A stretch of DNA of 62,374 nucleotides from Phoronis australis (taxonomy: Eukaryota > Animalia > Phoronida), in assembly GCA_002633005.1 (NCBI GenBank), contig NMRA01001056.1:1-62374 (forward strand), in the 5' to 3' direction. A program made the translations under genes and the position numbers. Below are positions 1 through 62,374 of the stretch, one piece after another. Numbering within the stretch: the first letter of the stretch is position 1; each line of letters opens with the position of its first letter. The notes under the pieces are model-generated. The model did not search any database. It was not told the DNA's origin and saw only the letters and a list, made by a program, of their open reading frames with translations.

Positions 1-743
1 CCCTGTGCATTTTGAAAAAAAATTCGAGGTAAAATTGGATTTGTTGAAAATTAAAAAATATGATTTTTTAAAAAAAACCAACTACAAAAAAACGTTTTTT
101 TCGATTTTTGTCACTTTCAGAGTCATGTCTAACTAGTTAAAACTCCCTTTTTACTCATTTTAGTTAGGAACCTGGAGATTTGATCAGTGTATACACCTAC
201 ATTAAGCGTTACAATTCCCATCAGCTTTGTAGTTATGCATGCAACTAATTCAGTGGTGTTACCGCAAGGTGGTTGAGTATCACTTGATCTGAACAAAGGC
301 AGTATGGCATATGGCTGAAACATTTTTGTGCATATGAGAAGTGGTTGTCTTGGTAATGTAAAGAATCCAACAAATACACTTATAAATTGAAATGGAATAC
401 TTATACAACCGAAATGATAAATATTAGAACAAATATTGACCAAATATTTTCCTGCCGTTGGCAAACGCAGTGATTCCTGCCGATAACTCTGGTCACACTT
501 AAGTTAAGTCTTCCCATTGTAGCCAAGTCAATGGACGCTTCGCTGCTAATTGGATAGGCCTTTTTGATAAGAAACTTGGTGGCGTTATTATCTTCAAAGT
601 AAATAGTTGATCCATTCAGACCGGCTTCATTAGTGACCAGATCCTGAGTCAAATGTCAAGATCTGTAAACATGCTCTTATAGACCTAATTCCCGCCCACA
701 AGAGGCGCGTTCAAAATGAGGCTTGCTACGATAGCTCTGTTGG

Positions 744-2641
744 CTTTATTTATTTATTTATTATTGTGATATTTAAAATGAAGGTGGCCTCTTCAGTGAT
801 AGCACTGCTTTCCAAGAGGGCCCTCAACAAGAAAAAAAGTAATATAATACAATGAAGTAATAAAACAACAATGAAATATACATAACAAAGATACAATTAA
901 AACAGGTTGAGAATTAAGACAATAACTAAGTGACAAATAATGGTAAAAATTTAACTAAGACAGATGAAATAAATTAAGAGATGATTCTAGACAGTGAGAG
1001 TATTTACGACAATGAAAAAATGACATGATTAAGACAGGCAGGGTATAAAAAGTCAAGTTAATTAAAGCCACTTTTTAATATTTACTTTAATGGTAGTAAT
1101 TGAATTGGACCGTTTAATTTCTGGGCTAAAAGAATTCCATATTATAGCAGCTGCATAGATAAAAGATCTCTTGCCCGTCTCGGTTTTAATTTTTTTAGAA
1201 TAACATTGCCAGCAACAGAAGAACGTGTAGAATATACAGCCTGGCTGCTATTGAATTTACTGCTGAGATTTGCTGGAGCCAAGCCATTGATACATCTGTA
1301 CATACAACAGGCAGAGAGATATTTATTTCTTTGTCTTATTTTCATAAATCCCAGCTTGGAATACAAGTCGTCAACCTTAGTGTCCCTAATTTCAGTACCC
1401 AGGATAGCCCTGGCGGCTCTATTTTGGATTACTTGGACTTTGCTGACAAGTGTGTCACTAGTGTGCCCCCAAACCGGTAAACAATAATCAATATGAGGCT
1501 GAATAATAGAATGGTAAAGGGTCTTAAGAGTTCTGACATTAAGAAATTTGCCTTAACGTTTAAGTACACTGATTTTCTTAGATAATTTCTTTGTGATATG
1601 ATCTATGTGCATATTAAATTTAAGATTGGGATCTAAAGTAAGGCCAAAGTACTTAAACTTGTCAATATTCTCGATGGGAGAACCGTTGATAGAAAGGAAT
1701 AGTTTTTGTTGTTTTAATTTCTGGTGGGTTCCAAACAGCATCGACTTGGTTTTACTAACGTTAAGAGTGAGTTTATTTTGAATCAGCCAGTCGTGGATAA
1801 GGGCTAGCTCATCGTTGAGAGAAGTTTCGAGTTCTTTTACCGACCCAGCTGTGGACATAATTGCAGTGTCATCAGTGTATAAAACTGGGACACTGTTGTG
1901 GAGGACAGTAGGGAGGTTGTTAACAAAAATAGTGAATAATAGAGGGCCCAAAATGGAACCCTGAGGTACCCCCGTGATTACGGTTGAATAGTCAGAAAGT
2001 ATACCACCATATTTGGTGGCCTGTTTACGATCGTATAAGTAGTTTCTAAACCAAAGGAGTTCATTATCATTAACTCCATAAGACTCTAGTTTCTGCAATA
2101 GGATACCATGGTCCACAGTGTCAAAGGCTTTCTTAAGGTCAACAAAGACAGCACCAGTTAGCCTCTCCTGATCCATATTATTAAAGATAAACTCAGTAGC
2201 ATGAATGTTTGTAGTAAGAGTGGAATGCAAAGGGCGGAAACCAGACTGTGCTGCCGAGAAAAGGGAATTTTGCTCCAGGAACTGGTGAAGCTGCTTTCGA
2301 ACACACCTTTCAAGAATTTTGGACACTGCAGGGAGGACTGATATTGGTCTATAATTTTCGCAACTTGACTTTTCACCATCTTTAAAAACAGGAGTAACAA
2401 CTGCCATCTTCCATTCTCTAGGAATTGTGGCCGTTTTTAAACTTAAATTCATGATATTGGTAAGGGGCTCAGCTATTTGTTGAGACGCCAGTTTTAATAG
2501 TTTGGCATCAATGCTATCGATGCCACTGGCACTACTAGAGTTCAGAGTTTTTATTTGTTCTCGGACATAGTCAACTTGAATGTCTTGAAACTTAAATGAT
2601 ATTCCCTCTTGTATCCTGGGCGGGAGCTCAATAGTTGACAT
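744..2641 (-). mobile_element. 5'-truncated CR1/L2-group non-LTR retrotransposon
   Basis: RT ORF on minus strand, followed by an AT-rich 3' UTR and an (AATA)n-like tail at ~744-765. No endonuclease region upstream of ~2641. Confidence 0.9.
1142..2641 (-). pseudogene. LINE ORF2 reverse transcriptase and C-terminal domain, disrupted
   Basis: Motifs NYRPISVLP, QSGFR, DLKKAFDTVDH, GVPQGSILGPLLF, YTDD and KYFGLTLD. In-frame TAA at 1553-1555, after which the same frame continues (IDYCLPVWG...QNRAARAI) into ORF 1142-1366. Confidence 0.9.
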
Positions 2642-4558
2642 ACTGGCTTATCGGCATAGTTGCATTCCGCTTTGCTCGAACGGCTAGAAAAAATCCGAAC
2701 ATTCAACTGTCTGTTTTACAATCCCTAAGGTTGTTGAGATTTGGAAGCATTGGGTCGTTGCCATATGCCGCAACGAATGAAAATATTTCCGTGTAAAATT
2801 TATAAATTTTTTGAAAAGTTAGATCATATTTTGTCACATCTCGATTGCCGAGCATCCCATAACAACAACCAGAGAATCTTTGGCCAGCCAGACTGTGTTT
2901 TTATGACTATGCATTGAAACATGATGCATTTTTCTTTCCAAAAGGGACAGGGCCCTCAATCCCTCAATTTTTGGACTGAATATTGTCCCTATTCCCCTCT
3001 CAAAAATATTGAAAAATCACCTGAAATTACCCCCCAAGAGGCCTAAAAATTCCCCTAGTGATTGAAAATTTCTCTTCTAAGTTCAAGTCACCTAACCACA
3101 CAGGTGACAATTTGAAACAACACAAAACGCTACTTGAGACAGAGTCTATGAGAACTTACAACAGGGCGGGGGTGCTATTGATGGTGATCGGGAGGTAGTT
3201 TTTTCCTCTAACTCAGCGACAGAACAAATTCCCCTCTCAGAAGACACAGGCACATTACCCCTCGGATGAACGAGGCCCCTGAAGAAACATGATAAGTATG
3301 CTTGCTCTGCCCAGTTAACTGAAATTGAGACCTTAAAAACGAGGTTATGCTTTGGACGGAGGAATTAGGTGATTTAATTTTAAAATTCAACTTGGTCCAG
3401 ATTGATATTTGAAACGATCTAACACATGAAATATACTAAGAATAAGTTAAAACCAAGAAGGCAGAATTTATGGTCAAATAATTTTTATTATCAGTTACGA
3501 GCCTTGTTATTTATTGTAATAAAAAATATTTTATAACATCAATTATTCTTTCAGATCAATGGCAAATCAACTGTTAGTCCCGGTAGTCCCTACCTCCGGA
3601 CCTAGGCTATATGCTTGATCAACAAAATGAAACAGATGTGACTAATTGCACATCACAGCAAAGTGTGATAAGCCACCTCTGTGGAATATATCCTCAACTC
3701 CTCAACAATATGAGCAGATGACCTGGTTGTGTCCAAAAGATTATCAACAATTCATGACAGTCAGCCTGCTCAGAGAGTGACCTCTTCCCTTCCCCAGTTG
3801 CCCCCTGTGATCATGGCAAAGCATTCTTAACAATACCTCCATAGTGAGCCAGCCAACCGCACAAATTGCTTGTGCAGTATTACGTAATCAATGACAAGGC
3901 CTTGAGAAGACATCAGAATAGAATTCACATATATAACCACTTAGGCATTTATTTAAAATTTTAGTTCCATATTACGTTGTCTTGATTAAAATCGATCATA
4001 TATAGTTGTCGAATGGAAAAAATTGATGCACAACTTGCCGAAAACAAAAAACTTGTGACCTTTTAGCATTGAGGCATTAATACAAACGTTTCACGGCTTG
4101 AAGTATATGTTCAGTTTTGTTAATTAATGTTTCAAATGTAGACATTCTCCATCCAGAACCCTTTATTTATACTCTATGAACATCATTCTCTTGATAAATT
4201 TGCCAATTAATTGAATGTTACTCATTTTCAATTCGCTGAGAACTCTTTCTGCGCGCGCATTAATAACCAAGTAATAAACTTCAGCAACGACCTCTTTCAT
4301 AACCTGTCCGAAGTATTTTAGAAATTGGCAATATTGGCTGTCCGAAATTCGTGAAATTTGAGAAAGTCGACAAAATTGACGGTATCCGAAATCTTAGAAT
4401 TTATGGTGCCATCAACTTTTCGATTTGCGGTTTTAGACAGTTTGAACTTGCACGCAGATTTGTGATCGTTAATGCTAACAAGAAATAACCCAAGCATAAA
4501 CAGCGATGCTACTGACTATGAACAGAATCAACTCGCCAAACTTTGTGATAGGAATTAA

Positions 4559-4611
4559 AGTATATGTATGTGTATGTGTGTATATATATATATATATATA
4601 CACATACATAT
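4559..4611. repeat. (TA)n/(TG)n microsatellite
   Basis: Visible dinucleotide run. Confidence 0.9.
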
Positions 4612-5561
4612 GTCGTGTAACATGCCTTGACTGATTATTCGTAATATCCATTGGCGCTCCACGAAGTTCACCTTAACTGTTCGCAAACCAAACACAAATG
4701 ACACGACTGCAGGTAGCAGGCCCAAAATGTAACCCTGCTTTGTTTCTGGGGCAGCGCGAGTGACATACTTATGAGTCACCTGTGTCACTCAAATAGACTA
4801 GCGAAACAGCGTTGTTGCCAACGAGATGCATGTAAATAAGGCCCCCGTGGTCTCAATTACGTATCTGGACGTTTGGCAATTATAGAACTATTGCTTTATG
4901 CGACAGGTATATTTAATCAATAGAAGTTTGGAATTAATATTCTGAAATATAGCAGTAGGTCAGATTACAATTTAACCGAAGTAGAGCCTACGTAGTTCTA
5001 ATCACAAAACACCACTAAGCGCAAGTGACTGTTCACGTAGCCGGCTACAAGTGCGTTAACTACTTAGATGCTAATTATGCTTTAATATGAAAACGGTTCA
5101 TCCTGATAATATCGGCCCTTGCGTTCCCGGTACTGCTGTTGGAATTTTATCTGTACTATGTTCACTCAAGCTCGATAGCAATGCCATCCGCTCGTGAATG
5201 AATTCAATTTATATTTTATGTGTGCAGGCGGATTTAGAGCGATCTTTACTACAGGCCCAGGTTTCGTTTTACAAGTCTTATGCCATCAACGGAAACGTGC
5301 AACTTTTACTTAAGATTAAGAGGTTCACACACTGTTTCAGATGGTTTCAAAATTCTTAACCTTGGTGTGAGAGAGAGCCGAAATATTTCGTGTAAAATAG
5401 AAAATAGGCTAGTAAATGGAATGTGAGTAGTGAGACAAAGATACATCTACACATGAACATTTTTAACGTATACTGCGCTACAAACTAGGACGTGGATTTT
5501 TGCATTTCACACAATTTGTTTTACTTGACACTAAACAACATTGTTTTGGCGATTTGAGCGC

Positions 5562-5595
5562 ATGGCAAAGCGAAGGTCGGGGTGCCTGGAGGAAG
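5562..5595 (+). CDS. Candidate first coding exon (MAKRRSGCLEE, phase 1)
   Basis: ATG followed by a perfect AAG|GTAAGT donor at 5596. Very short and has no homology support. Confidence 0.2.
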
Positions 5596-5695
5596 GTAAG
5601 TGGGCTGTAGGTTCACACAAATAAATTGAAGCCGTGAACCTGTAATCTGACTTGATAACACAACGCTGGTCTCATCACCGGTGCTTATTAATTAT

Positions 5696-6640
5696 TAGAC
5701 CGGGATCCCAGACCTTTTTTGGGCATGAAAAGGTTACCAATTATCTTTGGTGCCACAGTGCTCTGTGGGTATCCTAATGCTTGGAAATGGCCGTCTGACA
5801 GGTTCGCTTTGGTGGGTGTGGTCGGGGGGGCCAAGAGAATGATGCTCAAAAATTGAGCTAGATCAACTTTTCTGGTAACCACTTCAAACTGCCTGGGATA
5901 CCTCCTAGGTAATCCACTGTATCAAAATTGGTCACTGCCAGACAATTTCAGTGGTGGGGAGTATCAGCCAGACGGTTATAAACAAGGTTAAAAAATTGAG
6001 CTAGATCAATCCAAGAGGTAACCGTGTGAATCCAGTTTCAAAATATTCACCGTGAGCCCAGGTATCTCGAATGAACACTGCCAGACAAATCTAGTGGTGG
6101 GTTAGCCCCGCCAGACATGCCTAAATACCCAAGTTGAGCTAGATCAACCCACCAGGTAACCGTTTGAAACCAATTGCACGATGTTCAGCATCACTGTACA
6201 TGGCACAAGTGTTAGATGCCAGAAAGTTTCAGTGGTGGAGTGTCACTGCCAGACGATTATCATTTAAGGGTTAAAAATTGAGCTAGATCAACCCAAAAGG
6301 TAACCGCTTAAAACCAGTTCCAAAATATTTACCGTTAGCCCAGGTATCACGAATAAACATTGCCAGACAAATCTAGTGGTGGGTTAGCCCCGCCAGACAC
6401 GCCCAAAGACCTGAGTTGAGCTAGATCAACCCAAGAGGTAACCGCATGAAACCAGTTGCAAAATATTCGCCGTAAGCCCTGGAGGTATCAAGAATAAATA
6501 CTGCTAGACAAATCTACTGTTGGGTTATCCCCGCCAGACACGCCCAAGTACATGAGTTGAGATAAATCAACCCCCCCAGGTAACTGTTTGAAACAAACCA
6601 TCCAATGTTAAGCATCACTGCACGTGGCACAACAGTAAGA
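5696..6640 (+). repeat. Modular TIR arm: ~140-bp tandem units
   Basis: GAGCTAGATCAA...GGTAACC core at 5855, 5998, 6136, 6280, 6418 and 6559; inverted counterpart at ~9310-10343. Confidence 0.9.
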
Positions 6641-7039
6641 TGCCCCAATCAGACAAATAAAGAGTCGAAACAAAATTGATTATGCATGTAAGCCCATTCA
6701 CAATGAATGAGCATCACATTGAGGAACCAGGCTCTTCAATTTTTAATAAAGCCACTGAGTCCGTGCAACAAAGGTTACCACACAAGGTGAAAGATTTTTG
6801 TCCGCAAGTTTACGTCGGGGCTTGATAACTAAAAACATCGCACCTGATGTTGCAGCGACCTCCCAATTTCATGCGAAAACAGTGGAATACTCCACATGAT
6901 TCAGTATTAAAAACAAAACCTAAAAACCTGTCCGAGACGAATAGCACATTGTGTTTGCACGAATTTCGATTTTTTGTTGTCCTATTTTACCAGTCTAAGC
7001 TGCGTCCCTCTGTTTTCGGACGAGTCATTTCATTCAACT

Positions 7040-7420
7040 GCTAAAACGAATAATAATAAAATGCCGTCTTTTGTTGTCTTCTGCATTATGTATGCGCCCC
7101 AACTACCTTCATTTCACACAGTGATTAATATGAAATTTGGCAAAACTCATCAGTTTTGGGCAATCTCCATCTTTATTGTAAGTTGAGCCCACAGAGTACT
7201 CCAGAGATGTATCAAGAACAATGACGTCAGTGGCTGTATCAACATTTTCCCGACTATGCTAGATGTATTCTTTGCCCAAAACGCCCAAACTACGTCAAAA
7301 GTTGAAATTTGCAGACCCAATATTACGTGAAGTGCTGGAAAATGGTGCGTTCTCAGTGCTATGTACGAGGATCAACGTCAGTAGATCGGCTGTTGACCTC
7401 TCTTTGAAACAGTCCATATT
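7040..7420 (+). pseudogene. Academ-type transposase fragment
   Basis: FGKTHQFW and NGAFSVL...RSAVDLSLKQS. Better-preserved copies at 42904-43206, 46984-47331 and 60345-60740 show DVFF..(N/D)RPNYARW. Confidence 0.65.
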
Positions 7421-8317
7421 TTTATGTTTGATATGGTGTTCTCCAAAAAGGCTGAAAACATCTCTGCGTCACCTGATATTGAGTAAGTACGGTCGTGTTA
7501 GATTTCGTGGAAACTGTCAAAGCTGTAACTTAGATAACACATTCTGTTCATGTTGCGAACATGTTATTCACAGTTCGTGGGTATAACGTGTCCTGTTTTT
7601 CAGTTTAGTTAGATTGACAATCATTTCATTTGCACGACACTTGTACAGCATGCGGGAAATGGAACTGTTCGCTTTTTGTCTTTATAGTGAATATAAAACA
7701 TGTTCGAATTAATTATTCATAGATTTTCTTTATGGGGCTCAGTCACCATGGCGACGGCCCCGTTCATCCATTTTGGGGGAGGGGGTTGCAGTTGAGTTAA
7801 ACGAAGATTCTAGTTTATGCTTCACCTTTTTACTTTTATTATGAATTGTACAGGCCTGTAGCTATGGGGGGGGGGGGTTCGGGGGATTCTATCCAACAGG
7901 ATCGTGGATAGGATAAGAGGAGGCTTTATGTTATTCATAAACCACGCTCGTGGTGGCTACACCTAAGGGTAACAAGTGAGTCCAGATGGGAACCTAAGCA
8001 TAAAAGTCTAGCCCTACGACCTTAGTAAGCTACAAGTTTTGTAAATAGCATTGAGAGAGCTCCCAAAAAATAGAGCGGTGTGAATGCCTTAAACCTCAAC
8101 TTTGGTCAATGAAAATCTCTAGTCAATTGATGTCAATGGTGCACAACCCTGCAGACTTCATACTATCTACAAACTTGATGCAAAAGATTTCCAAGGTTCC
8201 ATGTCACTGTGACGAAGGTTCAATACTCCGAAGGTGCAGTACTCCGAATGCCCAATACTCAGAAGGTGCGTTATGTTCTAAAATTCACTACTTTGAATTT
8301 CCACTATTCCAAAACCA

Positions 8318-8688
8318 GGACCAGGTCTCTAATCTTTGTGCTCGAAACGAACTCGAAATTATTTTTGGCAATACCTCTGCTTCTTTTGTGTGAACTCAAG
8401 ATAAGTGGTATTCAGACTGTGCTTGTATAAGTCTAGTTTATGCATGCGAGTTTCTAGTTTGCATTTAAAAACCCTTATATTCGTGCTACAACCTGGAGTA
8501 AAAACTCGAAATTTCGAACTCAAACTCAAACTTTTAGCTTTATTGATGGATTTATCAAGTGCAAATAAATCATCCACGAAAGTCATTATGTACTTGAGAA
8601 TATAGAGTAATAGACACTTATCTTGAGTTCGCACTAAATTAGAGTAAAAAATGCCGAACATGATTTCGACGAACGAGCCCCGAGGTCC
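8318..8688. mobile_element. Harbinger-like MITE (CTCGA family) carried inside Academ
   Basis: Homologous to 15966-16352, 40858-41256 and 52977-53361. It occupies the same position in Academ copy 2. Confidence 0.7.
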
Positions 8689-11009
8689 GACTCAGAGATA
8701 CAAATAGTCCGAGAAAACGAGATATAAGTCCACTAAAAAGGTGCAAACGCACAATTCATTGCACGTACAGCTCCGATAGTGGTACTTTTTTTGAGTCAAC
8801 TGACTATTTTGTCTGTAAAAGGTCCGCATCACCAAGAATTCGAGCCCCCCATATTGAAGGCTGGGTGCGCGCGTGAGTAACACGCTTAAATACAACCAGA
8901 TAAACAATTTTGTTAAGTCATTCACCGACTAAACTTCATATTTCCGTTTGAGGATGCAATGAGGTGTAATCACTCATTTAAGTATGGCTGATTTGAAACT
9001 TTGTCAGGAGATAATGCGAGAATGTTCTCTTCCCCCTAATTAAGCTGAGTCAAAAGCCTTACTGAAATTTCTACAGTGTCGACATTTGCAAAATACCAAA
9101 GGTCCACCGTTCTTGAAATTCGAACCACCCGCCACTCAATGCTGGCTACGGGCCTGAATAGGATAATTTATATGCATTTGAGTAGTAGAGAGATGGGGAC
9201 ATCTAATATAAAGTCGCCCCTGCATCGACCAAACCTCTGTATGCTACTGTCCCATTGCTAAAAATGTCTGTAAAATACCTTTTGTTGCATGCAGAATGTT
9301 GCTCAACATTATGCAAATGGTTTCAAACGGTTACCTGGCAGGTAAATCTGGTCGAACTCGGATATTTCATCGTGTGTGGTGGGGCTGATCTACAACTAGA
9401 CTTGTCTCGCAGTGTTTATTCATGATACATAGGCTTACGTAGAATATTTTGCAAGGTTTCATGTGGTTACCTTTTAGGGTTGATTTACCTCAAATTTCAG
9501 CCCTTTAGTCTGGGAGGGACACCCCACCACTGAAATTGTCTGGCATCTTACTGTTATACGATGTACAGTGATGCTGAGCATCGTGCAGTTGGTTTCAAAC
9601 GGTTACCTTGTGGGTTAATCTAGCTCAACTCAGGTATTTGGGCATGTCTGGCGAGGCTAACCCACCACTAGATTTGTCTAGCAGTGTTTGTGATACCTGG
9701 GCTTACGGTGAATATTTTGGAATTGGTTTTAAACGGTTACCTCTTGGGTTGATATAGCTCAATTTTTAACCCTTTTTGATAATCATCTGGCAGGGGTACC
9801 CCACCACTGAAATTGTCTGGCATCTAACACTTGTACCATGTACAGTGATGCTGAACATCATGCAATTGGTTTCAAACGGTTACCTGGTGGGTTGAGCTGG
9901 CTCAACTCGGGTATTTGGGTGTGTCTGGCGGGGCTAACCCACCACTAGATTTGTCTGGCAGTGTTCATTCGGGATACCTGGGCTCACGGTGAATATTTTG
10001 AAACTGGATTCACACGGTTACCTCTTGGATTGATCTAGCTCAATTTTTTTACCTTGTTTGCAATCGTCTGCCTGATACTCCCCACCGCTGAAATTGTCTG
10101 GCAGTGACTAATTTTGATACAGTGGGTTACGTAGGAGGTATCCCAGGCGGTTTGAAGTGGTTACCAGAAAAGTTGATCTAGCTCAATTTTTTAGTGTCAT
10201 TCTCTTGGCTCCCCTGACCACACCCACCAAAGCAAACCTGCCAGACGGCCATTTCCAAGAATCAGGATACCCACAGAGCACTGTGGCACCAAAGAACCTT
10301 GGTTACCTTTTCATGCCCAAAATAGCTCTGGGATCCCGGTCTATATCTGTTAATCCAAATACAAAGTGTGACACTGTGGCGAGAATATACAGTTCATTTA
10401 CATAATGAAACCGCGATCAAGCTTGGCAAATGTTTCGACTGTCAAAGAAACGAGATCCACCTCGATAGCTGCAGACTGCGACAGTAGTCAATACATTACA
10501 TCGGCAGCATTTGTAAACAATGTGTAACTCAGTTGCTTAATGAACTTCGAGATATACGTCCCGATCATGCAGAAGAGCGCACTGTCCGAAATGTGAGAAT
10601 GATGGCCAATGCCACTAATATCGACGTGTCCGAAATTTCAGAAATAGAGATGAATGCCAAATTTGACCGTTTCCCAAATTTCAGAATCAAAAAATCTGTT
10701 TGGGGTTGGATTTAGGTGTCCAGAATTTGGGAGACTTCGCTAAGTTTGGGAATTTTTACAGTATGATTATTTTTGCATGATATGTATTGAAACCGTGTTT
10801 TAGATTCGTCAGGTTAGATTGTTTTGATAACTGTGATCAGTAGGCCTACCCAAGTGGTGCGTTTTGAGTCGCAGAATATGTAAGTAAAATATTTAACTAT
10901 ATTTTCATTTTCTAGGAGTTTATTTATAGAAAACCAATTAGATGTATCCGCTATCCGAGTCTGAGTTAAGGAAAATACTGTTCATATTATTACTTCTCAA
11001 CTCCATCTT

Positions 11010-12337
11010 GGTGAATACCTCATGTTTATATAAATATGTGGACGCATTATGCCGTCATCTCCGTCGGTCCGTCCGGCGTCCGTCCGGCGTCCTTCCGTCC
11101 AGCGTCCGCTGCTCTATCTCCAAAACCCTTTGATGTACATTCATGAAATTTTGCACATGTGTTCTTATTATGGATGGGATGGCATGAGCGAAGTTTAGGA
11201 CGGATCCAACTACCGGTGTGCCCCCTAGTGGCAATTTTAGTTTTTTACATTTACCTCTATCTTAAAAGGTCCTCAATGTATTTTCATAAAATTAGAAATA
11301 TAATCACCTATTAGGGAGACGAAGCTATCCTCCCATTTTGACATAGTTTGCGCCACCTAGTGACCATTTTTACTGTTTTTAGTCTGCTTTTTGGTGTCCA
11401 TCCCTCTATCAACCAAACCACACCAAGGATGATTGTTAAAATTGGCATGTATGTTTTTATTATGTAGAGGATGGCTGACGATGATTTACCAATGACTTTG
11501 ACTACTGTGGCACCTCCTAGTGGCAGTTTTTTGTGCCCATGGCTGTATCTCCTTAACTGTTTGGAGCGTCTTTGCTAAATTTAGCAAATGTATTTATATG
11601 ATGTTAACAACGGATGACACCAACTTTCGGATGGATCTGACTGCCAGTGTGGCCCCTAGTGGCAATTTTCATTTTTTTAGGCTTGCCTCTGTGTCTTCAA
11701 AGATCCTCAACGGGTTATCAGAAAGTTTAGAATACAGGCATTTATTGGTGAGATGATGCTATCCTCCCGCTTTCGGATGGAATCGAGGAACTTTTGCGCC
11801 ACTTAGTGGCCATTTTTTCTGTTTTTGAGTCTTGTTTTTGGCGTCCACCCCTTGATCAACCGAACGATTCTGAGGATGACTTTGAAAATTGGTGTATATA
11901 TTCTCAGTGTGACGAGGACAGTTGACAGTAACGTATTTGACGACTGTAGCTCCTCCTAGTGGTAGTTTTGTTTTGTTTTGCGCCCATAGCTGCATCTCCT
12001 AAATTCACTGCAGGATCTTCATTAAATTTAGTAATTGTACTTATATGAAGCTAACAACAGATGATGACATCTTTCAGGCAGATCCAGTGAAGGCTGTGTC
12101 CCAAAGTGGCAATTCACTATTTTTTGTTTTCCTTAGTTTCTCTGAAGTTCCTTGACAGATTTTTATGAAATTTCGTAGTTTTCTATTAAAAAAGCGATGG
12201 CATGTACCCATTTTCGGATGGATTGGACTTTTTTCGCCCTGTGGTGGCTATTTTTATGAAACAAATAAACAACCCTAGAAGCACTCCGTTTGCGGTGCAT
12301 TTGTGGGCACATTTCAATGCTCTGCATTGCTCTTGTT
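11010..12337 (+). mobile_element. Helentron-associated/DINE-1-like non-autonomous element with internal tandem repeats
   Basis: (GTCC)n-like microsatellite at 11061-11110, then recurring CC(A/C)CCTAGTGG-cored units. Boundaries are approximate. Confidence 0.6.
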
Positions 12338-13050
12338 AATCATTTAATGATATTCTACTAAGTTTCATGCAAGGAGAAGCAAAATGTTGTTGTTTGTAAT
12401 GGTCCCGGGTAAGTTCGAATGTAGTTACGCCTGAAAGTGAACTGCGCTGTTACTCGCGATTGATTAAGTCTACTAACGGGGAACCGAGAACTGTACAATC
12501 TGAGTGTAAACAGGTCCTACGTATTATTTTTTCTGGAGTATCCTTAATTCTCACCAGTTATTTATTTCTCTGTTATCAGGAGTTCTGAGACTCAGCTCAG
12601 ACGATGCATCATGTGGCGTACGAACTTGAATTCAAAAAGGAATTATATGAGTTGATGGCCTTTGCATAGTAAGACACCAAACTAAGTTTGAAAATTAATG
12701 TTCTGTTTTGGCCCCAGCTATGAATGGTATTCGTAAAACACCCTTTTGCTATGTATCTTTCAAATGTTTAAACTTCCAAAAGCTGCCATCTTCTTTTACT
12801 TGGGATCAGTGTGCCTCATGCTATCAGAGAGAGATGAAGAGTTATATTTACACATGAGGCGATTTTTTTTTCAAATGAGACTATCTTATTTAGCCTCAAA
12901 GTGTGTGGAACGGTTCCGCACTTTTTATATCCACTTAGGGCCATAAAAATGGTATGAAATAAATCTATACCTTACCCTAAACGTGTTTACAATGTTACAT
13001 TTTTGTTACCTCCATTAGCATTTTCTTAATTAGAAGTTCAATTTTTGCCA

Positions 13051-13226
13051 TGCGGATTATTCCGCACTGACTGGAATATTCCTCACTGACTGCGGAATAT
13101 TCAGCACTGACTGCGGTATATTCTACACTGACTGCGGAATATTCCGCACTGTCAGCGGAATATTCCGCACTGTCTGCGGAATGTTCTGCACTGACTGTGG
13201 AATATTCCGCAGATTTTGCTGAATAT
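13051..13226 (+). repeat. ~22-bp minisatellite (GCGGAATATTCCGCACTGACT), left part
   Basis: Tandem units containing the palindrome GCGGAATATTCCGC. A related array resumes at 27285. Confidence 0.85.
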
Positions 13227-15965
13227 TACCGTAATCGTTTGGGTTAACGCCCATGCTCAGTTAACCGCCCATCCCCGACTTTAAGTGGATTTTTGATTTA
13301 ACCGCCCACTGCTTGGTTAAGCGCCCCCCTGCGATTTTTGAAGATTTCCAGTTAAGCGCCCACCTCTCGGTTAAGCGCCCATCCCCGACTTTTAAAGAAT
13401 GAAGATTTAGCGCCTAGTGCTAAGGAAACAGGCGATTCCCCAACTTTTAGAAAAAGATCGATGATCACAATGAGTGCAACGACGCCGGGACTCCGAGACG
13501 GTGGTTTAGCAATCTGAATTACAATACAGGTAATGAGTTATTGTCTTGGGTCAGGAACTCACTTCAAAATGTAATACTTGAACCTTTTTGTCACTTTATT
13601 TTCTTCCCTTGTTTGCAAAGTTTAAGAACGCCGCTGGCGTCAAAACCTCCGCGTTCAGCGACTTTGTCTGCCGCGCTGAGTTTCCGTCTGCAGTGCACTA
13701 GATAAAACTCATATTCGAAAAAAATCAGGCCAGAGAAGTGTGACATTGGTTTTGCCAACCCTCCAAATTCTATTAAGGTGGGAAGCTCTCGTATTTTGAA
13801 CAAATCTCACAACTCACGGAAAGATGTCAAATTCTCAATATTTTGATAAATATAACTGCAGGGTTATAGAGGATGTGGGGCGACCGAAGGGACAGTACAA
13901 GTGCCTTATTGGGTTACCGATTTCGTTGCTGCCTGTCGATTTCTGAATTCAAACGTTGGCAATAATGTATGTTTGTGTATGATTTTGAAGTAATAAAAAA
14001 CGGCTAGTCAAATTTTGTTTTTTGCTTATTGCATCTCAGTCAAACTGGTTAGCAGATTTAACTAATGTCGCTGGCCGTAAGCGTGACTGTGTGAATTATC
14101 GTTTCCACATCTCCTTTTTAGCCATCCAGAATAATTTTGTTTACACATTGGCGATTTTCAGCCTGAACCAAAATTCTTACCATTCGAGTCTGAAATATCT
14201 ACGACGTAAACTGCTTCACAATAGTGGGTAGGAAATTCACACAGCTAGTTACAAGGATGGGCTTAGGGAGCATCAAGCCGGGAAATATGGCTGTAGACTT
14301 GACATCGCAGTTTTGGGGAACATTGGCAACGGAGGAATATCGTAAAGAACTGGGTCTTTCGTAACAACAGCTTAAAAGCACATAGTCACGCCCTTTTTTG
14401 TTACTTCGGACTGTCGCTATGTGTGACTGATTTGTAGTGGTGCACGTGCGCAAGTTCCCACTCTTTGGAGTGCATGTTACCTTGACACCAACATGTGATT
14501 GACAGGTGACTCACACGTAGGCCCTACGTGCGTGCTGAATACCGCCACTATCTTTGGCCATAAAAAACGAGATGCATATTGAAAGAGGCCGTTATATTAC
14601 TTGACGGCATTTCCAAGTCACGATTGTCAGCCGACTGAGACATTGCGCGATAACAGCGGGACCGAACAGTGCCGCAGTGTGATATTACAAGTGATATCAG
14701 GGCTCGACGCTATTAAATTCGCCAGCTCGCATTTTGCCACCTAGCCAAAATCCCAGGTCGCATTTTCAAAATCCAGCTTGCATTCGTAAATGCCAGGTCG
14801 CAAAATTTTCCCAGCATTTTTAAGCGGCAAAATAGATTTTTTAGATCATTGAGAAAATGTTCAGATTATGCTCTTCCCTGCAGCGTTAAATACTCACAAA
14901 TTTCGGATCTCAAAATTGACTTCATTAATGCAGGTACGGCCTAACTGTTCTTCACGACCGCCATTGAAAGACTCTCGACTATAGCGCAAGGCAAGTTGCC
15001 GACGTGAAAGTTGAATCAGTGCTGTCTAACTGACTTGTGCATTCGAGAAGCTAAATTCGCGATGTGAAAAGTATCCGGGATTTTGTTAGATCTGACCTGC
15101 TACTGGCTGTCATAAAAGTCGTCAACAATTCAAACTAACTCGGGTAATGGCGAGTTTGGTCCTCAATACCTTCCAAGTACGGGAAAAATAGGTCAGTCAC
15201 AAAATGACATGCATGTCACTAGTGTTAACCTTCTTTCCGAGGTATAAAACAAAACCGGGGTTTGGTTTTTACATATTGTGAAAAGACGTTTTTGAAAACT
15301 GAAGTTGTGTAAAATGAAAGTGACACACCATATAAGCTGCATGTCAAATTTAAACCACACGCGGTCATTTGTAGTGCGCTATGATGGGCGCTAGGTTGAA
15401 CTGTGGGCGCTTAATTGGAAATTTTCAAAATTTAAGGGGGGACATTTAATAAATCAGTGAGCGCTTATTATGAAACACTTTAAGGGTAGGGAGTAGGCTT
15501 GTGCGTGAGCATAGTCGTAAACCTCAGTGTTTGCGGTAATAAGATATTAAAACGCTGCAATGGTATGAAACGTTATAATAATAGGATTTTCCGAGGCAAA
15601 CTCCATCTAGTAGGGGTGACTTTCTGGATATCGTTACCACCTTCTGTACATTGTACCCTTTTTAGCCACCCGGAATGATTTTGTTTTTAACTGCCCGCTT
15701 CAGCCGGAACAAGGTTGTTTCTATAGGAGTCTGAACATTTTACGGCGACGGTGGTTCGGGGAGCGAAAAGTTGCCGAGGGTGGGGGGTGTATAAAATGAA
15801 GAATGAAAAGTTCGCTAACTTGAACCACAATTTCGCATCTAGTTCCAGTTTAGTTGCAATAGCTGGCTACGGGCATAGAATCAGGGTTTACAGAACATCG
15901 ACCTCGGGAAACATCGGAACAGGAAAACGTCAGTTTTGGGTTATGTCGGTCCCGGGACATCGGGG

Positions 15966-16352
15966 GCCGGTCTCCAATCTTTTTACTCGAAATGGAACTC
16001 GAAATTAGGTTTGGCATTTTCAACTCTACTTTTGAGCGAACTCAAGATAAGTGTCTATTATTCTATGCTCGAGTACACAATAACTTACGTAGATAATTTA
16101 TTGCCCTTAGTTCACAGTTTATAAACCCAATATTAAAGCAATAAGTTCGAGTTTGAACTCGAAATTTCGAGTTTTTACTCGAGATTGTAGCACGAATATA
16201 AGGGTCATCAAGGGCAAACTTGAACTAAAAACTCCTATGCATAAACTATAATGTATTTGAGCACAGTCTGATAACCAATTATCTTAAGTTCGCACAAAAG
16301 GAGCAGAGAAATATTTTCAAGTTCGTTTCGAGTAGAAAGATTAGAGACCGGG
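15966..16352. mobile_element. Harbinger-like MITE (CTCGA family)
   Basis: Inverted ends CCGGTCTCCAATCTTTTTACTCGAAA and TTTCGAGTAGAAAGATTAGAGACCGG. The LTR begins at its right tip. Confidence 0.75.
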
Positions 16353-17201
16353 TGTGGTGTAATGATTCGTGTTGCGGCCGACAGATGGCGCGCACGTGGT
16401 AGTAATTAAAACAACACACGAATACCTCAACCAATAAAATACGTCTATTAATTTGCAGCATTGTGATTTACAAACAATAGTTTACAATAAGTTGCGAGAC
16501 TGACGACTAACTGAATGAGACGCGATGTCACTTCTAGAGAAAGTACTAAACAACAATGTCACTAGTTACCAGTAGCAACCGCACATGCAAACACATTACA
16601 TTCGCAACAGAACTAACCCTCTAGAACAATCGCTAGGCTGGTTTGAATTGACTAACAGGCTGAGACCAACACCTGTGTTAAATGTCTATACCTCGGTTAT
16701 ATACTTTAGACTTGATTCGTGGGTTTTCTGTCCGGTCCTGGTACTCGTCTCTGCCGTTCACTGTCTGGAGATCGTGACTTCGCAGTTTTCGAAGACTCAA
16801 GTTGGCGTGTTCGGTGCAGTCTGGTTGGTCTGCTTCTGTTAGTGTCTTAAATAATACCTTTGGAGCCATCACGTGATGGTCCCACCTCTTTTAGTACATC
16901 TCTCTTATAACCAGCTAATTGACTATCCTATAGAAATTTCTTGCATAACTGCCACTCTTCTCAGATTTGCTAAACCAGGGATGTGCCTATCCTCTGAGGA
17001 ATCTCCATATAATCGCCACTCTAGAGGTATGTACATCCTTTAGGAATCTCAACTACCACAGAAGTATACACATCCCCTGGGAATAGACTAAGACATGTTT
17101 GCATGCACGTGGAGAACACAAAACAGAAGTATGCACATACCCTGGGAATATTTTAAGACATATTTGCATGCACGTGGAGGGCAGTGCCTCATTATATCAC
17201 A
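16353..17201 (-). repeat. 3' LTR
   Basis: Direct repeat of 25619-26508. Minus-strand ends are TGTGATATAATG...CATTACACCACA (imperfect inverted repeat). Confidence 0.95.
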
Positions 17202-17212
17202 CTCCCCCTTTT
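17202..17212 (-). promoter_or_regulatory. Polypurine tract
   Basis: AAAAGGGGGAG directly abuts the TG of the 3' LTR. Confidence 0.9.
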
Positions 17213-17666
17213 GTTAAGCCAAAACATTTACACAATAAGTTTTTTGGAAGTCGTAAATTTTCCGACAATGCAAAGTTTCTCCCAGGTGATCGCCATACAA
17301 CTGCAATAGATACAAAAAAATTGAATGATAAAACAAGGGAAGTCGTCAGCCTCCAGATGATCGTTAAACAGGTTAACAAACAGCATCTCACAACGAAATA
17401 TCAACCACACTAAACTATCCCAACAATTAATATAATGGAACACACACATACAGTATGCTTCTGTCATCAAACTGAACTTTGTACCAACCCCTCATTACAT
17501 AATCAAATATACCCTATATCTATTGAAATTATAATTATGTTATAAATATGTTACAGTTTCCCTCAAACCAAATCTACCAAAATATTTCATATCATAACTG
17601 ATTAACTAAACGTGAAGGTGCCACCCCAAACTAAACTAACTGGAGGGGGTGGACCTGTGGCGTATG

Positions 17667-18041
17667 TTAGAAGCCTGCCGCCAACAGACTTTCAGGGACG
17701 TCTGCCACTGCTATGGGCATACGTTTCGGAGGGCGTCCCCCCAGCTCCACTTCCAAGCAAAATATACTAACTACGTCGCCTGTATGACCCCGGTTAGTGT
17801 ATTTAACCTGGGCGTACTCTACCCCCATTGCGCATGGGCCGCCCCACGCCTGACTGTCGCCCTGGAGCCCCTCGTACGCACGGTTCCGTGAATACCGGAC
17901 CCCAGCGAAGTCGCTTAATGATAGAACAGTCATATCAGCAGTCAGGTCCATGTGGAACATAATCCACTCGCCGTCCACGGAGGCATCGAGTCGTACCGCC
18001 GGCAGAGTTTTGTATACAACTTCCTGCTGCTGGGCTGCCAT
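17667..18041 (-). CDS. Accessory ORF downstream of env; retropepsin-like (pseudo)protease, 124 aa
   Basis: Intact ORF with caacaATGG context. FHMDLTADMTVLS and IAVADVPESLLAAGF align by eye with the retropepsin D(T/S)GA and ILG.DF motifs. Confidence 0.6.
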   Translation of the reverse strand: MAAQQQEVVYKTLPAVRLDASVDGEWIMFHMDLTADMTVLSLSDFAGVRYSRNRAYEGLQGDSQAWGGPCAMGVEYAQVKYTNRGHTGDVVSIFCLEVELGGRPPKRMPIAVADVPESLLAAGF

Positions 18042-18361
18042 TGTTGATCGTGTTCCTCTAATAGTTCCATATTTTATATATATGTTACGTATATCTTGTG
18101 ACTATTCGGAATGTTAATAACCACCACCTTCCTGGCAACTATCTAGCGTACTCTACTGTAAGGTTCAGTAGTACTACTACGATGTATACTGACAGCTCGA
18201 AGTCACATGGAGGTTTCCTTCTGGCCCTCTCCAGTTTCCGGATCCAAGGTAGGATACATACGTCGGACGAATTGCTTCATCTCGATTGCTTTGCCATTCC
18301 ACTGAGTCGATACGGTCGGGTGGTCGTCAGCACTGGGTTTCTCCCCAGCCGGTGACGTCTG

Positions 18362-20219
18362 TCAGGCATCGTTCGGTGCGCTCATGAGTGCGAATGCTGG
18401 CGGTGCACTTGCAACTGGGCGGCTACCATCGGTTGACACAGGCTGATACTGTTTGAGTTTGGCACATGCAATTTGTCTACGTTTCAAGAAAACAACCCCA
18501 AAATTAATAGGGATGCTGCTATTCCTAGAGCAACATATAACCAAAATTCATTGTTGGGGGTCCAAGGTTTTGGAATTTCCAAGTTTCGTAAATCAGTGAC
18601 TAAACCGTCCAGGGGAATTTCGGGTAAGTGAGCGAGACGTGGCAGTATTTTTACTTCCACATGTTTAGGAAAGGCTGCAATATAAGGAGACCACATCGTG
18701 AAGGATCCTTTTCGAATTCTCAAAACTCGAGCGAAGCTATCAGGGTGCTCGTATCTAGATTCCCTGTGAAAAGTTCCCAGGAGGGTCATAGTTGGGTTTG
18801 TGGCCTGGCATCCGTAATCGACGTGTATCATATTTACCCGAATGTCCACCGTAACTGATTTAGTGTTAGTGCGACTGTGGTTGCACAGGAGGGCAAATCT
18901 TGTAATCTCGTTACTAACTACAGCGTACCAGCCAGATCTCAGATATATGGCCTGTGGTAAGGCTATATTTGTTTTAATAGAAATACGACAGAGCCTTTTG
19001 ATAGCATCGTTAAACTTCATGAACAGAGCCACCACACAATCTTTGCTCAAATTAACAGGGCGTAACGGTTGTCGGGTTTCACAAAAATTAAGCGACGAGC
19101 ATGCCTTCATGCTGGCATAATCTAGTAAGCCATAAGACGTTCGTTCTTGATTTATGGCTTACGCCGTGGCCTCCAATGAATACTTTGCCAAAATGTGAGA
19201 GCGGTTGGAAATAGGGAATGGAGCCGGTAGATTATGAATTTGAAATAATTCCATCAAGCGTAAGTGTCAATTAATGAAATCCAAGATTCGTCCATTTTCC
19301 CACGCAGTATGACACGGGAGAGACTTATAATATTGGAACTGTACAACTCCGTGTCAGGATCAAAAGGTAATTTTAAATGGCGTGGAATATTTGTTCGTAT
19401 GTCCTTTAATAAATTGCGTAATGCTTCCGGTTGAACCACCGCTGGAGTAACTTGTCCTAGAGACACTATTCCTATTTGACTTTCAATGTGAGCTAAATAG
19501 CCTAAGGCTATTTGCGCTGCCAATTCCAAATGGTTTAAAATGAGTTCGAAGTGTATGTAACTCTGGGTGAAGACCGACAAATCCTGCATTTCATCATGTA
19601 GCATATCAGTCACGTTATTAAGACGTTCTATTTCATAAGTCGAAAGAATCAAGTCATTCAAGGTCTCTCGATTTCTATTTACTTTGGTTCTAGTGGCTTT
19701 CATTACGGTTACCCTTTTCAATGCGTTAGTGACAATCCTCTTTTGGTTCCTCACTATCATATCGATTGTTTCCCTAATAGCTTTAACATCATCATCAGTG
19801 GCTGTGCCAAATAGCCAATGACTGATTTTCCCCATAAAAGGCAGGAGACTCTGTTTGCTTCTGTTACCTCGAAATTGGGCCAAAGTGTTATAGCCAGTCA
19901 ACAACTCGTCTACGGCCTCTTTTGTGAATCTGATATCATCAATTTGTTTTCTCAATCTGGAAAAATATCCCAAGAAATTGACATCTTTGGGGTCAGCGTA
20001 CTTTTTCCTTACTTGAGTATGCGTATAGTAAGCATGTTCTATGTCCCGTGAAAACTGGGACATGAACTCAGAGAATTCGCTGAGGTCAATAAAACTCGTC
20101 ACCCACCAGTGTCCCCACGAACTATAAAATAAATTAATTTTCTCAAAAACTGCCCCATTTTTGACAATGACGCATTGCACGATACCAGCCAACAACAGCA
20201 AACCTGTTAATCGTTGCAT
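18362..20219 (-). pseudogene. env: env: baculovirus F/errantivirus-type envelope fusion glycoprotein, frameshifted
   Basis: Signal peptide MQRLTGLLLLAGIVQC, furin-site position RSKQ followed by fusion peptide SLLPFMGKISHWLFGTATDDD, heptad region, Cys-rich ectodomain, TM (WLYVALGIAASLLILGL) and a basic tail. Confidence 0.88.
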
Positions 20220-20488
20220 TGTCTCTCTGAAACAACAATAGTCACTGAGGTTACTTAACTCGCTCCTCATTCTACTAAAAGTACTTGCCATGCCGAGAAC
20301 TGACTCGGATACCCTTAGATCAGATACGTTACGTATGAGTGCCCATGGCTATATAGTTTTCGGGAAACAGTCCCGTCCTTAATATTCAGATATAAGTATG
20401 CTATTAAAGTAGATGGTTCTGCTGAAATCTGAAACCTTAATTACTAATCGACCATTCTTAAATGTTTCTAACATCATCCGACACAAAT

Positions 20489-22232
20489 CTATAAATAAGC
20501 CGCGGAGGAATTTTGGGTTGTTTTTCTACACTTTCGGCTTCTCCTTTTGTCCAATCTCGCGAGGACGTTCACATCCATGTCGTCATCGTCTGGTCGTGGT
20601 CCCATGGCAATGTCCATATCTGTCTCATCCGACGGTATAGACTGTTCGTCGTTTGGTGCGGAGGGGTCCGTCATCGGATCCGACTCCGCTTTGGACTCGG
20701 GTCCTTCGCTTTCAGATGATGGGGTCCCTGGATCCTCCATCTGAGGTGCTGGCTTCGTCTGAGCCAACGTCTTCACTTGCCCCCTCTGTTGGAGCCTTCT
20801 TTGAAGTTCCGCTAAGTCATCGGAAGATGAATCCCCCTTCATTTGGCGGAAATGATCCTGCAGACCTTGCTGTGGTTCGTCGTCAGACACATCGCTTTCT
20901 TCACTAGAACTGGGAGGGACGGCGTAGCGCGCTCTTCTCATTTGTGGATAATCGTCGTCATTCACCTTCCAGTCGTCGATTTGTGCCCACCTCAAGTTGT
21001 CAATGTGTGACTTGGTGACTGTCCCATCTAACTGATTCCTGATGACATATGTTTTTTCAGACAGTCGTTCTAGGACGCGCCAATAACCTGTCCACTTAGG
21101 GTCCAGTTTGCTGGTTTTAGAATTATTTTTAAGGTACATGGGATCGCCAACTTTCAATTCAACCAAAACTCTACCTTTGTTCGCGGTAGCTAGTCTTTTG
21201 TTTTGATGGTGTTTTATCACCCGATAAACTCCTAAAAACTCTATGTTGGTTTTGTAGGATAACCTTATGTTATTCCTCGCCCACGTACTTAGCACGTGGC
21301 CGCATTATATTATGTACAGGAAGTTTAGGGTCTCTACTGAACATAAGAAAATAACTGCTATACCCAGTATAATTGGTATGAAAATTTAAGCATGACTCTG
21401 CTTGACTGAGATAGACATCCCATTGTTCCGGGTTTTCATGGCATAATTTACTCAAAATGTCACCAAGTACTTTGTGTGATCGTTCGACTCGGCCATGTGC
21501 TTTTGGATTGTAAAAACTTGTGGTAACATGCCGAATGTTAAATGATTCCAAAACATCTTTCACTGTTTTGTTTACAAATTCAGAGCCGTTGTCTGAGACC
21601 AAAATGTTCATTATACCGAATCTACAAAAGGTATCAGTGGTCAGGATTCATGCGATTGTGGCGGCACTCTTATCCGGCATCGGATACAACAATGTATAAT
21701 TTGAAAACCAGTCAGTCAGAGTCAAAATATATCGGTTACCACTGGGTGATGATTTCATAGGACCGACACAATCTATTGCTACTTGTTGCCAGGGGCCGTT
21801 CACAACATTAGACGCCCCTAGCGGAGATTTAACTGCTTTTAGATTTTGTTCCTGGCATGTAACGCATTCTGAAACATACTTCTCAATGTCTATAAACATT
21901 CTAGGCCAGAAATAACTGTTCCTAGACGACTGATATGTTCGATCTATCCCTGCATGTCCTAGTTGATCGTGATATTGTTTGATGACTAGCGACTGTAAAT
22001 GTTCAGAGACGTACAGACGAACCTTGACGTCGCCGTGATCGTCGGAAACATAATATAGAACATTTTCTTTGAGTAAATACTTATTTCCAATTCTTTTGCT
22101 AGGCTTAGGAAACGACAGTTCATCAATTATTGTCCTACACTCTTGATCTTTCTTTTGTTCCTCATGCATATTCAGTTCTAACTTAGGCATTTGCAATTCA
22201 GGGGTAAAATTAGGTATTGGAGGACTCTCCAT
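20489..22232 (-). pseudogene. Integrase with long acidic C-terminal tail
   Basis: HHCC (HDQLGH...CVTC), IDCVG, SDNGSEF, GRVERSH and GPY/F-like KLDPKWTGYWRV, split over three ORFs. Confidence 0.93.
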
Positions 22233-22377
22233 TTCATGAGATTTAGGATCAATTCAGCTGTTATCTACTACATTAACTTGTGCTATCGTAGCCTGAACCT
22301 CAAAAGTCCTATCGTCTATATCGAGAGTTTCCTCGTCAGTCGCATTATCGTCGTTGAAGGGCGCTCTGCTCAGCAAG

Positions 22378-23626
22378 TCAGCTATCGGAGATAAGTACCG
22401 ACCATTGCGCCACTTTCTTATTTTGTATGTCGCTTTTAAGCAAATAAATGAGGGGCATATGGTCCGTGAAAAGCGTGATTTTGGAATTGTAAATGTAGTG
22501 TTCGAATTTCTTAAGGGCCATCAATGATGCGAAACATTCCTTTTCAATGGTTGCCCAACGCTTTTGCGTGTTAGTCAATTTTTGCGACATAAGGTAGATA
22601 GGTTTTTCAACATCTTCATCTTGACACTTTTGTACCAAACAGGCCCCAATTGCAAAATCACTCGCATCGGCGTATATGATATAACTCCATTTGGGATCAG
22701 GACAATTTAGCATCGGAACGGCGGAAAGGTGTTCTTTGATAAATTTGAAAGCGTTTTCGCATTCAGGTGTCCATTTAAATCTGGCATACTTTTAGTCAGT
22801 TCAGTCAATGGAGTCATAATGCCCGCCAAGTTGGGAATAAACCTCCGATAGTATGACAGGATTCCTTTAGTGCCCTTACTTCTTTTACCGTGGCTGGTCG
22901 TTTCATTGATCTAATAGCCGAAATTTTGGCTGGATCAGGGCGGATCCCTTCTTTATCTACTATGAAGCCCAGATAGTTCGTTTGAGGCTTAAGAAGTTGG
23001 CATTTGGACAATTTCAACTTCAAATTATGTTCTCTGAGGCGTTGGAAAACGATTTTCAGATGTTCAACGTGTTCAGTGACACTTTAACTGTAAATAATGC
23101 AATCATCGATATGGGCCCGAGCAAACGGGAGTCCTTCTAAAACGATTGACATGAGTTCTTGGAAGAAACTGGGACTATTGCAAAGTCCGAATGGCATAAC
23201 TTGAAATTGGTAGAGATTGTGACCAGTTAAAAATCCCGGAGAGAAAGCGGTCTTTTCTTTGTCATCACGGTGCATTTGAATCTGCCAGAAACCACTACGT
23301 AACTCCAATGAACTATAAATACTTGAACCCCTAAGATCGTTCAGTATGTCATCAATTTTCGGTAGAAAGAACGAATAACCTTTAGTTACACTGTTTAGTT
23401 TCCTATAGTCTACACAAAACCTCAAGCTACCATCCTTTTTGGTTACTAATACTATAGGTGAGCAAAAGTTGGATCTAGAGGGTTCTATGACCTTCGCAGT
23501 AAGCATTTTATCCACCGCTTCTTTAGCTATTTGTTGTTTTGCTATCGGAAGCCGATAAGGCCTCTGCTTGACAACTGTGCCGTCTGGCACGTCTATGCGC
23601 ATTTGTACCGTGCTCGTTTTCCCCAA
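22378..23626 (-). pseudogene. Reverse transcriptase and RNase H
   Basis: KKDGSLRFCVDYRKLN, MPFGLCNSP, HIDD (YxDD position), YLGFIV, DASDFAIGACL, EKEC and TDH. Confidence 0.95.
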
Positions 23627-23668
23627 ATCGAGATCGGTTGCTGCGAAAACATCGCTATTCTGCTTTAA

Positions 23669-24060
23669 TTATGTTTTCACTAAGCTAACATACTCATCAG
23701 GTGTATCAATCTCGGATAAATCCAACGTTTGTTTACTAGCCGACTGGGCTGTTGTTGATTTATCTAACACATTCGCAATATTTGCATTACGTAGTTCTTC
23801 AACCTGTCCTACTGCAACTCCTCGTTTTATCTTGATATATCGGCCAGAATTATTGATTATTTCTACCGGAAATTTTCCAGCCTTGCCCGGCTTTATTACT
23901 GCGTTTGAAACTGATAAGCCAGGTTCTGCATTTAGGAATCCGGTTGTTAAAGGTGACACCTGGAATATTTGTTGTCTTTTGCTACCCTTGGCGGCGCAAC
24001 TTCTAGCGCGACATACAACCTTGGAATAAGGTCTAACTATAATTTCTTTGATTACTCTAA
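23669..24060 (-). pseudogene. PR-RT linker with degenerate dUTPase-like signature
   Basis: GLSVSNAVI...FPVEIINNSGRYIKIKRGVAVGQ resembles dUTPase beta-strand motifs, without the catalytic Asp. Confidence 0.45.
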
Positions 24061-24112
24061 CATAAAACTTAACCAGCGAATCTTGAATTAAAGGTGTGTA
24101 AAATTCTTTTAT

Positions 24113-24442
24113 TTATAACATTCTGAGATCAAAGTAGACACGACAATTATTTTTATGAAGAAAGTCTTCTCCAATTATCATTCTTCGATTTACATCTCGA
24201 ATCACCACAAATTCATGTTTGAGAATATTGTTTCCGATTTTTAAGCTTAACAGGACACAAGCGAGGACATTCAAATGTTGATTATTCGCTGTCTGAATTG
24301 CAGGTTTTCGATTAACTATTTCTACCAAGTCTTTTCGTTTAAGCTCTTCAAATGTAACTTCCGAAATACCGGATATTGCAGCACCCGAATCAATTAACGC
24401 TCTGACTCGCGTCTGTACTTGAATACTATCCTCGCTTCCCAA
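24113..24442 (-). pseudogene. Aspartic protease (retropepsin)
   Basis: ALIDSGAAISGIS, IQTANN and IIGEDFL. Confidence 0.92.
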
Positions 24443-24466
24443 AAAACATCAAGTTACAAGATCATC

Positions 24467-24508
24467 CTGACCCGCGGAAGCTCTTGAGTCAGTGCACATT
24501 AGTTTCCC
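24467..24508 (-). promoter_or_regulatory. -1 ribosomal frameshift signal at the gag/pol junction
   Basis: G GGA AAC immediately before the gag TAA, with a downstream CTGACTC/GGGTCAG stem. The -1 frame is the protease frame. Confidence 0.8.
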
Positions 24509-25517
24509 TGTGGGTTAACGTCGTTTGGCGTGGTATCAGCAGGGCTTGGGTTGTCAGAGTAATTAACTGGCTTCTGATTCGCTTGGGCGGCCAAAAATCT
24601 TTTAAAACTAAAACAGTCACGTTTCATGTGGCCAGGTTTTTTACAAAAGAAACATCTGATTGGTTCTTTGTCTAGGGCGTTAACAGTTCTGGGCGTCCGA
24701 CAGTCCCTCGTCCTATGATTTGTTCTGTTGCAAATCCTGCATCTTTGAGGAGGGGATATTTTATCTATGTCCATAGGGCTGATTTCCCTGTTATTTCCCA
24801 GTTATAAATTCATTCGCGCCCATAGGTGTATTTCTTGGACAGCAACTTTTAGGGCGTCCCTGAGAGTTGTTGGGCCTGAACGTAGGACGTGCTCTCTTAT
24901 TCTCGCGTTCCGGAGCCCATCCACAAAAAACCCAATTAATTGTTCTTGTAGAACGTCCAATGCCGCCTGATCGTCAAATGCCTCCCGCGCCGCCGACAAC
25001 AGTCGCTCGCCATACATTTGCACGCTTTCTTGTAGAACGTCCAATGCCGCCTGATCGTCAAATGCCTCCCGCGCCGCCGACAACGGTCGCTCGCCATACA
25101 TTTGCACGCTTACGTTTGGTCGTTGCATAATTGATTTTAATCGACCAAATGCCAGACTTTTGTCAGTGATAGGGGCAAAGTGCAACATAATTTCTGCTTT
25201 AAACTGCTCATATGTGCATTGTGGGTGGTCTGCCATATAACGTTTAATGAATGCGGAAACTTCACCCCCCCCGATCTTTGATATGCAATTAAGATTTGTT
25301 TCCTGTTATCCATATTGGGAAAAATTACAGCCATCTTTTCTATCTCGCTCACCCAGGCTCGAAACCCATGAACATCTCCTGAGAAAACGGGGATATTTGA
25401 TGCCAGTGACGTTTCGCTCATGGAATTCATAGCATCGGTAACATCTCTGGTGAAATTACCAGCAAGTCCCGTTAAAAATTCCGCTAAATCTACAGATGCT
25501 TGTTGCTGCTGTGCCAT
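24499..25517 (-). pseudogene. gag: gag with two CCHC zinc knuckles, frameshifted
   Basis: IPVFSGD...W capsid-like start; CRICNRTNHRTRDC and CFFCKKPGHMKRDC knuckles. Confidence 0.9.
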
Positions 25518-25588
25518 ACTGCTCAGTGATCAGATTATGGTAACTCACGAGAAAGTCAGTCTCAAATCCCAAACACCGGGTAACTTAA

Positions 25589-25607
25589 ATCCGGCCGCAA
25601 GGCACCA
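25589..25607 (-). promoter_or_regulatory. Primer-binding site (TGGTGCC..., tRNA-His-like, imperfect)
   Basis: TGGTGCCTTGCGGCCGGAT begins about 11 nt after the 5' LTR. The tRNA identity is tentative. Confidence 0.6.
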
Positions 25608-25618
25608 AAAAGGACTTG

Positions 25619-26508
25619 TGTGGTGTAATGATTCGTGTTGCGGCCGACAGATGGCGCGCACGTGGTAGTAATTAAAACAACACACGAATACCTCAACCAA
25701 TAAAATTCGTCTATTAATTTGCAGCGTTGTGATTTACAAACAATAGTTTACAGTAAGTTGCGAGACTGACGACTAACTGAATGAGACGAGATATCACTGC
25801 TAGAGAAAGTATTAAACAACAATGTCACTAGTTACCAGTAGCAACCGCACATTACAAGTCGCAACAGAACTAACCCTCTAGAATAATCGCTAGACTGGTT
25901 CGAATTGAGTAACAGGCTGAGACCAACACCTGTGTTAAATGTCTATACCTCTATATACTTTAGACTTGATTCGTGGGTTTTCTGTCCGGTCCTGGTACTC
26001 GTGTCTGCCGTTCACTGTCTGGAGTTCGTGACTTTGCAGTTTTCGAAGACTCAAGTTGGCGTGTTCGGTGCGGTCTGGTTGGTCTGCTTCTGTTAGTGTC
26101 TTAAATAATACCTTTGGAGCCATCACGTGATGGTCCCACCTCTTTTAGTACATCTCTCTTATAACCAGCTAATTGACTATCCTATAGAAAATTCTTGCAT
26201 AACTGCCACTCTTCTCAGATTTGCTAAACCAGGGATGTGCCTATCCTCTGAGGAATCTCCATATAATTGCCACTCTAGAGGTATGTACATCCTTTAGGAA
26301 TCTCAACTACCACAGAAGTATACACATCCCCTGGGAATAGACTAAGACATGTTTGCATGCACGTGGAGAACACAAAACAGAAGTATGCACATACCCTGGG
26401 AATATTTTAAGACATGTTTGCATGCACGTGGAGGAGTATGAACATCCCCTGGAAATATTTTAAGACATGTTTGCATGCACGTGGAGGGCAGTGCCTCATT
26501 ATATCACA
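25619..26508 (-). repeat. 5' LTR
   Basis: Direct repeat of 16353-17201 with one extra internal ~50-bp unit. Confidence 0.95.
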
Positions 26509-27284
26509 CTCGCCCGGGTCTTTTATAACCGCTGGGAATCTGAGTTCATTTTCAAATAAACCAGAGCCAAGCCGGTATACTCTTTCATTTAGGACTGTCG
26601 CCTTTCTTTGAAGTGGTGCGCACGTGTGAGTTCACGCACTTGAATTGCTGGAGTAGGCCTACAGTTTACGTTGGCAACAACATGTGAAAGACAAATCCTA
26701 TTTCGCACACGTAGCCCCAGAAACAAGTAAAGGGTTTGAGAATTTCTTGGCAACTGAAAGTAAAGACGTGACCATCGTTTGGCGATTAATAAGGTTGTCA
26801 TTTTCACTTTGGCTGTCTTAATACGATAAAAAGGAGAAGCACATCTCAGTCTAAGTCATGATTGTCTGCCGGGACCGCTTGCGCGCTAACGGTGTCGCAG
26901 TGCGATATCAGGGATATTGTCGTGGATATTTGGTACTGTATGTAATAAGGGCATCTTATGTGAAAAATAAATATTTTTGTCCACCACAAAGTTTGGTAAG
27001 TTGATCACTTAAGAATTAGTAGAAAAGCTGTTGTTTTGGGAAGTTTTATCACGTGTTAAGCAGTGGCCCGAAACTTTCTTCGGCGAATCCAGGATTTTAC
27101 AAAAGTGGCCGAAAGTGTTAGCCAATGAAATGCGTCAAAGATCACTCATGTTCGGTTAACCGCCCATCCCCTACTTTAGGTGGATTTTCGATTTAACCGC
27201 CCACTGCTCGGTTAACCGCCTTCCCCCGATTTTTTGGATTCGCCAATTTAACCGCCCAGGGCGTTAACCCAAACGATTACGGTA

Positions 27285-27465
27285 TGCAGATTGTTCAGAA
27301 TATTACGTAAATTTTGAGGAATATTACGCAGATTTTGCGGAATATTACGCAGATTTTGCAGAATATTACGCTGATTTTGCGGAATATTATGCATATGCAG
27401 AATACTGTGTAAGTTTTGTGGAATACTACGACTTGCGAAATATTATGTATATTTTGTGGAATAAT
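27285..27465 (+). repeat. ~21-bp minisatellite (GCAGATTTTGCGGAATATTAC), right part
   Basis: Continues the array interrupted at 13227. Confidence 0.85.
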
Positions 27466-27494
27466 AATCAAAATAATAATTTATTTTTAAAAAC

Positions 27495-28570
27495 AATGTG
27501 ACAGTTGCGGAAGGGTTCCACAGACAGAAAAGTTTAACACACGACTAAAATTTTTAATTTTCTCCCCGCCCAATAAACATGAATTACATTCCGTTCTCAA
27601 TTACACTTGCAAGTATAATGTGCCCTCTCTCAATAATTAATCAATGTGACAGTTACGGAACGGTTCCTCAAAAAGATTGGTTTTTTGGATCACTCAATTT
27701 TTTAATTCTCATGCCCAATAAAGTTAAAATGCATTCCATAATCAATACTACTTGAAAGTATCAATGTGACAATCCTAATGCTAATTAGTTGATCAATGTG
27801 ACAGTTACGAAACCGTTCCGCATGCGGAATCGTTCCACATGGGGAGTGATTTCCCAAACAATGATTTTGCGCTGTATTTGTTTTGTCCGATCAACTTAAA
27901 ATGCGTTACATTATCAGTGCCACTTGAAAGTATCAATGTGACAATCCCAACAATAAATAGTTTATAAGTGTGACTGTTGCGGAACCGTTCGGCATGCGGA
28001 ACCGTTCCGCAAATAATAGTTTTGTGGAGCTTACAATTTAAAAAAAATTTTCTTGCACATTTAATTTGAAATATATTCTATTTTTAATAGCACATAAAAA
28101 TATTAATGAACAATGATTAGTCAGTGGGGAACTTGCTGAATGATTTGTGATGCAGAAACCTACCTCAAGCAGACTCGGGGAAAAATTGACGTCTTGTCTA
28201 TGCCATTTTACCGTTGTTGGTAGAACGTTAACACAAGCCACGAAATATTCAAATCTTAATGTGCAACAAGCATAAAAAATAAATGTATCAGAATTTCTAC
28301 CCTAACAATAATTAATAAATGTGACCGTTGCAGAACGGTTCCCCATGTGGAACTGTTCCACATGCGGAAACATTCCGCATGGGGAACGATTTCCCAAACA
28401 GAATGGTTTTGCGGAGTATTTGTTTTGCCTAATAAAGTTAAAATGCTTTCCATTCTCAATACCACTTGAAAGTATAACAATTATTAGTTGATCAATGTGA
28501 CTGTTGCGGAATGGTTCCGCATGCAGAATGGGTTCGCAAACATTGGTTTTGTGTAGCTCGCTATTTTTTC
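27495..28570 (+). repeat. Degenerate tandem repeat (AATGTGACAGTTGCGGAACCGTTCC core)
   Basis: The core recurs about 6 times. A related motif at ~12900 suggests one host element spanning the nested insertions. Confidence 0.75.
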
Positions 28571-28972
28571 TTAATTCCATAGCAATTTTTGATTTTAGAA
28601 CATTAGATATCCATGAAGCCCTGTGAGATCATCCATTTGTTGAGTATTTTTGTGATAAAATTTGCGGAAACCTATTTTGAGCATCCCTAATCATACTTAA
28701 ATTTGCACAATCAGTGTATCCTTAAAGATTGTTCATGTACAACCTTTGAACAGTTATCATGTGAGCACAAAATAAAAGTATAAAAAACAGATGAGTGTAA
28801 TTGGTACACTGTGTAATTTGAGTGTGCACAGTGTATCAAATACACTCATCTGTTTGAACGTAAAATGTTCCATGTGATGTTTTCCTGATAATTCCATGGA
28901 ACTTTCAACTTAATGATTGGATAACCTCGTTTCCAGAAAAACAGTTCATCCATTTTTCTTGAAAGTCACAAT

Positions 28973-29145
28973 TACCCTAAACTCGCGGGTCAACGCCCAT
29001 GCCCGTGTAATCGTCCATCCCCGACTTTTGGGCAATTTTTGCTTTTAAGCGCCCACTGCTTGAGTAATCGCCCATCCCCTACTTTGTGCGAATTTCCCCT
29101 AAGCACCCACCTCTTGGGTAATCGCCCATCCCCAAGTTACCGCTT
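28973..29145 (+). mobile_element. Degenerate end of the TA-TIR family
   Basis: CGCCCATCCCC subterminal repeats like those at 13250-13390. Confidence 0.55.
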
Positions 29146-29594
29146 ACAGAACTTGAGCTTGAAGTTGGTGCTTTTGTTCACAGCTTCACCTGGAACTCAC
29201 AATTCTGTGTTTGCTGAAACACGGCTTGTAGTTATGTCTCACGGGAAAGTGGGTGACTTAATAGAATATACAAGATGTAAAAATCGCAAAAAAAAAACTC
29301 CTCTATTGTCTCAGGTCGTGCAACGAGAGGGTCATTGGGTAGAGGGTTTTACCAATTTTTTGCAGAAAAATAAAAATAAAAATTTTCCTTCATGATCGCT
29401 TCCAACTTGGCATGCTTTGACTACTTAATACAAATTTTGGCAATTTTGCATTTGCTCTAAAGCTGGAAAATCAGGGGAGCAGAAATAAAAAGATGTCCTA
29501 AACTCAGAAAGGTGGTGGATCTAAACCAAGATTCAAATCATGGAGGACAAAAACAGAAAAAGGAACGCCCAGCACCAAAAGCACTGCATTAAAT

Positions 29595-30290
29595 GTGATT
29601 TCTAAGAAGATGATGCAAACTACACTGGATTTTAGAAGTATTACCTCAGTCCATGAGGCAGATCGCAGTACCTGTGAAAGTGAACCTGAAATCCTGAGGT
29701 TTCAAAAGGCACTTACATCGCCTGAAGTGATCAAAACTTTGAGAGAGCAACTGATAGATCCTGCCCTTAATGAGATTAAGAGCTTCTATGAATCCAAGCT
29801 AAAGGAAAAAGACGACCAGATTCATGACCTCAAAGTGCAAGTGAGTGACCTTCAAAATAGTGTGGACAGTCTCAAGCAATATTCTCGGCAAAATAACACA
29901 GTACTCCACGGAATCAACGAGCCAGAAAATGAATGCAAAGGGAACACAGATATAGCTGTTATTGATCTCGGCAAGATGCTTAATATTGACATTAGTTACG
30001 AAGACATATGTAGATCTCACAGACTAGGACTCAAGAAACCCAATCAGTCGAGGCCAATCATGTGCAAATTCATAGCTTACAACACCTGTGCGTTGTTTCT
30101 CCATCATAAAAGTAAATTCAGATCCCAAGACAGACCACTGTACATTAATGAGACTTTGACAAAAAGGAGATCCAGTCTATTTGCTCGCTGTCGGCGCCTC
30201 GTGAAATCACACACAATAAACAGAACCTGGACCCATGCTGTATTTTTCCACGTCTCTATGGTTAATTATCGACATAATTTTAAGATTTAA
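29595..30290 (+). pseudogene. LINE ORF1 (coiled coil + RRM, L1/Tx1/CR1 type)
   Basis: LKQYSRQNNTVLHGINE, DICRSHRLG, RPIMCKF and LYINETLT. Confidence 0.85.
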
Positions 30291-32408
30291 TAACCAGGTT
30301 GGACTCGAAAGACTAGCCACTTCTGCTTTGTTTATTGCTGTGAGCCTCGCTTTGGATTTTAATGTCCACTGCGTGAATTAGGTCTAAAGAGATGAAGTGA
30401 AGTGCTTATTGTGGTCGATTGGCAAATATGTTGGTTAAATGTGAGCTAATTATGCAACACATTGTCAGCGACACCTGCGGGCATGTAGTCTGATGACACC
30501 CCACTGTATCGAATCGTCAACGCTCTGCTGTTCAATCCACCTGCTTACTATGAATTGAATTTTTTGATTTTAAGCTGGCACAAAGTACAGACCTGCTGAT
30601 CAAATTTGATTGACAAACAATCTCAGTGCCAGCAATATCGAGATCTAGCATGCCATGCCCATAGGAAGATAACAATTATTTGGGGGGAGTTTAGACGAAA
30701 CCAAACTTTGCTCCAACCTGACCTGTCGTCATTGGGGTCACTGATATTTCACCTCTTTGTGTTTTACCCCATTTCAACAGCTCCTGGATTTCCCAACTAC
30801 TGTGATGGTGACTGGTGACATCTTTTTGCATCTGTGGCGGTATCTAGTAAAGCCCTTTCAAGATCACAATTTAACTTGACAACTGATGGAAGATTCGACT
30901 TCAGCTGTGCCACCCAATGGCATTTTTATGTTATTTTCTTTATTTGTGGTTGTTTTTAATAGAGAGATGATGACATCTTCTCAGTATCGGATGGGTTTGA
31001 TGTATTTTGCGCCATCTGATGGTCATTTTTAGGATACTAAATAACATATTAATAAAGCACAAAAATATTTCCAGGTAATCAGTGCAATGGGCCCACATGC
31101 GTGGCCTGCGCACGTCTGGTACAACGGGTACCAGACTGCCTGCAATTATTATTTTTTTATAATTTGGGACCATTTGAGATTTATGTCTAGTGAACGAAGA
31201 ACTTGAATCTAGTTCTCCAACATTCACCTGAAAGCTCTCTATTAAGACAGTCTTCCCACTTATTTTGAAATTTTGTTTTTTGTATAAGCAAGTAACAAAT
31301 ATACACATACTTTTTGTTTTTATACGGTTGTGTTGATTAAAGTGGTAATTAAACTCTGGGCGGCGAGGAAGAATTATTTTGGATGAATCCACATGTTTAA
31401 ATAAGTTGAATGAACAACACATCGCATGCCCATGAATACAGTGAATGGTGGAGAATATCCATAATTACAAAAATCTTTGCAAGACATCAAATTACTATTA
31501 GAATCTAACAAATTGTAAACACATACAATGCCCTTAGCATACCAACCCTCATAAAATATTTCATGTCAATTGGGATTTTGGGATTAATCCAAGGTGGCCA
31601 GTAGGACTCATTGCCTAATGTGAACAGTGAAAATGCCAATCAATTTTCCAACATTTCAAAAAACCTCTTCCCAAAATTGGGTCTAATCGAAGCAGCAAGA
31701 GAACACTAATAGGCCTTACTGAAATGAAATGCGTTCTGTGAAAGTGATTTGCATCAATAAAAATTTTCTTCCAAACACTATCGTCACTAAGTATCAGTCT
31801 TCTGAACCACAAAATGTTAAGGGATTTGGTGAATGACTTCAGATTAACCATTTTACACCCTCCCAGCAAAAAATCTTGAATCGAGGAAGTTCTCTTAATT
31901 TTGTTAGGTTCATTGTCCCAAATGAAACTGTAAAACTTAGCTTATCTAGCAATTATATTGTGTTGTCAGACAGTGAGGCACCGAGGTTATATTGATGCCT
32001 TTTATTTTATTATTTTGGCAAAACATTGTGGCCATAATCGCAGCACAAATTATGAACAGATTGGGAGAGAGAGGGGGTCTCCTTGACGGCAGCCGTGACC
32101 AATTTTTAAAAACTGTGATGTGAAGCCATGTTGAATAGTACAAAGTTTTGCACCGTTGTTCAGAAGGTGAACCCAACTTACGAATTTTTTGCCAAAACTG
32201 AAAAAATGCAGTCTTGTATATAAATTCTCATGAGACATATTCAAAGGCTTTTTTGAAGTCAACCGTTACTAAGAGACCTGGGATACATAACTATGTTCAC
32301 TTGTGGAATAAAGTAGATCTTATATTTTTCTCGTATTTTCTCCAATAAATCTTCCCTTTAAAAATCCTGATTGATCGTTGCTTATTAGTTCATTTATGAC
32401 TGATTTAA

Positions 32409-33171
32409 AGGCTAATGCCACCCGATTTAATTAGTCTTTTTTACCGTCTTAATCGGTCCGGGGCCACATCGGCTCGTACACGGTTGACCATACCTTGCCG
32501 AGAGGTGTCGCGTTAGCCTGTGATGAAGGTGAGAAAGTCCGCAGCGACGTCAGTGGTTCGTATGCAGAGTGAATTCCGCCATGGTGTGGTGTGTCGTTCC
32601 TGCCTGTTCGAACTATGAAGCGGCGAGGAAAGCGGGTACATCGTTTTTTTTCGATTTCCTCGAGAGCCCGAAATGCTTCGGAAGTGGCTCGCGGCAGTGA
32701 AAAAGGACAAGTACGGAGTCCATACCAAGTACGAGGCCGTGAAACATCTCCGTGTCTGTGGCCGACATTTCGTGGACAGTGATTTCACTGACGAATTCCG
32801 GCTTGCCAAACAGCTCATGCCAAGGCAGAAAACGCAACCGAGGCTGAAGTCAGATACTGTGCCTAGTGTGTTTGCGTTCGGCAGGCAGGAAGCAAAGAAA
32901 CGTGGATCAGTTGTTTCCATTATGGTGCAGTTAGCGCACTGACACCATGAGACGGTTTTCGGAACTATCCATGTGCTCCATTGTTTGTGCACGTTCACGG
33001 CGCCTCTCTAATACTTCTTGATCAGTGTACTCTAGCTGGTTCGAACNGAAAATTTCATCACCTCCGTCTGCCGTCAGGTGTCAGGTAACGCAACCGTACG
33101 TGCCGCTATCGAGGAGAACTACTCGATCTAAATTGACGCAAATTAGGTTGTTTTTTGGGTGGCATGCTCCT
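32409..33171 (+). mobile_element. Kolobok-like DNA transposon (contains assembly gap)
   Basis: TTAA TSD at 32405-32408 and 33172-33175, TIRs AGGnnnATGCCACCC, and a THAP domain. The N at 33047 means the true length is unknown. Confidence 0.8.
32581..32942 (+). pseudogene. THAP zinc finger (N-terminus of transposon protein), frameshift in T-run
   Basis: MVWCVVPACSN...FP...RKWLAAV...RVCGRHF...LKSDTVPSVF. Confidence 0.85.
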
Positions 33172-33544
33172 TTAATACGTTGGGCGAGAAGCCCAAGAGA
33201 ATCTTGTAGCTAAAAACTGTTTATTTCTTAATACAATCAATGAGTAAGACAATAGCCTACCTGTTCACAAAAGAAAAACAGTATAGGTCTTGCAATTCCT
33301 AACATTATTTGCTATGTGAGTGTTCCCCCACATCACTGTAGAAACATTTCCAGTTGTGTTAAAATGAAGTGAAAAATCAATGAGTCTTGTTTAATTTTCT
33401 GCCTCGGGTGAAAATCAATTTCTATGCATTTTCAAGACTTGTAATTAGCTTAATGAAGGAGGGGTATCTGTTTGCTTGTTTCATATTATTGTAATTTTCT
33501 GTTACTTATTAGATATACTGTTCATTGCATCAGTAATGATGATA

Positions 33545-34195
33545 TTTCAATGTTTTATTTTATCCCAGTTTCTCTACTGTGCTTTAATCTGGCATTTTTG
33601 TGGCCAAGTCAATAAACATAAGATTGAACGAGTTTAGTGTAGGGCTCTGGGTTTTGTATTTGATGATTTCTCATGCTCATATGAATCGCTATTACTGAGA
33701 GCTAATCTGCCTACTCTTGAGCTTGGTAGATAGAGAATGATTCTGAAAGAGGCTTTCAAAATTTTGAACCACTTGTTACCCCCATTTCTGTTGGCTCTTC
33801 TTACAATTCGTAGGACCCCATATAACTTGAGATCATCCAATAGGACAAACATCCCTTAATGCAGAACTACTCGGTATGGTCTACTGTCTCTCAGAGCCTA
33901 TGGCTCAATTTTGTGGAATTCATTATCAGAGGAAGCGAGATCGTGCCTACATTTAAAAACTTTTATACAGCATGCAAACGCATGGACTGAACACTAAGGG
34001 TAGTATCTGTGATTTTATGAATCAGACATAATGGTGCTAATTGCTCAAATTTGTTAACGTATATAGTATTTTAAATTTTGTTTTTAATTTCACATATATA
34101 CGGTATTTATTTATTTTTATAACTTATGTATTTATTTGTCGGTGTACTAGCCTATGGCTAATGTTTTTCTTGCTGTTTGACAAACCGACTATAAA
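33545..34195 (+). mobile_element. CR1/L2 3'-end fragment
   Basis: YCALIWHFC, YESLL, PYNLR and TRYGLLSLRAYGSILWNSL with stops, followed by an AT-rich UTR. Confidence 0.8.
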
Positions 34196-36872
34196 TATGA
34201 AAGCGCTCCGAGGAGCGAAACTTGGCGAAATTAACCAAAAAGACGACGATAAAGGTGATGACGAAGATGACGAATATGATGACGATGGTGGCAAGGATGA
34301 ACAAAATAAGTAATAATAACATACACATGACGAACGTAGAAGTCCGAAATCAGTAAGAAAATGGCTACAGTCTTGAGCGACTCTTGGCGAAATTAACGGA
34401 AAAGAAAACGACGAAGATGATGACGAATATGATGATGGTGGTGGCGATGATGAACAACATCACAACATTCATATGATGAATTTAGATGTCATAAATCAAT
34501 AAGAAATAGGCTACAGTCTAGTTCAATAGAAGATAAACCAACATCAATGCAGCAAGAGCGCTCAACAAAGGAACACCGTTATCAGAAAATCTTAAATAAT
34601 TCGAAAAGTAGACGTCCTAGCGAAAAATGGAAAACATCTTCTGAAAGCCCGTTCAAAATTCTATCTAAACTGATGGTATCGCCTAATTCAGTAAATTTTT
34701 CGAAAAAAATGAAATTTTGCGTTTTTTTTAAAGAAATTCAAAGTCAAATAACTCGAAAACGGTAAGTCTGAGAAAAAAATTGTTATAGAAGAATATACTT
34801 TAAAGAATCTACATGCAAAAAATCACGTCTTTTTCTCTTCCCGTTTAAAATCGCACTCCAGAAGACTGAAAATGGGTCAACATGCGCCAGATCCGCCAAT
34901 TCTTGAAAGCAACTTCCGGTTTTGTGGCTTTGTATAATAGCATGTTATAAGAAACTAATACCTGTAAAAAGTCAAAAGAATTGGTCTGAGAATACGCCCT
35001 CTAGAGGAGAGAACGTTTTTAGGCCAAAATCGAGGTGCGCATGCGCGATAGCCGATATTTCCGCCATCTTTAATCGGAAGTAAACAATTTCCGGTATACT
35101 TGTAGCAAACTTCCGGTCCATTTACTGTGCCGATTCTTAGCTTTTTACGTAAAAAATTGTAGCCTCCAGAAGCATTTAAACCTTTAAATGGAAACAAAAT
35201 GGCCACCACAGCCGCCATCTTGGATCCGATTTTGACGAAAAACAATAGGCTTCCAGTACTTCCGGAAGTACGTGTTATGTGTAAATTTCGTGATGATCGG
35301 ACGAAAATTGCGACCTGTATCGTGCGAACAAAAAAAAAAATGAGAGCGCTCGGAGGAGCGACACTTGGCGGAATTAATCGAAAAGACGACGAACACGATA
35401 TCATTCATGTGACTAGCGAAGAAATCAAATTGAGAGCATACAGTCAACTACAATAATGAATGAAAGCCCGTTCAAAACTCTATCTAAAGTGGTAGTTTGG
35501 CAAACACGATAACATTCATGTGACTAGCGAAGAAATCAAACAGAGAGCATACAATCAACTACAATAAAGAACAATAGATGGCGCAACATGACGGTCCAGT
35601 CTGCAGTAGGACAGTGCTGGCTGGGTCAGTCTGGGTCAACTAGGCATAACCAAAACAAAGTGGGCTGAAAGCCAGCCAGCTGCGTGTGACCGAAGGAACA
35701 ACGGTATCCGAAAATCTCGAATAATTCAAAAGTAGACGTTGTAGCGCAAAATGGAAATTATCATCTGAAAGCCCGTTCAAAACTCTATCTAAAGTGTTAG
35801 TTTGTCAAACACGATAACATTCAAGTGACTAGCGAAAAAATCAAATAGAGAGCATACAATCAACTACAATAAAGAACAATAGATGGCGCAACATGATGGA
35901 CGAGCCATGCTTTACAGTACGCCAGTGCTGGCTGGGTCAGTCTGGGTCAACTAGGCATAACCAAAACAAAGTGAACTGAAAGCCAGCCACCTGCGCGCTT
36001 GCATAGGAACAACGGTATCCGAAAATCTCGAATAATTCAAAAAGTAGACGTAGCGCAAAATGGAAAATATCTTCTGAAAGCCCGTTCAAATCTCTATCTA
36101 AAGTGGTAGTTTGGCAAAAATCCAAAAAAATTTCGAGAAAATTGAAAATTTGCCGTTTTTTTGAAATTCAAAGTCAAATAACTCGAAAACGGTAAGTCTG
36201 AGAAATACACTCTCGCAGACTTTTTGAAAGGCCATACTTCAAGGAATCCACATGCAAAAATTCACGTCATTTGCTCTTCCCATAAAAAAATGCGACACCA
36301 GAGCGATTGAAACCGTGTGAACATGCCCCACAGCCACCATCTTGAAGGTGACTTCCGGTTCAATAATTTTTTATAAAAGCTTATTAAACTCAACAAACAC
36401 GTGACCAGTTTGAAAGTGATTGGTTTGCAATTGCGCCCTCTACAGGAGAAAATGTTTTTAGCCATATTTCGGGGTGCGCATGCGCAACGTCCAATGTTTC
36501 CACCATCTTTAACCGGAAGTCAACGATTTTCTGCACAATTGTAGCACATGCGTTCTAGTATATTCGTACCGATTTTCAGCCATGTAGGTCGAAAAATGCG
36601 GCCTCTACGAGTATTTGACTGTGAAATCGGATACAAAATGGCCGCCACGTCCGCCATGTTGTATCCGATCATGACCAAAAACAATAGCGTTCCAGTGATT
36701 CCCGATCTACATGTTGTGTAAATTTCGTGAAAATCGGACCAGAATTGCGACCTGTAGAGAGCGAACAAAAAAAAAAACTTGTCAGAGCAACATACTTGGC
36801 GGAAGAATTCCGCCAAGTAACAAACTTAGTGACAGAGCAACATTCTTGGCGAAATTTATTTCTCCAAGTAAA
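34196..36872. mobile_element. Tandem pair of ~1.2-1.45 kb non-autonomous (Helentron-associated-like) elements
   Basis: 34560-35340 is homologous to 36010-36780. Terminal hairpins such as ACTTGGCGGAAGAATTCCGCCAAGT, plus internal duplications. Confidence 0.6.
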
Positions 36873-38230
36873 AATGACTTGACTTGACTTGACTTGAGTA
36901 ATAGGAGGGCTGCTTTCCAAATACCCAAGACTGACACAGCTGGAATGATCACATGCTAACAAACACATGGTCATATCTCATGAAGACTTGCTGGTCTTGC
37001 ATATTTGGAATGCAGCTCAGTTATACTTTTTACTTAGAGTGAAATACAGGTATTAGGCCAATGATTGTGTTTCCGCAAAATGAAGTGCCAGTTGCTCAAA
37101 AGATTTTGACATGCCAGTACTGATATCAGTCACATTTTTAAAGGATTGTAAATTTTACATGGGGGCTGTACAGCGTGTCTAATTTTCAAGGGAGGACATG
37201 TGTGAGGATAGGAAGTCAACGGTTTTAGAATTTCTGTATGTGAAGGGTTAGGGTTTGTCAGAAAGAGTTTGTTTTGTACTATGCTTTTGACAATGTCGAT
37301 ATGGATTGATGGTGAAAAGTGAACTTAGGTTTGACTGATGATGTACACATTTACTTAAAGTTGTCAATGGTTCTTAGGGTCTTGAAAAGGATAAAGGTCG
37401 GATATAATGTGCCCAGATTATTAAGACACTGAATAATGGGCATCAAACTGGTTCTCAAAATATGGGCCTGTTATATCCAGCCATTGCATTGAAAAGCCCT
37501 GAATTTTGAGCCTTGGCCTTGAATAGTTCTTGATTCTCTCCTGGAGAAGCCCTTGAGTGTTGGCTTTTAACTTTAAAAGTACTTGGAAACCTTCAATTAT
37601 AACTAGGTATGTTAATTTTTATTGCTTCAAATTAAAACATATTTTTAAAAAATCCTGGGCGGCAGTCGTTTTTCTTCATATGATGTATCTATTATGCTAT
37701 AAGTCATTAAAATTGTAGGGATAAAATTTGCCAGTTTGATTCCCTCTTTTTCAAAGTTTTTCCCAGTTGTGAAAGGATAATTAATAATACACACCAAGTT
37801 GTACTAAAATGACTGTAAATTTGAATATGTCGAACTACCCTCAAAAGTCCTTGAAATGTCCTCGAATTTCTTGGTCAAAGTTCTGTATACAAACCATCAA
37901 TTGTTTTTCATGGAAGTTTATTTTGAACAGTATAATCAATTGGTATGTTGTGTGATGATTTTCAATAATTGTAATATTCACATGATACATTTTTGTGACT
38001 TGAATTCTTGCATATTTTCGTAATTACCATTTCATATTTTGCGTTTTAGTGACTTGGAGTTCTTGCATGCTTCCTATTTACCATTTCATATTTTGTGTTC
38101 GGTCATTGATAAACCAGAATATGTAGATGGTAAAACATTGATCATTGTCTTGTTTTAATGACTTTTACTTATACACAAAAGTTACGCTGTAATTACAAGG
38201 ATTTTGAAAAGCATATTTCATTGATTTTAG

Positions 38231-38388
38231 ATGGTGACGTCATACCGTGTGATCAGCCTGTGATGAGATGCCCATTTAGTGGGTTGGCAATGCCTGGCCT
38301 TGCCGATTTCCATGGTAAAATGTCAAATACTGACAGCTGTCAGTCACGAGCCCTGTCTGACCCCGTGGAGTACATGGAACACATACAG
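38231..38388 (+). CDS. Candidate host exon, unknown protein (phase 1 to 0)
   Basis: TTTTAG acceptor and CAG|GT donor. Open, GC-richer frame DGDVIPCDQPVMRCPFSGLAM...RALSDPVEYMEHIQ within AT-rich flanks. Confidence 0.5.
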
Positions 38389-38732
38389 GTTTGTGACTGT
38401 GTAATATGTGCAGTTTGGCAGTAAGTTCTCATTAATGTGTGCAATGCTTTTCTGTAATCAGATTGGTAAGCAATAAGTGATTGCACTGTCATCGATGACA
38501 CTATGATGTCAAAAAAACCCTCAAGATTTACTATTTCATGATAATATTTGGAATACATTATAGCGACAACTTAAAGGTGAGAAAGTAATGTCTCAGATCA
38601 GCCTCAGCGCGGAATCAAATTTTCAGCCTTCTACTGATGGAGCATCATCCCACACAATAAATGTATTATAAGTGTATCTGACTGTAAGTGATTTCAGGAA
38701 ATGTCTGATAAGAGTTGTAGATTTGAAATAAA

Positions 38733-41700
38733 TAGACCGGGATCCCAGAGCTTTTTTGGGCATGAAAAGGTAACCAATTTTCTTTGGTGCCACAGTGCTC
38801 TAGGGGTATCCTGATGCTTGGAAATGGCCGTCTGGCAGGTTCGCTCTGGTGGGTGTGGTCAGGGGAGCCAAGAGAATTACACTCAAAAATTGAGCTAGAT
38901 CAACTTTTCTGGTAACCACTTAAAACTGCCTTCAATACCTGCTACGTCATCCATTGTATCAAAATTGGTCACTGCCAGACAATTTCAGTGGTGGGGAATA
39001 CCCGCCAGACGAACATATACAGGGTACAAAAATTGAGCTAGATCAATCCAAGGGGTAACCACTTTAAACCAGTCGCAAAATATTCACCGTAAGCTCAGGT
39101 ATCACGAATGAACACTGCCAGACAAATCTAGTGGTGGGTTACCCCCGCCAGACACGCCCAAATACCTGAATTGAGCTAGATCAACCCATCAGGTAACCGT
39201 TTGAAACCAATTGCACGATGTTCAGCATCACTGAACATGGAACAACAGTTAGATACCAGACAATTTCAGTGGTGGGGTGGCCCTGCCAGACGATTATCAA
39301 AAAGGGTTAAAAATTGAGCTAGATCAACCCAAGAGGTAACCGCCTAAAACTAGTTCCAAAATATTCACCGTAAGCCAAGGTATCACGAATAAACACTGCC
39401 AGACAAATCTAGTGGTGGGTTAGCCCCGCCAGACACGCCCAAATACATGAATTGAGCTAGATCAACCCTGAGGTAACCACATAAAACCAGTTGCAAAATA
39501 TTCGCCGTAAGCCCAGGTATCAAGAATAAATACTACCAGACAAATATAGTGGTGGGTTATCCTCGCCAGACACGTCCAAGTACCTGAGTTGAGCTAGATC
39601 AACCCGCGAGGTAACAGCTTGAAACCATTTGCATAATGTCGAGCAACATTCTGCATACAAAAATATACTTTACAGACATTTTTAGCGGTGGGGCAGGAGC
39701 GAGCAGAGGTTTGGTAAGTCGCCCCTATCTCTCTACTCAAGTGAATATATCCTATTTAGGCCCGTAGCCAGCATTGAGCGAGGGTGGTTCAAATTTCAAG
39801 AACGGTGGATCTTGGTGTTTTGCAAACGTCGACACTGTAGAGTTTTCGGTGATGCCTTTTACGCAGCTTAATTAGGGGGAAGGGAAATCTGTATACATGA
39901 TGACGACTCATGTTCATGAGATGAGAAGGAATTTGTAATACCAGATACGAGGATGCTGTGACGGTTGCTCGCAAAGAACGGGACACAAATTAGGATGTAA
40001 TGTGGTCCAAAAAGAGAACACTCTCGCGTTATTTCCTGCCGAAGTTTCAAATCGGCCATGCTTAAATGAGTGATTACACCTCATTGCATACTCAGACGGA
40101 AATGTGAAGTCTACTTGGCGAATGACTTAACAAAATTGTATATCTGGTTGTATTTTAGCGTGTTACTTAAGTTGCTTACATCGCTGGAAATGAGGACATC
40201 CCACTATTTCGAAAGTTTACTACTCGGAAGGTTCACTGGCTATTCTGAAGGTTCACTGACTATTCTGAAGGTTCACTGACTATTCTGAAGGTTCACTACT
40301 TCAACGATTCACCACTTCGAAGATTCACCGTTCCAAAATATCTAAACTTTCAGACTCAGATGTAATTTTTAAACTTTTACATGCTAAAATGAACGATGTT
40401 TCAGCTATTAGATGCACCTATACCAAAAACAATGCCCGGGCACTAAAACACTTTGGATTTTATGTAGACAGTGACCACCGTCTCCAGCTGGCCAACACAA
40501 CCAGAAACGGTAATCAGATTTCATGCACATGCGAAATTGCCCGCATGTCTTAAAATGAGTACACACTTGCATTTTAAAATGATATGAAGTAGAAATACTG
40601 ATGAATTATCAGCCATGACACAATTCATCAAATCCATGTCAAGATCGAATCGCAGCGCGACGCACACAGCCTGGTCGAAATTAAATGAAGTTACTAGGCC
40701 ACCCTGTCCCTGCCAGTCCTCACGAAGTCAGGGAGTCCCATTTAGTCTTCTTAAATTTGAAACCGCCGTTGGTCGCCGCAGCCGTGCCCCAGATGTTGTC
40801 TCTGCTTGAGAATGAGTCGTGATCACACAACCAAAGTAGTGAACTGTCGGAATTCTGGGCCCAGTCTCGAATCTTTTTACTCGAAATGGAACTCGAAATA
40901 ATGTTTGGCATTTTTTAATCTACTTTTGTGCGAACTCAAGATAAGTGTCCATTACTTAATGCTCGAATACATAATGACTTACGTGGATGATTGATTAGTC
41001 CTAGTTTGCAGTTGACAAATTCAACATTAAACCTAAAAGTTTGAGTTTAAACTCGAAGTTTCGAGTTTTTACTCGAGTTTGAAGCACGCATATAAGGGTT
41101 TTTAAGTGCAAACTTGGACTAGAAACTCATATGCATGAACTATAATTATTCGAGCACAATCTGATAACCACTTATCTTGAGTTCGCACAAAAAGAGCAGA
41201 GAAATTGCCAAAAATAATTTCCAGTTCGTTTTGAGTACAAAGAATAGGACCGGGCCCAGGGTTTGGAATAGTGGAAATTCAAAGTAGTGATCTTTAGAAG
41301 ATAACGAACCTTCGGAGTAATGGGCATTTTGAGTACTGGACCTTCGGAGTATTGAACCTTCGTCATAGTGACATGGAACCCTGGAAATCTTTTCCATCTA
41401 GTTTGTGGCTCGTATGAAGTCTGCAGGGTTGTGCACCATTGACATTGATTGACTAGAGAAGATTTTCATTGACCAAAGTTGAGGTCTATGTCTACCTTTC
41501 CATCATTACGTGAAAATGCTCAACTGTGTATTCTCAGTGCAAGAAAACACAGTAGTTGAAGGTCTGGCTTTTAGCACGACGGAGGACTGCCTATAATGAA
41601 CTTACTGTCAGCATGTACTGAATTTAAAAGAACAGAAGCGTTCAAACGTGTACGCGCATGCATGTCAATCAATCAATCAACAATCAAAGTGGACATTGGT

Positions 41701-44528
41701 TGAACAACATATTTGCATATTTGACGATCACTTTCAATTCAAAATTTGAAAATGCCTACTCTTCTACCGTACCATGGTTGCAATTAAACCAAAAATAGCA
41801 GAAAAACAAATCTCAATTTTTCTGCTGTTTTGTTTCTTGGCCGAGTTTAAGGCATTCACTCCGCACTACTTTTTGGGTGTTCTCTCGTTGTTATTTACAT
41901 TAACATGAAGCTTACTTAGGTCTTTGGGATAGACTTTATGCTTAGGTATAGACATTAACTTCTGGACTCACTTGGTACCCTTTGTTTTAGCCACCACGCG
42001 TGTGGTTTATGAATAACATAAAGCCTCCTCTTATCGTATGCACAATCCTGTCATCTACACAAACAGCTGCACTTGGGCGAAGTTTGCCGAGTTCGGTCCG
42101 ACGCCATGTGACGCGGTTTGAATCAGAAGCGAATTCAAAATTATTGCTAACTTAGTTATCATTGTAGTTAGCACCAGTAGCTTCAACAATTTTGTTGTTA
42201 TTGTCCAATTAAACCCTATCTTTAACGAATATGCTGGGGGGTGGACCTTTTCAGCGGGGTCGGGGGTTCAATTGAACCCCCCGAACCCTCCCCCCGGCTA
42301 CTGGCTATGGGCCTGTACTATTAATAACAAAAGTAAAAAAGGTGAAGCATAAACTAGATTCTTTATTTAATTCAACTGCAATTCAGTCACTGTTTCCAAA
42401 AATATTATACATAGTGGTTGAATACCCCCTTCCCCAATGTGGATGCCCGGGTCCGTCGCCACGGTGGCTGAGCACCATATACAACATCTATGAATAATGA
42501 ATTCGAACGTGTTTTATGTTCACTATGAAGACAAAAAGCGAACAGTTCCATTGCCCGCATATCTGTGAAATGATTGTCAATCTAACTAAAATGAAAAAGT
42601 AATAGGACTCGTTATACCCACGAATCAGTTGTGAATAACATATTCGCAACATGAACAGAATTTTTTATCTACGTTACAGCTTTGATAGTTTCCACGAAAT
42701 CTAACACGACCATACGTACCCAATATCACGTGCCGCAGAGGTGTTTTCAACCTTTTTGGAGAACACCATATCAAACATAAAAAATACAGACTGTTTTAAA
42801 GAGAGGTCAACAGCCGATCTATTGAAGTTCTAGCCCTTCTTCGCTCGTAGCACTGAGAACGCATCGTTTTCCAGCGCTTCACGTAATATTGGGTTTGTCA
42901 ACTTCAACTTTTGGTAAAACAATGCATTGCCCATCTGGCATAGTTTGGGCGGTCCAGGGCAAAGAATACATCTAGCGTAGTCGGGAAAATGTTGATATAG
43001 CCACTGAAGTCATTGTTCTCGACGCATCTATGGAGTTCTCTGTGGGCTGGGTTTATGAGAAAAACGAAGATTTCCCAAAACTGACCAGTTTTCCCAAATT
43101 TGCCATTAATCACTGTGTGAAATGAAGGTAGATGGCGCGCAAACATAACACAGGCGACAGCAAAAGACGGAATTTTGGTTATTATTCCTTTTAGCAATTG
43201 CATCAAATGACTCGTCCAAAAACAAAAGGACGCAGTTTAGACTGGTAAAATAGGACAAAGAAAAATGGAAATTAGTGCAAACACAATGTGATATCCGTCT
43301 TGGACGGGTTTTTAGGTTTTGTTTTTAATAGTGAATTATGTGGAGTAATCCGCTGTTTTCGCATGGACTTGTGAGGTCGCTCCAACCTCAGGCGCGATTT
43401 TTCTGGTTTTCATGCCCTGACATAAACTTGCTGACAAAAATCTCTCACCTTGTGCAGTGACCTATGTCGTACAGACTTCGTGGCTGTATTGAAAATTAAA
43501 GTGCCTGGTTCCTGATTGTGATGCTTATTCAGCATAAATGCGCTTATAATCAATTTTGTTTCAACTCTTTATTTGTCTGATGGAGGCATCTTACTGTTTT
43601 GCCACGTGCAATGAGGCTGAAAATCGGGCGATTGGTTTCAAGCGGTTTCCTGGTGGGTTGATCTAGCTCAACTCAGGTACTTGGGCATGTCTGGCGGGGA
43701 TAACCCACGCCTAGATTTGTCTGGCAGTATTTATTCTTGATACCTGGGCTTACGGCGAATATTTTGCAACTGGTTTCATGCGGTTACCTCTTGGGTTGAT
43801 CTAGCTCAATTCATGTATTTGGACGTGTCTGGCGGGGCTAACCCACCACTAGATTTGTCTGGCAGTGTTTATTCGTGATACCTTGGCTTACGGTGAATAT
43901 TTTGGAGCTGGTCTTAGGCGGTTACCTCTTGGGTTGATCTAGCTCAATTTTTAACCCTTTTTGATAATTGTCTGACAGGGCCACCCCACCACTGAAATTG
44001 TCTGGCATCTAACTGTTGTGCCATGTTTAGTGATGCTGAACATCGTGCAATTGGTTTCACACGGTTACCTGATGGGTTGATCTAGCTCAATTCTGGTATT
44101 TGGTCGTGTCTGCCAGGGATAACCCACCACTAGATTTGTCTGGCAGTGTTCATTCGTGATACCTGTGCTTACGGTGAATATTTTGCGACTGGTTTCAAGC
44201 GGTTACCTCTTGGATTGATCTAGCTCAATTTTTGCACCCTGTATATGTTCGTCTGGCGGGTACTCCCCACCACTGAAATCGTCTGGCAGTGACCAATTTT
44301 GATACAATGGATGACGTAACAGGTATTGAAGGCAGTTTTAAGTGGTTACTAGAAAAGTTGATCTAGCTCAGTTTTTGAGTGTAATTCTCTTGGCTCCCCT
44401 GACCACACCCACCAGAGCGAACCTGCCAGACGGCCATTTCCAAGCATCAGGATACCCATAGAGCACTGTGGCACCAAAGAAAATTGGTTACCTTTTCATG
44501 CCCAAAAAAGCTCTGGGATCCCGGGCTA
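38733..44528 (-). mobile_element. Non-autonomous Academ, copy 2 (opposite orientation to copy 1)
   Basis: TAG...CTA ends, AAA TSD, modular TIRs, and transposase relic at 42904-43206 (FFALDRPNYARW). Confidence 0.87.
40858..41256. mobile_element. Harbinger-like MITE (CTCGA family)
   Basis: CTG|GGCCCAGTC...GACCGGGCC|CAG. Confidence 0.75.
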
Positions 44529-44708
44529 AAAATCACAAAAACAAATATGTATTTTTCATATCTCAACAATAATCCCAAAAATGTGTATTTCGACTGCAAA
44601 ATGATTGATGTCTGTTTTTAAACAGACATCAATCATTAAAAATGTATGAAACAGTATAGTTATTGAATTTCAAAAATAAGGGGCAAATTGGACATGTGAT
44701 TTCCTGCT

Positions 44709-44790
44709 ACCATATTTGCCCTAATAAGCGCCCATGTCCCCTATAAGCGCCCCCCCACGCATTTTTAGACTTCGCTAAAAGAAGCGCCTA
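44709..44790 (+). mobile_element. End of a TA-type (pogo-like) element
   Basis: TACCATAT... followed by TAAGCGCCC repeats. The other end was not found. Confidence 0.4.
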
Positions 44791-46293
44791 GCCCATGAAC
44801 GTGTCATGAGAAAAATGCCTTACCTACTGTTCTAAAATTCTACAGTAACATCTTCAATTTATCAATAAGATTCAACAGTCTTGAAAAAGTCATTGTGTGC
44901 AGAATTTGTGGAGCCTCACCGCTATGTCAGTATTTAGCCATCACTATCCACAGTAGTATAGTAAGTCATTTAGACGCCCCGTTTTGAGGGTCTCGGTCAA
45001 AGGTCATCTATGTGAAAGGAGGTCACGTGGTATAACTGCGATCGGGACACCTACCGGACGGATGTGTCAATGACGTCATGACGTAATAGGTTTAATTGGT
45101 TAGACACCTCGTTTTGCGGCTCCTAGCAACGGATTGAAACAAAAGAGGGATGATAACAAAACGTGAATTACCTTAGTTCGTGTGCGCCGAGTGTCGTTGT
45201 ATTTTGTGTGTTCTGTCTCATCAAAAACAAAGGCAAAAAGGCGATAACCACCCAACCCAACAAAAGATGTCGTGTAAAGTCTAACCCAGGCCCCGACGGT
45301 ACTGTGCGAATCGTACTAATAATAAGAAGCGACCAGCTAACGCAGAACATAAAACCGATAGCGTTTAAACGTGTATTAATGACAAACCAACACTACAAAT
45401 ATCATACGAATATAAAATCATCAAAACGTTCAGTAGGCTATAGCAAATTGTTCAAATGTCCGAATTAAATGTTAAAATCATCAAAACGTTCAGAAAAGTA
45501 GTCTATAGCAAATTGATCAAATGTCTGAATTAAATGTTCAAAGGTCCAGTGGTGACGCCGTCGTCGAAAACTTGTCGTTTGGGATAAAAGTAGGTGAACG
45601 CGCACCTCTCTTGCAGGTAGGTATAGTGTTGGAAATAGTCTGATTAACCAAGAGAGAAAAGAAACTTTTCAGGTTTAACCGAGTATTACTAACGGCATAC
45701 AAAATTGAATAAAGACGGATGAATGCAAAGTGTGACGTCAAGTTTTCGTTCACAAATATAATCAAAGCAACTTATGACTGAGCTTTGAAATATCTTACAT
45801 AATCATCGTGTAAAGTTTGGGCTGTCCCAAACACGTCTGGGCACATACGCGTCGCAAATAAATGATCGTCTATATATGTTGAATACATAAATTTCGCCAA
45901 ACACGCCTTTCTTGATACTCGTTATGTGTATTTCCAACTAAACAACTGGGCCACACACGCGTCGCAAATAAATGATCGCCTATGTATTATTGGGTGCTAC
46001 GCAACGTGTATAGAAACGCCTCAAACGCCGGCAATATAAGTCGACCGAGCACAGAAGACCGATGATACAGACTATTCCGAGATCGGAGTTTGCCAGTTAC
46101 CGGTGAGTTATCCTTTACTTCTCTTAGCCAGAAATTTCGTTTCGTGTACCTGATATACAACCTTTCGTTGATTTGACCAACCGTCCATACTCTATATTTT
46201 ATCTTATAGATAATTTTATTTTTTAAATTTTGTAGGTTAACCATCCTCTGAAGCTGTTTTTCACCCACACTACCTCTGAGGTGAGTTTATCGT

Positions 46294-47334
46294 AAACAAA
46301 CAGCTGCACTTGGGCGAAGTTTGCCGAGTTCGGTCCGACGCCACGTGACGTTGTTTGAATCAGAAGCGAACTTAAAATTATTGCTAACTTAGTTATCATT
46401 GTAGTTAGCACCAGTAGCTACAACAATTTTGTTGTTATTGTCCAATTAAACCCTATCTTTAACGAATATGCTGGGGGTGGACCTTTTCAGCGGGGTCGGG
46501 GGTTCGATCGAACCCCCCGAACCCTCCCCCCCTACTGACTATGGGCCTGTATTATTTATAATAAAAGTAAAAAATGGTGAAGCATTAACTAGATTCTTTA
46601 TTTAATTCAACTGCAATTCAGTCACTATTTCCAAAAGTATTATACACAGTGGTTGGATACCCCCTTCCCCAATGTGGATGCCCGGGTCCGTCGCCACGGT
46701 GGCTGAGCACCATATACAACATCTATGAATAATGAATTCGAACGTGTTTTATATTCACTATGAAGACAAAAAGCGAACAGTTCCATTGCCCGCATATCTG
46801 TGAAAGATTGTCAATCTAACTAAAATGAAAAATTAATAGGACTCGTTGTACCCACGAATCAGTTGTGAATAACATATTCGCAACATGTACAGAATTTTTT
46901 ATCTACGTTACAGCTTTGATAGTTTCCACGAAATCTAACACGACTATACGTACCCAATATCACGTGGTGTTTTTAGCCTTTTTCTAGAACACCATATCGA
47001 ACATAAAAAATACAGACTGTTTCAAAGAGAGGTCAACAGCCGATCTATTGAAGTTCTTCCTCGTACGTAGCACTGATAACGCACCGTTTTCCAGCGCTTC
47101 ACGTAATATTGGGTTTGCCAATTTCAACTTTTGGTAAAACAATGTTCCCCATCTGGCGTAGTTTGGGCGGTTCAGGACAAAGAATACATCTAGCATAGTC
47201 GGGAAAATGTTGATATAGCCACTGAAGTCATTGTTTTTGACGCATCTCTGGAGTTCTGTGTGTGCTCGGTTTGTGAGAAAGACGAAGATTGCCAAAAACT
47301 GACCAGTTTTGCCAAATTTGCCATTAATCACTGT
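46294..47334 (-). mobile_element. Internal fragment of the Academ family, without TIRs
   Basis: Near-identical to 42057-43116 and 59618-60650. Confidence 0.88.
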
Positions 47335-49142
47335 ACGTAAGCGCGTCGTATGGTTATCGATTATGTCACACTACCATTGTTTTCCTTGTTGCGTCTTTGT
47401 TGGATAAAACAGTGCATATCGTACCTTGCATGCACATCAGTCAGTTACCGATAAATACTTGCCATTATCTTTATCATATAAGAAAGAAAACAAAGTGAAC
47501 TGGATACGTCAATATACCGTTCTCATTGCGACGAGCTTGTGACCTTAACGGTTACCACACCACTTCAGGCTGTGGCGAGTATACATGTAGGTCAAAAATG
47601 ACGAGTAACGTGCAGTGCCTAATTCAGGACGACCAAAGCAATCATAAGTAGATGTAGAAGACTGGCACGCGCGCAAAACCGTTCTTACGATTCCAGCAGT
47701 CCTATAGTTCAATCTTGGTTCATGTTTCAGATTCGACTCAAATAAATACATCCTTTGAAACATGATGGCAGGAAATTATTGAGGATTTGCAAGATAATAT
47801 GGTAACGAGTTGCACTTCCCATAATCTATTAAAACTAAAAGTTAATTAGAAAAATCCCAGATTGGGAGGAAATGCCCTTGGAAAAGCCCAGACAAGAAGT
47901 GAGCACCGAGATTGGTGAATCAGTGTGTGCGTGTCCGATTCGTTAACTTCCATGCCGTTGAAAGCCCTGGGCAAAAACAACAACCCTTGAAATATGGTAT
48001 TGAATTGTGCATCGATTCAAACTAAGTCCTGCACAGGGGAGACAATCCTCACACTCCTGGACCCATGTTTCTGTTCTGATTACGTACGGTACAGCGTTGT
48101 TTTGTTTTTGCATTGAATAGGCAAATCCCGAAATACCCGAGCACCATCTACGATTCGTTCGCTTTCTACCAACAATTATGCGCGTTAGGAGGTGACTCGT
48201 TTCACTTAACTGTTGTGTTTTTGTGCATATCACTATTTTATGCAAATAATACGCCTTTCCTCATTCTGTCCAGTTACAATGCTGGCACGAAAAATTCGAA
48301 AGCTACAGGTGTGTTGTAATAAATTGTCCTCTCGTGTTATTCTCAGCTCAGAAGAGTTTCATAGCCTAAACAGAAACTGGGTCCATCATTCAACTAGTTT
48401 CTCTACCTCCCCAAAATGCGCATTGTTGGCCAGAGGGTATTCTGTTCTCGTGTACCAAAACACATTTCATTAATTTTCACTTTCATAATGTTTCCAAAAT
48501 GAATGTTTTCCCTGATTTTTCTGAAGTGTTTGCACAAATGCACACGAGCCATATAGGAGTAATTTAACATATATTAGCGCATGGGTCAACATACACACAT
48601 CTACACGTACGGTAAATATAAGCATTGCAAATTTAAATACTACTGTTACGTAGCCCAGATATCTAAGTGGGCCAATGTGCCCAGTGGAAACGTCCGCTAT
48701 GACGTAAACACAGTAATCACATCCAGCTCTATTCCTGGAATACGTAAACAACACGGATGTCAGAATTAATAACACAAAACATTACAGTATGAAGTTGATA
48801 TATAGAACAGTTTTGGTTTCTGGAGAATAGGTAGGTTACATCATAGGCGAGAGATTCTCAGGACTAAAACCGTATCAGGCTATAGCATTCTGTTTGCATT
48901 GGTTAGTTCGAGATTTACGTTCTTTTTATTATTGTTGCGCCAACGAAGTTCTAAATAGATTTACTGTAACACGTTTCAAACTGTATCGTTAAGTAATTGC
49001 ACGTGAGACTACAATATTTATATGATTTTTTTTGTCAGTTCTGTTGTGACCTTTGTTTAACAAGGGATTATTGTAATAGTCAGATATTATATGCAGTCTA
49101 TAAGTGTTATTTTTGCAGATGTCGTTTCATTTTGTAGGTAAT

Positions 49143-49294
49143 CAGGGAGGGATCGAGGATTTTTAGTTGGAGGCGGCAGAGTATTAGCCAGGATTTTGAC
49201 CGTCAGATATTTCCAACTCCGAACTGCCAAATGGAATGTGGGAGAGTTTTAGGGTGGGCCATGCCCCCCCTGACCCCCTCTAAATCCGCCACTG
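49143..49294. mobile_element. Small hAT-like MITE with 5-bp TSD
   Basis: CAGGGAGGGATC...AATCCGCCACTG ends, with GTAAT on both sides. Confidence 0.55.
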
Positions 49295-49939
49295 GTAATT
49301 ATATAATTTGGTTACGAATCATTTCGTCCCGATAACTTTCTGGTACACGGTAAACACACCCACGCAGCGTTGTGCAAACTAAAGCAGACGTGTTGTTTTA
49401 ATCACTTTTGCTTTTGAATAATCATCAAATCTGAACCCAACAGATTTTCGTCATATTAGCGTTAATTTGACCTCACACTCAAATGGGAAGCACATAAAAT
49501 GGCCAAGACACGGTTAAGGGTAATAGTGGACCGTAAACGTCCTGGTGTCGTCCTGATAGCTCGATGGCTCATTTCCCCCTTCAATGTGGCTGTTGAGATA
49601 GTGGTCATTGATTAACCGGTGACGTTTTATATTCTCAATTACGTGGCAAATAAACGTGTAATGGAGTTAAATAAATTAAATCATGCGTTGACGGCAGGTT
49701 ATTTGATCATTTAAGATGAGACAGTTGCATCTATAGTACGCAAGGCATGCCTGTTAGTACTACCAGCTTACTGTTAAGCGTTTTTAACAGCGGGTAGTAA
49801 TGTAGTTATCTTTTTAGTAAAAATTGTATTGAAAGCAACAAGGATAGCATGAAAACGGAGACGAGGAAGTGGATGACCAAGAATACATGTATAGATAAGA
49901 TTATACGTCAGTCAATGTACTAATAACAGTGACATTGAC

Positions 49940-50215
49940 AATAGCAGTGACAGTTATAGAAATAATACTAATAGTAATAGTAATAGTAGTAAAACTAATA
50001 ATAGTAATACAAATAGTAATAGTAGGAGTAGTAATACTAATACTAATAGTAGCATTACTAATAGTATTAGTAATAGTAGTAATAGTAATCGTAATAGTAG
50101 TAATACTAATGGTAGTATTACTAAATGTAATAGCAATAGTAGTAATGGTAATTGTTATAGTAGTAATAGTAATAGTAGTAATAGTAATAATAATAAAATA
50201 ATAATAACAAGAGCG
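49940..50215. repeat. (TAA/TAG)n trinucleotide low-complexity tract
   Basis: Visible ATAGTA/GTA runs. Confidence 0.95.
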
Positions 50216-50935
50216 TAGTATAACTAGCACCACTATTATTGTTATGGTTACTGTTATAAATCAATTAAAATTATGTGTACTAAGGAATTTCGATAGTAGA
50301 TCCTATTTTGGTATTGTTGCAAGTAAACTTGAAGCAAGTTCTTGTGAAAATTCAGTTCCTGGTTTCCATGTTGAGGTTCAAGTGGAAAATACATGTACCT
50401 TCTGTCGAAAACAACTTTTGATTAAGACCACCTATTGTAACAAAACTGGTCTTGCCTTGTTCGTTACTCAGTTTCGGAAGAACTTTTCTAGCCAGAGAAG
50501 AACTTGCAGTTCTTTTGAAAAGCGAACACAATGGACAAAAGCACATGAGTAACACACGAACAACACCCGGGATAAGATAACACTCGGGGGATAGCCGCCT
50601 CTGCTTATAAACATAATAAAAACGAATCAATTTGATAGGGAAGCATGTGTCTAAAAGCGAATAATCCCGTAAAATGGCGTCAACTTGCTCCTTTCTTAGA
50701 GTAAAAGTGAACTTGAGAGGACTCGTCAGTCCCGTATTTCTTGAGCCCATGATGCTGGGTGCATAAAATGACCCGCCTGGTTAAGTCGTTATAGTGAGAC
50801 TGATCTCGAACAATAACAAAATACAGAAATCAATTCTTATTAAAGCAAGAAGCAAATTGAAACAGCACATGTGTACGTCGTCAGTGCAGTGTTATTTTTA
50901 ACAGAAGGTGAGTTTACTGTGCCTTTAGTATCCCT

Positions 50936-51201
50936 GGGGTTTGTTTCATGAAAGGGATTTGAGACTTGTGACAGAAATTTGGTCCAACGCTCCTCATTAC
51001 TATTTTAGAAAAATATTTAAATCTCACATGAGCAAAAATGCAGTCTCTGAAAATATACACGAAACGGCTGGTTTCCGAGATACGTTCTATAAATTATTCC
51101 CAGACGGTAATGCGCTCCTAATTATTTGACTAAATTTTTATTCAGCAATGGATTGGGCGCGTAAGACCATGTTTCTTAAATCATTTTCATGAAACGGACC
51201 C
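50936..51201. mobile_element. Harbinger-like MITE
   Basis: TIRs GGGTTTGTTTCATGAAAGGGATTTGAGA and TCTTAAATCATTTTCATGAAACGGACCC. Confidence 0.65.
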
Positions 51202-52253
51202 TTGGTGATCAGGCAACCACCATGATTTAAGGAAAATACACGATCATAATATTTAAACCCATTTTGAGTTAAACGTTTCAACCGTTAGTTATTGTGCCCA
51301 ACACGTCGAGGAAGCAGCGGTATGAAGACACATTCAAACAAAACCTTCCTGGTCACCAAGGATTGAGAAAGTCGAATCTTATAGTTATTTATATTTGATA
51401 ACCACTATGAACCTGAAGTTTTAAAAGTCTATTTTATGCCACGTGAAGCTATTGTTTTTTGAGCTGCGCGATTGCTAACCTCTTTAAAAGAAGGACTTTA
51501 ATATCAAACTACTGAGATTTTCAGACTTAGGCAGGGAGTAGGCACATAAACCTCCAATCGTTGCTAGTTGGTTAAACCGATTTACGCGCGGTTTGGTTAA
51601 AACAAGAGTTGCACTATTGTTGACAAGAATGGTTCCCATCGGTACACTAGCCAGTAAACGTGTTTCACGGGTCAACAGACGCGCTCAATTCACAGCGAAG
51701 AAGACTAAAGTTGTCCAAACAAACGCACCTACATGTAACAGCCAGCTACTGTACAGAAAGAATTATGTGCCTCTGCACAGACTGTTTTCGTTACAAGACC
51801 TAAATTTCAAAAGCTAAATATGCCAACAACTGCATAATGTACATGTATGGCGTCGGCGTCATTAATTTTAACCTCCAGTCATAAAGAGCTCAGCCATCTA
51901 TTACGTACATCTATTGTCTTCATATCGCGTTCAAACAAACGCCTGTCAAAAAAACTCGATCACTTTCCACATGCAGTTCGGTAGCTAAAGCGCACGGTCT
52001 TGTGATCTAGCACGTGCAACATGGAAGCGTTAGAGGTTGTTGTTCACCCTCGGATACAGCACCACCATGTAAAAGTGGCCCTGTGACATCAGTGGTGATG
52101 AACAAATACAACTGCATGACATGGGCATCAATGATTTGGACGTGTGTCGTATAAATGGTGCTCAATGAACCACAAAGGTATTGCTGATCGTTGTTTTTTT
52201 GTTTGACACCCTTTAATCTCGTGTGTGTCAAAAAACAGGAATGGAGTAGTTAC

Positions 52254-52365
52254 CTATCGGCGACCTGTTTGTGTTTGAGGACCTGGCTTTCGGGCCCGTC
52301 CTGAGGCGCTTCTGTTCGTCGGGTTACTGGCGAGGTTCTCAAAACGGGTCGTCGACGGGTAACTA
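52254..52365 (-). CDS. Candidate linker exon following the Sushi exon
   Basis: CATAG acceptor compatible with phase 1, AG|GTAAC donor, and translation VTRRRPVLRTSPVTRRTEAPQDGPESQ... Confidence 0.5.
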
Positions 52366-52564
52366 CTATGTAACGGAGCCAGCTATGACCATTGATCCTG
52401 TCTCGAAGGCATCGAGATTTCTCAATAGGTGTAACAGTATGCTGATGCGTTCTCAACACAGACAATATTATTTCAAAACCAATAGGAATGTTAAAATGTT
52501 ACTTCGTTCTGCTAATCAATGAGACGCCATGCTAGATAAGAAAATACACATAAGAACAACTTAC

Positions 52565-52753
52565 CCACACAGATGGGCGGCTCTTTGTTCCACTTGCCTC
52601 TGGGGGTGCATGTCGCAATCACGGGCCCGACCAATCGCAGACCGTTGTTACAACGGAAGCTCATTACCCTTCCACCGGAGACCACTCTCGTGTAACCGTT
52701 CTCTAACTTCAACGTCGGGCAGCGAGAACGGGAGCGTGCAAGTCTTCGCATGC
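52565..52753 (-). CDS. Exon encoding one Sushi/CCP (SCR) domain
   Basis: C-P...NG...F-C-NNG-L-G...A-T-C...G-KW...PP-I-C pattern. 189-bp symmetric phase 1-1 exon with T-rich AAG acceptor and G|GTAAG donor. Confidence 0.9.
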
Positions 52754-52976
52754 CTTAAATAAAATAAAAATGAAATCTCAGTTACTTTTGGCGATATTCA
52801 AAAATCTTTTTTTTTCATTTCCATCGAGAAATATACCTTCAAAACCTTTCCCAAAACAAACTGTAGGCGTCGTCTGAAAGAAATATGAGTGACGCCAAGA
52901 AACCGACCTGATAGGTCTAACGTATTTTTACAGATATTATGTTTTAGTTGAATGCCTGATCTACTCGCCGTTAACG

Positions 52977-53361
52977 AGGCTCCGGTATTTAATCTTTTTG
53001 CTAGAAATTGAACTCGAAGTTATTTTTTGATATTTCGTTTTCTACTTAAATGCAAACTCATAACAATTAAAATGTTTCCGTGCTCGAGTATGCCATGGTT
53101 TCATGGTTTACGTTGATGACTGTAATCTTCCACTTGGTGACCCCAGCATTACAGCTAGAAGTTCGAGTCAGAGCTCAAACTTTTGATTTTTGCTGGAAAT
53201 CTCAAATTTTTACTCGAGTTTGTAGCTCGAATCTCGGAGTGACGAAGTGTGAACTTGAAATGGAAACGCATCTGTCTAAACTATTATGTACTCGAGTATA
53301 GAATTCGAACGGAAAAGGTCAAAAATAATTTAGAGTTCGAGTTCGAGAAGACCCTGGCACC
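52977..53361. mobile_element. Harbinger-like MITE (CTCGA family), diverged
   Basis: Homologous to the other three copies. Confidence 0.65.
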
Positions 53362-53920
53362 AGGGTTTAAGTCGAGTGTTGCAATGTTTGAACTTGGAGC
53401 AGATCTTTGATCTGGAAGTGTACTAGCAAACAAGCCGTAAACTTATATACTTTTCTTACACGGTAGAGATAAAATAGTGAAAAGTATCTGAAACTAATCG
53501 AAACTGTTTCTATGAATCACCAGCCTAGAACTCCAGCAAGCTGGCAAAAAGAGACATCTCGACAACGTGGTTATTAATACTGGTTTGTAAATTACGAGAT
53601 AACCATCTAAGACATTACAGAGTAAACCGAATAAGTAAACATTTATCATTTCTTTTTATTGCCAAGGTAGGGTAGAGTGGGACAAGACGTCAACTAGGGT
53701 GGTGGAACGCCCACTTCAAACTAGTGAGCACGTGCTGTGCACCACGCGCACAAGCGCCCACTTGACTCTTTTCCTAGCTCAACAAGAAGTCGTAAATGCA
53801 TACGTTTGTTGATATTAGTATGGGTTACAGTGCTGGCTTGACGTCCTTTTTAGTAATTTGCCTAGTTACGAATAAGCATGCCACTGATACTTCGGTAGGT
53901 AACTAATGTACAAAATGTTG

Positions 53921-54490
53921 TGAAGACAATACGCGTGCCCTTAACCGAAATTGAATTGACAGTGGTAGATTGTATGACATGGTGTCTTAGGAAAAACCTC
54001 CTCCCGTAAGCTGTAAGTCAGAGGCAAGGCGCCCATACATGTAGTAGGCGTTTTGCTAATCCTTTAATTAATTTCCACAACGAAAAATGTGTAAGTTTTG
54101 AATCCATGTGCCTTACAGCAAAATTCGTTATTACAAAGCGAAAACAACAAACGGCAGTGTGGTGACAAGACTGTTAAAGAAACCCTAGAGCTTATTCTAA
54201 GTAGCGCTGTCCTTGTTAAGAGCAATGAGCTATACCTGGTATGAAGACAATACGCGTGCCCTTAACCGAAATTGAATTTACACTGGTAGATTGTATGACA
54301 AGGTGTTCTAGAGAAAACTCTCGTGAGTCAGGTGCAAGGCGTCCATGTTAAGCTTCTTGTCACACTTTGCATAAAACTTCCACAGGTAAAATTGTATCAG
54401 TTTGAGTACATGTACTTTACAGCAATATCCACTATTACAAAGCGAAAATGATCAAAAAGCTTATATTCAAAGTGGCGCTGTCCTTGTTGA
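53921..54490 (+). repeat. Diverged ~320-bp tandem duplication
   Basis: TGAAGACAATACGCGTGCCCTTAACCGAAATTGAATT at 53921 and 54242. Confidence 0.85.
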
Positions 54491-56867
54491 AGGCAAGCAA
54501 TGAAGGAGTGTCATTTATGGGATGTTGGGGGAGTGACATCTAGCGGCGGCGAATTTTAGCGTTGAAATGGTCAGTATAATTCCATTTGGTCTATGGTTTT
54601 ATCGTTTGTAATTCGTTGTACACTAACTATCTGCACTAAAAAGAAACAAAACAAAACAAAAAAACAAGTGGTTCCATCTCAAAATATGAACCATAGCACT
54701 GGAATTCAAAGATGGCGTTGCATAAGATTTTACGGTTCATAATCAGTTTGAAGGGCTGAAAAGAGTATTTTGGAGGATAAGTGTAGGTTAGGATAGACTT
54801 CTTGAAGTTATCAGTTATGACCAAGACTATAAAAGTTGTTGTGTTATTGTGGTTTACAATCGCCAATTCCAGCAATGCAGTAGAATATGAAATTGAGGCC
54901 AGTGTCCTTATCGGTTCAATACACTTAGGATATTCGTCTATTTGTCACGTCAAAGCGTAGCGCTGCGGCTGCTGAGGTAGCGCCTAAATTTAAGGGTCCG
55001 TTTTTGGCTTTGAGCCTGAAGGAAACTGCAAACTCTGTGTATTTGACCACCAGAACCGTCTTTATCTTGGTTCTATTACCCGTTTCTGGCGTCATTGCTT
55101 GAGTCGAAGGCAAATTGTGATTTATCGAGGTGAGGCCTGAAAAGATGAGAAGAGGCCAGCTTCTCGAATACAGCGCCTAGTAATCAGAGCTGAAAAGCCA
55201 GTGGAGGTGATAAGTAAGAGATCATTGTCTTCACTCGCACTGTTATGAAAAGTATAATCAATGACAAACTTTATTGTTTTATTTTTAGCTGTTACATAAG
55301 AGTAATATGCCAGAAAACAGTAAGGTGGCACTGAAGAGTTAGGCTGCGGCCGCGGCCAATTTGCACTGCCAATATATTGAAATTTTGGGGTAGGCCAAGT
55401 TTGGGGGCATTTTGTAGGTGGGCATTGCACGTAGGCTCAGTGAATGTGGTTTGTTTGTATTTGTGAACATACTGTGAATAAAAAGGCACTTTCTTGGCTG
55501 TAGCTGCACGCTTCTTCAAGATGGCGACCCCCGGCTGCAATTGTGCATTGTTGGGTAGCGACCGAGAAATTGGCTATGATTTTAGGTATCCCTCAAACAA
55601 GCAAGAATTTCCAAAAAACTACTTGGTTGACAGTACTTTTGGACCACATTTTCGAAATCGGTAGGAAATTTGCTTTCAGACTCTAATTTTGGTTTTAGTC
55701 GTGCATCGGCAGGGAAGTGGTGTTTTTTGGGTGAAAAGTGCCGACTTTGCATTTTTTGCCCTTATTTTTCTTAGTCTAGCTTGTTTTTTAGTGGGAATGA
55801 AATGGTCAAAAATACAAGAGAGAATGAAGTTTCTGTGCTCATCTGCAGGGCTTTTTAAGTGAAATAATTTAAAACATGACATTCTTTGCATCCTGTTTTT
55901 GACAGAGTGAAGAAAACGTGACAAATCAAGTGATGTGTGTTTTGCTGGGCAAAACCCAGTAAGAACTGTTCTGTGCCTCCTAAACACCGGTTTTGTCGGC
56001 CATTTTTTCCGCCATCTTGAAAAACCGACTTCCGCCACTCCGATTTCGGTAGATTTTTTCTGACACCGAGGAATGTTTGAAGATGCCATTTATGCAAAAA
56101 AAACTTCTGTTGCATTTTTTTCTAGGTTGGGCCCTCAGGAGCCCTAGAATGACTGGACTATTGGTTGACTGCGATTGTTTCGTGACTTTCTGTCTGCGGG
56201 TCTCCAATTGCGGTTTGAGGAACTGTCATGTTTTATTAATTCCACTGTTATAGAAATCTACTGAAAATGTTCATCATACCTTTACCAGTAAGAGAAAAGT
56301 CTCAATTTGACAAAAACGCTTATAGAAAAGGCAAAAGTGTCGCCAAAAAACCGCGAGTATTTGCACTCTGTCTTATCTAAACACGTTTCGCCTCAAGCAA
56401 AGCGTCCAATTTTTTAAAGTCGTTAATTCCTACTTGTGGGAAATAACTGTGCAAATCAGTTCGCGGTAATTGAATAGGAAACTGGGAGAGAGAGTCAAAC
56501 TCAATAGTTACTACATGAATTTTTAAAGTTCATCGAGAAAAGAAATAATGGGACGTTTATCGCTTTGCTAGGTTGTCTTGCTGTCTGCAAATTCAGATAA
56601 ATTACACGTACTGCTCTCAGATTGAGGTGTTGGCACTTTTCATGGGAAATGATATTTAGAATTAACTCACGGTTTGCAGGTCTGCTTTCGTTTGTTTGTA
56701 AATTAAGATTGGCCACAGTTGTTTATAGAAATAATGTTATCGCCTAAGCGTCAAAACCACACGACTGCAATTCCGGCCACAACGCACGTGTTCTCTTATA
56801 TATTGCACAAATTGTTTGTTTACGAAAGTTTGTCGATGAAAAGTTGATAAATTTTGTGACAAGTTTT

Positions 56868-57242
56868 CTCCGGGCGTTAAGTAAGCACAACGTTTTTTAG
56901 TTTACAATATTCCTCCCCGCTAATATACTAAAGAAAATGCGTCTATCGAGAGGTTTTGATCGATTTTACAAATGTTAGTTAACTGTACGGAGAGCCTGGG
57001 TGAACATCCAATTCATGAAGTTTAGACGGCGCTGGGAATAAATTGCGGTAAGTCTTACTGAAACTAAAAACAGATGTGGGGGACATTTGGTATTCAGTGA
57101 TAATCACGAAGCACAACATTTCGGTTGCGAAGCAGTAGCTATATACATTTTGATTACATTTTAAGATACGTGTAACCTTCAAGTGAAACCAATGACTATT
57201 AATGTTTCGGTCAAAGCACATAGGTATCGTAATCAGTATTAG
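56868..57242 (+). repeat. Direct repeat of 61925-62300
   Basis: ~375 bp, nearly identical, on opposite sides of the gap at 59593. Confidence 0.92.
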
Positions 57243-58461
57243 TGACACGGGTATTGATTACCATTTGCCTGTGGTGGCACGGGCAAAGGGTAATTATGGC
57301 ACCAAAATGCAACTAAGGTTTTCCACCCAGATATACGAATCACCGGTCATTTAACATTCATTTATATACATTTCAGTGACAAAATGATGCACCCCTCTAT
57401 TCTTCATGCAGTCGAGTCTATGTCTCCACGTCCCCAGAAGTATGGCAGTGTTACTAATACCGTAAAGCCCGAGCTTTTAATTCACCAAGTTCAACTCGCG
57501 TGGTTTAACAATTCTTTTGAAAACGCCGGCTTCTCTTCAGACACTTCTTCTATAAGAAACATTCCTGCAGCCAAGTTGTTGGCGGTTAGCCATTGTGATG
57601 TTACGTCATGATTTCACAAAAAACCCGAACAGGAAACTTGACACCCCGCAGTGCATTACTATGGGCGGCGCACCATAGGGGACTTGGGGGGGGGCATAGC
57701 CTCCCCACTTATTTCAGTTCTGCGCAGCCCGTGTCTATCGTGCGATCATTCATATCTCGGACATTTCTTGGGATGAAGGCAAAACCACGTCGTGATACAG
57801 CTGCAGCAGTTGTTCGTCGTTCCCGTAGCAACAGCATCCAGAATAACTTCGTTGCTGACAACAGGTGTTCCACAGCTCAGTGCGACCGAACATGCCAATT
57901 TCGTTAATAACGGACTGGTGGCCTAGTGTTTAATTTTACTGAATTTGTAAGACACTTTAAGTAATTGGCGACTGAAAAAAATCCGTCTGCGGTGTAACAA
58001 TTCAAAACTTGCCTCCAATTAACGATTGAAGATATCACGTAGACAAGAGCTCAATTTCGCTTAAACGCACGGCGATACATAAAACAGCATGACAGCTATG
58101 GAGAGGAAGTTTTTGGTTAAAAAGACGGATTTCCTTCTTATAGGCACCTTTTAGTATAATAACTTCGATTTAAATGATCAATCACAGCCTTCAGCTCCAC
58201 GCGGTCTCTCTAATCATTTATTTCTATTCCGATTGAATCGTCCAATTTGCTATGTTTGCGGGCGTGTCAACACTGGCGAAATGAAATTACGTATTGTTTG
58301 TATACCCTTGAAATCATACGCCGCGTGACTACACGCAGAAAATAAATTCGCAAAAGATATTGGAAGACGAAGGGAGAATTGAGGAACCTGACCTTTCACA
58401 CTTTAAAAAAAAACAGTGATTTACTGAACATTTCATTTAAAACTGGAGAGTTTAGAATATA

Positions 58462-58891
58462 GGGCCGGGTTGCATGAAACAGTCCCATTTAGGGACTCAA
58501 CTAAGTTTCCTAAATCTTTTGCTTATTTGTGTCTTTCTTTACTCACAGATGTTTTCTTTTTCTACCATTCCATCATTATAATGGAGTCCTCCTTGACTAA
58601 TGAAATTTTCTAATGACATAAATGAATGCTGAGTCCTGAATTCAATGAAAATAAATAAGGACTTAGCCCTTAAGTTAGGGGAGTTGCATGAAAAGATCCC
58701 TATTTAATTTCGAAAATATTGAGAATTTAAAGACAAGCTCATTCTCGATTTGTACCAAAACCAAATAGTTATGGACTTAGTAATGAAATTAAAACAAAAA
58801 AGAAAGCAAAATCGGTTTTTCACAAGTAACCAGTAAATTTAGAGAACTTAGTTGAGTCCCTATTTGGGCACTGTTTCACGCAACCGGGCAC
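58462..58891. mobile_element. Harbinger-like MITE
   Basis: ~55-bp TIRs GGGCCGGGTTGCATGAAACAGT...TAGGGACTCAACTAAGTT. Confidence 0.8.
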
Positions 58892-59593
58892 TGGTAACAG
58901 GCACGAAACATGAAACCGTGGCAACGGAATTGAATTTGATCATAATGTTAAAATCAGTTTTCTACTGGAAACGTTTAAGTGTTAAAACATTTGTTCTCAG
59001 TAGAACACTTATTACTGTGTAAGTAGAATTTATACCATGCCCTCTTGAAAACTTTTATCCTCATGAATTTCCCGAGATGAATAGATATTTTATAACGCTT
59101 TCTTGAAATAAAAGATCTCAGAAATCAATGTTTCAGCTAATCAGGAAATCGCAACAAATAACCAGTAAAAGAGTCGCTATATTGTGAGTAAAGACATCAA
59201 AATCCCATGTGGCCTGAGAAAAATAGGTGAGCACCTTCCTCAATATGAAAGGAATTTTTAAACAAACTCGAAAGCGCAGCTAAGGGCAAATTCTGTTCAA
59301 GCTGTCTAAAAAGGCAACAGTTGTCAAAAGAAGCCTTGTCGTTAACCCAACTGTTGATTCAATCACACAAAGAGTCCAGTACTGTGGAAGCGCCAGCTGC
59401 TGGTGACGGTGAAACCGATATGCTCATAGATTCATCAGTGCAACTGAGTCGCATGATCTCCGGTCTTGTAGAAAATCTCGGGCTGCCAGGTTGAGAGCCT
59501 GGAATTCTTTGACAAGTGTATCGAGTAAAAGTAGCTTTTGTGTTTTAAATCTGAGGATTGACATAAAGCCAACGCCTTTTGAGTGGCCGTATN

Positions 59594-61924
59594 ATCGTAT
59601 GCACAATCCTGTCATCTACACAAACAGCTGCACTTGGGCGAAGTTTGCCGAGTTCGGTCCGACGCCACGCGACGTTGTTTGAATCAGAAGCGAACTCAAA
59701 ATTATTGCTAACTTAGTTATCATTGTAGTTAGCACCAGTAGCTGCAACAATTTTGTTGTTATTGTCCAATTAAACCCTATCTTTAACGAATATGCTGGGG
59801 GTGGACCTTTTCAGCGGGGTCGGGGGTTCGATCGAACCCCCCGAAACCTCCCCCCCTACTGACTATGGGTCTGTATTATTTATAATAAAAGTAAAAAAAG
59901 GTGAAGCATAAACTAAATTCTTTATTTAATTCAACTGTAATTCGGTCACTATTTCCAAAAATATTATACATAGTGGTTGGATACCCCCTTCCCCAATGTG
60001 GATGCCCGGGTCCGCCGCCACGGTGGCTGAGCACCATATACAACATCTATGAATAATGAATTCAAACGTGTTTTATATTCACTATGAAGACAAAAAGCGA
60101 ACAGTTCCATATCTGTGAAATGATTGTCAATCTAATTAAAATGAAAAATCAATAGGACTCGTTGTACCCACGAATCAGTTGTGAATAACATATTCGCAAC
60201 ATGAACAGAATTTTTTATCTACGTTACAGCTTTGATAGTTTCCACGAAATCTAACACGACCATACGTACCCAATATCACGTGCCGCAGAGGTGTTTTCAG
60301 CCTTTTTGGAGAACACCATATCGAACATAAAAATACAGACTGTTTCAAAGAGAGGTCAACAGCCGATCTATTGAAGTTCTTCGTAGCACTGAGAACGCAC
60401 CGTTTTCCAGCGCTTCACGTAATATTGGGTTTGCCAATTTCAACTTTTGGTAAAACAATGTTCCCCATCTGGCATAGTTTGGGCGGTTCAGGGCAAAGAA
60501 TACATCTAGCATAGTTGGGAAAATGTTGATATAGCCACTGAAGTCATTGTTCTTGACGCATCTCTGGAGTTCTCTGTGTGCTCGGTTTGTGAGAAAGACG
60601 AAGATTGCCAAAAACTGACCAGTTTTGCCAAATTTGCCATTAATCACTGTCTGAAATGAAGGTAAATGGCGCGCAAACATAAGGCAGGCGACAGCAAAAG
60701 ACGGAATTTTGGTTATTATTCCTTTTAGCAGGTGCATCAAATGACTCGTCCGAAAACAAAAGGACGCAGTTTAGACTGGTAAAATAGGACAACGAAAAAG
60801 GCAAATTAGTGGAAACACAATGTGATATCCATCTTGGACGGGTTTTTAGGTTTTGTTTTTAATAATGAATTATGTGGAATAATCCGCTGTTTTCGCATGG
60901 ACTTGTGAGGTCGCTCCAACCTCAGGCGCGATTTTTCTGGTTTTCATGCCCTGACATAAACTTGCTGACAAAAATCTCTCACCTTGTGCGGTGACCTATG
61001 TCGTACAGACTTAGTGGCTGTATTGAAAATTGAAGTGCCTGGTTCCTGATTGTGATGCTTATTCAGCGTGAATGCGCTTATAATCAATTTTGTTTCGACT
61101 CTTTATTTGTCTGATGTAGACATCTTACTGTTTTGCCACATGCAATGATGCTGAAAATCGGGCGATTGGTTTCAAGCGGTTTCCTGGTGGGTTGATCTAG
61201 CTCAACTCAGGTACTTGGGCGTGTCTGGCGGGGCTAACCCACCACTAGATTTGTCTGGCAGTGTTTCTTCGTGATACCTGGGCTTACGATGACTATTTTG
61301 GAACAAGTTTTAGGCGGTTACCTCTTGGATTGATCTAGCTCAATTGTTAACCCTTTTTGATAATCGTCTGGCAGGGCCACCCCACCACTGAAATTGTCTG
61401 GCATCTAACTGTTGTTCCATGTTCAGTGATGGTGAACATCGTGCAATTGGTTTCAAACGGTTACCTGATGGGTTGATCTAGCTCAATTCTGGTATTTGGG
61501 CGTGTCTGGCGGGGGTAACCCACCACTAGATTTGTCTGGCAGTGTTCATTCGTAATACCTGGGCTTACGGTGAATATTTTGCGACTGGTTTCAGACGGTT
61601 ACCTCTTGGATTGATCTAGCTCAATTTTTGTACCCTGTATATGTTCGTCTGGCGGGTACTCCCCACCACTGAAATTGTCTGGCAGTGACCATTTTTGATA
61701 CAATGGATGACATAGCAGGTATTGAAGGCAGTTTTAAGTGGTTACCAGAAAAGTTGATCTAGCTCAATTTTTTAGTGCAATTCTCTTGGCTCCCCTGACC
61801 ACACCCACCAGAGCGAACCTGCCAGACGGCCATTTCCAAGCATCAGGATACCCATAGAGCACTGTGGCACCAAAGAAAATTGGTTTCCTTTTCATGCCCA
61901 AAAAAGCTCTGGGATCCCGGTCTA
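59594..61924 (-). mobile_element. Non-autonomous Academ, copy 3 (left part lost in gap)
   Basis: Near-identical to 42033-44528, ends ...GGATCCCGGTCTA, and starts exactly at the N. Confidence 0.9.
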
Positions 61925-62374
61925 CACCGGGCGTTAAGTAAGCTCAACGTTTTTTTAGTTTACAATATTCCTCCCCGCTAATATATTAAAGAAAATGCGT
62001 CTATCGAGAGGTTTTGATCGATTTTACAAATGTTAGTTAACTGTACGGAGAGCCTGGGTGAACACCCAGTTCGTGAAGTTTAGACGGCGCTGGGAATAAA
62101 CTGCGGTAAGTCTTACTGAAACTAAAAACAGATGTGGAGGACATTTGGTATTCAGTGATAATCACGAAGCACAACATTTCGGTAGTGAAGCAGTAGCTAT
62201 ATACATTTTGATTACATTTTAAGATACGTGTAACCTTCAAGTGAAACCAATGACTATTAATGTTTCGGTCAAAGCACATGGGTATCGTAATCAGTATTAG
62301 CAGGAAGAGATAACCAGGAAGGGACAACTGTTTTAGCGCATTTTAACGTATTTTCAAAGGTGATTTCAAAAGTA

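Follow-up and report, generated by a model that had tools for sequence, protein, structure and literature searches.

The window, a 62,374-nt stretch of Phoronis australis DNA, contains on its minus strand a Ty3/Gypsy LTR retrotransposon of approximately 10.2 kb. Two LTRs bound the element, one of them 5′ (25617..26508, beginning with TG and ending with CA) and the other 3′ (16352..17200), matching at 96% over 829 nt in self-BLAST and differing by 21 mismatches in 835 aligned columns; a short internal repeat is present in one copy more in the 5′ than in the 3′ LTR. A putative primer-binding site starting TGG (25589..25607) and a polypurine tract (PPT; 17201..17210) were read from the sequence, and no tRNA genes were found in the window. 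CCCGG borders both element ends (26514-26518 and 16348-16352), but its 5′ copy sits 5 nt off the TG of the 5′ LTR, so that it is ambiguous where the LTR truly begins and what the target-site duplication is.

The internal genes, all on the minus strand, are disrupted. The gag gene (24499..25517), encoding a capsid and two zinc knuckles (matches to Ty3_capsid, Retrotrans_gag and zf-CCHC), has suffered a frame change, a stop and an 84-nt tandem duplication (window 24943-25111). The pol gene (20489..24448) comprises protease (PR), spacer, reverse transcriptase (RT), RNase H (recognised by eye) and integrase, and is interrupted by several stops and frame changes; its RT matches Gypsy relatives at no more than 54% identity. 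PR (24116..24448) matched gag-asp_proteas (E=2.4e-7) and Asp_protease_2 and retains canonical D-S-G and I-I-G-E-D motifs. The env gene (18484..20216) is of F type (Baculo_F, E=3.6e-6, better than the curated threshold), and a signal peptide, an R-x-x-furin-like/fusion-peptide region and a transmembrane segment were discerned by eye. That gag, pol and env are all broken, as the original prediction held, was borne out: each consists of stop-to-stop pieces in different frames. With two LTRs accompanied by primer-binding site and PPT, gag followed by PR-RT-RH-IN, and an F-type env after pol, the element is errantivirus-like in organisation.

Several other features were seen in and around the element. 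The spacer between PR and RT (window 23672-24112, minus strand) encodes 147 beta-rich residues with no Pfam match, which we take by eye to resemble a degenerate dUTPase-like domain. Between the tail of env and the ORF described below lies a short open frame (18206-18361, minus strand, 52 codons from stop to stop), also with no Pfam match. Elsewhere in the window a dispersed family of approximately 140-nt sub-repeats occurs in both orientations (5690-6570, 9250-10350, 38720-39650, 43560-44540 and 61100-61920), as do two frames that are presumably of LINE type, one RT-like (1553-2647) and one ORF1-like (29502-30290).

A fourth ORF, of 124 codons (17667..18041, minus strand), lies between env and the PPT and 3′ LTR, and reads D-L-T-A where a protease would have D-T/S-G-A. 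It is intact and its ATG has a good start context (CAACAATGG), as predicted. The ORF has a GC content of 56.5%, whereas the 3′ flank has 35% and pol and env 40–41%, and a sense ATG ORF of at least 124 codons arose in 15/1000 block-shuffles of the interval from env to PPT. Intactness of the window copy was nevertheless rejected as evidence for a gene: gag-pol-env carries some 13 breaks (counted by eye) in approximately 7 kb, so that the odds of 372 nt staying open are roughly even, and intactness alone is weak evidence. The N-termini of gag and the fourth ORF are alike (MAQQQQ at 25517, MAAQQQ at 18041), which could be due to chance.

The length of the ORF varies between copies of the family. 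The stop after codon 124 was missing in 161/361 units of DNA depth (run X3) and in 10/17, 14/19 and 8/10 RNA reads from three runs, and the window's own frame stays open for 11 further codons before the next stop (17631..17666, minus strand), which would be coding in copies lacking the first stop. Since many copies do not share that stop and the window frame continues past it, the family has a longer form of the fourth ORF, and the window copy may be a C-terminally shortened one. A 2-base gap near codon 107 was found in one group of RNA reads (9/20, 6/11 and 3/12 reads).

Selection on, and RNA across, the fourth ORF

Copies were compared by mapping four public runs from the same organism onto the ORF, one of DNA and three of RNA, in which related copies are numerous. 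The 40 best-supported of 98 differences were analysed, of which 35 lie within the coding region. Third positions account for 22 of these 35 (p=3e-4), every one of them silent, a silent share of 22/35 compared with a neutral expectation of 0.24–0.29 (binomial p 1e-6 to 3e-5). None of the 35 created a stop in the ORF frame; the other five frames each contained 3–6 stops, and had 4–18 silent sites of 35. The resulting pN/pS of 0.18–0.24 among the best 40 of 98 differences is a rough value, coming from a selected subset and from sites shared among haplotypes, which are therefore not independent lineages, and the private mutations of the dead window copy that are among the differences would raise it. 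Conservation in other copies, the check proposed alongside the original prediction, thus gave a pN/pS of about 0.2 over the 35 in-ORF differences: the fourth ORF is a protein-coding gene kept by purifying selection, and this is the firmest result of the analysis.

RNA coverage is less readily tied to the gene. In run X6, depth was 10–30 over 17150-18711 and 0–7 further into env and integrase, a step that could come from a sub-genomic RNA of the 3′ end, from libraries biased towards 3′ ends or from diverged reads dropping out. RNA from several diverged copies covered the 3′ part of the element 5–10 times more deeply than env and integrase, and nearly all in one direction; LTR-driven antisense RNA is a possible source of this 3′ coverage. 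The reads come from other copies (0/74, 2/53 and 0/30 reads at 99% identity or above), and first mates were nearly all on the minus strand, which would place the RNA antisense to the ORF if the libraries are stranded as most are, a reading made without a strand control. A putative TATA-like box (18072..18078, minus strand) lies 31–37 nt before the ATG, but RNA depth runs through it, and there was no cluster of read starts or ends, nor a splice joint, among those listed for the RNA runs. An acceptor-like site is present at 18675, and between the env stop and the fourth ORF there are nine other ATGs, including one out of frame at 18070, 29 nt upstream. Within the ORF, loose ends of RNA reads cluster at 17936-17941 (runs X6 and X7), as would be produced by a rearranged copy. 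The suggestion that the gene is separately expressed is so far unsupported: the RNA is from other copies, passes through the TATA-like box and may be antisense to the fourth ORF.

Retropepsin likeness and the altered active site

Direct searches with the fourth ORF were blank. It had no match in Pfam, NCBIfam, PHROGs or PDB sequences, no homologue in a set of 5.8 billion proteins or in 1.84 billion representatives, and no match among viral and metagenome contigs, so that in the databases searched no homologue was found outside the species' own runs. The element's env and PR were likewise blank as queries in the large sequence collections; these collections therefore lack the element family, and the blanks say nothing about the rarity of the ORF. 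Among 78 Gypsy loci fetched by RT, phmmer returned 0 matches to the fourth ORF, and a protease profile detected no additional protease-like ORF outside pol, most loci being too short to tell. An F-type env was present in 2/78 loci. In one of these (L060:5200-7876) the gag, pol and env frames are intact, and neither the fourth ORF nor the protease profile has a match in the 700 nt after env; the other (L043:255-8084) is a single 2610-aa open frame uniting gag, pol and an F-type env-like region. A further locus (L078:800-12038) is a tandem pair of near-identical Gypsy gag-pol units.

Likeness to retropepsins emerged from more sensitive comparisons. The ESM Atlas gave the fourth ORF a recognition score of 2935, with RVP, Asp_protease_2 and RVP_2 clusters at 0.90–0.92 and all 10 of the 10 best family-bearing matches in one clan, that of the retropepsins; once six retropepsin families were left out, the highest-scoring match stood at 0.85. 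The features shared in these matches number 119–145 of 256, fewer than the 170 usual within a family, and the list is headed by an unnamed cluster. No dUTPase family matched, either in Pfam (to E 5) or among the Atlas matches listed. A profile was also built from 45 Gypsy PRs in the 78 loci, leaving out the window's own PR. Its best local match to the ORF was the Asp loop, at 1.2 bits (reached by 39/2000 shuffles), while the glocal score, over three gap settings, was reached by 5, 6 and 22 of 1000 shuffles (p 0.005–0.02) and by 2, 2 and 5 of 312 real non-protease pieces. At the eight non-silent sites lying in aligned columns, the residue of the other copies fitted the profile better at five and worse at three, with the largest gains, of 3.3 and 6.8 bits, in highly conserved columns.

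It had originally been claimed, by eye, that the ORF aligns end to end with the element's own PR. Pairwise this did not hold (BLASTP E=0.69, not significant), but the register itself was recovered by MAFFT, hhalign and the glocal profile: in a MAFFT alignment with 43 Gypsy PRs, D32 falls on the invariant Asp and residues 16–55 are ungapped, and hhalign found the same register, though with a probability of just 2.5–5.9% (E about 0.006). Both alignments place an insertion of approximately 20 residues before the flap. AlphaFold2 run on the single sequence gave a model of pLDDT 41 with no retropepsin match in fold searches and nothing above Z 4.2; PAS-like rows at Z ≤4.2 were rejected as noise. 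Supplied with 43 protease rows, AlphaFold2 returned pLDDT 77 with a core above 90, and Foldseek matched this model to the EIAV, HIV, SIV, Ddi1 and Rickettsia APRc proteases; as the alignment dictates the fold, the model demonstrates compatibility and nothing beyond it. Taken with the profile and language-model results, a retropepsin fold for the product of the fourth ORF is likely, not proven.

The predicted changes to the active site, in which Asp is kept, D-T/S-G becomes D-L-T and the Gly of the second motif becomes Ala, were reproduced in the alignment with 43 PRs. L33-T34 stand in the place of T/S-G, forming D-L-T-A, and A121 aligns with the helix Gly, giving L-L-A at 119–121 instead of an ILG-type motif. 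In Gypsy PR alignments little or no variation is seen at the T/S and G of the first motif or at the helix Gly (D-T/S-G is present in 45/45 seed PRs by construction of the seed). Nor is D-L-T a private lesion of the window copy: within the best 40 of 98 differences, none altered codons 32, 33 or 35, and those at codons 34 and 121 were silent. The altered motif is, on this mapping, common to the copies whose reads fit across it; reads of the most diverged copies stop fitting at 17956, just 5′ of the motif. A template combining D-T/S-G and ILG motifs defines clan AA in the available part of its description (PMC2642776). The product of the fourth ORF has neither motif, placing it outside the active clan AA peptidases, and, if the retropepsin fold holds, catalysis is very probably absent.

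The aligned product is 14% identical to the element's own PR and 20% identical to three other Gypsy PRs (MAFFT). Recent duplication of the element's own PR was rejected on the 14% figure, and, as the value is lower than that for unrelated Gypsy PRs, the ORF would be an old duplicate or a capture, in agreement with the age first proposed for it.

Candidate roles and known systems

Retropepsins must dimerise, and the timing of their activity decides whether particles mature or fall apart. With a probability of roughly 0.55, we propose that the fourth gene of this Ty3/Gypsy family encodes a catalytically dead protein with the retropepsin fold, which would work through binding, likeliest in the processing of the element's own polyprotein. 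The original prediction of a pseudoprotease accessory gene stands in part: a selected coding gene, a probable fold, an altered motif and an old origin were recovered, while separate expression was not.

Processing of the element's own polyprotein ranks first among the candidate targets, but tentatively. The product might temper or time the activation of PR, either by capping a PR monomer or by sitting on the peptides at which Gag-Pol or Env is cleaved, and maturation would thereby be delayed until enveloped particles form. In the accessible text of one study, retroviral proteases work only as dimers and HIV assembly suffers when PR is activated too early (PMC13612098), and a dead paralogue could consequently act as a brake. 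In the consulted part of another, the Thr/Ser of D-T/S-G forms the fireman's grip, essential for dimer formation, and dimers of the gammaretroviral and Ddi1 type rest on C-terminal strands (PMC7072860). The fourth ORF lacks the grip Thr/Ser, and its window copy is too short to include the C-terminal dimer strands, which longer copies may have; both points weaken the case for heterodimerisation with PR. Complex prediction for PR and the ORF product scored 0.00, in a run made without an alignment and with the partner unfolded, and speaks neither for nor against binding. It is doubtful that the product is, in full, a stand-alone dead retropepsin derived from a retroviral protease that binds and restrains the PR of its own or rival elements and so controls maturation.

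Ranked next is a target outside PR: a retropepsin-fold monomer or homodimer might bind peptides of a host factor, or serve in Env trafficking, a role only slightly less probable than the first. Loss of the fireman's-grip residue, the mere 14% identity to the element's own PR, the insertion of approximately 20 residues before the flap, and encoding by a separate gene, which would bring no automatic co-packaging with Gag-Pol, are all in keeping with such a module, but no result points to any host target, and the best-kept parts of the protein, the active-site loop (D, A, D, T and hydrophobics) and the C-terminal helix region, are those that would face a partner subunit.

It is somewhat unlikely that the selected gene encodes another or a novel fold and owes its protease likeness to a beta-rich pattern and one Asp. 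The blank searches of curated libraries and databases, profile p-values of just 0.005–0.02, an unbiased model that matched nothing above Z 4.2 and the unnamed cluster at the head of the Atlas matches would all suit such a fold. Set against them, language-model features and the Gypsy PR profile are independent and agree on one clan, both motifs are correctly ordered and spaced, and at the most conserved columns the profile is matched better by the residues of other copies.

A non-canonical but active second protease, directed for example at Env or a host restriction factor, would account for an Asp that is kept and unchanged within the best 40 of 98 differences, and reads of the most diverged copies stop fitting just 5′ of the motif, which might differ there; it is very improbable given that neither T/S nor G is present in the motif and that the helix Gly is absent too. 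Least probable of all is that no protein gene now exists and that the silent bias is the trace of a plus-strand frame overlapping the ORF, or of an RNA element, the RNA being antisense, for although one plus-strand frame shares third positions with the ORF (18/35 differences silent in it, within the best 40 of 98) and first mates lie on the minus strand, that frame has three stops and gains another from the listed differences, compared with no stops and 22/35 silent in the ORF frame, and the step up in GC exactly spans the ORF.

If the favoured reading of a dead, binding protein is correct, a dead protease paralogue occurring naturally in the element's own gene set would represent a new form of self-regulation, or of interference between elements, and a natural model for blocking an obligate-dimer protease. 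Precedents for both the idea and its hazards exist. Engineered trans-dominant inactive monomers of HIV-1 PR suggest that a protease needing two subunits could be poisoned by a single dead one; those monomers keep the Thr, Gly and dimer strands and lose the Asp, whereas the fourth ORF keeps the Asp and has lost the Thr and Gly. As a cautionary case, a retroviral segment historically named ‘pseudoprotease’ later proved to be a dUTPase; it shares with the fourth ORF the name and a by-eye likeness to proteases, but here there is no dUTPase match. A literature search, its scope lying outside most subscription journals and Repbase/Dfam, turned up no LTR element with an additional or inactive protease gene.

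Ty3/gypsy elements with an F-type env have been described as ‘ancient errantiviruses’ with three ORFs (Chary and Hayashi 2026; PMC13524379, as far as available). The present element resembles them in its LTR-gag-pol-env order, its F-type env and its animal-like host context, but differs in the selected fourth ORF behind env, accessory ORFs receiving no mention in the available portions of the survey text and supplements (PMC13524379). Even if the product has no regulatory role, a selected gene behind env shows that errantivirus-like elements outside insects have accessory genes overlooked by three-ORF surveys. Small extra genes under purifying selection are known from other Ty3/gypsy elements: in the accessible parts of the respective reports, LTR elements of bdelloid rotifers have an ORF3 encoding a GDSL esterase or a DEDDy exonuclease (PMC5408684), and elements of the MDG1 group have extra sORF1 and sORF2 (PMC11952523). 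Unlike the fourth ORF, these replace env or precede gag and encode active enzymes or fusogens, and none of those covered there is derived from a protease or placed behind env (PMC5408684, PMC11952523). A dead protease relative behind env would extend accessory genes to a new kind, one expected to bind and not to cut.

Another close comparison is with the retropepsins of clan AA, including Ty3/gypsy PR, HIV and EIAV PR, Ddi1 and ASPRV1 as described in the available sections of two reports (PMC2642776, PMC7072860). With these the product of the fourth ORF shares a likely fold, the position of the Asp, the pattern of the active-site loop and a strand-helix C-terminus. It differs in having neither D-T/S-G nor the helix Gly, in its insertion of approximately 20 residues, in being encoded by a stand-alone gene outside pol and, in the window copy, in ending before the C-terminal dimer strands. 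The product thus probably belongs to the clan AA fold and not to the active clan AA peptidases, and as a pseudo-retropepsin it would add a pseudoenzyme branch to that clan.
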